Below, piece by piece: positions 1-64,000 of a stretch of 64,000 nucleotides of DNA (position 1 is its first letter; every line of letters starts with the position of its first letter). Made by a program: the position numbers and the translations under genes. The notes below the pieces were generated by a model that had not been told where the DNA came from, ran no database searches, and was given only the letters and a program-made list of their open reading frames with translations. The stretch covers positions 47,430,001 through 47,494,000 of the forward strand of contig OZ249436.1 of assembly GCA_965235115.1 (NCBI GenBank), written 5' to 3'. The DNA comes from Laetmonice hystrix. Lineage: Eukaryota.

Positions 1-202
1 ACATCTTTTACATACTCAATCTACAATTTACTTCCCAAAGCACCACGACATCCAGTATAATCAGTCTGTTCCATGGATGTTACGAGATGTTACTCAACTG
101 AAAAATTACTAGGTCAGCTGTTCCCAACATTCCCGCAGGCGTAGATGACCCCTAAAGGAGACCTAGGGATCAGAGGTCATGTCAAGGTCAGAATGGTCCT
201 AC

Positions 203-367
203 CTCTTCGGACTCGAAGACGTGACAGAGAATCTTGGACTGTTTCTTACGGCGGAGGACCTCGTCCCCGGGGCTACAGAGGGTCCGGCGCCGGGCCATGA
301 TCACCACGATGTCTCCAATATCGGCGATGTACGAGATCGTACGGAGAGCGTGGTCCATCATGATCTC
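203..367 (-). CDS. APBA1: X11/Mint (APBA-family) exon, second half of PTB domain
   Basis: cag|GAG...GAG|gtagga, 165 nt, phase 0-0. Encodes [28 protein letters not shown]...[11 protein letters not shown], matching the X11 PTB motif [18 protein letters not shown]...ICHVFESE. The symbol denotes the family (APBA1/2, X11L, lin-10), not a specific orthologue. Confidence 0.95.
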
Positions 368-644
368 CTGCCGGTCCAAAACAACATCATCAACATCATC
401 AACATCAAACATCAAACATCAACATCAGACGTCGACATCGAACAGCCAGCTCAGAAAGTCAGTACTGAAACGGACCAATTTGTCTGTGTCAATTCTCACA
501 TATAAATGTTTTCCTTTAATAATATCTTGGTAGAATCAATCAAATTTCTCACATATTTTTACAAGAACAAGGAACCCTATCCTGAACTCCCAAGACCCCC
601 CACACCCCCACCCCACACCCCGATTGCTTTCTAATCTATAACAC

Positions 645-897
645 ACGGGGAAAATCCCACTTATCTCGGCGTCATACCGGGGCGAAACTTTCTAAGTCCA
701 ATATTCATCTGTCAGGAATAGGTAATTCCAATGGACCAGCCAGCATGGTGAGCATGGTCAGTGACCGGTAAAATATCACACGACCATTCCTCCGTAATGA
801 TGGCTGTACCATTGACATTACCTACTCCTGATAGTAGCCAACAGAACCTAGAATATTTCCGGCAGGTATGACGCCGCGGTGAGTGCGATTCTCCCGT
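645..897. mobile_element. MITE-like element with long imperfect terminal inverted repeats
   Basis: Left end acggggaaaatcccacttatctcggcgtcatacc; reverse complement of right end acgggagaatcgcactcaccgcggcgtcatacc. Confidence 0.6.
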
Positions 898-1293
898 AAT
901 ATCACATACCATTCTGGGATCAATCTACTCAGTATTAAATCTTCCAGCAGTATTAAAACACCCCTATTTTCACGTATATCTTCTCTTCCTGGTAGGTTCC
1001 CATTTGAAAGGGTTGCGGAGGATGTTCGAGTTGATGAACTACTGGTGATTAGGGCATGACGAGGGGAAGGTGGGTCGTTCTGAGACGGTCCCCAGAAAAT
1101 ATATCACCGGTTTGGTCCGAGAGACAGGGTGTGTGGGGTGATATCCCCCCCCCCCCTCCCCGGCCCGGGGTGGATCCGGCTGTACCAGGGGTCAGGAAAG
1201 GTCAGGGAGTAATAAATCGTCACCCAAGCCGACTGGTGGTCATCCTGTCTTTGTAATGGAGGTGGCCCTACATCCGGTCAGGTGTGCAGCCAG

Positions 1294-1413
1294 AATTTAC
1301 CTGCTGGTAACACATTCCCTCATAAATCCGCATAATTTACCTGCTGGTAACACATTCCCTCATAAATCCGCATAATTTACCTGCTGGTAACACATTCCCT
1401 CATAAATCCGCAT
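1294..1413. repeat. 40-bp tandem repeat x3
   Basis: Unit aatttacctgctggtaacacattccctcataaatccgcat. Confidence 0.95.
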
Positions 1414-2024
1414 GATAACCCCTGCCCTAATAAATCCTCACAGTAACCCCCGCCTCATCTATCCGCATGGTAACTTTCCCACCAACTTCAGTGGTACGAA
1501 CTAAAAATATCTATCACTATTCCTCAACCCAAACATAGTCCCATACTCCCGGTCTGCAGGCTTACAAAAAATCCCTTTCTTATCTCTGCCACCAACCCTA
1601 ACCCCTAATATCGTGGGAATCTGACCATTGGGTAAATACCCCCCCCCCCCTCAGCTTAAGGTACCACCCTACGGGGTCTCTCTATGAACGTAACCCATCC
1701 AAATTGCTCTTTTGCAGAGAGATAATAGTTTGTCTATAGAAGTCGCAAACAGTATCTTAGGTTCCTAGCTTGCATGAAACCTTTGGTTTGAAAGTGTCGT
1801 CATAGGAAAATGTCCTTTTGTACATGTAGTTGTTTAATTTGAGCACATTATATAAAAGAAAGATTTGTGTTAAACTCACTACGTGTTGTACATGGAATCT
1901 TTGATTGAGACGTTAAACAAACACCAAGCAGTAACATGCAGGGGAAGCACGTGGTTTATAAACATTAGTTCATGACGAGTTCCCGGTTCCCCTGGAGCAG
2001 TTCCCTCACTGATTGTTTGCGAAC

Positions 2025-2290
2025 GATATTAGCGACTCCCAGACCCAACACTAAACCCTGAGATATTAGGGACTCCTAGACCCAACACTAAACCCTGAGG
2101 TATTAGCGACTCCCAGACCCAACACTAAACCCGGAGATATTAGCGACTCCCAGACCCAACACTAAACCCGGAGATATTAGCAACTCCCAGACCCAACACT
2201 AAGCCAGGAGATATTAGCGACTCCCAGACCCAACACTAAACCCGGAGATATTAGCGACTCCTAGACCCAACACTAAACCCGGAGATATTA
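2025..2290. repeat. 37-bp minisatellite, ~7 copies
   Basis: Unit gatattagcgactcccagacccaacactaaacccgga. Confidence 0.95.
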
Positions 2291-2380
2291 AATACACGTT
2301 CGTAAACCTACCTTTGAAACCATTGGTAAATATGGATTAGTTAAAACTCAGGAGACAAACTCCCAAACAGAGAATCCTCC

Positions 2381-2537
2381 CTGCTGAGCAAGTTATCATG
2401 TCGAGCTATAAAACACTTTGAAGCTCTACAGGAAAAGCAAAAGTGAAATTACTCAATATAACCAAAAGCTTGTTCAGCTTTCACTGAAGTAGAGCATCCA
2501 TAAAACAAATACTTCATTCATGATACTTGCTCAACAG
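2381..2537. mobile_element. Small MITE-like element
   Basis: Left end ctgctgagcaagttatcatg; reverse complement of right end ctgttgagcaagtatcatg. Confidence 0.5.
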
Positions 2538-2983
2538 ATAGGGCACTCAGGAAAAAACAGAAAGGGGAAAGTTTAGAAACAAAATCCAAACCTACCTCTA
2601 TGTTAGTAATGCCTATGGTCTAGTTTGGATGACTTAGTCTGACTGTAGCGCGCCGTTAATCATGCTTTCCGCAGGTTATTAATCCGTTATCGTGCAAGGA
2701 TTAAGCCATGATCCTAATTTCATGATACCTTACTTATCTACCCGGGTTATTTAATTTAGCATAGGTGACATTAATTTTGACCTGTGAAACTGATCCACCG
2801 ACGTTAGTGAAATCATGACCAAAATAATGTGGGAAAACGTGACTAAAATACCGTGCAAGCGGTTTGATGTCCAATACACTGTGTGTGAGTATCTGCAACA
2901 TCTGCATATACGCCTAGTCTAGGAAAGCCGCGACTATTGCTTAGTGACGTGTTCGGTTAGTTAAGCCTACACTTCCACACTCC

Positions 2984-3000
2984 GTCAATAGGGGGCGCTC
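2984..3000 (+). promoter_or_regulatory. CTCF-like motif
   Basis: gtcaatagggggcgctc. Other CTCF-like cores: 5762-5776 (gccaccagggggcag), 17783-17799, 18129-18146 (minus), 39803-39819 (minus). Motif match by eye only. Confidence 0.35.
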
Positions 3001-3017
3001 ACGGTCCCCATGCCTAC

Positions 3018-3104
3018 CTGAAGATCGGTGTTGAGAACCATGATCTTTTCCATAGAGACAAACAGATCCACTTCCGTGCTTGGCTGACTCTCGCCCTCTG
3101 GTGC
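3018..3104 (-). CDS. APBA1: X11/Mint PTB exon, copy B (APEGESQPSTEVDLFVSMEKIMVLNTDLQ)
   Basis: ctctctctag|GCA...CAG|gtaggc, 87 nt, phase 0-0. Matches the X11 motif APEGESQPxTEVDLFIST. Confidence 0.93.
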
Positions 3105-3164
3105 CTAGAGAGAGGTGTGAGAGATAAGGTCAAAGGTCAAGACAGAGAGAGCGTCCCTACATAC

Positions 3165-3251
3165 CTGTAGGTTGGTGTTAAGCACCATGATTTTCTCGGT
3201 TGAAACAAAGACGTCGACGTCAGAGCCCGGTTGATTTTGTTCGTCCGGCCC
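3165..3251 (-). CDS. APBA1: X11/Mint PTB exon, duplicated copy A (GPDEQNQPGSDVDVFVSTEKIMVLNTNLQ)
   Basis: gttctgccaccag|GGG...CAG|gtatgt, 87 nt, phase 0-0, open frame. Aligns without gaps to copy B. Confidence 0.85.
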
Positions 3252-3471
3252 CTGGTGGCAGAACACAGAGTTAAAAATACACAGTTCATCTCACGGGTTG
3301 GATCCTCACCATAATAACACACCTTTATCTGGGACACCGGTGTGTGATCTTTTGGTTTTTCTTTTTGTGTGTTTAATTTTTCTGTTTGTTTCGGGCTCTT
3401 TTTGAGTTTCTGTTTTGTTTGTTTCTAGTGGGTGTTCTTTAGCTTTCCTCCGAGTACAGGCAACAGGTAAT

Positions 3472-3974
3472 CAGGGCCTAGTTCTTAAAATCTTAAACCT
3501 TTCTTAAAGGGAAAGTATTGCATCCCATTTTCCTGAGATAACCTGTCCTGTCTGCACAGAAATATATCATATTACAACGATCTATCTCATTATGTGTCGA
3601 TTTACTTGTAATAATAGTGAAACTGGAGGACCAATCGTGCCATTCTTGATTGGACGTTAAAAAACATGATCGCCGTTTACCCCAGCTTGTTTCCCTGCCT
3701 GGGAGTACCGGTCCGACTAAACACCAAAACCGACCGAAACTGACCAAAACCGACCGAAGCCGACGACTTCTATGCCATCTGGATATGCCAAGGTCGGTTT
3801 CGATCGTTTTCGGTAAATTCACTCGGATTCGGCGTTTTCTAACACAAGATTGGTAATTGGTTCTCTTTAAGTTTAAGCTTACACATAACGTTGATTCTGA
3901 TTGGCTGCATGGTCTGCTACAATCAGAAATCTAAGTTTAAGCCAGATATTATATTATTTTTAAACTAGGCCCTG
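3472..3974. mobile_element. Harbinger-like non-autonomous element
   Basis: Perfect terminal inverted 12-mer CAGGGCCTAGTT / AACTAGGCCCTG. Internal tctgattggc...aatcaga palindrome and aaaaccgaccgaa sub-repeats. Superfamily assignment is inference. Confidence 0.6.
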
Positions 3975-6309
3975 GTATTGCAGTTTTTTTGGTGTGGGGG
4001 TCCTTTTTATTTGTTTTCGCTCATATCCACATATCCACCTTTTCACAGAGAATTAGGTCAGATTTAGTCAAACATTGTAATGTGGCGAACTGATTGACCA
4101 GAGTGTCTGAAGGAGAGAGAGGTGAGTAAAGAACGCTGCAGGTGTCCCCTACAGGTGCGAACAGGTGTGAGAGATCCACATACCGTGTCATACCATCAAT
4201 TAAATCACTGTCACTAATTAACATGTTTTCTTCACTTCATAAGGGACATCATACATATCATCGCCAACAACAGGTCTAGGTATTTCATTAGTAAGCAGAG
4301 AATATGCATCTAGTGTTATATAAACTGTGCATGTATCTCATATCTGTTACAAATGAGAGAAAACTATTTTTATTTCAACTACCGCTTTAACATTTTTAAG
4401 AATGTTAATGAGGCGAATGAGTTGGAAACAATCACAAAAAGGTATCTGTGTGTCGAAGGTCGGAATTTCAAAGAATTAGACAATATATCTAAATCAGTTG
4501 TAAATTTTAATCGGCATTCAAACAGCCCGACTCGAGAACCAATATGGCCTATTAGTTTTATTGACCGCCAAAGGTACAATTTCCTTTGAGGTACAACATT
4601 TAGAGACATTTAGACGTCATAGCATGACCTACGCATGCAGACTGGTGCTGGTAGTAATGCTACAACATCAAGAATGGTACAAGTTGTCCACCACCACCAC
4701 CGCCGTGAGGCCGAGATGCCATCACTCGAGTATTGTGTATATAGGAGTCTGTCGCTCTAACTTGGAGTAGAGTAACAGTAGTAGTGCAGTGACAGAACAA
4801 TTTATAGCAGGCTAATGGACCATCGCGTATCAACATATTGGATCTGATGCTGGCTGTCAGTGCCACACAGTTGCCCGATATAACTCTCATATCAGCATCT
4901 ACTCGAGTTACGTCATTACGTCATGCATTGGTGCAAAAATTACTCCTATAGAGGATTACTTCTGGCTGTTTTACTATGGAGTTATAAACATTCCATTTCA
5001 AGGTCAAATGTTAAGTGATCTTTACGTCATAACCTCAAACAAGGTTTGCATGACCAGAACGGAATTTGAAATCACTGCAGGCCAAAACCATAAACATGCA
5101 TGGTATAGGGTTGTAAACCAGGAGATAATTTCTATCCGGCTTTTAAACCAAACTTATCAAGATTACACAAAATCTAAAATAGCCACACACATTTATCATG
5201 CTTGCATGGCAAAGCAAGCATAACTGACTGTAGAATGGTGGTTTTTCATCAACTTGTTCGGGTTTTTTTCTCTCCTGTCTCTTTTTAATCGTAAAATTCA
5301 TGTTTGGGTGTTGGCCGCTCAGTACGTATCGAGTATAATACGATCTAGTCATGCAACAGTAGTGACCTCTAGTGGTGAACACAAGAATTATGTTGATTGT
5401 TAGAAGCGTATGGACATGAATAGAGAAAAAGACATTGTAGCATTGTGAAGGTCGTACCTTTTCTATACCCATAAGTTCATTCTGCCAATTGTATGGTATG
5501 CAATGTTAATAATACAGAGTTAAAATTAATAATAGTCACATCAGGTTACCATAGCAATGTCATTAAATATGTATCACATGTTTCACTGAAGCAGGGTCAC
5601 TACGCGTTCTATGTCTAACAACGAAACAAGACATCAGGTGAAAGAAATACTGAACAGACATCGAAAGTCAAAGTGCACTTATGAGACAGAACCCTGACAC
5701 ACGCGGTACACGCCCAACACACCACGTCTTCAAGCAAGGCAGTCTAGTAAACCTCCCACACGCCACCAGGGGGCAGTCTCAGCCGGTCTATGGGAACGAT
5801 ATGGGAATTTTTGACCGGAATTTTTCACCGCCGGGGTAGCTGGGGTTGTATTAACCGTATTTAATACAAGATCCGTAATTTAATGAAGACGGGTCATGGA
5901 GAGGTCTAGGACGTAAAGATCTGTAGGCGTCGTGCCAAGGATCTAGAAACGAGTTCAATCACTCATTTTGTTATATTCTAATATTTGAATAAACAACTAA
6001 TTAAATAATAACCCTTTCCTCCTTCTATCAATTCATTTTTTCCTCCCTTTCCTCCTTGCTACCGTCCTTCCTTCCCTTGAGTTATATATAAAGTTGCACT
6101 TTACCTCTGAGCTAAAACTGTTAAGAACTCAACACGTCGTCTAAAGAACGATATACTGACCTACCCCAACTATTCTTAATAATTCGTCTTGGCGCTAAGA
6201 CAGGACACTCCCAAAAACTCTCAGCCCCAGCTCGTCCATCTTAGTTTTACCAAATTCGCGCCTCTTCCCATAAACTACATGTTTCTGAGATCAGTATCAT
6301 TTTATCTGA

Positions 6310-6744
6310 GGCCTGGTTTTAACTGAACACTACGTAACAACATATCGGATACCGGCGGAGGGATTTCGTCAAAGTGAGCATGCTATAGTTCTAACCACAT
6401 CAGAACGTCACATACGTCATCGGGAAGACAATCCTCGCCGGCAAATAGCGCGCTGTCAAGTCAACCAGTTCAGACCAAGAGAGGGATCGAACTAAAACAT
6501 GGGAAGTCGTGGGTCTCTACCACTCGTAGTTAATTACTCGACACGACAGACACAGTCTGCACGGAGATCAGACAGCGGGGACATGCAGCCAGTAACACCA
6601 GAACAAAGGAAAAGGTTCAACGGATTGGCACAACTTTCAAACAAGTCTTCGATACAGAGGTGTGGCCAGGCCGCTTACCATAGCGAGCTGATAGGCCCTC
6701 TTAGGATAAAAACAGAAAGGCGGATTCACAGTTAAACTAGCGCC
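6310..6744. mobile_element. Harbinger-like MITE with degenerate TIRs
   Basis: Left end ggcctggttttaactg; reverse complement of right end ggcgctagtttaactg. Confidence 0.4.
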
Positions 6745-7041
6745 GAGTGAAGTCAGAATGGCATTGGCACACATAACCAGTCTAGGGCTTGCTTAAACAA
6801 TGATGGAGGACGCTTCATATTGCATCAAACGATCTAGGTCGCGCATGCGTACTAGCTGCACTGACCAATCAAACGAAATCTGCACTGATGCCAAAAAAAA
6901 ATGCTTGCTCAAATAAATGCCGACATACACTTTTCTGAAAAAAAAATATAGGAAAGCATATCCAAAAGCCAAGTAAAGCATTTCCTGGTAATGAATACTT
7001 CAAGCTCGAATTTCACAAGGAAGACTATTTGCTGATCTTAC

Positions 7042-7110
7042 TTCAACTTCGTTCAAAATTTCTTTTCCCTTAGAGAGCTCTTCCTTTTCCTTTTCCTTGA
7101 AGAGCTCGTT
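7042..7110 (-). CDS. Candidate cassette exon of X11/Mint (NELFKEKEKEELSKGKEILNEVE)
   Basis: tgtgtttgttttcag|AAC...GAA|gtaaga, 69 nt, phase 0-0, purine/GAA-rich. Lies between the GRIK exon and the APEG/GPDE exons. No homology recognised. Confidence 0.5.
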
Positions 7111-8916
7111 CTGAAAACAAACACAGCATTGTCTACACCATCAAACGTGGCATCTTTCTCCAGGTATCCATCGTCAACATTTGGCGGTTTGACCTTCTTC
7201 AAAATACTTTAGTGCCAAAAATTAATGCCGAGCAAATAATCTTTCAAAAAGTGAAAATTGATGCGAATTGAAATGCGCTGGAAAGAAAGTTGATCGATTC
7301 CCAGACCACTGTGTGCCAAAGGAAGCAGCAGGGTGTTTTTTTGGATGGATTTTTTAATATAAATTTTTGTTAAAATAGATGTACACATGTAACGTGTCAT
7401 GCAGGTGCAAGCTCTTCAGGATGCTATGTGTCAATCAATTTCTCGGTGCCTGGATACGGCGGATGTTCGGGTGAGAACGAGGCTGATCGCCACCACTGGG
7501 GGCGTCTGGGCGTGGTTTTGTCAGGGTGATTGACGTGGAAGAACAGAAGAAAGTAGGACGTAAGGAACGAATGAAAGAAGACAGAAGTCAGGAAAAAATG
7601 GATAAATGAAGATACCTGGTACTGTCTACCAAAATGCATGACACCCAACGTCTGCACAAACAAGAGAGGTAGGGTAGACATTGGTCACTGTTACACACCA
7701 ACTAGATCATCTTCACGAAACCAGGGCCCAGAGTTAGGCAACTGGTCCAATCCCATCCAAATCATTACTAACCAGTCGTAAAACTCCACATTTAAACTCC
7801 CCACTCACTTTATCCAACACTCACTGTTACTCTTTCATCTGATTGACAAGTTTCCAAGCATCTTTATAATATTTGTTTGCACGTGAAAAGAAGAGAAAAC
7901 CTGTGGTTCTACAGTTACGTCATACAGAGTAAGCAACATCAGACTTTCATGATGTGCCCACAAACTTTCAAATATAGTCCATGCACTTGCACAGGAGAAA
8001 AAAAAACTGACGCAAAAACGACTTGGAAAAAATACATATTTGTGATTTTACAGAAACCGGGTGGAAAAACACAAGTGTCACACGAGAATCGTAAATAATG
8101 CATTACGTCAAAATTACTACGAAAGGTGGATCGACAATTACTGAAAACAACTACGAGGAGGAACATGTTAAGACTTCAACAATCTTTTTCATTAATCAAA
8201 CTTGGTTCACAAATCAAAAACTACGCCTGATCATTATATCTATACGCGGCTAGGAACGTTTAACTCTGAGAATCAAGATTTTAACAATTGTTTGAGGTCT
8301 TAAAAAAAGGAGTTCTAAGAATTGGAATGGAACTAACACAATTACATTATCTATATAATACTATATTAACACAGACACACAAAGTTTATACACATCATGG
8401 GAAATTCATTGTATCGTGTGCAGCTACTTCATGATAATGTACATATACAATGTATGTTAGTCGTCCAGTAACATCCCAACTACTGTTTTACGACAATTTC
8501 AATTCATTGCAATAGCTTTAATTTTTGACTTATTCTCTATTATTTCATCAATTTGATGCAGAAGAAGCAGCCTCTTTTGGCAGTTTGTTATAATGTTCTG
8601 TCAATTTGAAATCAAAACATAAAAAGTGATATGGCGTGAATTATGTTGTGTCAATGCATTTGTAAATAGTCAAGCTAACATATGTTTTAACACGAGATTC
8701 GATTCTTATTCCATTAATTACCGGTATCAAAACGTCATTATGGTTGGGATTAAATTTGATCTGATATTAAAGTATTCAGTTCCCATTGAATCAATCAGCA
8801 GTATTATAACAGTATCTTCCATAAAATCCACGCTGTCAATATATCCTTCTCTATCTCAGAATCAATTCATGCAAATATTCAATGACGTCACAATAACGTC
8901 GTGACGTATAACGTCG

Positions 8917-9070
8917 TACAACCCCACATCCAATCACAGAGCCTGCACAATGTTTTTGAGTGACAGTCAACGTCACACATCATCCTTACGCGGACATTAA
9001 ATAACAAATTATCAGTATTTCGGGGGAGGACATCCATTTGTGCGCTGTGATTGTTGAATGTGGGGCGGTA
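8917..9070. mobile_element. MITE-like element
   Basis: Left end tacaaccccacatccaatcacag; reverse complement of right end taccgccccacattcaacaatcacag. Confidence 0.45.
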
Positions 9071-9499
9071 CACAGACAACACCGGGTGAGGACGACATGA
9101 CACATGGTAACCAGGATCATGCTGCACAGACACCTCGAGATACACTGCTTTCAAACTACATATTCACTATCCGGTATCCTACCACCAACCCACAAACAAT
9201 GCTTGGAAACTTCTTACAGTCCCTAGTCCAAGATATTTTAAACACTTGTGATATTAACAGGTAGTTAATCTTTAATTTGTGAGAACGGCCCCAGTCACTA
9301 AACCCTGGGAGGTGCCCGCTCAACGGAACACTGAGGACTACAGGTGCTGACACCTGTAGGCGGATGCTGACACCATAAACTACAGTCACCAAGTTGTGGA
9401 TCGGTCATTGTTATCGCTATGAGCAATCAGGGCCAGCCGGGTCACTGGGTGCAATATATCTACCACAGTACACATCTACACGTGTCCTGACTGACTGCT

Positions 9500-9544
<45 letters not shown>
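9500..9544. repeat. (ATCA)n microsatellite
   Basis: About 11 perfect units. Confidence 0.95.
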
Positions 9545-9545
<1 letters not shown>

Positions 9546-10522
9546 TTTAGATTACAAGAACCCGCCATCAAACTAGATGTTTCATCATAAAACACCCAGA
9601 TTTTTGAACGATATACAATCAGCCAGACACCGTGCATATTATAATACTTTTTTATATCTCAAGTCCAATCTTGCAGACCTATTTTGATGAAGACCTCCAG
9701 GTAACTGGCATATGTCTGGCAGGTCAGATCCTGGTTCCTCTTCACATTCATAACGTTACCATGGTTACCGTATCATGCAAACGTCGTTTTCTGTGTTCAC
9801 TCAAAATTACGTCGGTGTGCAAAAATATGCATGCATTGTACGGTGTCTCAAAACTACAAACTATTCTCTTCCTGAAGCTGCGACTGCTGCTATTAGAAAT
9901 TTAGATATATTTTCTTTCCCAATGGAAAATTCAAAATGAGGCTTGCGACTTAAATAAGACTTCATTTATGTAAACTGCGCCATGCAGGTATATATGGAAA
10001 CTGGGAAGCAATACTATAAAAGACTTTTTTTCCTCATTTTTGGTAGGGAAAAGTCGGAATCTTTAGGAATCTCGGCTAAGATTTAACAATGAAAGCGTTT
10101 TTGTTCCTGAAGTTATTGCAGCCTACTCACAACTACATATATAAATATTACGACGCGTCTTTAATTAAACGGCTTCAACTAGAGAACAGAGTGTACACAT
10201 GCACACACACATGATAACAGCGTGCAGTAAACAAAGAAAGAACCCCATGGCGTTCTTCTGTAACTAAGTGACGTCAACCTGAACGATGTCGTCATTAATT
10301 GTAACTCTCATGGGGTTTTGTGTACATAGAGTGGAGATAAAGTAAGTGAACAATTCATTCAGGAACAAAAACAAAACACGTCAAATGAAGAAGTGTGATC
10401 TGGAAGGAAAGTGGTGTTTGAGCTAAGAGAATGAACAGTACTACGACATTGTACACTGGTCGTACGATGATATGTAGAGAGAGAGAGCGAGCTGTGGTAG
10501 GAGAGGAGTTTGTGTCACTTAC

Positions 10523-10528
10523 CGAAGC
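10523..10528 (-). CDS. Candidate 6-nt microexon (Ala-Ser)
   Basis: ctaac branch-like site, a CT tract, then ...ctcaag|GCTTCG|gtaagt. Phase 0-0 fits this intron. Sequence signals only. Confidence 0.28.
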
Positions 10529-12084
10529 CTTGAGTTATGTTATTGAGAGGGGATAGAAGAGAAAGGATCATGTATTGGTTAGTCAAGGTGAGTAGTGTAA
10601 GTGTTGGTCAACGTCTCCTCCACAGTGGGTCATTCGTTCAGCACTGATTGCCTTCCTCAATACAATTATTGGTTAGAATGTGTGTCTGTGTCTATGTTGT
10701 CTGTTTGTATTCTGAAACTTGGACACAATGCTGTGGAAGAAGTATGGGTTGTGCCGTGGTCCAATTTTCTCATGTTTTCCATCATAATTATCCTGTAGCG
10801 GTTGAGACAGTTGTTTCCAAACCGGCAACACTTCTGAGAGGTCTCCAGAGAAATGGTAAGAGAAAGCACCCCTCGGTAAATGGTGTGACTCGTCTGTTTG
10901 ACTGGCGGTCTGCCTCAACGGTACGATAATAATATCTCTCATCAAATTATTCATAATTATAAATAATATAATCATGCTAAGAGCTCATGCACACAGACAT
11001 TGCAAGCCTGTTCTTCATTCACCTTAATAAAAATGTCCTCTGAGCATTTTCTTTCCAATGTGTGAAATAGTTTCCTACTTCTACCCAGATTTCCAACTCA
11101 AGCTACTAAAGCTTTACCCTCTCTCACTCAACATGATAGAAAACATAAAAACGAAAAAAAATTGACTCAACAATACTTTCCTTATTTACTGTTTTGCTTC
11201 AAGTACCAGTTTGAAATGAACATAAATCTAAAATCTTTTCCTTCTAAATAAAACGATCAAAACAAAGCTGTAAGATTATGTGCAATCATAATTTCTTCCA
11301 AAACCAGAGAAGGTAATCTCACGTAAGATACTCAAAAATATAAACTTGCAGAAGCGCGCCAAAGCCACTTTTCTATCTCTCCTGCAATAATTTCCATGAC
11401 AGTAAGAACTAGGAAGAAACTTTCAGCCACAATTAAACAACTTCTGCAGCAATTCCTTTTGGATACAGTGAATTCCGCGGCGCGTATCCTACCCTAAATC
11501 TCTCCTTCATTTGCTGCAGGTATTGCTAGAAGAAATGTCAAGATTTTTATTATTCTTCTATCCTTGGGGTCTGATCACTACTTGTGGCGAGGAAATGAAC
11601 CACACGTAATTAAAATCATAATTAAATTCATCTTTCTTTCGCATAATTCTGGCCCCCAAACATGAACCAACCCCTGATTTTATATTTCATGTTGCTGCTA
11701 CTACAAATTACAAGGAATGTAGAAGTTTTAATGTTCCATCGACATTGATTTAATTTAATTTGACCCCTTCCTATGACAAACCCAAATGTAGCGGTGTACA
11801 ACCGATACAACATGATTTTGAGGGTTCCAAATTGGTAAAATCAGGCTCTTATCCTGGATGAAATTCTTGAAGTACATTTCACTTCTAGCAGAACTACCGC
11901 ACCTGGAAAGTGAATTCCTTCATAAAAAAAAGTCAAACTAATTGCTCTAGATATCCATGGATGTCGCAGGTCAATACGCACATGTTACATACAACACCTA
12001 TGCGCCAATTGCCGACCAAGACGTCTACTTTGAAGTTTTAGTATTTAAAAAAAGAGTAAAACTAGATGAAGTAAGATGTATCAC

Positions 12085-12236
12085 CTTGATCCTGCCGACA
12101 GCCTCCTGGGCTTGCATCATACGCATGGCCTTGGATGGGGCACCCTCCGAGATGAGCTGGGTTGACCCGAGGTAGCGGGCACGGAACAGCACACCCTCTA
12201 TTAGAACTGTGTTACCGTCAACATCACGGAGCGTCA
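12085..12236 (-). CDS. APBA1: X11/Mint exon, start of PTB domain
   Basis: ccctcggcag|TG...AAG|gtgata, 152 nt, phase 1-0. Encodes [50 protein letters not shown], with the YLGSTQL and RMMQAQEAV signatures. Confidence 0.95.
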
Positions 12237-14891
12237 CTGCCGAGGGTAAAGGGTAAAGGTCAGGGGTCAGCACAAACATCGGCGGGAGGAGTCAAGGAAC
12301 GGAAATATCCGAGGTGTTCCGACCGCTGGAACCACTGGCGGTCGAACAATCAATGATGTGGCACTGTGTACTTAGGGGTGACAATGGGGTGGGCATCCAG
12401 AATGACTATTGGAGGGTGAGGAGTAGCTCAACATGATTAGGGTGAGATTAAGTATTAACTAATCTAATAATATTGGGAAAATGGACCAAAATTGTACTTA
12501 TAAGAGATATATGATGAAGATATGGATGAAACACAAATTATCCTTCTAACGTCAGTGTGCTATAAATAAATACCTATAGGCCTACTACAGTTGTATAAAA
12601 ATAATAAAATTGATAATTCTATTAAAATTAAATCTAAAGGTTTACGTTGAAAAGGGAAGACTTTTCCTTGGTTCCCCTTTACCACTTTACATTGAATAGC
12701 TTTAATAATCAAAGCATAATCAAAGAAGACCTCAACCACACCCAACATAGTCTTTTAGAGTAATGTCCGTGTTTGCCACCAGACGGCGTAACAGTAGTTC
12801 ACCCAACTCCAGCCATCTCCCCAATATACTGACAGTCTTATATCTCTACAAGACCCCTGAGGTTTACTTAGTCCATGTCTCATTCTAAACTTCCCATCTA
12901 TCCAATTAAAATTAAATCATGAAATTAATGTTCTCTTAGCAATAAACACTACACCATGTCAGAAACATGTGAAATCTTGACAAGTAATGTTTAAGTAAAT
13001 AACAAACAAACAAACAAGAAACCGGCAAGCACAACAAAGGAAACTATGTTAATATCATCTTTAATGTATGTATGTACAACTTACCATTGAGAGAGAGAGA
13101 CCGGAGAGGGCGTTAAAAAAAGATCAGTGAGAACTCAGACTATGCAGGTCAGCAAGCCACATGGCAGCCATATTTATATACGCACACACCAGTAGCAGCC
13201 GAAATTCACACAACTCACACTGCTCAGCGTAACACTCACACTCTGCCGTCAAGCAACGGAATTAAGTTCTTTCTTTTCACAGCGCCCTCTCGCGAGTGTT
13301 GTGTGTATGTATGGAGGTTTCTCTAACGTTCATCTTTCAATTATTAAACATAACATAAGGGCAACACACATCATTAGAGATGCTTTATTACCAAATGGGC
13401 AGTTCAATCGTGTATACTGAGCAAGAGCAGTTGAATTTCTGCGTTTCTGGGAATATTATGTAAGTAGAGCTATTAATGTTTTACATATGCGTGTTAAGTA
13501 CATTGGTTAACCAGATCCAAGAGAGTAATCAGTTTTATCTTGATAATGAGTCTCTAGACAAAAATGCATTGTTTACTGTGAACTACTTCATATTCTAGGT
13601 CTACTCTTGCAAGAAAACAGTTGGGACGGAATGGGTAGTTCGCTATAGATCCTCCAGGCGGCGACCGATATCTCTGTCATGATTGGTCAGTTCAGCTTCA
13701 GTCAAAATCGACGACCAAGGCCGCTGGTTACGACACGAATGGTTAGACATTAATGATATATAATTAAAAACTTAGAAAATATGTCATAGTCGGCGAATGT
13801 CAATTTGTATAAATACACTGGCTGGATTGGAAAATTATCAGTGAGTTTCACTAATCATCTGGATGATCGACCAATCGGGTTTTTCCCACCATTCTCGGGT
13901 AGGCCTACGGACCCGACCGATGTGGCCAGCAATAAAAATGATTGTTTGTCTTCCTTTGTTTCGTCCCGAGAATTGACAGTAACAATGACAGTCAAACAGG
14001 AGTCTAGTGAGGGATTTATCCTCATCGATATTTCCCCTCATTATTGAAAAGATTTACCTAAGTTTAAAAAAGAGAGAACCCCTCATAACGGCTCTGAATC
14101 AAACATTTTCCGAGGCTCCCTTTCTGTGTCGTTTATTCACATGAGGGATTGGATCGTGCAGTGGGGTGTCTTGTCTGGATCTCCTGCTGGTCCAACAGAC
14201 ATCCCAAATATCGGAGCCGAAATCTGGGCTCAGATCCGTCCGACTGTTTTCACTGGCTACCAGCAGACACCAGACTTCAGCATCTAGCCTTCGCCCTGTC
14301 TGTGACGGCGAGTGATTGTAAATACAGAGGTTATCAGATGCCGCCGGAACGGCCCCGCGCCGTCGGCCCACGGGGGGCGTTTCGTCAGGTGTATTATTTT
14401 ATTGACAACCCGACGACAACCACTTCCGCTTACAATGGACTCGATCTGGGTCTTATCTGGGTCATTCCCAGCCACTGTCTGCGAGTCGAATCTACCATCG
14501 GGCACGGCAAGCTAAATGATGGTCAGTCAAAGGCCAGTTCTCAGGTCATGACTGGTCAGTATTGGGGGGTTAGCAAGCCGACAGTAGTCACCGACTGACC
14601 AGCAGTGAGCCCTGAGTGGCCAATGGCCTGAGTGGGTTTAGTCACGTGACATGTAGCACCTTGTTAAATACATCCGGGTCCCAGCTGGTCTTCACTGGTT
14701 TCAAAACGAACTCCCACCCGCTCCCTGCGGTGGTAGATTCATGGATTCCATGACAACTAGTTCCCAGAATGCAATATCCGAACCAACCTCCCCCTTCTGT
14801 TCCTAGAAATGAGACTAAATCGTTCATGGCGTGCAGGAGAATCGACTACCACTCGTTAATTCATTCCTCATTCATTCCAGAATGATTCTAC

Positions 14892-14906
14892 TTAAAGTGT
14901 TGACAA
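14892..14906 (-). CDS. Weak candidate 15-nt microexon, phase 1-1
   Basis: Strong acceptor ttttttcttcttcag|TTGTCAACACTTTAA|gtagaa, but the donor is weak. Confidence 0.18.
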   Translation of the reverse strand: MSTL

Positions 14907-15048
14907 CTGAAGAAGAAAAAATAAAAACGTTGAGAAAGCTGAAGAAAGTGTTCAAAGGCAAGTTCAGACAATAACTGAAACAACAACCCACATCTATAAC
15001 ATGTACCTATAACATACAGTTAGGGAAAACGAAACGATAGAGGGGCTG

Positions 15049-15505
15049 CCCCATGTCAAATTGTCCGGTAGTAAGGATAACTTGTTGATAGTAATCATAC
15101 CCATGGCAAACTGTCCGGTAGTATAAGGATAACTTGTTCATAGTAATCATACCACCCCATGACAAACTGTCCGGTAGTAAGGATAACTTGTTCATAGTAA
15201 TGATACCTCCCCATGACAAACTGTCTGGTAGTAAGGTTAACTTGTTGATAGTAATCATACCACCCCATGACAAACTGTCCGGTAGTAAGGATAACGTGTT
15301 GATAGTAATGATACCGCCCCATGACAAACTGTCCGGTAGTAAGGATAACTTGTTGATAGTAATCTTACCCATGACAAACTGTCCGGTAGTAAGGATAACT
15401 TGTTGATAGTAATGATACCGGCCCATGACAAACTGTCCGGTAGTAAGGGTCCGGTAGTAAGGTTAACTTGTTGATGTAATCATACCACATCATCATAAAC
15501 TGTCG
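15049..15505. repeat. 54-bp minisatellite, ~8-9 copies
   Basis: Unit ccccatgacaaactgtccggtagtaaggataacttgttgatagtaatcatacca. Confidence 0.93.
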
Positions 15506-16840
15506 GTTAATAACGCCAAGCGAAGAACGACATCCTGCACTTGGCACTCGCGGAATATTGAACCCCGAGTTAGGACAATGCAACCTTTCATCACGCGCCC
15601 TTAATCGGCCATCGGCCCCATTCACTCCACTGCACAGTTTGACAGCATACTTCCTCGATAATCCCTTGGTTATCCATATTTTCGATAATCCCACGGTTAT
15701 TCATACCTCTGTCATCAGATTTATCCCAAACTAAACCCAAACCTATTTTAGGATGATGTTCCAGGTATCAGAGACTCCCCATGCCCGTAGAGAGACCCTG
15801 GCAACAGTTTGGTCGATATCATTAAATCCATCAAGGCACTGAGCGCATTACCATCGTATGGGAGGTGTTATATCACATTTTAATCCCACTGAAAGATGGC
15901 ATGTTTACCAGACCAGATTGTCAGAGTATAACTATTCACAGCTCTCATTTAGAAAGTACCCCTACAGAACCACGGGCCGACAGAATGGATAGGTGACGCG
16001 GTATTTCTTTGGAATCCGACAACTTCATTGCATGTTACATGCAATGTCTGGGCTTCATAAGCCAAGTTTGCTTTGGTTGGAATAAAAATGGAGAAAGACG
16101 AACAATTAGGCCAGCACAACGGCGATATCTACGCAACTCTAGTCATTCATTAAATCGCACATTCTAACAAACATTAGTTATTGAACGATCCGTTTGACAA
16201 TTTAGTTTTATTCTGGAAATAGTCCAGTCCGGTTGCCTAACTGTGACATGAATAATGAATAGTTTATCGTTTTTTCCAAACAATCTTTGTTTTTACTCTG
16301 GAGCGAAGGAGACGGAGTGATTGTAATAGATATGAGGACAGCTATCACAGGTCCTCATAACCCGTCATGGTGTACTTAGAACGTCCTCGATATAAAACAT
16401 GTGACATTTATCTTCACATCCAGACATGTTGTCCGAATCATCACAATCGTTGCAGAGTAGAAATTCTCCTTCAGATCTGCTGGTATTCCATAACTCTCAC
16501 TGCCAGGTGTGTTTATAGACTGACTCGAGGAGGACAACTGCTGTGATGGTCAAACAATGCCAACAAACAATGCCAATGCCATAAATTCCTTGAGGCTAGG
16601 TCCTGAACGGGTAGTTTAACTTTGTTTCGCGATAGCAATTCTCAACGTTACATTACCTGAAAAATTCCTTTCAGAAATAGTTTTTATGTAAGCAAAATCC
16701 TACCATTTTCTGTATCACGCTGAGAGACACATTCTCTTGTAAATGGATATTATTAATATAGTCAACCTAATCTACTCATGTCATGTTGCAGTCTATACAC
16801 GGTGCATGTTAATAATCGGCTCACAGTAATGCACCGTAAT

Positions 16841-16973
16841 GGCCTGGTATTTCAGAACTTAAAATTCTTGTTTAAGGTCAACGCTTCTGATTGGTTGGTC
16901 TGCTTTGACCAGCCAATCAGAAGCGTTAATCGTAAGCTGAAGCAAGAACTTAAGATTTGAATAAAACCTGGCC
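16841..16973. mobile_element. Palindromic Harbinger-like MITE
   Basis: Imperfect palindrome over its whole length, with central acgcttctgattggttggtc...gaccagccaatcagaagcgtt, ggcc termini and 3' flank ctg. Confidence 0.6.
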
Positions 16974-19368
16974 CTGATGACATAAGCAGGGCATGGCAAA
17001 CATTCCTTAAACCTACTCTAGCGCATGCGGCATTAACTTAATACTCATGTCTACGGCTACTGACAACACTGAATAACAAGGTGAGTAAAAACTTAACCCT
17101 TGGTTTCCTCCAGGGTCTGCCCTGGAGGGTCAATATCTAACGGAGGACGTTTGGCGGGTACGCAAGGGTTCATATAGCATTGACTTAGGGGTAATCTAAT
17201 TTATATAAGATGAAAGGAGACTGCATGGTTCGTCATCAGGATTGCAGAGATGAAGAATTAACCCCCCAAAAAAGAAAACGAAATTCAAGAGATGAATGAA
17301 AGAATGAAGACAAATAGATGAATAGTTACTGCGAGGTGTTTCTCAAAAAATCAATGTTAGTAAGTTGAAGATCTTAAATACCCCACAATTTGAAGAATTA
17401 ACATTAACCACTAGACCATTCCCACTGAATCTCACCGTCAGAAACTCCCTTTAGTAACAGGGCATTCTTTGTCTTAATCTAAATTTGAAATATTTTGTAA
17501 TCTTTTGAAATATATAAGTTAAATAAAAAATATACCCATCGGATGTTGATATTTAAAATGGGGGGAAACCCCAAGCACGCTTAACTTTGAAGCTAATATG
17601 ATCGTGACCAGAGTAATGAAAATAAGTAGCTATCCGCAATATTTAAAATCAAGTGCTGCTCTAATCTGGATAGCCGCTGGTTACGGATGGGCTCCGAATT
17701 TTATTATCTTTTACAGTAATTGACACAACCTACTTCTCTGGAAATGCCACGACAGTGTCACCTGACATCAATTACATCTCCTGACACTAGAGGGCAGCAT
17801 TGATGCGAGCTTAATTCCGTTATGAAGTCACATACCTGACCTCATGAAATCAAATTTGTGATATCCAATTGCCTCAGTGACACTCAATCAAACAAGAAAA
17901 CGGGGAAAAAAAGCAGCCTGCAGCCACGACGGAACAAGCTATGTGCTTGGAGAAAAATGACGTTTATGCAATCTAATTTCAATCTATGTTGGGGAAATTA
18001 CTCATTATCAGCACGTGAAGTGATCAATTTTTTGTGTGCGGGATATGTGCTGACTAAGACTGGCTGGTAGAGCCCGCGTACTCGGATAGGTTGTCTACTA
18101 ATGACGGATATATACAACAAATAACGACACGCCCTCTGGTGGTCAGTTTCGTCCCGTCATACCCGTTACAAGTTTACAAAGGTTATTGTCGTAATGACAT
18201 CACGTGGCAATATACGCATTGCGACACAGAGTAAAAATAATACTTCTGGTCAAATGTACATCCAAAATATTGTGCCCTTTGTGTAGAGCAGGTAGTTGTA
18301 CTAATATCATGGCAAATATGATTATCATTTAATATTGGAACAAGCGTGAGGAAAAAATTTGTGAGACAAAACTATGTCAAGATATATGAAGAGCAGTCAA
18401 ACGAAAGTCTGCTAATGAAATCCAGTCCATAGAAATCTACAAACAAGAGTTTACCAACTTTTGTATCGTTCACTTGTTTAGTAGAACTGCCATTATTGTG
18501 ACTTTACAGGGCATACCTGTGAATGTGAACACACCATCAAATGTTTGGAGAACTCCACAGGCTCGTCCACAGGTGTAAACAGTGTGCACATTTATAGAAA
18601 TTAAATAGATAAATTAAACAATGGAAGAATGAGAGAGAAGAGAGATATTGTGATAATAATTCAAGTGCAAGATCCGCCATGATTACCGAAACAACCTCCA
18701 TTCCATGATCCGTGAAACCCAAAGGATTTGGTGATAGTTTGAAACGTTCAGAGCACCCGGTATGTAACACTCCTTATTAAACCTTTCTCCCCTCCGACCT
18801 ATGGCCAGCCGAAAGTTTGGTTTCTCAGACTCCCCTCAAGCGCACCTTATCTGCGAGCTTCTCGAGACCAGAGATAACGTATAAAAACTCCTGTTTCCTG
18901 TATGCCGATATTGACATTATGATTTCTGACATCTGCTGCAACTAACCTTCTATTGGGGTTTGTAAAGATGGTCGTGTAAATAGGCCTTTCTACTGCACCC
19001 ATATTGTAAACCACATTGTACGAATAAATACTAAATAAAATATAAATGAAGAACTACCGACAGGTTGAAAAAAAATCCCAATTCTCTACCTGAGACAAGT
19101 TAATTTAGTTCAAGTCTACCAATGAAACAGAGCCCCCCCCCCCCGAGATTTTTGGCTACGTGCGACTCTGCCAGAAAACAGGACAGGGAAAAACTGTCTC
19201 AGGAAATTTGATTTGGTGCTACGTAATGATACCTATCAATCAAACCAGTGGTGGCGACTGGTAATTAAATCCTGGAGTGGAAGCAGGCCCTGTGGACTGT
19301 ATAGTCGGCCGACTGTCTGATTACAGTCCAGTCTTTGACAGATCGGCACCGCCATTCTCTTTATTATT

Positions 19369-21674
19369 AAACCTAGTAACACCTCTCCATGCCCTCTGTC
19401 AGTAAACCCTGTAACACCTCTCCCGGCCCTCTGTCAGTAAACCCTGTAACACCTCTCCCGGCCCTCTGTCAGTAAACCCTGTAACACCTCTCCCTCTGTC
19501 AGTAAACCCTGTAACACCTCTCCCGGCCCTCTGTCAGTAAACCCTGTAACACCTCTCCCGGCCCTCTGTCAGTTAACCCAGTAACACCTCTCCGTGCCCT
19601 CTGTCAGTAAACTCAGTAACACCTCTCCCGGCCCTCTGTCAGTAAACCCTGTAACACCTCTCCCGGCCCTCTGTCAGTTAACCCAGTAACACCTCTCCGT
19701 GCCCTCTGTCAGTTAACCCAGTAACACCTCTCCGTGCCCTCTGTCAGTAAACTCAGTAACACCTCTCCCGGCCCTCTGTCAGTAAACTCAGTAACACCTC
19801 TCCCGATCCTCTGTCAGTAAACTCAGTAACACCTCTCCCGGCCCTCTGTCAGTAAATCCAGTGACACCTCTCCGTGCCCTCTTTCAGTAAACCCTGTAAC
19901 ACCTCTCCCGGTCCTCTGTCAGTAAACCCTGTAACACCTCTCCTGGCCCTCTGTCAGTAAACCCAGTAACACCTCTCCCGGCCCTCTGTCAGTAAACCCA
20001 GTAACACCTCTCCGTGCCCTCTGTCAGTAAACCCTGTAACACCTCTCCCTCTGTCAGTACACTCAGTAACACCTCTCCCGGCCCTCTGTCAGTAAACCCA
20101 GTAACACCTCTCCGTGCCCTCTGTCAGTAAATTCAGTAACACCTCTCCCGGCCCTCTGTCAGTAAACCCAGTAACACCTCTCCGTGCCCTCTGTCAGTAA
20201 ACTCAGTAACACTTCTCCCGGCCCTCTGTCAGTAAACCCAGTAACACCTATCCCGATCCTCTGTCAATAAACTCAGTAACACCTATCCCGGCCCTCTGTC
20301 AGTAAACCCAGTAACACCTCTCCCGGCCCTCTGTCAGTAAACCCTGTAACACCTCTCCGTGCCCTCTGTCAGTAAACCCAGTAACACCTCTCCCGACCCT
20401 CTGTGTCAGTAAACCCTGTAACACCTCTCCGTGCCCTCTGTCAGTAAACCCAGTAACACCTCTCTGTGCCCTCTGTCAGTAAACCCTGTAACACCTCTCC
20501 CGGCCCTCTGTCAGTAAACCCTGTAACACCTCTCCCGGCCTTCTGTCAGTAAACCCTGTAACACCTCTCCGTGCCCTCTGTCAGTTAACCCAGTAACACC
20601 TCTCCCGGCCCTCTGTCAGTAAACTCAGTAACACCTCTCCCGGCCCTCTGTCAGTAAACCCTGTAACACCTCTCCCGGCCCTCTGTCAGTAAACCCTGTA
20701 ACACCTCTCCCGGCCCGCTGTCAGTAAACCCTGTAACACCTCTCCCGGCCCTCTGTCAGTAAACCCTGTAACACCTCTCCTGGCCCTCTGTCAGTACACT
20801 CAGTAACACCTCTCCGTGCCCTCTGTCAGTAAACCCAGTAACACCTCTCCCGGCCCTCTGTCAGTAAACCCTGTAACACCTCTCCCGGCCCGGTCAGTAA
20901 ACCCAGTAACACCTCTCCGTGCCCTCTGTCAGTAAACTCAGTAACACCTCTCCCGATCCTCTGTCAGTAAACTCAGTAACACCTCTCCCGGCCCTCTGTC
21001 AGTAAACTCAGTAACACCTCTCCCGATCCTCTGTCAGTAAACTCAGTAACACCTCTCCCGGCCCTCTGTCAGTAAACCCAGTAACACCTCTCCCGGCCCT
21101 CTGTCAGTAAACCCAGTAACACCTCTCCCGATCCTCTGTCAGTAAACTCAGTAACACCTCTCCCGATCCTCTGTCAGTAAACTCAGTAACACCTCTCCCG
21201 GCCCTCTGTCAGTAAACCCAGTAACACCTCTCCCGGCCCTCTGTCAGTAAACCCAGTAACACCTCTCCCGATCCTCTGTCAGTAAACCCAGTAACACCTC
21301 TCCCGATCCTCTGTCAGTAAACTCAGTAACACCTCTCCCGGCCCTCTGTCAGTAAACCCTGTAACACCTCTCCGTGCCCTCTGTCAGTAAACCCTGTAAC
21401 ACCTCTCCCGGCCCTCTGTCAGTAAACCCAGTAACACCTCTCCCGGCCCTCTGTCAGTAAACTCAGTAACACCTCCCCCAGCCCTCTGTCAGTAAACCCA
21501 GTAACACCTCTCCCGATCCTCTGTCAGTAAACCCAGTAACACCTCTCCCGATCCTCTGTCAGTAAACTCAGTAACACCTCTCCCGGCCCTCTGTCAGTAA
21601 ACCCTGTAACACCTCTCCGTGCCCTCTGTCAGTAAACCCTGTAACACCTCTCCCGACCCTCTGTCAGTACACTC
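19369..21674. repeat. 35-bp minisatellite, ~65 copies
   Basis: Unit aaaccctgtaacacctctcccggccctctgtcagt, with recurrent point variants. Confidence 0.97.
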
Positions 21675-21861
21675 AATCCCCACATCCCGTGTTCTTTGTA
21701 CATACCAGGTGCTCTGACGGTGTTAGTCCCAGTGTCGGCCGCCAGGGCGGCCAGCGCCCCCTCCCGCCCCAGGTTTTGACTCACCTTGCAGCGTCTCAGA
21801 CGTGCACAACACGCAGAGATAAGGAGGTATAAAATGGATAGCTTACATGACTCCCGCTCAC

Positions 21862-21892
21862 CTTGTTTGGCTCTCGACCGTCGCTTCTCAGC
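21862..21892 (-). CDS. Probable X11/Mint exon (AEKRRSRAKQ)
   Basis: gtgtttgtgtttgcag|GCT...G|gtgagc, 31 nt, phase 0-1. Links the 22251 exon to the 12236 exon in frame. Confidence 0.7.
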
Positions 21893-22250
21893 CTGCAAAC
21901 ACAAACACAAACAACCTGCAAACAGAACCAGCCTGCAAACAAACCCGTGGTCGGCAACTTATAACGGAAGACTAGTTCTACAACATTTGAGGCGCTTCAG
22001 TTTAAAAAGAGTTTTAACTCTCACACAAAATGCAAGTGATGAATAAATAAAAGACCATGGACAATAATGACATTTCACATCGAGTAACGGATGTGATTTT
22101 TGTCACCGTTTAACTTCATGGTACCGTACGTTACTGCCATTACACGGGTGTGTTTCTCCGTGTAACGCGTACACCCTGAATGACCTGCTGAATGACCTGC
22201 TGAGTGACCGAGTAGCTGCCTACCTGTGTATCCTGACCATCGTCACTCAC

Positions 22251-22360
22251 CTGGGCACTCCGGTTGACAGGGGGCTTGCTGAGCTCGGGTATGTCAAGCT
22301 GTTCATTGCGGCTGTACTGTTTGTCTAACAGCTCGTCCGTCTCCTCGTCTGTGTCGTACT
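22251..22360 (-). CDS. Probable X11/Mint pre-PTB exon (EYDTDEETDELLDKQYSRNEQLDIPELSKPPVNRSAQ)
   Basis: tactgac branch site, atctcttacag|AG...CAG|gtgagt, 110 nt, phase 1-0. Acidic, protein-like sequence, phase-compatible with the downstream exons. Confidence 0.7.
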
Positions 22361-22382
22361 CTGTAAGAGATAACATAGGACC

Positions 22383-23036
22383 GTCAGTAGGTGTGGGGAA
22401 ATATCCCAGCGGGTGTGGGAAACATATCACGGGATACTGGTGCTGTCAATGGGAAAACATACCCGGAAAAACAGCTCCGTGAGCGGGTGTTGGAAACACA
22501 GCACGGGATACTGGTACTGTCAGTGGGAAAACATACCCGGAAAAAAACAGCTCCGTGAGCGGGTGTTGGAAACACAGCACGGGATACTGGTACTGTCAGT
22601 GGGGAAACATAGCCGGAAAAAACAGCTCCGTGAGCGGGTATGGGGAACAGAGCCAGGGATACTGCTACTGTCAATGGGGAAACATACCCTGAAAAAACAG
22701 CTCCGTGAGCGGGTATGGGGAACAGAGCCAGGGATACTGGTACTGTCAATGGGAAAACATACCCGGAAAAACAGCTCTCTGAGCGGGTGTGGGGAACAGA
22801 GCCAGGGATACTGGTACTGTCAGTGGGGAAACATACCCGGAAAAAACAGCTCCGTGAGCGGGTGTGGGGAACAGAGCCAGGGATACTGGTACTGTCAGTG
22901 GGGAAACATACCCGGAAAAAACAGCTCCGTGAGCGGGTGTGGGGAACAGAGCCAGGGATACTGGTGCTGTCAGTGGGGAAACATACCCGGAAAAAACAGC
23001 TCCGTGAGCGGGTGTGGGGAACAGAGCCAGGGATAC
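22383..23036. repeat. 75-bp minisatellite, ~9 copies
   Basis: Unit ctgtcagtggggaaacatacccggaaaaaacagctccgtgagcgggtgtggggaacagagccagggatactggta. Confidence 0.95.
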
Positions 23037-25299
23037 CGGGACCGTCACGCGCGGAAATATCCTGAGGGAAATAGGGGCAATGTAGTTGAGGGGGGAATAC
23101 GGAGAAGCCGGCGCCTTGTGGCCAATTTTATATATTAACAGCGATGAGATGGACTTGTGCAGAGAATATAACAGAAAGAACTCAGATGTACACATTATAA
23201 TGTTGAGGGTCAAGGTAATACCATCAAATATATACCTCAAATATCTATACACTGTCTGTAAGAAAATTATTACAGTCTATAAGATATACACAGGCAAATG
23301 AGAACTTATAAATAATAAACCATTTAAATCAAATGTTATGGCTGGAATTTGACATACAATACGCATGATAAAGCTATGAAACTATAGAAATAGAAATAAA
23401 TTATTATAGTCAGTACGTTCTGCTTACAGCACCAAGAAAAACTGCTACAGCAATTCAGTATTTCTTTATAAATTGTTAATCACATTGTTGAATCTGTGGC
23501 TATTTTCTTAGAGTATAATTTTTAGAAACACTATATCTATTTAAACGCAAGCTGAAGAACGAGTGGGGTGCCTTAAAATCAGAGACAATTTCTCTGATAA
23601 CAGCATAACAAACAGGTGCAGGCAGGCAGGTTAGAAACGAGATCAAGGATCGATAGATCCTGAGGTCTTCACACTGAGTGAATGCAGATAGACAGAGCTG
23701 AAGGCAGGTTGAAGAACGAACCATTGTGAGAAAGAAAACTGAGCTCTGACGCCTGTAACAGGTGACGCTACAGACCGGAACCCTGGCCCACGGGATCGAC
23801 TCCTGTACTGACGCTATACATCAGGTTCCGAGACACGAACAATGTGGTAGAGATTAACACCATCTGAGGTCTGTAGATCAGGCTTTAGTCTGGGGAAACA
23901 GTCTGACACGGAGACACTGCAGCCTTCAAGCAGTCAGCTGGGGTCTCAACTCTGAGGGTCGGAGGTGTAGGGGCAGGGACAACTCTGTGGGTCGGAGGTG
24001 TAGGGGCAGGGGCAGGGGGTTAGAGAGAAACGAGGGGGAGACGGGCTTAGAGGCAAGGGAGAGACGGGGAGGGGTTAGAGAGAGACAGGGGGAGGGCAAG
24101 AGGCTGGTAAAATATCCTACTCCCTAGCTAAGAACCAGTATCCTGGTACTATTACAAGCTCTAAGACAATATCCTACCTAATGACAACGTTTATTGTAGT
24201 TATTTCCAAAGCCAGTTCTCAATCTTCCTACTGTAGGTCTCTCATAAATAACACTAGAATCATGGAACCAAACAGTGCTGGTTGTTCTGTTATTGGGTGA
24301 AAGTATTATTTTGGAGAATTGGGACTTTGGGGAGCTCTTACAGATATTTAGCGACTTTCCTGTTGATTTCCGTGTTTCTGTGGCGTGCTTGTGATCATTG
24401 TGTGTATGGGAGGGGTTCATGCCCGCCTGTAGGGCCTGACGCTATGGTCTGACGCTACGTGCTGACGCTACCCTCTGGCACCCATTGTGATTCCTCCATT
24501 CTCTATTCACAACGAGGCTCGCACCTCGTCACCTGATCACGTGACACGTACCACGTGACGACTGACACTACCTCGACTCGTCTCATCGCCTACCAGCTAA
24601 CATGTCGGCTAATGTGAAAAACATGTCAGTCTATGTGACCCCTGCATGACGGGAACGGCCCATGTGTTGACATATTGCTGGGAGTTATCGGCAGGGGAAA
24701 GGGCCAGCGCCTGTCTTCATTAGCTATCTATAGGTATTTGTCTCCAATCTTCAGACATTTATCTTTTATCAAGATATATTTATTTGCCCTCACCAGCCTG
24801 GTATCTGCCACCATAAGATATTTACCTGCCATTATTCGGTATTTTATGGAGATTATTCCCTGTGTTAGCTCCTTACTAGTGGCCGTGCCTGCGCGGTGGT
24901 TTTGAGACGCCCCCTCCTCCCTGATGACGTCACGTTCCTGACGCCTTCCGACAGGTTATTGGGTCACCGACGTGTGATGAAAGGCTCGCCCTCAGTAGTT
25001 CTCACCCCGGCCACCAGAGGACCGCACGGAGCCAGCCCCCCCCCCCCCCAACCTGTCACATGCTCCAATCATTTATAACCGGAAGTTAGCACCTAACGCC
25101 TGCGCCCTTCGCGCCCCTCACTATCCTGACGTTCCTGGCACTGTAATGCCGCCTGGCGGTGATTCTGGAGAACACAGCTCGACCAGCCGCGGACAGCCCT
25201 CGATATTAAAACCTGGCCAGGATAACACTATGAAAGGATCACCGAGTAGGAGGGAGGGGGGGGGGGGGATCATTCATTCCGTCATCTGAGGATAACATG

Positions 25300-26258
25300 C
25301 TATCAAATGTCTACAGAACAAAATACTGAATCTGTTGGGAAGAACCCCATCAAATGTCAGCGTAAAATACTGAATCTCTCCAACAGGAAGAACCCCATCA
25401 AATGTCTCCAGCGTAAAATACTGAATCTCTCCAACAGGAAGAACCCCATCAAATGACTCCAGCGTAAAATACTGAATCTCTCCAACCAGGAAGAACCCCA
25501 TCAAATGTCTACAGCGTAAAATACTGAATCTCTCCAACCAGGAAGAACCCCATCAAATGTCTACAGCGTAAAATACTGAATCTCTCCAACCAGGAAGAAC
25601 CCCATCAAATGTCTACAGCGTAAAATACTGAATCTCTCCAACCAGGAAGAACCCCATCAAATGTCTCCAGGGTAAAATACTGAATCTCTCCAACAGGAAG
25701 AACCCCATCAAATGTCTCCAGCCTAAAATACTGAATCTCTCCAACAGGAAAACCCCCATCAAATGTCTCCAGCGTAAAATACTGAATCTCTCCACCAGGA
25801 AAAACCCCATCAAATGTCTACAGCGTAAAATACTGAATCTCTCCAACCAGGAAGAACCCCATCAAATGTCTACAGCGTAAAATACTGAATCTCTCCAACC
25901 AGGAAGAACCCCATCAAATGTCTACAGCGTAAAATACTGAATCTCTCCAGCCAGGAAGAACCCCATCAAATGTCTCCAGGGTAAAATACTGAATCTCTCC
26001 AACCAGGAAGAACCCCATCAAATGTCTCCAGGGTAAAATACTGAATCTCTCCAACAGGAAGAACCCCATCAAATGTCTCCAGCCTAAAATACTGAATCTC
26101 TCCAACAGGAAAACCCCCATCAAATGTCTCAAGCGTAAAATACTGAATCTCTCCAACCAGGAAGAACCCCATCAAATGACTCCAGCGTAAAATACTGAAT
26201 CTCTCCAACCAGGAAGAACCCCATGAAATGTCTCCAGCGTAAAATACTGAATCTCTCC
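25300..26258. repeat. 51/52-bp minisatellite, ~18 copies
   Basis: Unit atcaaatgtctacagcgtaaaatactgaatctctccaaccaggaagaacccc. Confidence 0.96.
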
Positions 26259-26693
26259 AAAAGGAATAACTCCCCCACTCTCCCAATTTCGTGTAAATGT
26301 ACCATGAAGATAACGTGCAGCGGTAAGAAAGTTTCCCCTGCCGGAACTTTCCGAGACACTTTGAGTTCGGGCCGCCTGGTGGCTCCCCCTGTCGACCAGA
26401 GGTCACGTTAGGCCAGGTTGAAGGTGAGGCTCTGGGGAGTCACGTGATGGCAGACACGTGGTCGGTTGTTCCTGTAATCGAATCGCCGCTCTAATCGTCG
26501 GGCCATTACAATCATGCTAACACGATCAACGGCCAGCTAATATCATTGGCGAGCAGATCCCGGGGCTGTGGGGGTTCGGGTCCTGATGAATTAGACTGCC
26601 GGCCGCTAGGGTGTAATCGGTGCGCCCCCCTCCCGATCTTACCCCGGGTCCGCTTCAACCCTTGGTATTCACACTCCAATCTGCTATCCTGAT

Positions 26694-26707
26694 GTTGCCA
26701 TGGTTAC
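26694..26707. promoter_or_regulatory. RFX X-box-like palindrome
   Basis: GTTGCCATGGTTAC versus consensus GTTGCCATGGCAAC. Similar sites at 5545-5558 and 9755-9768. Confidence 0.25.
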
Positions 26708-27216
26708 TGGTATCCAACACACCTTGGCATTTGATCCAACCTTGTGGAATTCATGTCAGCAGACGGGAAGGTGAGCGAAAATCGCCATTGAAACCATAAA
26801 AAAGGTCCATAATATCACAACCCAAGGTCATAACAACACACAACCTATGGTTGACGTTAACAGTCTACTTGAGGACGACAGGACCACACCGCAGGACTAT
26901 GGACAGGAAGCTGACAGAGAACACATTTGAGCAACATACACTTTCCTTGTACACGAGGTGGTCAATAAAGATAAACGTTTATTATCAAAGGCAATCCTAT
27001 TGTTACGGTATCTATCAGACTATGATGACCGGCCCACGGCTCACTAACGATGATCCCCAGTAAAACCTCTACCAATGTTCCCAGATCAGGGCTACCCCCG
27101 CCGTGACGTGTCTTAGAGTCCCTTCATTGAAACAGTGTTGGGAAGATGTCTCCAATATGGCGATCATCCGATGTCCGTGATCTGGAGAGTGACATTCTTA
27201 GTAAGACGGGCCCCAG

Positions 27217-27418
27217 GGGACCGTTTCAGTAACGGTGACATCCCCGCGACATCCCTGATTTGGGGACATCCCCACTCGAAGTGTTCCACTAAAATGTCCC
27301 TCCTAGGGACATCCCCAATTCAGGCAATGTTAATTTCAAGGACATTTTAATGAAACGGGATGTCTCTGAATCGTGGATGTCCCCACTTGGGCATGTCCTC
27401 GCTTAGTGAAACGGGCCC
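27217..27418. mobile_element. 202-bp Harbinger-like MITE with CAG target duplication
   Basis: cag|GGGACCGTTTCAGTAA...TTAGTGAAACGGGCCC|cag, with internal gacatcccc / gggatgtc repeats. Confidence 0.7.
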
Positions 27419-28017
27419 CAGGTGCCCACCCCTCCAATCCCCCAACCCTCTCCAGGCACCCACCAACCCCTCCAGCACCCCACCTCTCTATCCCCCTGGC
27501 CTGCACCCCAAGGCCCCCTCTGCGGAACTGGCTTCCCATTATGACTAGCCCTTTGGGGCTGGCTTCCCCATATGGCTTATTTCAGCGTCTGTTATAAAAA
27601 CAGGCCTTTCATCCAGCTTGGCCCGCAGCTACTGTCACTCCAGACAGGCCAGACTCCAATCACCCCAAGTTAGTGTTCTCAGAGTCTGGAAGCGGTCTGC
27701 TATTAGCCTCATTAAAATCATGTCAAAGAATCCATAAAATGATGACGCTTGGCGGAGAGCATCTTCTCCTCGTTATCAAATCCTTTCAATGAGAAATACT
27801 TCACGAGCAGCTGTGGTAGAATACGACGGAGGCGCCACCTGGCCACCGGAGCGCCCTCTTACGGCGGTCAAGATGTCAGGGAAGTCGGTAATCACCGACC
27901 TTTGTGAACTGATTGGCTGTCTAATAACTTCCAAGGTCCCAACGGCTCTTCTCAAAACGACCCAAAGATTAAGTCCCCACCCTGAGGACATCTTACCCGC
28001 CGACTGCCCCCAACTAC

Positions 28018-28618
28018 ACATCCGTACGTGTACGCCGGGGTGGAGGACATCCGTACGTGTACGCCGGGGTGGAGGACATCCGTACGTGTACGCCGGGGTG
28101 GAGGACATCCGTACGTGTACGCCGGGGTGGTGGACATCCGTACGTGTACGCCGGGGTGGAGGACATCCGTACGTGTACGCCGGGGTGGAGGACATCCGTA
28201 CGTGTACGCCGGGGTGGAGGACATCCGTACGTGTACGCCGGGGTGGAGGACATCCGTACGTGTACGCCGGGGTGGAGGACATCCGTACGTGTACGCCGGG
28301 GTGGAGGACATCCGTACGTGTACGCCGGGGTGGAGGACATCCGTACGTGTACGCCGGGGTGGAGGACATCCGTACGTGTACGCCGGGGTGGAGGACATCC
28401 GTACGTGTACGCCGGGGTGGTGGACATCCGTATGTGTACGCCGGGCTGGAGGGGGAGGGGGCACATCCGTACGTGTACGCCGGGGTGGAGGACATCCGTA
28501 CGTGTACGCCGGGGTGGAGGACATCCGTACGTGTACGCCGGGGTGGAGGACATCCGTACGTGTACGCCGGGGTGGGGGGGGGGGGGCACATCCGTACGTG
28601 TACGCCGGGGTGGAGGAC
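28018..28618. repeat. 29-bp CpG-rich minisatellite, ~20 copies
   Basis: Unit catccgtacgtgtacgccggggtggagga. Confidence 0.96.
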
Positions 28619-30546
28619 AACTCCGGACTACCGGACAGGTTGTTCTGGGGGGGGGGGGGGGAATCAGGGGATTTCTAATTAAGTGGGGACAGTCGGCGAC
28701 TAAACAATCGCAAAGTGTATGCCGGGCTGAGCGCCAAGATTACACCACTGCCTGATTATCTCACCTGTTCCATTTTGCGGTCGTGCTGCCATTTCATCAA
28801 AACATAACTGTGTGTGTAATATTTGTCTCCTACTGTCCCATCACGTCGTCATCGTATCATCTATCAACATTGGAAACTATAAATAGACTGTGACAGCAAC
28901 TCGTTACAGGCCCAGGTAACGTAGGTTGCCATAGTGATGAAAATATCGGTATAATCTGATGTATTTTTTGAACGGCCCCTTGACGTTAACAATGTTGTAG
29001 ATCAAAGTAAAAGGGGCCGTCTCATAGATTACCACTGCCGCATCACCAAATCAAATGGGTGATCTGTCTCGATGTGATCGCTCAAATTGATACTGATCCT
29101 CAATGAATGTCCGACTCGTCGTCACACCGTGTGGTATCTACGAGAAGTGGTATTCTAATATTGACATGGTCCAGGCGATAGACGGCCATTTAACCCTGGC
29201 ATATTGTCATAGTGACTGACATACCGGCATGACGACTATCAAAACCGACCTATCATCATCCATCTTTACACGAGGTTATATCAAATAACGACATCCGGGT
29301 CGTACTGATTGTCGTCCAGCGTGGTTTAATACCGAGTACTCATCTCCTCCACCAACCACGTGTCAGTGTCCGGGGGGGGGGGGGGGGTTGTGGATCACCA
29401 ACCACGTGCCAGTGTCCGGGGGGGGTGTCTGTGGAGGGGTGGGCGGGGGTGGGGGCTGGCCCCCAGGAGACCCAGATAAATCATCAAGCTGTTATTCTTG
29501 TATAAAAAAAAAATTTTTTGAATTTTTTCTGTTGGTATATCTACTGTAGGATAAGTGGATTCTGCATTATGTGCGGAGCGTACGGAGGTATCCAATCCCC
29601 AACCCCTTTGGTCCTTCGTCCCCTTCCTGCTCTCAAGGTCGGGGGGGGGGTCTTGATCTCCCCCCTGGGTGTCTCCAGTCAAACATATTAAGGTTGACCC
29701 GACGGGTGCCGATAGCTTCCCTCATCACGGCCATCTAGACGATCCGGGCTGAGAACCCCCCGGCCCCCAGCCCCCCGGCCCCCCGCCCCCCCCCCCCCAC
29801 CAACCTGACCTATAATCTGCACCCACTATGTGTTGAGCAAACAATCTGTCAGCATTACTCACAGCGAGTGGATCTATAACCGCGTGGTTCACGCATGAAC
29901 AGGACCCAATAACAATGGTCTCTGTGCCGCCATCCGATAGACAATACCTCCGCCCCACCCCACCACCACCCCACCCCCACCCCCACCCCCACCCCACCAC
30001 CCCATTACACCCGTTATACACGGAATCCATCAGCGCCACCCACCAGCCTAATATGATGTTTAAGATGAGCGACCATCTTTGCGGCGCTGCCGGCGGTGGG
30101 GATGGGCCATCAGAGACCAGCGAGATGGCCCACTGAATGACAGCAGTTACGACCACAGCACGGGCCACCGCCACAATATGAGCCATGTCTTGATGGATGT
30201 GTGGCTTGTTTTATCGTATGTCATGCACGCTCACAGTCCGTAATGGCTGTTTGCTGTGACCCTGCCAGTTGACCCCTGGAGTGACCCCCTGACCCCGGGG
30301 GTGTAGATCAGCTCGGGCCAGCCCTGACCCCTGGTTGGGTCTGGTTGATGAGATCGACTTTTTGTTGCTGTGATGGCCGTTGTCATTTGTCGGTTTTCAA
30401 TAACGAGGTACGGTGAATGAATGGGCGGGGGCGTTTTGATGTTTGGAGGGTCCAGCTGGGCACGGTAAGCGAGGACAGATGGGCACAGTAAGAGGGGACA
30501 GATGGGCAAGTCATAAACAATAACTCAGCCACCAGCCCCAGTCCGG

Positions 30547-31422
30547 CTACCGAGTGGTCCAACTGTACAGGTACCGAGTGGTCCACCTGTACAGGTACCT
30601 AGTGATCCATCTGTACAGGTACCGAGTGGTCCATCTGTACAGGTACCGAGTGGTCCATCTGTACAGGTACAGAGTGATCCATCTGTACAGGTACCGAGTG
30701 GTCCATCTGTACAGGTACCGAGTGGTCCATCTGTACAGGTACAGAGTGATCCATCTGTACAGGTACCGAGTGGTCCATCTGTACAGGTACCGAGTGGTCC
30801 ATCTGTACAGGTACAGAGTGATCCATCTGTACAGGTACAGAGTGATCCATCTGTACAGGTACCGAGTGGTCCATCTGTACAGGTACAGAGTGATCCATCT
30901 GTACAGGTACCGAGTGGTCCATCTGTACAGGTACCGAGTGGTCCATCTGTACAGGTACAGAGTGATCCATCTGTACAGGTACCGAGTGGTCCATCTGTAC
31001 AGGTACCGAGTGGTCCATCTGTACAGGTACAGAGTGGTCCATCTGTACAGGTACCGAGTGGTCCATCTGTACAGGTACCGAGTGATCCATCTGTACAGGT
31101 ACCGAGTGGTCCATCTGTACAGGTACCGAGTGATCCATCTGTACAGGTACCGAGTGGTCCATCTGTACAGGTACCGAGTGGTCCATCTGTACAGGTACAG
31201 AGTGGTCCATCTGTACAGGTACCGAGTGGTCCATCTGTACAGGTACAGAGTGGTCCATCTGTACAGGTACAGAGTGATCCATCTGTACAGGTACCGAGTG
31301 GTCCATCTGTACAGGTACAGAGTGATCCATCTGTACAGGTACCGAGTGGTCCAACTGTACAGGTACCGTGTGGTCCATCTGTACAGGTACCGAGTGGTCC
31401 ATCTGTACAGGTACCGAGTGGT
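30547..31422. repeat. 24-bp minisatellite, ~36 copies
   Basis: Unit gagtggtccatctgtacaggtacc. Confidence 0.97.
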
Positions 31423-31483
31423 TCAAAAAAACGACTGACGCTGTGTTATAAGTTATCCACAATGGTCATGTCTGAAGTGAGCT

Positions 31484-32285
31484 CTCTGAACCAGTTTGAT
31501 CGGTAGCTCTCCCAACCAGTTTGATTGGTATCTCTCAACCAGTTTGTTTGGTATCTCTCTCAACCAGTTTTATTGGTATCTCTCTCAACCAGTTTGATTG
31601 CTAACTCTCTCAATCAGTTTGTTGGGTATATCTCTCTCAACCCGTTTGATTGGCATTTCTCTCAACCAGTTTGATTGGTATCTCTCAACCCGTTTGATTG
31701 GTCGCTCTCAACCAGTTTGATTGGTATCTCTCAACCCGTTTGATTGGTATCTCTCAACCCATTTGATCGGTATCTCTCAACCCGTTTGATTGGTAGCTCT
31801 CAACCAGTTTGATTGGTAGCTCTCAACTAGTTTGATTGGTAGCTCTCACAACCAGTTTGATTGGTATCTCTCAGCCAGTTTGATTAGTATCTCTCTCAAC
31901 CAGTTTGATTGGTATCTCTCAACCCGTTTGATTGGTATCTCTCAACCCATTTGATTGGTATCTCTCAACCCGTTTTATTAGTATCTCTCGCAACTAGTGT
32001 GATTGGTATCTCTCAACCAGTTTGATTGGTATCTCTCAACCAGTTTGATTGGTATCTCTCAACCAGTTTGATTAGTATCTCTCTCAACCAGTTTGATTAG
32101 TATCTCTCAACCCGTTTGATTGGTAGCTCTCAAATAGTTTGATTGGTAGCTCTCAACCAGTTTGATTGGTAGCTCTCACAACCAGTTTGATTAGTATCTC
32201 TCTCAACCCGTTTGATTGGTATCTCTCAACCCGTTTGATTGGTATCTCTCAACCAGTTTGATTGGTCTCTCAAACAGTTTGATTG
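31484..32285. repeat. ~23-bp minisatellite
   Basis: Unit ctcaaccagtttgattggtatct, with a variable CT tract. Confidence 0.95.
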
Positions 32286-33584
32286 CTTCCTCATTGAACC
32301 ATAATTTCCTCATCAAGTAAACATCCTCTCTGAAAAGAAACCACTAAACAACGATTGATGATTATACTGTTATTGAACTAATGTATGCAAACATAAACTT
32401 CCCTGAAGTCGTTAGCATTAGACAGCTATCAATTAATCAGAGTATTTCTCCAATCCTGAACCTCTGCACACAATGAACAGACCGTTGTTTATGTTTACTT
32501 AGTCTAATGATAACAATCTTACACCGTTATTCCCGCAGTTTCTCTGAGTTATCCTGAAGAAATCAATCATTGTGTTCACAGTATCTCTACCTCCCGGTAT
32601 GATCAATGAACACTTCACACTGCCGGCTCCATCAAGGCTGTCTCATCCATTTCTAATTGTCCCAGGCACCCCCCCCCCTCCACACCCTCACACTCAGATT
32701 CGTTTCCCGGACAAGGTGACAGCCCCGGGGTAGAACTTCACCCAGCGCCGGGCCCGTCCTACAAACATCAACATGTCCCGGGGAAGTACGGAGGACGGCC
32801 GACGTAAAGATCTCCTCAAAACGCTTTGATAGAGACGGCCCCAGGCGAAGAGAGCCCAGGGTTGTTACTGGTCGGTTCTCAATCTCAGGAGGTTAGTCGT
32901 GTAACCAGTGGGTGTGAACTGTCATCATTGAACCCAAACCCTTCAGGTTTCAATCCAATCGGCAAGCTATTTTAAACCACGCACCTCCAGCTATTTTCTC
33001 ATATTAGTGAATAGAACTTCAAAACCGTCGTCCTTGCCACCCACAATCATGATTTTCGTGGTATACAAATTTTAAAGATTCTATGAATTAATATAATCAT
33101 CGGAGTATCATTAATACCTGAGAGGAATGCTCCCCAGATTTCTGTCACAAATGAAATCCCGGGAAACGCCTGACGGCAGATTAGATGAAAATGCCATCAC
33201 ATGGGATGAATTGGACCTTAATTTGGGAGTAGAAAAGAGTGACCGTTTAAAACGGTTGGGGAGGCTGAGGTTTGGCCTTTGTCTCGCCTCATTAGCGGAG
33301 GTTTATCTCGACGTGTTTGTGCTGTTAGCACCTCCTTACAACCACATCACACCCAGACTGTACGTGTCCCTCCGCCACCTACCACAAATAGATCCTGCTG
33401 ACGGTGACAACGTTAAATCTACCACCGACGTCTTCCTCTATCAGCTGTTTCTTCAAATAAATCCCCACAAAAATAATCTCTAGGGAAAGCGTTAGTTATG
33501 TCGTCAGATCCCCCTTGATGGCAGTAAACGGGTGTACTGTAGCTAATCGGGTTAGAGTTAGACGTGTTGCCGCCAGGAGGGGAT

Positions 33585-34618
33585 GGTGTGCTGAAGCCGG
33601 TCTGATCCAACCCTAATGACACGTGCTGTAGATGGTTGATCCCCCCGGGCCTCACCCTTGTTGTGCTGAAGCCGGTCTGATCCAACCCTACTGACACGGT
33701 TTACTGTAGAAGGTTGATCCCCCCCCCGGGCATCACCCTTGTTGTGCTGAAGCCGGTCTGATACAACCCTACTGACACGGTTTACTGTAGAAGGTTGATC
33801 CCCCCCCCCCGGGCCTCACCCTTGTTGTGCTGAAGCCGGTCTGATCCAACCCTACTGACACGGTTTACTGTAGAAGGTTGATCCCCCCCCCGGGCCTCAC
33901 CCTTGTTGTGCTGAAGCCGGTCTGATCCAACCCTACTGACACGGTTTACTGTAGATGGTTGATCCCCCCCCGGGCCTCACCCTTGTTGTGCTGAAGCCGG
34001 TCTGATCCAACCCTACTGACACGGTTTACTATAGAAGGTTGATCCCCCGGGCCTCACCCTTGTTGTGCTGGAGCCGGTCTGATCCAACCCTACTGACACG
34101 GTTCACTGTAGATGGTTGATCCCCCCGGCCTCACCCTTGTTGTGCTGAAGCCGGTCTGATCCAACCCTACTGACACGGTTCACTGTAGAAGGTTGATCCC
34201 CCGGGGCCTCACCCTTGTTGTGCTGAAGCCGGTTTGATCCAACCCTACTGACACGGTTCACTGTAGAAGGTTGATCCCCCGGGGCCTCACCCTTGTTGTG
34301 CTGAAGCCGGTCTGATCCAACCCTACTGACACGGTTTACTGTAGAAGGTTGATCCCCCCGGGCCTCACCCTTGTTGTGTTGAAGCCGGTCTGATCCAACC
34401 CTACTGACACGGTTTACTGTAGATGGTTGATCCCCCCCGGGCCTCACCCTTGTTGTGCTGAAGCCGGTCTGATCCAACCCTACTGACACGGTTCACTGTA
34501 GAAGGTTGATCCCCCGGGGCCTCACCCTTGTTGTGCTGAAGCCGGTCTGATCCAACCCTACTGACACGGTTTAAAGCTGTAGAAGGTTGACCCCCCCCCC
34601 CCCCGGGCCTCACCCTTA
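33585..34618. repeat. ~80-bp minisatellite, ~13 copies
   Basis: Unit (c)n-gggcctcacccttgttgtgctgaagccggtctgatccaaccctactgacacggtttactgtagaaggttgat. Confidence 0.95.
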
Positions 34619-34900
34619 TTGCCCTTTTCGGGAAGCACCCAGAAAGTTTAGACATGTGACAATTGCCCCGAGTGAGACGATGGCATGCTCAGCTCGATCC
34701 CGGGTGCTGGTTTCACGGAACATCAATCTGACTCTGGTTGGTCTATAACACGGTGACACGTTATGGAATCGTAACACGACAGACTGCTATCAAATGATAT
34801 TAATATCATAGTCTCAGGCCGCAAACATATATTTAAATCTCACTAAGTGGAACTTGGTGCACGTATCAGTTCGTAATCTGCGCCTTAACTTCTGTCTTAA

Positions 34901-35179
34901 NNNNNNNNNNNNNNNNNNNNNNNNNNNNNNNNNNNNNNNNNNNNNNNNNNNNNNNNNNNNNNNNNNNNNNNNNNNNNNNNNNNNNNNNNNNNNNNNNNNN
35001 NNNNNNNNNNNNNNNNNNNNNNNNNNNNNNNNNNNNNNNNNNNNNNNNNNNNNNNNNNNNNNNNNNNNNNNNNNNNNNNNNNNNNNNNNNNNNNNNNNNN
35101 NNNNNNNNNNNNNNNNNNNNNNNNNNNNNNNNNNNNNNNNNNNNNNNNNNNNNNNNNNNNNNNNNNNNNNNNNNNNNNN
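34901..35179. other. Assembly gap (279 N)
   Basis: Run of N followed by GA-rich simple sequence. Contiguity across it is unproven. Confidence 0.99.
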
Positions 35180-35453
35180 GAGGAAGAGAGAACGAGAGAG
35201 AACGAGAGAGGAAGAGAGAGCGACAGGGAGAACGCCAGAGACCGACTCAATCTTGAAGACGACAGAGTCGATTTCAGCAACGTTTTAAAGTATCTGTTGG
35301 CGCTCAGTCTCAGCATAGAATGATGAAGATTGTTTTCGTTTCACATCGTGTCGGAAGGCCACGTACCCGGGTTCGATTTTAATATTACTCGGGTCATCTT
35401 TTTCATTTTCATTGCCACAAGTTGTCATCAGTGACCCTATGACCTTTCCAATT

Positions 35454-35574
35454 TATCATCTCAAAGAAACGTATCACCTTTCCAATGTATCATCTCAAAG
35501 TAACGTATCACCTGTCCAACGTATCATCTCAAAGTAACGTATCTCCTGTCCAATGTATCACCTCAAGGAAACCA
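35454..35574. repeat. 34-bp tandem repeat, ~3.5 copies
   Basis: Unit tatcatctcaaagtaacgtatcacctgtccaatg. Confidence 0.85.
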
Positions 35575-35953
35575 TCACTGTATCCGACCTGCAAATGTAC
35601 GACGATCATCTGACGTTTTGACGACTTCCCTGACTAAAAATACAACGACGGCCTGGCACTTCCCTTCACATAAACCGTGCCTTCCCAAAGACCGCTGCCA
35701 CCCTGAATGACATAAGATGACTCGTACAGAAATAATGGCTTATGTTTGTGGGAGGGGAGTGTGTGCCCCTGGATATCTGTGTAACGTACGGGGTGTTGGT
35801 CCTGTACCCCGCACCTTCTCCAATACAACACCCCGTCATTGCTTCTTTTTACCCTGATTCTATCCATACTGAACAAACCTTGCCATTCCCCCCTTACAAA
35901 CATACGGAAATATTTGAAATGTGACATCCACTCACTTCCTGAATAATAATGGA

Positions 35954-36440
35954 GGTCAAGGAAGGTCACCTGTAATCTAACCGTTTTGTGTGACACAAGT
36001 TACAGTAAGTCAAGGAAGGTCACCTGTAATCTAACCGTTTTGTGTGACACAAGTTACAGTAAGCCAAGGAAGGTCACCTGTAATCTAACCGTTTTGTGTG
36101 ACACAAGTTACAGTAAGTCAAGGAAGATCACCTGTAATCTAACCGTTTTGTGTGACACAAGTTACAGTAAGTCAAGGAAGGTCACCTGTAATCTAACCGT
36201 TTTGTGTGACACAAGTTACAGTAAGTCAAGGAAGATCACCTGTAATCTAACCGTTTTGTGTGACACAAGTTACAGTAAGTCAAGGAAGGTCACCTGTAAT
36301 CTAACCGTTTTGTGTGACACAAGTTACAGTAAGTCAAGGAAGGTCACCTGTAATCTAACCGTTTTGTGTGACACAAGTTACAGTAAGTCAAGGAAGGTCA
36401 CCTGTAATCTAACCGTTTTGTGTGACACAAGTTACAGTAA
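35954..36440. repeat. 54-bp minisatellite x9, nearly perfect
   Basis: Unit gtcaaggaaggtcacctgtaatctaaccgttttgtgtgacacaagttacagtaa. Confidence 0.97.
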
Positions 36441-36839
36441 AATCCTCTGATTATTTCTCATCACCAGTTTGTAACACGATCTGATGAAGCCAGGGTTTAA
36501 GCTGCTTCCATCTATTTCAGGACCACGGCAAGGATCTGTCCGCGATTCTTGTTGAGTGCTACGGCTAATATTCGTATAATTACCCACCAACAGCCAGTGC
36601 CACGATCCTCATGGCCATCGTCCGCGAATAGTTTGTTCACCGACTTTAAAAGGTCACCGACTCTTTTCATTTCAAGTTAATGTCCAAAGGTTCGCCTTGT
36701 CAATAGAAAGGTAAAAACCTTATTTCTAATAATCACAGACGGGCCACAAGATTCATCAGATTTATAGCTATGTATGTTCATATTGATTCTAATTACAAAT
36801 GACCGAAAATTGAACTGCGTCAAACGGATACGTCGATTT

Positions 36840-36921
36840 GATTATCCTATATATAATATAGGATAATCAGATCCTATATAATATAGGATAATATAGGATC
36901 TGATTATCCTATATTATATAT
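36840..36921. repeat. Nested AT-rich inverted repeat
   Basis: 36849-36879 is the exact reverse complement of 36891-36921. Confidence 0.9.
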
Positions 36922-39900
36922 TCCATATCCAGTGTATCCATTACATATCTATTTCATATCTGAGAGAAGTTCACATCATACGTCACTCGAGGACAGTTAG
37001 AACCGACCCACCAGACTGTCATGTCGGTATGTATCCGGCGTCATGTTTACATATGTTTATGAAAACATTCATGCCTGCTGGTCCCTGAATCTGATAATGA
37101 ATTCCATCCTCGAAATCCATGCCGGAAATCACGATGAAATCGTAATGTCAGAGTGACGGATGTCACTAACAATGCCTTTGTTCATTCTGTCTCTACACAA
37201 CATGAAAACAGTGGTGTTTTATTCATCATGTGGCGGCCATGTCCGCGTCCAATGGTGGCGCCTCACTCCACACACTGGTAGGGAGTTCAGAGAAGGAGCT
37301 GTCATTGCTCTCGTGTCTCTTGGAGAGTCAAACATTACAATGTACTGTCCAGACAATGATTACCAGCAAGACTAGCACATAACGAGCATGAAAATAACAG
37401 TTTTATGTGACCTTTTCTTGCCTGATTTTAAGACAATGAAACAATTACTTCATATGTGTGCCTTGAATACGAGATGAGCAGTTCCAACTCACCACCGGCC
37501 GGCGAGATGCTATAGTGAAAACTTTTCTTTGATTCCTTGACACAGACTTTGGGTAAGAGCGATGGCACATCAGACCAAAGCGCATGCTGAATTTAACAAT
37601 AACGACATACACGACACGGGGTATGATTTTAGTCTGGCCTGCCTGGTGTTGAGGGGGGCGGGGGGCGAGCCCCCAGATCTCCCGACCCCTCCCCATGCCA
37701 CGACCCGGCTTCTCTCCAATTCTTCATAACTCATTACGTGAGACGGATAGCCACGGCGGCACGGGGCGCTTCGGACAATTTCCGCCGCTCTACGGGGGTC
37801 GACTTTAATAATGCATGGACATCTGGCAGCGCCATCGTTCACAAAGCGGGCTTCGACATCATCAAGCAAACGCTAGCAACCACTTGATGGAGGCAGCAGT
37901 AGCAGTCCTCCTGTGTCCTACCATCGCCCTGGAGGACACGATCAGTAAAACGGCCTACTTCACTTCTGTAAAACACTGTCTGCTCAAATTGGTCTGCTGT
38001 CTGCACGACCAGCTCTACCGGTCCCTGAGACAGAGACAGAGTGGGCAAGGCAGACGGATAGGCAGAGACAGATAGTGAGAGAGACAGACAGTGGGAGAGA
38101 GACATGGACAGAGAGAGAAATACACACCATTTTACTGGCCACTTCAATCTCCCACATTTTGATCCAGTAGCTGTCAGAGCGAGTTCAAGCCTAAATCTGT
38201 TATGATGGTTCTGACACATCCATAGAGGCGGCAAGGCAATGTTGGGTGGACTGGGCGGCTCGGCACCTCCCGCATGTCATCGCTTGTTGTCAGCATTCCT
38301 GACAGCATAAAGCAACTCCTCAAGTCATTTCGTGCCCTTCCCCTGTAGGGATAGACGGGGCAGTATAAATCTATAGTGTTGTGTATTCATTGCAGGTCGA
38401 AGCGAGGGTTTCGGAAAGATGGGGCCCAACAGAGAAAGGTGACAAAACATGGCGAGTTCCGAAAGGGGGTTGGTTGTTCAGGAAACGGTATCAGGAATTT
38501 CAAACGAAGGCGAGAAAATATCACTTCCCAGAGGGGAGAACCCTTACCCCGTCCGTACCAACCCTTGGTGACCATGGTATGTGTGAAGGTATCAGTCACA
38601 CGGGCCTGCGGCGGCCAGCGGACAGCAACATGTCTTTGATGTTGGCATCAGCCACCTGTTGCTGGGTTACATTGTCACCAGTACCGTACGGCGGTGTTCT
38701 TAGTGAATGATTCCCCACCCCTCCCCCACAACGGGGATCGGACTCCCCCCCCCCCCCCCCTCCAATGTACCGGGATACCCTCCACCGTAAACACACAACG
38801 CCCTGCTATGATCTTTGTTCTACGTAAGTTTACGACAGGCCCGTTCAAAGGGCCCGCGTCTCCGCCGGAGAATCGATACCTGTAATGACACATGGTTCAT
38901 CTGGACTGCTTTAGTATATCCACCAGATGAAAGAACCCTTGCCACTTGTTTAGAAAGATCAGGGGATTGCCTCCCGGGGACAGGTTTCTTTCTCACTAGA
39001 TCCTCATCATCACTGCCTCTGACTCGGGGCTATATAAGGTCCCTTGACTGAATTAAATGGTTTACTGCCGACAGAGCGTAAACCCCCAGTTCATTCACAA
39101 TTCACTGACTCTGGACGTGGGGTGTGTGCTATATTTACCACCACATTGAGGCAGGACTTCAAAGTTAAGCCGGCGGCCGGTGGGGTAGCCGTCTACAAGG
39201 GAATGTGCTCATTAAGGTATAAAACTCAGAAACTCAAGGAACAGGTGCATTAGAGATGTTTCCCCAATAATCCAGCGACGGACGGTGAGGCCTAACCCAT
39301 GGGTGCTGCAGCCGGGGGGGGGGGGGGGCATGCCCCCTACTTTTGTTGGTGGCCTAAAAAGGTCAAAGCAGGCTTCCTAAGTTAGCCTACCTTCAAAAGG
39401 TCAAACACATCTCAAGGTTGCTCTCCCCCCCGACCCACTTTGAAATAGGAAGCGCCGCTCCTGTAACTCAAGGGAGTGTGCTTCCTTAACCTAATAACTC
39501 TAGTCACCAACGTGAAAGCCGTGGTAGGAAATGTTTCTACATTATACTGTCTCCCATTATATCCAACATGTTGTACACATGTACCTGTTCTTTCTTAGTG
39601 CAAACAGACTGTCGTGTATTTCGATTTCCATGTTCGAGCCCTTCCTTATAACCCCCCAACATCCGTTCATTTCGACCCTAAAGTCAAATCCGGTTATCCG
39701 GAACAGGAATCAATTCATTTTTTGTGACCCCCCCCCCCCCCATCCAAGACCCCATTACCTTGGTACCTGATTGACCCTGGTCATGACATCACGAGCTACA
39801 ACCAGCGCCCTCTGCCGAACAGACAACGAACCATACTGGCGTTAACTACATCCGGGCGATTATTTCACCTCACATCCTGTTACTAGGTAACATATGGCCA

Positions 39901-40539
39901 AAACTTGAAAAGGAATTCCAGTCGCTTTCTTTCAACATAACTGCAGCTTATTCACGCGGTGAAAAATCGTCGAAGTGAGAGTTTTAATCTAGGATATATT
40001 TACCTGTAATACCCGGGGGAATGGGACAAACGGGCACACCGACTAAACAACTCTACGTTCCAACTAGTCGACGCTACTCATTAGCTTCTTGACAGTGGCT
40101 CGCTAAGGCCTGTCCCTTTTGATCATCAAGTCTTATATACTTCAAACGCCCTCCGTATATTGACGTAAATGGAGGAGATTGTGAAACGTCGTACAATGAC
40201 ACGGTCTGACACTAGAGGTCGCGGCAGGGTGTGGGTGTGTGATTGGCGCCCACACACAGCGGGTTTTTTTGTTATCGCCGCGAGACCTTAATGTGGCAGG
40301 TAAAACCGTACTGACCGCCGGTAAAACCCGATGAGTGCGCAGAATGACATCAAAGTGACGCTGGTTACATAAAAACAGGTGCCCGTGGTCTCTAGACCAG
40401 CCAATCACAGGTCCTAAGAGCGTAAGTTAAGACGCTAACCTTTCTGAAACCGGGGGCTGGGAGGGTGGGCCCCCAGTGGTAAAATCACCACGGAATTTGG
40501 GAGTGAGAAGTAAAACTACGGCTGTTCCTAGCCATATAC

Positions 40540-40669
40540 CAGGCGTTGGTTTAGGGGGTTAATGTAATTAAATAAAGAAATTAATATTATTGTCACAAAT
40601 CAGTTTCTTACTTTGGGGGACTTAACAAGTGTCTTTGATGCCCCCCTCCAGCACCTGGATCCGCTCCTG
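40540..40669. mobile_element. Degenerate short DNA-transposon-derived repeat
   Basis: Starts caggcgttggtttaggggg and ends cccccc...ggatccgctcctg. A similar terminus (gcgccgctcctg) is at 39452-39463. Confidence 0.35.
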
Positions 40670-42993
40670 TAGGCCTATACCTGACCCTAACCCCTACTCC
40701 CGGTCCCAAGACCACCCACACACCCACCTACCCCAAAAAATGAAAATGTCCCCATGCTGAAAAGCCACAAAATATAACATGAGAGAGCCATTAAAAAATA
40801 TTTGTTTGAAGCAGTTCGTTCGCAATGAAGATTGTCTGAGAATAATTCCCAACTCGGCATATTCTTTAGTTAATACAAACCAAAATTACAGCATCTATTT
40901 CATGTCTGTTACGATAAATTTAAAACTTCTCATTAGTTGCTCCGAGAATATCAAATGCTGAGTACCATCTAATGTTTTGACTCAGCACAAATCCTACGGT
41001 CAATAGACTCATTTCGAGGCATTTAATATCTTAGTGTTTCCCTGTCAGATTGATCTCTTCAAGTCGGAGACATTACACCTACATATTACAGGAAAATAAC
41101 ACAATTACAGTTAATAATCTGACTGATATCGCATTGTACGTCTACTCAATCATACCTAGACAGAATACCAATCCTTTCTTTACTACATCGTTTCCCCAAC
41201 GCTAAAATACAAACAAGTTACACAGATATGGTTCAGAATCAAATTTAGGGGCTTTGTGTTTGAAGTTGCCATCAGCACTACGACTAAGATTGTTGCTGTA
41301 ATTAGTGGATATCAGCGATGAGTACCTGCGAGGGTACTGATGTAGGGTACTGATGAACGATTCCCTCGTGTGGCGTGCCTTTGAAATGTTGTTGCTTGCT
41401 ATCATACTCCTCACAATATTGGGTGGTGATTAGCATCGAGCCCCGCCTTAGCTTTGGGGCCGTATTTCAGTTTATTGAAGGGAGTGCTACATTTAGATCA
41501 CAATGTTTTCAGACTGAATAACGACAAGTACTTAAAGATGTTTACATTTTTCGACAATTTCAAATGTACAAGGAGTATGTAAATTCGTCAAGTAAGCTCA
41601 CCTAATCAGGTTGTGTTACACACACTGTAATTGATGTATAAATTATATCTACTTCGACTACCTCGACAAATGTAGCCCATACTTTCAGCTATGAAAATTG
41701 TCGGTTCTGCACACACTTTGATTTATGAATGAGAATTGTTATCAGTTCTCCTACGACCTTCGACTTCACCCATCATGCCTCATCCCCTATGAATCCCTGC
41801 TCCTCACCACGGCGCATGCTCCTGACACGGACCAATGAGATGGTAGACTGACTACAACATACATAATGAGTTCAAGGCCGTCCCTCTGGACTGCTTCCGG
41901 TACGAAAACGAGGCCCGCTCATCAAACGTCACAGTGGGACTTTCACGTCATATTTACGTGGCACAAATTCCCGAATTACGAAATCTCTAAAGATTATAAG
42001 ATGCATGGAATGCATGTTGATGTGTAGCCTCGCTCCCTGGCGTTATAGACTGAGGTCAAAACGTTTGAATGTGTTCTGTAGTACATCAACGCACTCCGCT
42101 CCAAAAGTCCGTCATCGAGACACGTCATGAATACAACATTACGTATTTCCGCCTTTTGTGATCAAATATACGATATACCAGTCTGAACTGGAGATTTGTG
42201 AGAAAATACGTCCTACCACGGTTTTGTACACACACAGTTCTTGAAATAACAATCCGTGTACACCTTAAACAGTCGGCATTCTTCAGAAATGTTATGGAGT
42301 TAATGTAAGCCCTGAGACTAAACTATAACTCCTAATGACATGTAAATGTCCTATAGAACTAGTGTGAAAACACCCCACTGTACCCTTTTTGTTACTCGTT
42401 ATTTCGCCGAGAACCCAGGTACACATTTACCCTAGAATCTATCAATCCCACACGTCAACCAACGTTTATATTTTCTCTTTGATGTCCTCATACAACTCCC
42501 AGCTGGTTTCTTTGTCCTAAGAATTTACAACACGATCAAAGGCAGATTACTCCATTGTTCTTCCTAACTAATGATTCCCATCCTACAGGGAAATGGAAAG
42601 CTATATAATAATTAGTTAGAACTAGTCTCATCAAAGGTACTTGTCACTGGGGGAATAATCGTAAAAAGAGGCACACTGATTTCTCGGTTAGGATATCATT
42701 AAGCCGGGGGTAGATGAGTGTGTTGTTGGAGGTTTTCAAAGAGGCTGAATCATCACTGTCATGTTCAACATAATAATGGTTCTTGAAGGCGACAAATCTG
42801 TGGTTGGCATGAGTCAACCTGATGAGGGTTGTCCGGGGGCCTTCAGCTACCCCCTCCTCCTCCTCCATACCTCACCATCTAACACATTCCAGACACATAG
42901 GAAAACATTTCCTGCAAACCCAAAACGTCATTTGTCAGTCGGTGGGCCGCGGTGAGCTACGGCTCCGACTCGTGATCACAGGACCTCTCTATT

Positions 42994-43057
42994 ACCTGCG
43001 GCAGGTCGGTGGTTTTCTGCGGGAACACCGGTTACCCCACCAGTAACATCTACCGCC
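42994..43057 (+). mobile_element. SINE central-domain-like fragment (V-domain-like)
   Basis: gcaggtcggtggttttctgcgggaacaccggttaccccacc resembles, from memory, the ggtttTctccgggtactccggtttcctcca core of invertebrate SINEs. Not checked by search. Confidence 0.4.
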
Positions 43058-43108
43058 TGTCTTGGCTTGGCTAATGCTGAGACAGAGAACCCAAACCCAG
43101 CTTCCAAA

Positions 43109-43610
43109 CCGATGTCAGTATTTGTTCAAGCAGACCAGCCAATCAGAAGACCGGTGTCAGTATTTGTTCAAGTAGACCAGCCAATCAGAAGACCGATGTC
43201 AGTATTTGTTCAAGTAGACCAGCCAATCAGAAGACCGATGTCAGTATTTGTTCAAGTAGACCAGCCAATCAGAAGACCGATGTCAGTATTTGTTCAAGTA
43301 GACCAGCCAATCAGAAGACCGATGTCAGTATTTGTTCAAGTAGACCAGCCAATCAGAAGACCGATGTCAGTATTTTTTCAAGCAGACCAGCCAATCAGAA
43401 GACCGATGTCAGTATTTGTTCAAGCAGACCAGCCAATCAGAAGACCGAATTCAGTATTTGTTCAAGCAGACCAGCCAATCAGAAGACCGAATTCAGTATT
43501 TGTTCAAGCAGACCAGCCAATCAGAAGACCGAATTCAGTATTTGTTCAAGCAGACCAGCCAATCAGAAGACCGAATTCAGTATTTGTTCAAGCAGACCAG
43601 CCAATCAGAA
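43109..43610. repeat. 42-bp minisatellite, ~12 copies
   Basis: Unit gatgtcagtatttgttcaagtagaccagccaatcagaagacc. Confidence 0.96.
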
Positions 43611-44295
43611 CCGTTCAGTTTACGTTTAAGTAAGAACTTTGATTTTTACGAACTGGGTCCTGAAGTCGACTCCTGACGGAGCAAACATAAATTCCACTTA
43701 TTTTCCACGAATTAATGCAAAGATTAAGACACGCTACTACGTTACCTCATTTCACAACCCTTAAAAATCAGATATACTCGTAGTATCCATGTGATCTGGA
43801 CTCAAAGATGTCTCCTACTTTGTGGGAGCGAGTTTTTTTTGGTTTTTTTTTTTTGCAGGCAGTTAAAAGACTTGCCCAACGACTGAGAAACCGGCCCCAG
43901 ACGATTTATATGTCACCTTTAGTCTCGATGGGCAATCTTTGCCGGAGAACAATTACACCACCTGAGCGGTGCCCAGTTCTCAATTTACAATTCCTATTGC
44001 CCAAATCCTATCGTTTGGCGTCAGCTTGGACGAGCGGTGACCACCGGGGAATTCCTATTAGACTGTCTGGGTTGAATACCAACCTGCGTTCTCGATGGGT
44101 CACAGGAACGCCATGCTGGGTGACGAGGCCATTGTGGCCCCTTCCCCGGACGTCATTGGGTGGGGGTTTCTGGGGGTCTTACCGAGAACCAAGGTGATTA
44201 AACAAACGCCGTGCCATTCTTCCGGAGGCACTTCGCGGATCACGTGGATGTTAGCCGTTAACGATCTGACGCTGACTACAGAAAAACTCTAAATA

Positions 44296-44431
44296 AAACC
44301 GTCCCTGCCATTGGAAACCGTCCCTGCCATTGGAAACCGTCCCTGCCCTTGGAAACCGTCCCTGTCATTGGAAACCGTCCCTGCCATTGGAAACCGTCCC
44401 TGCCATTGGAAACCGTCCCTGCCATTGGAAG
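44296..44431. repeat. 19-bp tandem repeat x7
   Basis: Unit gaaaccgtccctgccattg. Confidence 0.93.
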
Positions 44432-44559
44432 GCAAACACAGAAGTCAGGATCTCATCGACAAGAATAACCAGGAGACGGAACCGGGCTAAATACGGAAGA
44501 CTTTGCTTCCATGCTAGGGTTTTTCAGAAGGGTAGCCTATTTTATCGAATAACAGGTAC

Positions 44560-44812
44560 TGATATCACGGCGAACCTTCAATAACAGCCGATATCACGGC
44601 TAGCCTTCAATAACAGCCGATATCACGGCTAGCCTTCAATAACAGCCGATATCACGGCTAGCCTTCAATAACAGCCGATATCGCGGCTAGCCTTCAATAA
44701 CAGCCGATATCACGGCTAGCCTTCAATAACAGCCGATATCACGGCTAACCTTCAATAATAGCCGATATAACGGCTAACCTTCAATAACAGCCGATATCAC
44801 GGCTAACCTTCA
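44560..44812. repeat. 29-bp minisatellite, ~9 copies
   Basis: Unit gatatcacggctagccttcaataacagcc. Confidence 0.95.
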
Positions 44813-45185
44813 AAAAGAATTGTCCGAAACGGTTGTTTACTGTCAAAGAGAGCCTGTGGTCCGTCAGAGGAGCTCGGGCCAACCTGTCCCCAGTAAATCC
44901 ATCCATTACGAGCCACAATACGTCACCGATCCACCCAAAAAAGAGACAATCTCAAAGTCAATCATCAAGTTATTTTATGAACATTTCTACAACTGATCCA
45001 TTTTGTCCCGGGAACACTTAACTCAAATTGCCCATAATTCTTAGCGCGCTGCCGTTATGCAGTCATTTATCTGAAAGAAAAGCTATATTAATGCCACCAG
45101 AGTGCTGATGAGATATCTCAGCCGGGGGCGGTGGGCGGAGGGGGGGGGGTCGCCTTCCCGTAATGTGTACACAAGGAATGCAACG

Positions 45186-45866
45186 GATCCCCGGCCCGGG
45201 ATGAGGGCAGGTCTCCCCGGCCCGGGATGAGGGTACCGGGATGAGGATAGAGCTTCCTGGGCCGGGATAGGGTATCCCCTGGGCCGGGATAGGGTATCCC
45301 CTGGGCCGGGATAGGGTATCCCCTGGGCCGGGATAGGGTATCCCCTGGCCCGGGATGAGGGTATCCCCTGGCCCGGGATGAGGGTATCCCCTGGCCCGGG
45401 ATAGGGTATCCCCTGGCCCGGGATAGGGTATCCCCTGGCCCGGGATAGGGTATCCCCTGGGCCGGGATAGGGCATCCCCTGGCCCGGGATAGGGCATCCC
45501 CTGGGCCGGGATAGGGTATCCCCTGGGCCGGGATAGGGTATCCCCTGGGCCGGGATAGGGTATCCCCTGGGCCAGGATAGGGTATCCCCTGGGCCGGGAT
45601 AGGGTATCCCCTGGCCCGGGATGAGGGTATCCCCTGGGCCGGGATAGGGTATCCCCTGGCCCGGGATGAGGGTATCCTCTGGGCCGGGATAGGGTATCCC
45701 CTGGGCCGGGATAGGGTATCCCCTGGCCCGGGATGAGGGTAGGCCTCCCGGCCTTGGATGAGGGTAGATCCCCGGCCCGGGATGAGGAGAGATACCCCCA
45801 GCCCTGGATGAGGGTAGATCCCCGCGGCCTGGGATGAAGGTAGATCCCCCGGCCCGGGATGAGGGT
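45186..45866. repeat. 22/23-bp GC-rich minisatellite
   Basis: Units cccctgggccgggatagggtat and cccctggcccgggatgagggtat. Confidence 0.95.
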
Positions 45867-47329
45867 CAGTCTCCATGGTGACGGATTTTTGGTGTAAGAA
45901 GTAAGCATCTATTCCTATTCCTAGTTCCAAACTTAACCTTTACCTGTACTCTCGCTCCCCCAACCTCTCCTAAAGAATCGCCCTATCCCTTAGCCCTACC
46001 CCTACCCGTTACCATGGGGACAAGCCGTTACTATAGTCACCCTCCCCGGAATCGAGCACAGTCTGAAGGGCCCGCAGCATGGGTTGTCTTTTACACCACT
46101 TGGCAGCAGATCGAGTCAGATCAAGTACGGGTTACCCCAGAAATAGACCGTCTTTAACAGGTTCTTGATGACATTAGCAGCCGTGTACTGGAAGCTGCGG
46201 GAGCTGCACGAGCTGCAGCGACAGACAGCCTGTGGAAGAGAGAGCCAGGGTAGAGAACAAAGACAATGACAGCTCTAGTTCTCGTTGAAGGACGTTCACA
46301 ATGAGAGTTCTGCTGCCAAGTTTCCTTGGCAGATAATGAACTTATTGGCTGTCGGTAATCGGTAGTTGTTCAAGATGTGATTGCAATTATTAGCCATTTA
46401 CTTCTAAATTGAGGTATTTACCTGCACCAAAGCATGTCGCAATAATTCAAAAAGTGTTGATAATTGTATTTGGGTGGGCTGGCAAATGGTTTCTGCTGTC
46501 AGAAGTGAGCCAGTATCTTACTAAACAGATCTATCTATCACGGTTAGAGTGAGCTTTAACTTGAGGCAATCGGTACTGACCTATATTTTACATAGAAAAA
46601 AATTAAATTCTTCGGTTCCGCTTCAAATAAAAACTCCTTTATAGAAGCATGTGTCACCGTTATTGGCTGACAATATTGGAATCCGCTGTGCGGTCGGATT
46701 GACTGTTGTTCTACCACTTAATGAGAAACAAACGCTACATGACAGAAATTGAATACCACACAATAACCCGAAAAATGTCTACGTAAATTGGATCACCGCA
46801 TACAGAAGGTTTCCTACAGAAATCAATCACAACAGCTGGTGTGACCAGCTTTACGATATTCTACATTGATACCAAACTGGTACATGAAGTCGCCAGCGTT
46901 CGGGACAAAACCCTGCACATTTTCATCCTCAGCCAATACCATAGAACCGTACACTGACTAACGTCCTGTTTCATATCCTTTAGACGCCATCCTACACCCT
47001 GACTGATTCAAACTGATTTATGGAATCCAACAAGGCATGTTTATAATACAAAACAATAACAGAACAACCACTATCCCCAGTAATTTCATTAACAGGCCTT
47101 CAATGAAAACATGATTTTTTACACTCAGATCGATCCTAAATTTAAACATTTACAGATGATTTAAGAGTACCTTATAACACTTGTATGTGCCCCCTTTGTG
47201 CTCCTCGATCCTGACATAATAATTACAGCCATCAACTACATTAAAACAACTGTTACCAAAGACAAAGATGATGAGTTTACGTTGGTAACTAACGTCATGG
47301 CGGAAACCTGGCCTGCTTAATGGGGTGGG

Positions 47330-47420
47330 GGTCGAACCCCGTCAGGCGACAACAGACCTGAAGGTGCGGTTTCGAACCCTGTTACCAGCGGCACTAGCCA
47401 AGAGCTCTGCCAACTGCCCA
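47330..47420 (-). mobile_element. Decayed tRNA-derived SINE head (not a tRNA gene)
   Basis: On the minus strand, A-box-like tggcagagctcttgg followed by B-box-like ggttcgaaacc and ggttcgaccc. No full cloverleaf. Confidence 0.3.
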
Positions 47421-47723
47421 CCACCACCCAACAATACCATCATTAACTAGCTTCAACGAGTAAAACACGTATCACTGAAGATTTAATCAGGATTTCTTTA
47501 GTCGAATTAAGCTCAGTTTTAAAAAGTCTCGGACATACATGGCTAGATGGCGCTCGCTGCCTGTGTGGTGGTGTTAGATAGCTTAATATAATAATGATCC
47601 AACCTATCACGTCCTCTTCATTTGTCACCTGGGTTTTTGTTGGTCAGTTCTAATAAGTGTTCTTCCTATCAATTAACGCTGAACCGAGTCTGATAACAAT
47701 GGATTCTAGACACTGTCTAAATT

Positions 47724-48385
47724 AATCAATGAGTGAATCAATGAGTGAATCAATGAGTGAATCAATGAGGCAATCAAGGAGGCAATCAAGGAGGCAATCA
47801 ATGAGGCAATCAATGAGGCAATCAATGAGTCAATCAATGAGTCAATCAATGAGTCAATCTATGAGTCAATCTATGAGTCAATCAATGAGGCAATCAATGA
47901 GGCAATCTATGAGTCAATCTATGAGGCAATCAATGAGTCAATCAATGAGTCAATCAATGAGTCAATCTATGAGGCAATCAATGAGGCAATCAATGAGTCA
48001 ACCAATGAGTCAACCAATGAGTCAATCAAGGAATCAACCAATGAGTCAACCAATGAGTCAATCAAGGAATCAACCAATGAGTCAACCAATGAGTCAATCT
48101 ATGAGTCAATCAATGAGTCAATCTATGAGTCAATCTATGAGTCAATCAATGATTCAATCTATGAGTCAATCCATGAGTCAATCCATGAGTCAATCCATGA
48201 GTCAATCCATGAGTCAATCAATGAGTCAATCCATGAGTCAATCCATGAGTCAATCCATGAGTCAATCAATGAGTCAATCAAGGAGACAATCAATGAGTCA
48301 ATCAATGAGTCAATCAAGGAGGCAATCAAGGAGGCAATCAAGGAGGCAATCAAGGAGGCAATCAAGGAATCAACCAATGAGTCAA
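47724..48385. repeat. 12-bp minisatellite (caatcaatgagt)
   Basis: About 55 degenerate units; source of the MSQS-repeat ORF. Confidence 0.95.
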
Positions 48386-48635
48386 TATTCAAACACTAGT
48401 ACCGGACGATCAGACCAGAGTTTTTATCTCCCAGATCTGACTTCAATCTGACGCGAGTTCTGAGATCCATTCCGTAGTTACCGACAACTTTTCCTAAGCT
48501 CAAGAAACCAAAACGTTTGATAGACAGGAACACCATCAAACAAGTTGGTTCTCATCGCATCATGTTATCTTCCAAGTTTGTAACTTTTAATACCGATTTC
48601 ATAGATTATTTTAGTAACTGCGATTAATTATTGCT

Positions 48636-48922
48636 ATCCAATCACCGACTTACAGGTCGGTGAGGTCGATGGCCTGATCCAATCACCGACTTACAGATCG
48701 GTGAGGTCGATGACCTGATCCAATCACCGACTTACAGATCGGTGAGGTCGATGGCCTGATCCAATCACCGACTTACAGATCGGTGAGGTCGATGACCTGA
48801 TCCAATCACCGACTTACAGATCGGTGAGGTCGATGGCCTGATCCAATCACCGACTTACAGATCGGTGAGGTCGATGGCCTGATCCAATCACCGATTTACA
48901 GGTCGGTGAGATCGATGACCTG
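48636..48922. repeat. 41-bp minisatellite x7
   Basis: Unit atccaatcaccgacttacagatcggtgaggtcgatggcctg, with an internal tcaccga/tcggtga stem. Confidence 0.95.
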
Positions 48923-49539
48923 AGAGCGAGACCTAAACTGAAACCACAACGACCACAAGATACTGCTGCGATCACTGGTTATGATGATTACCCCGTTCAT
49001 GTAATATTGACATTAAATCCCGGTCACAGCTGTCGAATCACCTGGATTAGTCTCCACTCAGACCAACGTCATTCTCAAAACAACAATAAAAAGTCACCAA
49101 ATTCTAGTCATGTCCATTTTCTAGCAACCCGAGGGTTTAACGGTCATGGCATCGTGACCTAAAAAGTTAAAGGTACGAAATATATCCTAGAGCCAGACCA
49201 AACAGCGACCGTCGGGCGGGGTATTTAACCTCTGACCTCAACCCCAATTACTGCAGTCATGGCAGGGAATGGCACGTTATTGTTGGGATGTATTTCGTTC
49301 GTGATTTACATCAACGGAGGCCGACAGTGCAGCAATATGACGGCTGTAGATGGTGCCGTGAACTCAGCCGAGGTCAAACAACGGCAGAAAGCGAGGACCG
49401 AGGTCCGATGAAACATGGATCTCTTCTATCAGAATGGTGAGTGAGTATGGCTATAGCCGATATACTGGACCTAAGTGGCACCTTGGTAGGATATGGAGCT
49501 CTTGTCATCGGATAACACGGAGGACCTTCAGAGAACGGT

Positions 49540-51137
49540 CTTACGTGGCAGGGACAGATGGAGGACATTCAGAGAACAGATCAAGTCTTACGTGGCAGGG
49601 ACAGACGTAGGACAGTCAGAGAACAGATCAAGTCTTACGTTACGTGGCAGGGACAGACGGAGGACATTCAGACAACAGATCAAGTCTTACGTTACGTGGC
49701 AGGGACAGACGGAGGACATTCAGAGAACAGATCAAGTCTTACGTTACGTGGCAGGGACAGACGGAGGACATTCAGACAACAGATCAAGTCTTACGTTACG
49801 TGGCAGGGACAGACGGAGGACATTCAGAGAACAGATCAAGTCTTACGTGGCAGGGACAGATGGAGGACATTCAGAGAACAGATCAAGTCTTACGTGGCAG
49901 GGACAGACGGAGGACATTCAGACAACAGATCAAGTCTTACGTTACGTGGCAGGGACAGACGGAGGACATTCAGACAACAGATCAAGTCTTACGTGGCAGG
50001 GACAGATGGAGGACATTCAGACAACAGATCAAGTCTTACGTGGCAGGGACAGATGGAGGACATTCAGAGAACAGCTCAAGTCTTACGTGGCAGGGACAGA
50101 CGGAGGACATTCAGAGAACAGATCAAGTCTTACGTTACGTGGCAGGGACAGACGGAGGACATTCAGACAACAGATCAAGTCTTACGTTACGTGGCAGGGA
50201 CAGACGGAGGACATTCAGAGAACAGATCAAGTCTTACGTTACGTGGCAGGGACAGACGGAGGACATTCAGACAACAGATCAAGTCTTACGTTACGTGGCA
50301 GGGACAGACGGAGGACATTCAGAGAACAGATCAAGTCTTACGTGGCAGGGACAGATGGAGGACATTCAGAGAACAGATCAAGTCTTACGTGGCAGGGACA
50401 GACGGAGGACATTCAGACAACAGATCAAGTCTTACGTTACGTGGCAGGGACAGACGGAGGACATTCAGACAACAGATCAAGTCTTACGTGGCAGGGACAG
50501 ATGGAGGACATTCAGACAACAGATCAAGTCTTACGTGGCAGGGACAGATGGAGGACATTCAGAGAACAGCTCAAGTCTTACGTGGCAGGGACAGACGGAG
50601 GACATTCAGACAACAGATCAAGTCTTACGTGGCAGGGACAGATGGAGGACATTCAGACAACAGATCAAGTCTTACGTGGCAGGGACAGATGGAGGACATT
50701 CAGAGAACAGCTCAAGTCTTACGTGGCAGGGACAGACGGAGGACATTCAGAGAACAGATCAAGTCTTACGTTACGTGGCAGGGACAGACGGAGGACATTC
50801 AGAGAACAGATCAAGTCTTATGTTACGTGGCAGGGACAGACGGAGGACATTCAGACAACAGATCAAGTCTTACGTTACGTGGCAGGGACAGACGGAGGAC
50901 ATTCAGAGAACAGACCAAGTCTTACGTTACGTGGCAGGGACAGACGGAGGACATTCAGACAACAGATCAAGTCTTACGTGGCAGGTACAGACGGAGGACA
51001 TTGAGAGAACAGATCAAGTCTTACGTGGCAGGGACAGATGGAGGACATTCAGACAACAGATCAAGTCTTACGTTACGTGGCAGGGACAGATGGAGGACAT
51101 TCAGAGAACAGATCAAGTCTTACGTGGCAGGGACAGA
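49540..51137. repeat. 47/52-bp compound minisatellite
   Basis: Unit acgtggcagggacagacggaggacattcagagaacagatcaagtctt, with or without an extra acgtt. Confidence 0.97.
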
Positions 51138-51606
51138 TTTGGAGGGGGGGCACGCAGCGCCCGTGGTCTCGGGTAGCTCTTTAACAGTTCTACCAGCTGA
51201 CTTAAAACTCAACTGTCACTGAAAGATTTTGGTGTGCGCCCCCCTTACCAACATTCCTGAATCCCCCCTTGCACGGTGAAGAGCACGTGAACTTTAGGCT
51301 CTGACCCATCTCGCGGTCATCTCCATGACGACCAGATATCTTGACGTGTTCCAACATATTGTCACTGAACTCTTTGTGTAAGTTAATCGTCACCCAATTA
51401 AAAACAAGGGATCACTTTCATGAAGCTATGGACTCAGCGGGCCACGGCTGCCGATGGGAATATTGCATGCTCCTATCCTCAACCCAAGCTCCATCAATCT
51501 CTTCTCTTATCGCCTTCCATCTAAAACCATCAACTTGTCACTGTTCTCTACCTCCACAACATCTCAACACTCACTGCACACCTCCGTGTACCAGATCCCG
51601 AGAAAC

Positions 51607-51707
51607 CAACCGTGTGGCCAGGACAACAAATGAATGAAACCACCCGTGTGGCCAGGACAACAAATGAATGAATCCACCCGTGTGGCCAGGACAACAAATG
51701 AATGAAA
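51607..51707. repeat. 34-bp tandem repeat x3
   Basis: Unit aaaccacccgtgtggccaggacaacaaatgaatg. Confidence 0.85.
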
Positions 51708-52480
51708 CCGTTTTACACGTCAGCTGTGAGCAAACGTTACGATTATTTTTACCATTGTATCGATTGATGTAATAACTCAACTCGCACCGAGTGACACGAG
51801 GTCAGGATAGAGTCCATGGAGGGAATCCCAGCGGACGGTGGGGAAATCTCAGCGTGTTATCAATGGAACCGATACTGGTCAAACAGCGGCGGTCTGCTCT
51901 CCATGTGGCCGGTCGTAGTTCTCAGTTATAGAATAACTTCACGATAACATCCATGACTCACTTGGCAGTGATTAAACTCAAACAGGAGAATGACCTACCT
52001 TCAAACATCAACCCAGAAAACGTTACATCCTCCATGGTTTCAATGAATCACCTCCTTCCAAACAAGTCAGAGATCTTTCACAGAACAATTAATGAAGTGG
52101 TCGGCCCACACAAAGACACCAGGCAATCCTGTGTACTCCGTCTTCAGTCTCTACTATCATATGGTGTAGGCAACCCAAACAAACTGGGCAGACACAACTC
52201 CGGTACAGCTTGGTCCAGTCGTCATCCTGCTGGGGGTTACTGTCACCGAGTAAACTCATACTACTCGAGACCACGCCAGGATTAAGGCCCTTTGTGGATA
52301 ATCCTCTGGTGGCAGTGGGAGCAGCGACATAGCTGGGATCATCCTCTGAGGACGCTGATACCAGGTGTACTCCAAGTCACCGTCCCTGTGGGTGCGTCTA
52401 CGTGTAAAATCAGGTGTGCCGACTGTGAACAGATGTTGGCAAGTGTTGGCGCCTGCTGCGACGGGCTGGGTCCACGGCGC

Positions 52481-52488
52481 CTGCTGCT

Positions 52489-52533
<45 letters not shown>

Positions 52534-52548
52534 CTGCTGCTGCTGCTG
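52481..52548. repeat. Interrupted (CTG)n/(CAG)n tract
   Basis: About 22 triplets with two single-base register shifts. Confidence 0.95.
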
Positions 52549-52696
52549 CCGCCGCCTCTGCGGCCAGTGCGGGCGGCGGCCAAGGCTGGGCACACCCGGC
52601 ACAGCCAGTCTGGAGACGGCTCCGGCCCGCACCAGGTAGGCAATAGATAGAAAGGGTGCGGTCAACAGCCGAATGACCACAGGTGCCTGTCGTGCG

Positions 52697-53570
52697 GGTC
52701 ACTGTTGAACACACGGCCTACAGCAGGGGCCCCTCGTGGGGGGGGGGGGGGTCACTGTTGAACACACGGCCTACAGCAGGGGCCCCTCGTGGGGGGGTCA
52801 CTGTTGAACACACGGCCTACAGCAGGGGCCACTCGTGGGGGGGGGGGGGTCACTGTTGAACACACGGCCTACAGCAGGGGCCCCTCGTGGGGGTCACTGT
52901 TGAACACAAGGCCTACAGCAGGGGCCCCTTGTGGGGGTCACTGTTGAACGCAAGGCCTACAGCAGATGCCCCTCGTGGGGCGTCACTGTTGAACACATGA
53001 CCTACAGCAGATGCCCGTCGTGTTGAACACACGGCCTACAGCAGATGCCCGTCGTGTTGAACACACGGTCTACAGCAGATGCCCGTCGTGTTGAACACAC
53101 GGCCTACAGTGGGGGCCCGTCTGTTGAACGCACGGCCTACAGTAGGGGCCCGTCATGGGAGGGGGTCACTGTTGAACACACAGCCTACAGCAGATGCCCG
53201 TCGTGGGGGGGGGGGGTCACTGTTGAACACACAGCCTACAGCAGATGCCCGTCGTGGGGGGCCACTGTTGAACACACGGCCTACAGCAGATGCCCGTCAT
53301 GGGAGGGGGTCACTGTTGAACACACGGCCTACAGCAGGTGCCCGTCGTGTTGAACACACGGCCTACAGCATATGCCCGTCCCGGGGGCCACTGTTGAACA
53401 CACGGCCTACAGCAGGGGCCCGTCCCGGGGGCCACTGTTGAACACACGGCCTACAGCAGGGGCCCGTCCCGGGGGCCACTGTTGAACACACGGCCTACAG
53501 CAGGGGCCCGTCGTGTTGAACACACGGCCTACAGCAGGGGCCCGTCCCGGGGGCCACTGTTGAACACACG
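52697..53570. repeat. Variable ~35-50-bp minisatellite
   Basis: Core cactgttgaacacacggcctacagcag followed by a variable G-rich segment. Confidence 0.92.
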
Positions 53571-55049
53571 ATGCCACACGTGCACGGCGCGGACTTTGAC
53601 TCCCAGACAGGCAGGTGTTTCCTCCTGTGTCACTGTTACTCCAGGTCCTTTGTCCTCCTTACCTGAGCCGTGCAGACTCAGTCTGGTGCCTGCCACACCC
53701 AGCTTGTCTTAGTGTGGGTGGTCTGACAGCGGCTGAGTGTGGTTCGATCACACCGGCTGGTTCGATCACACGGGCCCCACACTCTCTGCCCGACCCAGTC
53801 ATCACCACACTCCTCACTGACTGGAGGTGGTCGAGTAGTGGTTACCCGTGTAGTCACGTGCCGGGCCTCCACTCCACCCGGCTGACGGTCGAGTATAACC
53901 AGCCGTCCTTCTATCTGATCACTCTTTATTTGCCCGTCTGATCATCTGGCTTATCGCTTTGTCACTTCCAACCAGTCATGTACAGTCGATCGACCAGCCT
54001 CACAGAGCGAGCGGCTGCTTCCAACCGTAGACTTGTGTCAGGTCTCCGCGTCCACTGCTCGTGTAACCGATCGATCCTAGCTTCCTGCCTTAAACCTTGT
54101 CTCGACGACCTGCCTTAAACACCCGCTGATCGCAGCTAATTCTGCTCACTGCATCATGTCATTCTCTGTCTCAATATGATGGATCATTTACCGATATGTC
54201 GGGTAATGGCTGCACCCACAAACTACAGGTAAACATGTATAAAAGGTATCAAGCGGAAACTAAGAGGGTACAATTGTTTGCTGAGGGCTTTTTGTATAAA
54301 GTCTGACATTTCTATAAGATTAAAGATTGAACGATTAATGTTGAACGTACCTGTTTCCAATTAGTATTCAATTTAACAACATCAACTACAATAAATGAAA
54401 TAAAGCGAATTCTCAATCAGTGCCAGAGGCCATGTGAAGGAACACGTGACAAAATTTCGTTTTGAGTCCTGATTTTGCTGTGTACGTTCAAATTGTGAAA
54501 AATTAAATTGAGCCTGCTTTGATTGCGTCATCCCACAGTGATTCACAGTGGAATGCTGTCTTTGCAGCGGCAAGAGAAGAAAGAAGCTAATCATTGCTAC
54601 AAACAAATTGATTATTTAAAGTCACTCCTACCAAATCTGTCGCAAAGCCCTGGATTTGAATCCAGAACTACATGACAAAAATACCGTCGCCTTCTGTACT
54701 AAACGAATGACTAAACGAAATCTGGAATTGCAGATCTGTCGCTCTGCTCTGCCTATAGAAAAGGCTTCTGTCCAAGGAAATATGTCAAATCTAATCGTTT
54801 TTATTAGAATAGCTTGCCCTACATTCGATGAGAGGTCCTATTTTCCCTGGTACCCTTAGCTAACCCTGGAAAATCTGGTTTGGGAGGTGGGTGTGAGAGG
54901 GGGTAATTCTAGGGCTGGACCCGGAGTGTGTTAGATACAAGCGTCATCAGCATGTGCAGATCTGGCGCCATCAATCCAATAACGTGGCGCTAACAACTGT
55001 CAATCCTGGCCTGTGTGCTACTGGCCACCTGCGGCCACAGGCAACGGCC

Positions 55050-55310
55050 AAAGCCACAGGCTACAGCCATGGGCACAGGCCACAGCCATAGACACAGGCT
55101 ACAGCCACAGTCATAGATTACTGCCATAGGCATAGCTTACAGCTATAGACACAGGCACAGCCACAGGCTACAGCCATAGGCATAGCTTACAGCCATAGGC
55201 ATAGCTTACAGCTATAGACACAGGCACAGCCACAGGCTACAGCCATAGGCATAGCTTACAGCCATAGGCATAGCTTACAGCTATAGACACAGGCACAGCC
55301 ACAGGCCATA
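55050..55310. repeat. Degenerate short-unit repeat with ~60-bp higher-order block
   Basis: Recurring cacaggctacagccataggcatagcttacag motifs. Confidence 0.8.
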
Positions 55311-55854
55311 GTTATCTATCCCCGTTACAGGATATACATTTAATGGTTATTTCATGGTAATCCTACGATCTGACAATTTATCATCTCCGGTCATCTGATC
55401 CACACGCAGTCCCAGTCATGCTGGTGTAACACGTTTCCAACTCCACCTGCAATACAGGCCCGAGGAACCTGCAGTCCCCGAAATAAAGGTCTGACGGACC
55501 TGCATTCCTACGGCTTGAAGTCCGTGATGTTGTATTTTATTAACCCCTGACCCTAATCCTAACCTTAACCCTAATCCAGATGTATTTTCTTAATTCCACT
55601 GTCTTATACAATGAAGTGGATGACCTAGGACCTGCATACCCATGGAATCCTGATCCGAAGGACTTCCATTCCGCGGGACATCCATTCCTTTCACACCTGC
55701 CCAGAGTAGCACAAACCCGACGTTTTACAAACACTCACACAGCTGCTACTGATTGAGATTTATCATCATTTCATGCGTGAAATATAAAAATGCCGCGGTG
55801 ATACGAATTATCAAACCATAATGCATTACGTCCGGGTTTGGAAATAATGCCATA

Positions 55855-56695
55855 TCAACACTCCAGATCTGTAAAATCATGCCACATCACCCCTCTAATC
55901 TGTAATGTAATGCCACATCACCAGACTCCGACCTGTAAAATAATGCCACCCCACCTCTTTCGATCAGTAAAATAATGCCACATCACCACCTTCAATCAGT
56001 AAAATAATGCCACATAACCCCCTTCAATCAGTAAAATAATGCCACATCACCCCCTTCAATCAGTAAAATAATGCCACCCCACCTCTTTCGATCAGTAAAA
56101 TAATGCCACATCACCCCCTTCAATCAGTAATGCCACATCACCCCCTTCAATCAGTAATGCCACATCACCCCCTTCAATCAGTAAAATAATGCCACATCAC
56201 ATCACCCCCTTCAATCAGTAAAATAATGCCACATCACCCTCTTCAATCAGTAAAATAATGCCACATCACCCCTTCAATCAGTAATGCCACATCACCCCCT
56301 TCAATCAGTAATGCCACATCACCCCCTTCAATCAGTAATGCCACATCACCCCCTTCAATCAGTAAAATAATGCCACATCACCCCCTTCAATCAGTAAAAT
56401 AATGCCACATCACCCCCTTCAATCAGTAATGCCACATCACCCCCTTCAATCAGTAATGCCACATCACCCCCTTCAATCAGTAATGCCACATCACCCCCTT
56501 CAATCAGTAATGCCACATCACCCCCTTCAATCAGTAAAATAATGCCACATCACCCCCTTCAATCAGTAATGCCACATCACCCCCTTCAATCAGTAATGCC
56601 ACATCACCCCCTTCAATCAGTAATGCCACATCACCCCCTTCAATCAGTAAAATAATGCCACATCACCCCCTTCAATCAGTAATGCCACATCACCT
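55855..56695. repeat. 27/33-bp minisatellite
   Basis: Unit taatgccacatcacccccttcaatcag, with or without an extra taaaa-type 6-mer. Confidence 0.95.
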
Positions 56696-57512
56696 ATTCC
56701 GACCACCCCTACATCACAACATGTATATCACAACAACAGACAGAAAGAACCCCTGTAATTCACGATCCATACCCTGACAAACGAGACCACCTTCCGACAT
56801 GGGGTGTACTAACTGCCCCCGGACCCACCACTACAGGCGAGCACTTATACATTAACTGGCCCGACCAATTGCCTGACCATCAGCGAAATGGCATTGGAGA
56901 TGTGTTGTTGTGGGGTGGGTGGGTCAGACCGAGGCCTGTAGCCGTCCTTGAAGCCCTCCGACTCTTTATGATTCTACAATAGCTCTGGTCACAATGACCC
57001 ACCCATCAATATACCCTGACAGCTAGCCCGCCGACTTTCTCTCATATTGATCCCCATCTATAAATAGATCACACTTCACTAACCTAAACCACACACTGTA
57101 TAATGTAGGACTGGTTTTACATGTGCAGTCACAAAACTACAGCTTGATTCATTCATAATTTTCCTGCAGGTTGTTTCATGGCCTCACAAAAGCTCGTTAT
57201 GAGAATATCGGTTTCCTCACTATCATATCATGATCTCGTCTCCTACGCCTCCGTCCGAGGTCATGATCATCATTAAACTGATTATTTTTTGAGGACAAAA
57301 ACAGCACTTTTCGATCAATTTATTATCAGTAGGTCATTATTATTTTACGATCCCCGTCATTGTTTCCAGCATCGTCATTTTAACCGAAATATCCCCCATT
57401 ACAGCACAGCGAAAGGTCAATTTACAGGCCGTTGGTTTCCAATGTTAATGGAATGCTTCGATTTCCCTGGAGTTTCATACTTCACCACGTTGGCCTTTAC
57501 CCAAGGACACGT

Positions 57513-58846
57513 AGGCTGGGTTCACACCTTGCTGGTTTGTGACGCACACTCAGGCTGGGTTCACACCTTGTGGTTTGTGACACACACTCAGGCTGGGTTC
57601 ACACCTTGTGGTTTGTGACACACACTCAGGCTGGGTTCACACCTTGTGGTTTGTGACACACACTCAGGCTGGGTTCACACCTTGTGGTTTGTGACACACA
57701 CTCAGGCTGGGTTCACACCTTGTGGTTTGTGACGCACACTCAGGCTGGGTTCACACCTTGTGGTTTGTGACACACACTCAGGCTGGGTTCACACCTTGCT
57801 GGTTTGTGACACACACTCAGGCTGGGTTCACACCTTGTGGTTTGTGACGCACACTCAGGCTGGGTTCACACCTTGTGGTTTGTGACGCACACTCAGGCTG
57901 GGTTCACACCTTGTGGTTTGTGACGCACACTCAGGCTGGGTTCACACCTTGTGGTTTGTGACGCACACTCAGGCTGGGTTCACACCTTGCGGTTTGTGAC
58001 GCACACTCAGGCTGGGTTCACACCTTGTGGTTTGTGACACACACTCAGGCTGGGTTCACACCTTGTGGTTTGTGACACACACTCAGGCTGGGTTCACACC
58101 TTGCTGGTTCGTGACGCACACTCTGGCTGGGTTCACACCTTGGTTTGTGACGCACACTCAGGCTGGGTTCACACCTTGTGGTTTGTGACGCACACTCAGG
58201 CTGGGTTCACACCTTGTGGTTTGTGACGCACACTCAGGCTGGGTTCACACCTTGCTGGTTCGTGACGCACACTCTGGCTGGGTTCACACCTTGGTTTGTG
58301 ACGCACACTCAGGCTGGGTTCACACCTTGTGGTTTGTGACGCACACTCAGGCTGGGTTCACACCTTGTGGTTTGTGACGCACACTCAGGCTGGGTTCACA
58401 CCTTGTGGTTTGTGACGCACACTCAGGCTGGGTTCACACCTTGCTGGTTTGTGACGCACACTCAGGCTGGGTTCACACCTTGTGGTTTGTGACGCACACT
58501 CAGGCTGGGTTCACACCTTGCTGGTTTGTGACACACACTCAGGCTGGGTTCACACCTTGCTGGTTTGTGACACACACTCAGGCTGGGTTCACACCTTGTG
58601 GTTTGTGACACACACTCAGGCTTGGTTCACACCCTGCTGGTTTGTGACACACACTCAGGCTGGGTTCACACCTTGTGGTTTGTGACGCACACTCAGGCTG
58701 GGTTCACACCTTGTGGTTTGTGACACACACTCAGGCTGGGTTCACACCTTGCTGGTTTGTGACGCACACTGAGGCTGGGTTCACACCTTGCTGGTTTGTG
58801 ACGCACACTGTGGCTGGGTTCACACCTTGCTGCTTTGTGACGCACA
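57513..58846. repeat. 38/39-bp minisatellite, ~35 copies
   Basis: Unit gtttgtgacacacactcaggctgggttcacaccttgtg. No unique spacers, so not CRISPR. Confidence 0.97.
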
Positions 58847-59384
58847 ACATTCCGTCCCAGCTCAGAAGGGCATTCCTCTTCTCTTGCCTTCCTTTATATT
58901 ATAAATTGTGACCACTTTAGCCTGTCACAGCTTCAGAAAGCAGTGATATATATACAAAGTAATACCGCTTAAAAAGGCTTTCCATTTACAAATTGTGCAC
59001 GCGATCGTGAAATCTTCTTCTATAGAAAATATTGATAAATTAATGTGCATTGGTATTGTGTGAATTGGGAAGAAAATCGGGCATGAGATTAAAAAAAACT
59101 TAATATCCGTACAAGGAAAAAGTTATCCCAGACTGAGACGCCAGCGTCTCACTCCTCAATATCCTGTGTCCTAGAACAAAACTACCCCGGCTCGTCGTGT
59201 GTGGTCCTCCCTTCACATGGGAGTGATTCCTAGTGGTTTCACACCACACCGATCGCAATGGTCATAGATAAACCTTCATCGTTAAACCAGGGTCTCCTCC
59301 AGCTGGACAACTGGCAGATCCCTCATGGTCAGAACTACGTCAGAACTCACATTTTGGTGGTAAGAAAGAAAAACAAAACTCGTT

Positions 59385-59853
59385 TACTATTCTTAGCTCA
59401 AGGTCTAACCTTCACATCTATCCATGCCCCCACAAAACGTATCTCACTCCCAAACAGTCCCCTTACTCTACACCTACCCCCCCCCCCCCACACACACACA
59501 CACAAATAAACCCTATTACTATTCTCAGGTCCAGGTCTAACCCTCACATCTACCCATGCCCCCACAAAACGTATCTCACTCCCAAACACCCCCTTACTCT
59601 ACACCTATCCCCCCACAAATAAACCCTATTACTATTCTCAGGTCCAGGTCTAACCCTCACATCTACCCATGCCCCCACAAAACGTATCTCACTCCCAAAC
59701 ACCCCCTTACTCTACACCTATCCCCCCACAAATAAACCCTATTACTATTCTCAGGTCCAGGTCTAACCCTCACATCTACCCATGCCCCCACAAAACGTAT
59801 CTCACTCCCAAACATCCCCTTACTCTACACCTATCCCCCACAAACAAACCCTA
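59385..59853. repeat. ~113-bp satellite, left arm (~4 units)
   Basis: Unit ttctcaggtccaggtctaaccctcacatctacccatgcc...aaaccctattacta. Confidence 0.95.
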
Positions 59854-59860
59854 ATATTAC

Positions 59861-62800
59861 ATATATGTATATATGTGCTGTATTTGTACCTTGTATGCAC
59901 CCAGTGAAAGACTTTCACCCATGATTATGTATACCTCATTGCGTTCTCAAACTAAGATTCGTAAAACCCTAGATGAAGAAATTGACAAAACGAACTACCC
60001 GTATATGAAGACTCGACTGTATAAAATATCTCACGTATCTTACCAATGTGTACTAATGAACAAGTGAACATATCAGCGGAAGAGCTCTCAATGATGAAGG
60101 GATTTAAAATTATGCATCTCAACGTCAGAAGTTTACTACCTAAACTCGATAGCATTGTACATAACTTTACCCCATACGTGAACATTCTGTGCCTGAGTGA
60201 AACATGGTTGTCACCTGAATTACCATCATCAATGGTACAGATTAAAGGATACCAGATAATTCGTAATGATAGAGTTAACAAAAGGGGAGGGGGTACTTGC
60301 ACTTATGTTAAAGAAGATATAAATTTCCAGGTAGTAACCCAAATTTCGAATTGTCACATAGAACTGCAAGTCCTTATTATCAAGGGTAATAATGCTAAGA
60401 AAATAATCCTATTAAACTGCTATAGACCACCTAAGGGAACCCCAGGAATAGCTATCGAAACAATTAGAGAATGTATAAACACTATTAATGATTTACATAA
60501 ATGTGAAGTGGTCATCATTGGAGATCTTAACCTAGATTATTCGGATAAAAAAGCCGATTCGTATAAACTACTTGCTGGCTTAGAAGATGACTATACACTA
60601 AAACAAATTATAGAAAACGATACCCGAATTCATCTTAAAGGTAGTACCTTAATAGATGTAGTTATTACCAATATCAAGAACATATTTAGCTCGGGATGCA
60701 TAAACTACAATATTAGCGATCACCTACCTGTATATATTATCAAAAAAAGGAAACATACCGTTAGAGATAAGAAGTTTATTTATTGCAGACGTTTTAGCAA
60801 CTATAATAAGGAGCTATTCCAAAGTAGATTAAAAAATTTAGATTGGACAGTCCTTGATCTACTGGAAGATATAAATGACATGTGGGATATGATCTACAAA
60901 GGTATTGAGTTTGAAATTGACCGCATGTGCCCCTATAGAAAGGTTAAAGTTGGAAGTCAACGACCCGAGTGGTTAAATAGGGAACTAACAGAGTTTGAGC
61001 TGCAAAGAGATATTTTATTTAGGATTTACCGTAGAAGTAAAACCCAATATAACTATGATAGGGCCTGCCATGCAAGGAGAACCTACAATAAACTAGTCAG
61101 AGATGCTAAGCAAAACTATATGTTGAATAAATTAAAAGAACACGAAAAAGACCAAAAGAAATTCTGGAAAGATATTAAAACTTTAATACCGGAGATGTCA
61201 AATATTAAAATCGATGAAATACGTAATCCAGTTAATGGTAACATGTGTAAAGATAAAGAGGCGACGGAACTGATGAATGACTATTTTATTAATATAGGAA
61301 AGGATCTAGCCGACCGACTACCACATCCCTCGGCAATCAACAGACCTACAGTCCAGAAGAGCAATGCAGTATTAGCAGACCTTGGCAAATTCACAGTCGA
61401 CAGTCTTTGTAATATCTTGAATGAAATCTCTTTATCAAAGTCATCGGGATTAAATAGAGTTAGCACGAGAGTCCTAGTCGATGCATTCAATGCAATACCA
61501 GACATCATTGTTAGGCTCTACAACTACTCGCTGGAAAACTCCCAAATTCCTACGGCATTTAAAGTGGCTAGAGTTACCCCAGTACCTAAAAAAGGAGATC
61601 CAACGGATTTGAATAACTTAAGACCGATCTCTAACACTCCCCTGCCATCAAAGATCTTGGAAAAACACGTAAACAAAATTGTCTACAACTATATGGAAAG
61701 CAATAACCTCTTTTTATCTTCACAAAATGGATTCAGGAAGGGAAAGTCAACAACTGGTGCGGTCAACAAAGTTGTAAACCAAATATTTGAACATAAGAAT
61801 AGTGGCCAATACAGCATTATAGTTTTCATGGATCTGGCAAAAGCATTTAATTGTATCAACCATGATATCCTAGCCACTAAATTAGAAAATGTGGGTATAA
61901 TATATAAAAGCAAATCATGGATAATAGAATACTTAAAAGATAGGCAGCAATTTGTAAGACACAATGAAATTGAATCAGAATGTAAAGTTATCAATTACGG
62001 CATACCGCAAGGTACAATTCTTGGCCCGTTGATCTACTTATTATATGTCAATGACATATTGGACTCCGATATAAAATCAGACTTAAGTGCATTTGCCGAC
62101 GACACAGCTATGGTAGCACACAGTTTTAGTTTGCCAGAATTGGTAACACAAATTACTGACGACATTAATAAACTGAATACTTGGTTTATAAACAATAAAC
62201 TTACAGTTAATGTAAAGAAAACGAAATGTATGCTTTTTGGTAGAAGCAGTGACGAAGATAGAAATATCCATATCAGTATTAATAACAACAATCTAGAATT
62301 TGTTAACAAATTTACATATTTGGGGATAGTTATTGACAATAAACTTCAATTCCATCATCACATTAAAAATTGTATCAAGAAAGCCGGACACAAGGTATAT
62401 ATGTTATCTAAATTAAGACGATATGTAAATAAAACGACTGCATTAACTATATTCAAATCAATGATTTTACCATATCTCGAATATGGTAACATTTTTAACG
62501 GGACGTGTACAGAATATTATAAACACAAACTGCAAGTAATACAAAACAATGGGTTAAAGATTGCATTGAACAAGGATAGATTATTCAATACTTTTCAGCT
62601 ACACCAGGAAGCAAAGTTACTCCCATGTAAATATAGACGACTAATTATGATGCAAAAGATTACCTTTTTTGAGGTACTTGAAAACACTTCCAGAATAGCT
62701 CAATCAAACATTACAAGAGCACATGATGCAGTTCTATTAGAAGTACCCAGACCTAGGAGTGAGCATTTTAAGAAATGTAATAGCTACACTGGGCCTACAC

Positions 62801-63187
62801 TTTGGAACGAACTACCAGTTTACATGAGAAACCTAAAGGACAAGAAGGAATTTAAAGTAGAGATTAAAAAATATTATAATAATATGTACATGAATGAAAG
62901 ACACTAGGGGGAACAAGATAGATTTATCTCGTAAGAAGCTCTAAGAAGCATGGGTTAAATTGTATACGAAAGTGAATGTGTAAGTGCAGAAATATTATAT
63001 GTAATTGTTAAGTGCTAAGAAGGATGTGTAAAACTATATACTGTACATACAAGGTAATGTAGAATGTATGGGTGAAAGTGTATAATACGTTAATGTATCA
63101 CAGGGCCCTACATTAATGGCGGCTGACAAGTCGAGTGGGTTCCCCTGTCAAAATATGCATAATAAAAAAAAAAAAAAAAAAAAAAAA
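59861..63187 (+). mobile_element. Non-LTR retrotransposon (L2/CR1/Crack-like LINE), ORF2 plus 3' UTR and poly-A, no recognisable ORF1
   Basis: Intact APE-RT ORF, ~250-nt 3' UTR ending AATAAA/A24 at 63161-63187, satellite on both sides. The 5' boundary is approximate; no TSD seen. Confidence 0.92.
60046..62907 (+). CDS. LINE ORF2: AP endonuclease plus reverse transcriptase, 953 aa, uninterrupted
   Basis: APE motifs HLNVRSL, LSETWL, RNDR..RGGG, IGDLNLD, SDHLPV. RT motifs LRPIS, QNGFRKGKST, DLAKAFN, GIPQGTILGP, AFADDT, YLGIVID. Confidence 0.97.
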   Translation: MCTNEQVNISAEELSMMKGFKIMHLNVRSLLPKLDSIVHNFTPYVNILCLSETWLSPELPSSMVQIKGYQIIRNDRVNKRGGGTCTYVKEDINFQVVTQISNCHIELQVLIIKGNNAKKIILLNCYRPPKGTPGIAIETIRECINTINDLHKCEVVIIGDLNLDYSDKKADSYKLLAGLEDDYTLKQIIENDTRIHLKGSTLIDVVITNIKNIFSSGCINYNISDHLPVYIIKKRKHTVRDKKFIYCRRFSNYNKELFQSRLKNLDWTVLDLLEDINDMWDMIYKGIEFEIDRMCPYRKVKVGSQRPEWLNRELTEFELQRDILFRIYRRSKTQYNYDRACHARRTYNKLVRDAKQNYMLNKLKEHEKDQKKFWKDIKTLIPEMSNIKIDEIRNPVNGNMCKDKEATELMNDYFINIGKDLADRLPHPSAINRPTVQKSNAVLADLGKFTVDSLCNILNEISLSKSSGLNRVSTRVLVDAFNAIPDIIVRLYNYSLENSQIPTAFKVARVTPVPKKGDPTDLNNLRPISNTPLPSKILEKHVNKIVYNYMESNNLFLSSQNGFRKGKSTTGAVNKVVNQIFEHKNSGQYSIIVFMDLAKAFNCINHDILATKLENVGIIYKSKSWIIEYLKDRQQFVRHNEIESECKVINYGIPQGTILGPLIYLLYVNDILDSDIKSDLSAFADDTAMVAHSFSLPELVTQITDDINKLNTWFINNKLTVNVKKTKCMLFGRSSDEDRNIHISINNNNLEFVNKFTYLGIVIDNKLQFHHHIKNCIKKAGHKVYMLSKLRRYVNKTTALTIFKSMILPYLEYGNIFNGTCTEYYKHKLQVIQNNGLKIALNKDRLFNTFQLHQEAKLLPCKYRRLIMMQKITFFEVLENTSRIAQSNITRAHDAVLLEVPRPRSEHFKKCNSYTGPTLWNELPVYMRNLKDKKEFKVEIKKYYNNMYMNERH

Positions 63188-64000
63188 TTCTCAGGTCCAG
63201 GTCTAACCCTTACATCTACCCATGCCCCCACAAAACGTATCTCACTCCCAAACAGTCCCCTTACTCTACACCTATCCCCCCACAAACAAACCCTATTACT
63301 ATTCTCAGGTCCAGGTCTAACCCTCACATCTATCCATGCCCCCACAAAACGTATCTCACTCCCAAACACCCCCCTTACTCTACACCTGCCCCCCCCCCCC
63401 CACCAAACCCTATTACTATTCTCAGGTCCAGGTCTAACCCTCACATCTATCCATGCCCCCACAAAACGTATCTCACTCCCAAACGTTCCCCTTACTCTAC
63501 ACCTATCCCCCCACAAACAAACCCTATTACTATTCTCAGGTCCAGGTCTAACCCTCACATCTATCCATGCCCCCACAAAACGTATCTCACTCCCAAACAC
63601 CCCCCTTACTCTACACCTGCCCCCCCCCCACCAAACCCTATTACTATTCTCAGGTCCAGGTCTAACCCTCACATCTATCCATGCCCCCACAAAACGTATC
63701 TCACTCCCAAACACCCCCTTACTCTACACCTATCCCCCCACAAACAAACCCTATTACTATTCTCAGGTCCAGGTCTAACCCCCACATCTATCCATGCCCC
63801 CACAAAACGTATCTCACTCCCAAACACCCCCCTTACTCTACACCTGCCCCCCCCCCCCCCCCCCCCCACCAAACCCTATTACTATTCTCAGGTCCAGGTC
63901 TAACCCTCACATCTACCCATGCCCCCACAAAACGTATCTCACTCCCAAACACCCCCTTACTCTACACCTATCCCCCCACAAATAAACCCTATTACTATTC
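63188..64000. repeat. ~113-117-bp satellite, right arm (runs off the window)
   Basis: Same unit as 59385-59853, resuming at ttctcagg directly after the LINE poly-A. Confidence 0.96.

What the first reader, a model, noticed from the sequence alone, without database searches (positions are those of the whole stretch)
3018..3251. Tandemly duplicated, probably mutually exclusive exons inside the X11/Mint PTB domain
Seen: two 87-nt phase 0-0 exons with intact AG/GT sites align without gaps (A: GPDEQNQPGSDVDVFVSTEKIMVLNTNLQ; B: APEGESQPSTEVDLFVSMEKIMVLNTDLQ). Many nucleotide differences coexist with a conserved hydrophobic strand pattern, which suggests both are under selection. The intron between them is only 60 nt, and its branch-like adenosines (TTGAC twice, CTTAT) lie 28-40 nt from the donor. 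Established: short donor-to-branch spacing enforces steric mutual exclusion, as in alpha-tropomyosin exons 2/3. Inference: because double inclusion keeps the frame, NMD cannot filter it. The gene would swap PTB beta-strands and the preceding loop to make two adaptor variants. I do not know of this being described for X11/Mint but cannot check the literature.
Basis: partly seen in the sequence, partly recalled or inferred. Interest (0 to 1): 0.8.

Follow-up and report, generated by a model that had tools for sequence, protein, structure and literature searches.

The report
Duplicated alternative exon in Mint/X11 PTB
An invertebrate Mint/X11 adaptor gene carries two old, still-conserved copies of the small exon for one beta-hairpin of its PTB domain, very probably used one at a time, but no RNA data exist to show it; this is a familiar kind of splice switch in a gene where it had not been described.

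Summary
On the minus strand, two 87-nt phase 0-0 exons (A 3165-3251, B 3018-3104) with AG/GT sites are separated by a 60-nt intron inside a single-copy Mint/X11 gene.

Copy A is not decaying. A related species has the same A, short intron (81 nt), B layout (loci L006/L139, two sequencing runs of one species). It is so distant that synonymous sites are saturated. Between the two species, A differs at 21 bases, 20 of them at third codon positions (p = 4e-9).

The duplication is confined to this lineage. About 115 annotated lophotrochozoan and arthropod isoforms, four relatives' contigs and 96 metagenome loci carry only a B-like exon.

A confident model places the exon on the alpha2-beta2 loop plus the beta2-beta3 hairpin. 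A and B keep the strand residues and differ in the loops, so each can stand in for the other. Either/or use is therefore the best reading (about 0.7), but it is not shown. The only probable RNA run of this animal has no contig on this gene.

The steric mechanism is uncertain: a 60-nt intron is unusually short here, but the relative's is 81 nt.

This scan has noted other candidate exon pairs in this genome, but not this one.

The parts
12085..12237 (-). Upstream constitutive PTB exon (beta1 and helix alpha2, ends ...AQEAVGRIK), phase 0 at its 3' end
   Evidence: It is 80-88% identical to relatives. Model residues 11-45 form strand E11-26 and helix H31-45.
7616..7651 (-). 36-nt cassette microexon TLGVMHFGRQYQ, an insert in the alpha2-beta2 loop
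   Evidence: Searches show AG/GT sites. It is conserved in L139 (TLGEMHFGRHYQ) and in L007, L008 and L009. It is present or absent among annotated mollusc and nemertean isoforms.
7042..7110 (-). Candidate 69-nt cassette exon NELFKEKEKEELSKGKEILNEVE, phase 0-0
   Evidence: It lies in an intronic block conserved with L139, where flanking intron does not align. The frame is open in both species and AG/GT sites are present.
6679..6699 (-). Candidate 21-nt microexon RAYQLAM
   Evidence: The peptide is identical in L139 despite synonymous changes, and AG/GTAAGC sites are conserved.
5458..5481 (-). Candidate 24-nt microexon NELMGIEK
   Evidence: Conserved in L139 as NELMSIEK, with AG/GTACG sites.
3165..3251 (-). 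Exon A, the diverged copy: GPDEQNQPGSDVDVFVSTEKIMVLNTNLQ
   Evidence: The ortholog in L006 and L139 is 27/29 aa identical, with 20 of 21 nt differences at third codon positions.
3105..3164 (-). 60-nt intron between A and B: GTATGT donor, CU-rich 3' half, TAG acceptor, in-frame stop at its last codon
   Evidence: The ortholog is 81 nt. Outside the splice-site regions the two hardly align.
3018..3104 (-). Exon B, the near-ancestral copy: APEGESQPSTEVDLFVSMEKIMVLNTDLQ
   Evidence: It differs by one or two residues from the exon that all other animals carry. The ortholog in L006 and L139 is 26/29 aa identical.
203..367 (-). Downstream constitutive PTB exon (beta4-beta6, including the ISYIAD strand that binds APP), phase 0-0
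   Evidence: It is 100% identical at the aa level to L006, with 27 synonymous differences. APP hydrogen-bond partners I110, S111, I113 and D115 are reported in PMC10995209.

Best explanation
An 87-nt exon of a single-copy Mint/X11 (APBA, lin-10) gene was duplicated in tandem in the ancestor of this animal and at least one distantly related species. The exon encodes the end of the alpha2-beta2 loop and the beta2-beta3 hairpin of the PTB domain.

Both copies are still working coding exons. Each keeps the strand residues needed to build the same hairpin, so a transcript most likely carries A or B but not both. That would give two PTB variants that differ at about 11 surface positions: the loop after alpha2, the hairpin turn, and the loop after beta3. 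The APP/NPxY-binding strand is encoded by the next exon and stays the same in both variants.

Shown here:
- the duplication;
- its age, and purifying selection on both copies;
- its restriction to this lineage;
- where the exon lies in the fold.

Inferred:
- Either/or use.
- The means of exclusion. This could be the unusually short intervening intron, or regulated repression through its CU-rich tract.
- The functional effect. My guess is tuning of partners other than APP, as the 11-aa exon 6 insert in the same loop of mammalian Mint1 does for Rab6.
For: Structure and homology of the pair.

Purifying selection between species whose synonymous sites are saturated:
- Exon A: 21 differences, 1/0/20 by codon position, dN 0.03.
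- Exon B: 16 differences, 2/2/12, dN 0.07.
- Downstream exon: 27 differences, all at third positions.
- Binomial p = 4e-9 for A and 8e-4 for B.

The same layout (36-nt microexon, then A, a short intron, B, then the downstream exon) appears in two runs of the relative.

Within A, residues 12-20 match B and the ancestral exon at 7 of 9 positions, although only 1 of 9 third codon positions agrees. That points to selection for the same strand, not gene conversion.

Model (mean pLDDT 81, above 93 over this part): the exon covers loop 47-55, strand 56-62, turn 63-65, strand 66-71 and loop 72-75. The A/B differences fall in the loops and the turn, apart from exon positions 10 and 11 at the start of the first strand and position 14 inside it.

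The A-B intron is 60 nt here and 81 nt in the relative. The other introns of this gene that I measured run from 342 nt to over 40 kb. About 24 adjacent exon pairs of myosin genes in this genome have gaps of 94 nt or more.

Both A and B changed more between the two species (2/29 and 3/29 aa) than the constitutive neighbouring exon (0/55). That is usual for alternative exons.
Against: - There is no transcript evidence. No RNA run holds A or B. The probable RNA run of the same specimen (X24) has no contig on A, B or the downstream exon.
- No annotated isoform in any species carries an A-like exon, so there is no precedent from a related transcriptome.
- Double inclusion keeps the reading frame. 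It would place A in a loop that tolerates inserts of 12-35 aa in relatives.
- The relative's 81-nt intron could be spliced normally.
- I found no conserved RNA pairing that would enforce a choice.
Confidence: 0.7

Rival explanations
1. A is one more optional cassette exon of the alpha2-beta2 loop. B is always included and A is sometimes spliced in ahead of it, giving B-only and A+B isoforms but never A-only.
For: Four other conserved phase 0-0 cassette-type exons sit in the same intron. Relatives' annotated isoforms carry inserts of 12-35 aa at exactly this point. A+B keeps the frame. A 60-81-nt intron with a good donor and a strong pyrimidine tract may well be spliceable. Those cassette exons are also well conserved between the two species, so conservation of A alone does not decide the matter.
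Against: A keeps the ancestral hairpin sequence: FVSTEKIMVLNT is identical to the ancestral exon, and VD.FVSTEK is kept despite saturated third positions. A loop insert has no evident need for this. B itself has drifted at the otherwise invariant T18 (M here, Q in the relative). That is easier to understand if A covers that role in some transcripts.
Confidence: 0.15
2. Both exons are always included, giving a PTB domain with a duplicated hairpin.
For: The frame is kept. Both copies are under purifying selection. The short intron has intact signals in both species.
Against: Two copies of the same core strands cannot occupy one position in the beta-sandwich (for the fold). All other animals examined have a single copy. 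Both copies evolve faster than the neighbouring constitutive exon, which is what alternative exons do.
Confidence: 0.06
3. A is a dead or nearly unused pseudo-exon left over from a duplication.
For: No annotated or assembled transcript anywhere contains an A-like exon. A's acceptor tract looks weaker than B's.
Against: 20 of 21 substitutions between the orthologous A copies are at third codon positions, while the flanking introns no longer align. Frame and splice sites are intact in both species.
Confidence: 0.03

Closest known systems
Tandem-duplicated mutually exclusive exons (Kondrashov and Koonin 2001 type; C. elegans survey PMC4165533; human survey PMC5740500)
   Same: The exons are adjacent and homologous, with the same length and phase and intact splice sites. 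Both are conserved. They are 3n in length with a very short intervening intron. In C. elegans, 10 of 29 clusters are 3n, and 5 of those have introns too short to be excised.
   Different: Either/or use is not shown here. The intron is 60 or 81 nt, not the 14-30 nt of the worm cases, so it is not clearly below a minimal intron size.
Steric-hindrance exclusion as in alpha-tropomyosin exons 2/3, and the distant-branch-point case OGDH exons 4a/4b (PMC7969005)
   Same: The intervening intron is short. Candidate branch adenosines lie only 28-40 nt from the donor in this species. The intron has stayed short in both species while the neighbouring introns are kilobases long.
   Different: No branch point has been mapped. 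The relative's 81-nt intron allows roughly 50-60 nt between donor and a normally placed branch point. The minimal spacing in this animal group is unknown.
Mammalian Mint1 exon 6, an 11-aa cassette in the PTB domain (the Mint1 826 isoform, PMC3667844)
   Same: It is alternative splicing in the same alpha2-beta2 loop, directly before APEGESQP. It switches Rab6 binding by the PTB domain without changing APP binding.
   Different: That is a cassette insert, not a swap of homologous exons, and it leaves the beta2-beta3 hairpin untouched.
NUMB PTB-domain exon 3, an 11-aa insert (PMC6778778)
   Same: Alternative splicing inside a PTB domain changes partner choice; this rests only on the abstract listed.
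   Different: It is a cassette exon in a different PTB protein and has no duplicated exon.

Membership tests
Mint/X11 (APBA, lin-10) adaptor | PTB/PID domain of the X11 type | tested here: met
   The window exons are 83-91% identical to annotated APBA/lin-10 proteins. The relative P0208's PTB domain matches PDB 4DBB, 1AQC and 3SV1 at E = 1e-55 to 1e-60. PF00640 is on record for the product that is identical to the downstream exon.
Mint/X11 (APBA, lin-10) adaptor | Two C-terminal PDZ domains | tested here: inconclusive
   No PDZ exon was found in the 40 kb downstream of the window, so the next intron is longer than 40 kb. Full-length relatives do have both PDZ domains.
Tandem-duplicated mutually exclusive exon pair | Adjacent homologous exons of equal length and phase with intact splice sites | tested here: met
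   The same is true in the relative.
Tandem-duplicated mutually exclusive exon pair | Both copies kept as coding sequence by selection | tested here: met
   Orthologous comparison: A differs at 1/0/20 and B at 2/2/12 sites by codon position, with p = 4e-9 and 8e-4.
Tandem-duplicated mutually exclusive exon pair | Mature transcripts carry exactly one of the two | tested here: inconclusive
   No RNA run holds either exon. The probable RNA run X24 has no contig on this gene.
Steric-hindrance type of mutual exclusion | Donor-to-branch-point distance below the minimum the spliceosome needs | tested here: inconclusive
   In the window's 60-nt intron the candidate branch adenosines are at positions 28, 35 and 40. 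The relative's intron is 81 nt. A rough survey found no intron gap under 94 nt among about 24 myosin exon pairs. No branch point has been mapped and the species' minimum is unknown.
Exclusion by competing RNA structures (Dscam type) | Conserved docking and selector pairings in the introns | tested here: not met
   Only short inverted repeats were found, at different places in the two species. The flanking introns do not align.

The most novel reading that the evidence does not exclude
The A/B pair is a true either/or switch that works together with the four conserved cassette exons of the adjoining loop. One Mint gene could then produce up to about 32 PTB surfaces. These would retune partners other than APP (Rab6-like GTPases or lipids) while leaving the NPxY groove unchanged. 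That would be a lineage-specific, combinatorial diversification of a synaptic adaptor's PTB domain.
Probability: 0.3. Interest if true: 0.5.

Novelty: new member of a known kind. Interest (0 to 1): 0.35.

Why it matters
Mint/X11 links APP, Munc18, CASK and calcium channels in neurons. In mammals, a small insert in this same PTB loop decides whether the domain binds Rab6. A natural pair of interchangeable hairpin exons would be a ready-made experiment. It shows which surface residues of the PTB domain can vary while the fold and the APP groove are kept. The pair was kept long enough for synonymous sites to saturate, which argues that both variants do something. It also adds a clean, datable case to the record of how tandem exon duplication creates alternative splicing in lophotrochozoans, where such cases are poorly catalogued. 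It is not a new kind of mechanism.

Tried and rejected
RNA evidence:
- The look-up of sequencing runs with A, the intron and B found only three DNA-like runs of one sample.
- A second search with an actin gene of the same genome brought up X24, probably the specimen's RNA run.
- Laying X24 on window 1-6000 gave contigs only on a repeat at 3500-3760 and none on the exons.

Search for A-like exons elsewhere:
- A protein search with the A-exon open frame found no candidate.
- A degenerate DNA pattern for EKIMVLNT in metagenome contigs gave 96 Mint loci, none with a second full copy.
- The contig of the closest other relative (P0271, 98% identical) has no DNA available.

Structure:
- The first AlphaFold run, with 25 very similar sequences, was poor (pLDDT 51) and I discarded it. 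The second, with 41 more varied sequences, was good.
- I did not model A-only, B-only or A+B proteins.

Regulatory RNA structure: inverted-repeat and intron-alignment searches gave nothing conserved.

Gene conversion: the last 27 nt of A and B are unusually alike in both species (22/27 and 25/27, third positions 5/9 and 7/9). That may reflect conversion or constraint at the nucleotide level. It does not cover residues 12-20, so it cannot explain why the strand is conserved.

Minimal intron size: I have only a rough figure from myosin exon gaps. The 40 kb downstream of the window held no further Mint exon to measure.

Full report
WHAT IS THERE

On the minus strand, the window carries part of a single-copy Mint/X11 (APBA, lin-10) gene. 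Its PTB-domain exons are as follows.
- The upstream exon runs 12237-12085 and ends ...AQEAVGRIK.
- Exon A is 3251-3165 and exon B is 3104-3018.
- The downstream exon is 367-203, reading [18 protein letters not shown]....

A and B are each 87 nt, phase 0-0, with AG acceptors and GT donors. A 60-nt intron separates them. They align without gaps at 57/87 nt and 18/29 aa. Identity by codon position is 24, 25 and 8 of 29. tblastn of either exon against the whole window finds only the other one, at E = 1e-9. DNA contigs of three runs from the same sample span A, the intron and B in one piece, with no variant listed inside them.

WHICH COPY IS THE ORIGINAL

I took about 150 representatives and 120 annotated or assembled proteins, and printed this exon region for about 115 of them. 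The animals sampled include molluscs, nemerteans, an annelid (Owenia), a brachiopod and arthropods. Nearly all of the lophotrochozoans carry one exon of the form APEGE(N/S)QPST(D/E/A)VDLFVSTEKIMVLNTDLQ. The arthropod version ends in K rather than Q, with small variations.

B differs from this ancestral form only at T18M, or at one more position depending on the ancestor assumed. A differs at about 10 positions. Eight of those lie in the first 11 residues. A keeps T18 and the twelve residues FVSTEKIMVLNT unchanged. No annotated isoform anywhere contains an A-like exon.

IS COPY A ALIVE?

A search with the downstream exon found a 100% identical product in Logan contigs of ERR14368249 (L006) and ERR14368248 (L139). 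These are two runs of one species, 99.6% identical to each other.

That species is far from the window's species:
- The downstream exon differs at 27 of 165 bases, all at third codon positions.
- The introns no longer align.

Even so, it has the same layout: a 36-nt microexon, about 3.9 kb of intron, an A-like exon (GPDDQNQPGSDVDLFVSTEKIMVLNTNLQ), an 81-nt intron, a B-like exon (APAGESQPSTEVDLFVSQEKIMVLNTNLQ), 1.8 kb of intron, and then the downstream exon.

Substitution counts between the two species:
- The A copies differ at 21 bases, 1/0/20 by codon position (dN 0.03, dS saturated). Under neutrality the chance of such a pattern is 4e-9.
- The B copies differ at 16 bases, 2/2/12 (dN 0.07, p = 8e-4).

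So A has been kept as coding sequence for a long time.

HOW WIDE IS THE DUPLICATION?

More distant relatives' contigs (L002, L007, L008, L009) have a single B-like exon between the flanking exons. A degenerate pattern for EKIMVLNT in metagenome contigs returned 120 stretches. Of these, 96 are Mint loci and none has a second full copy.

The duplication therefore arose after this lineage left the other sampled lophotrochozoans and before it split from the L139 species. Other notes of this scan call the genome annelid-like; I did not test that.

WHAT THE EXON ENCODES

The first AlphaFold model was poor and I discarded it. A second model, of a relative's PTB domain built from a 41-sequence alignment, was confident: mean pLDDT 81, and above 93 across this part.

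In that model the exon corresponds to:
- the end of the loop after helix alpha2 (model residues 47-55);
- strand 56-62 (TEVDLFV);
- a three-residue turn (STE);
- strand 66-71 (KIMVLN);
- the loop leading to the next strand.

This is the beta2-beta3 hairpin of the PTB fold. The domain matches solved Mint1 and Mint2 PTB structures at E = 1e-55 to 1e-60. The strand that hydrogen-bonds the APP peptide (ISYIAD; I110, S111, I113 and D115 in the Mint2-APP complex, PMC10995209) is encoded by the downstream exon and is identical whichever copy is used.

A and B differ in the loop, at the start of the first strand (exon positions 10 and 11), at the turn (T versus M or Q) and in the loop after the second strand (N versus D). 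One conservative change lies inside the first strand (V versus L, in this species only).

WHY EITHER/OR USE IS THE BEST READING

Conservation between species does not by itself separate an alternative exon from a loop insert, because the neighbouring cassette exons are also conserved (see the next section). What does separate them is that A has kept the ancestral strand sequence since the duplication. In residues 12-20, seven of nine amino acids equal B's, while only one of nine third codon positions does. Gene conversion therefore cannot be the cause, and selection must be holding A to the same structural role. Two segments cannot both supply beta2-beta3 in one domain, so there should be transcripts in which A replaces B.

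Two further points fit this:
- Both A and B changed more between the two species (2/29 and 3/29 residues) than the constitutive neighbour (0/55).
- B has lost the otherwise near-invariant T18, while A keeps it.

I put either/or use at about 0.7. The main rival is A as an optional insert ahead of a constant B (0.15). Constitutive double inclusion (0.06) and a dead exon (0.03) are less likely.

NO RNA

No RNA run holds A or B. Two earlier notes of this scan said that one RNA data set exists for this specimen. I looked for it with an actin gene of the same genome. Run X24 has 59 million letters of contigs, comes from the same sample and holds about half of the actin words, so it is probably that data set. 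Laid on window 1-6000, it covers only a repeat at 3500-3760 and none of the exons. Splicing of this gene therefore cannot be checked with the data at hand.

MECHANISM OF EXCLUSION

For the steric idea:
- The intervening intron is very short in both species (60 and 81 nt).
- The other introns of this gene that I measured run from 342 nt to over 40 kb.
- A rough survey of about 24 adjacent exon pairs in myosin genes of this genome found no gap under 94 nt.

Against it:
- An 81-nt intron leaves some 50-60 nt between the donor and a normally placed branch point.
- The paper read (PMC4165533) puts the minimal intron at about 40 nt in C. elegans. Its steric cases have introns of 14-30 nt.
- From my own knowledge, fly introns of about 60 nt are common.
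- No branch point has been mapped in either species.

I found no conserved intronic pairing of the docking and selector kind.

The 3' half of the intron is a CU-rich tract in both species (CUCUCU and UCUU motifs). That would suit a PTB/hnRNP I-type repressor of exon B, as in other exclusive pairs. This is inference only. I would give intron shortness about even odds of being the cause.

A BUSY LOOP

- 7651-7616, TLGVMHFGRQYQ. This one is also an optional insert in annotated mollusc and nemertean isoforms.
- 7110-7042, a 23-aa exon.
- 6699-6679, RAYQLAM.
- 5481-5458, NELMGIEK.

All four would lengthen the alpha2-beta2 loop just ahead of A or B. In mammalian Mint1, the 11-aa exon 6 at this same point switches Rab6 binding by the PTB domain without touching APP binding (PMC3667844). 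By analogy, the A/B choice and these inserts probably tune partners other than APP.

NOVELTY AND VERDICT

Literature searches for mutually exclusive exons in Mint/X11/APBA found nothing. The kind of feature is well known, so this is a new member of a known kind. It is well supported as a conserved duplicated coding exon, probable but unproven as an either/or switch, and has an open mechanism. This scan has noted several other candidate exclusive exon pairs in the same genome, but not this one.

Noticed in passing
window 7616-7651, 7042-7110, 6679-6699, 5458-5481 (minus strand): Four conserved phase 0-0 cassette-type exons (36, 69, 21 and 24 nt) lie in the intron ahead of exon A. All would lengthen the alpha2-beta2 loop of the PTB domain. 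The 36-nt one is an optional insert in annotated mollusc and nemertean isoforms.
   Followed up: partly
proteins P0055, P0066, P0097, P0250 and others; loci L026, L034, L057, L063, L101: Insect Mint genes carry a second, diverged copy of the upstream PTB exon (beta1-alpha2; GTVFRLQFLGSVEVDEE...KKxMVEEAVTKIK). It is annotated either after the canonical exon or instead of it. So a different part of the same domain has been duplicated in arthropods.
   Followed up: no
L044:1279-1721 and L087:3020-3433: In two unrelated metagenome contigs, the 3' part of this same exon together with its GT donor has been copied into a short tandem array. One has 4 copies at about 110-nt spacing and the other 6 copies at 65-nt spacing. 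These are decoy donors downstream of the real exon.
   Followed up: partly
exon A/B orthologs, L139:4661-4687 and 4829-4855; window 3165-3191 and 3018-3044: The last 27 nt of A and B are much more alike than the rest, third positions included (25/27 in the relative, 22/27 here). This suggests partial gene conversion or constraint at the nucleotide level near the donors.
   Followed up: partly
window 3400-3800: A highly repeated element lies just upstream of exon A. Its DNA contig depth is hundreds of times the local level, and it is the only part of window 1-6000 covered by the probable RNA run X24.
   Followed up: no
G000:C1:47390001-47430000 (below the window): No further Mint exon (C-terminal helix or PDZ domains) lies within 40 kb downstream of exon 203-367, so that intron is longer than 40 kb.
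   Followed up: partly
window 60046-62907 (plus strand): An intact 953-aa open frame that reads like an endonuclease plus reverse transcriptase of a LINE-type retrotransposon; I did not run it against any family library.
   Followed up: no
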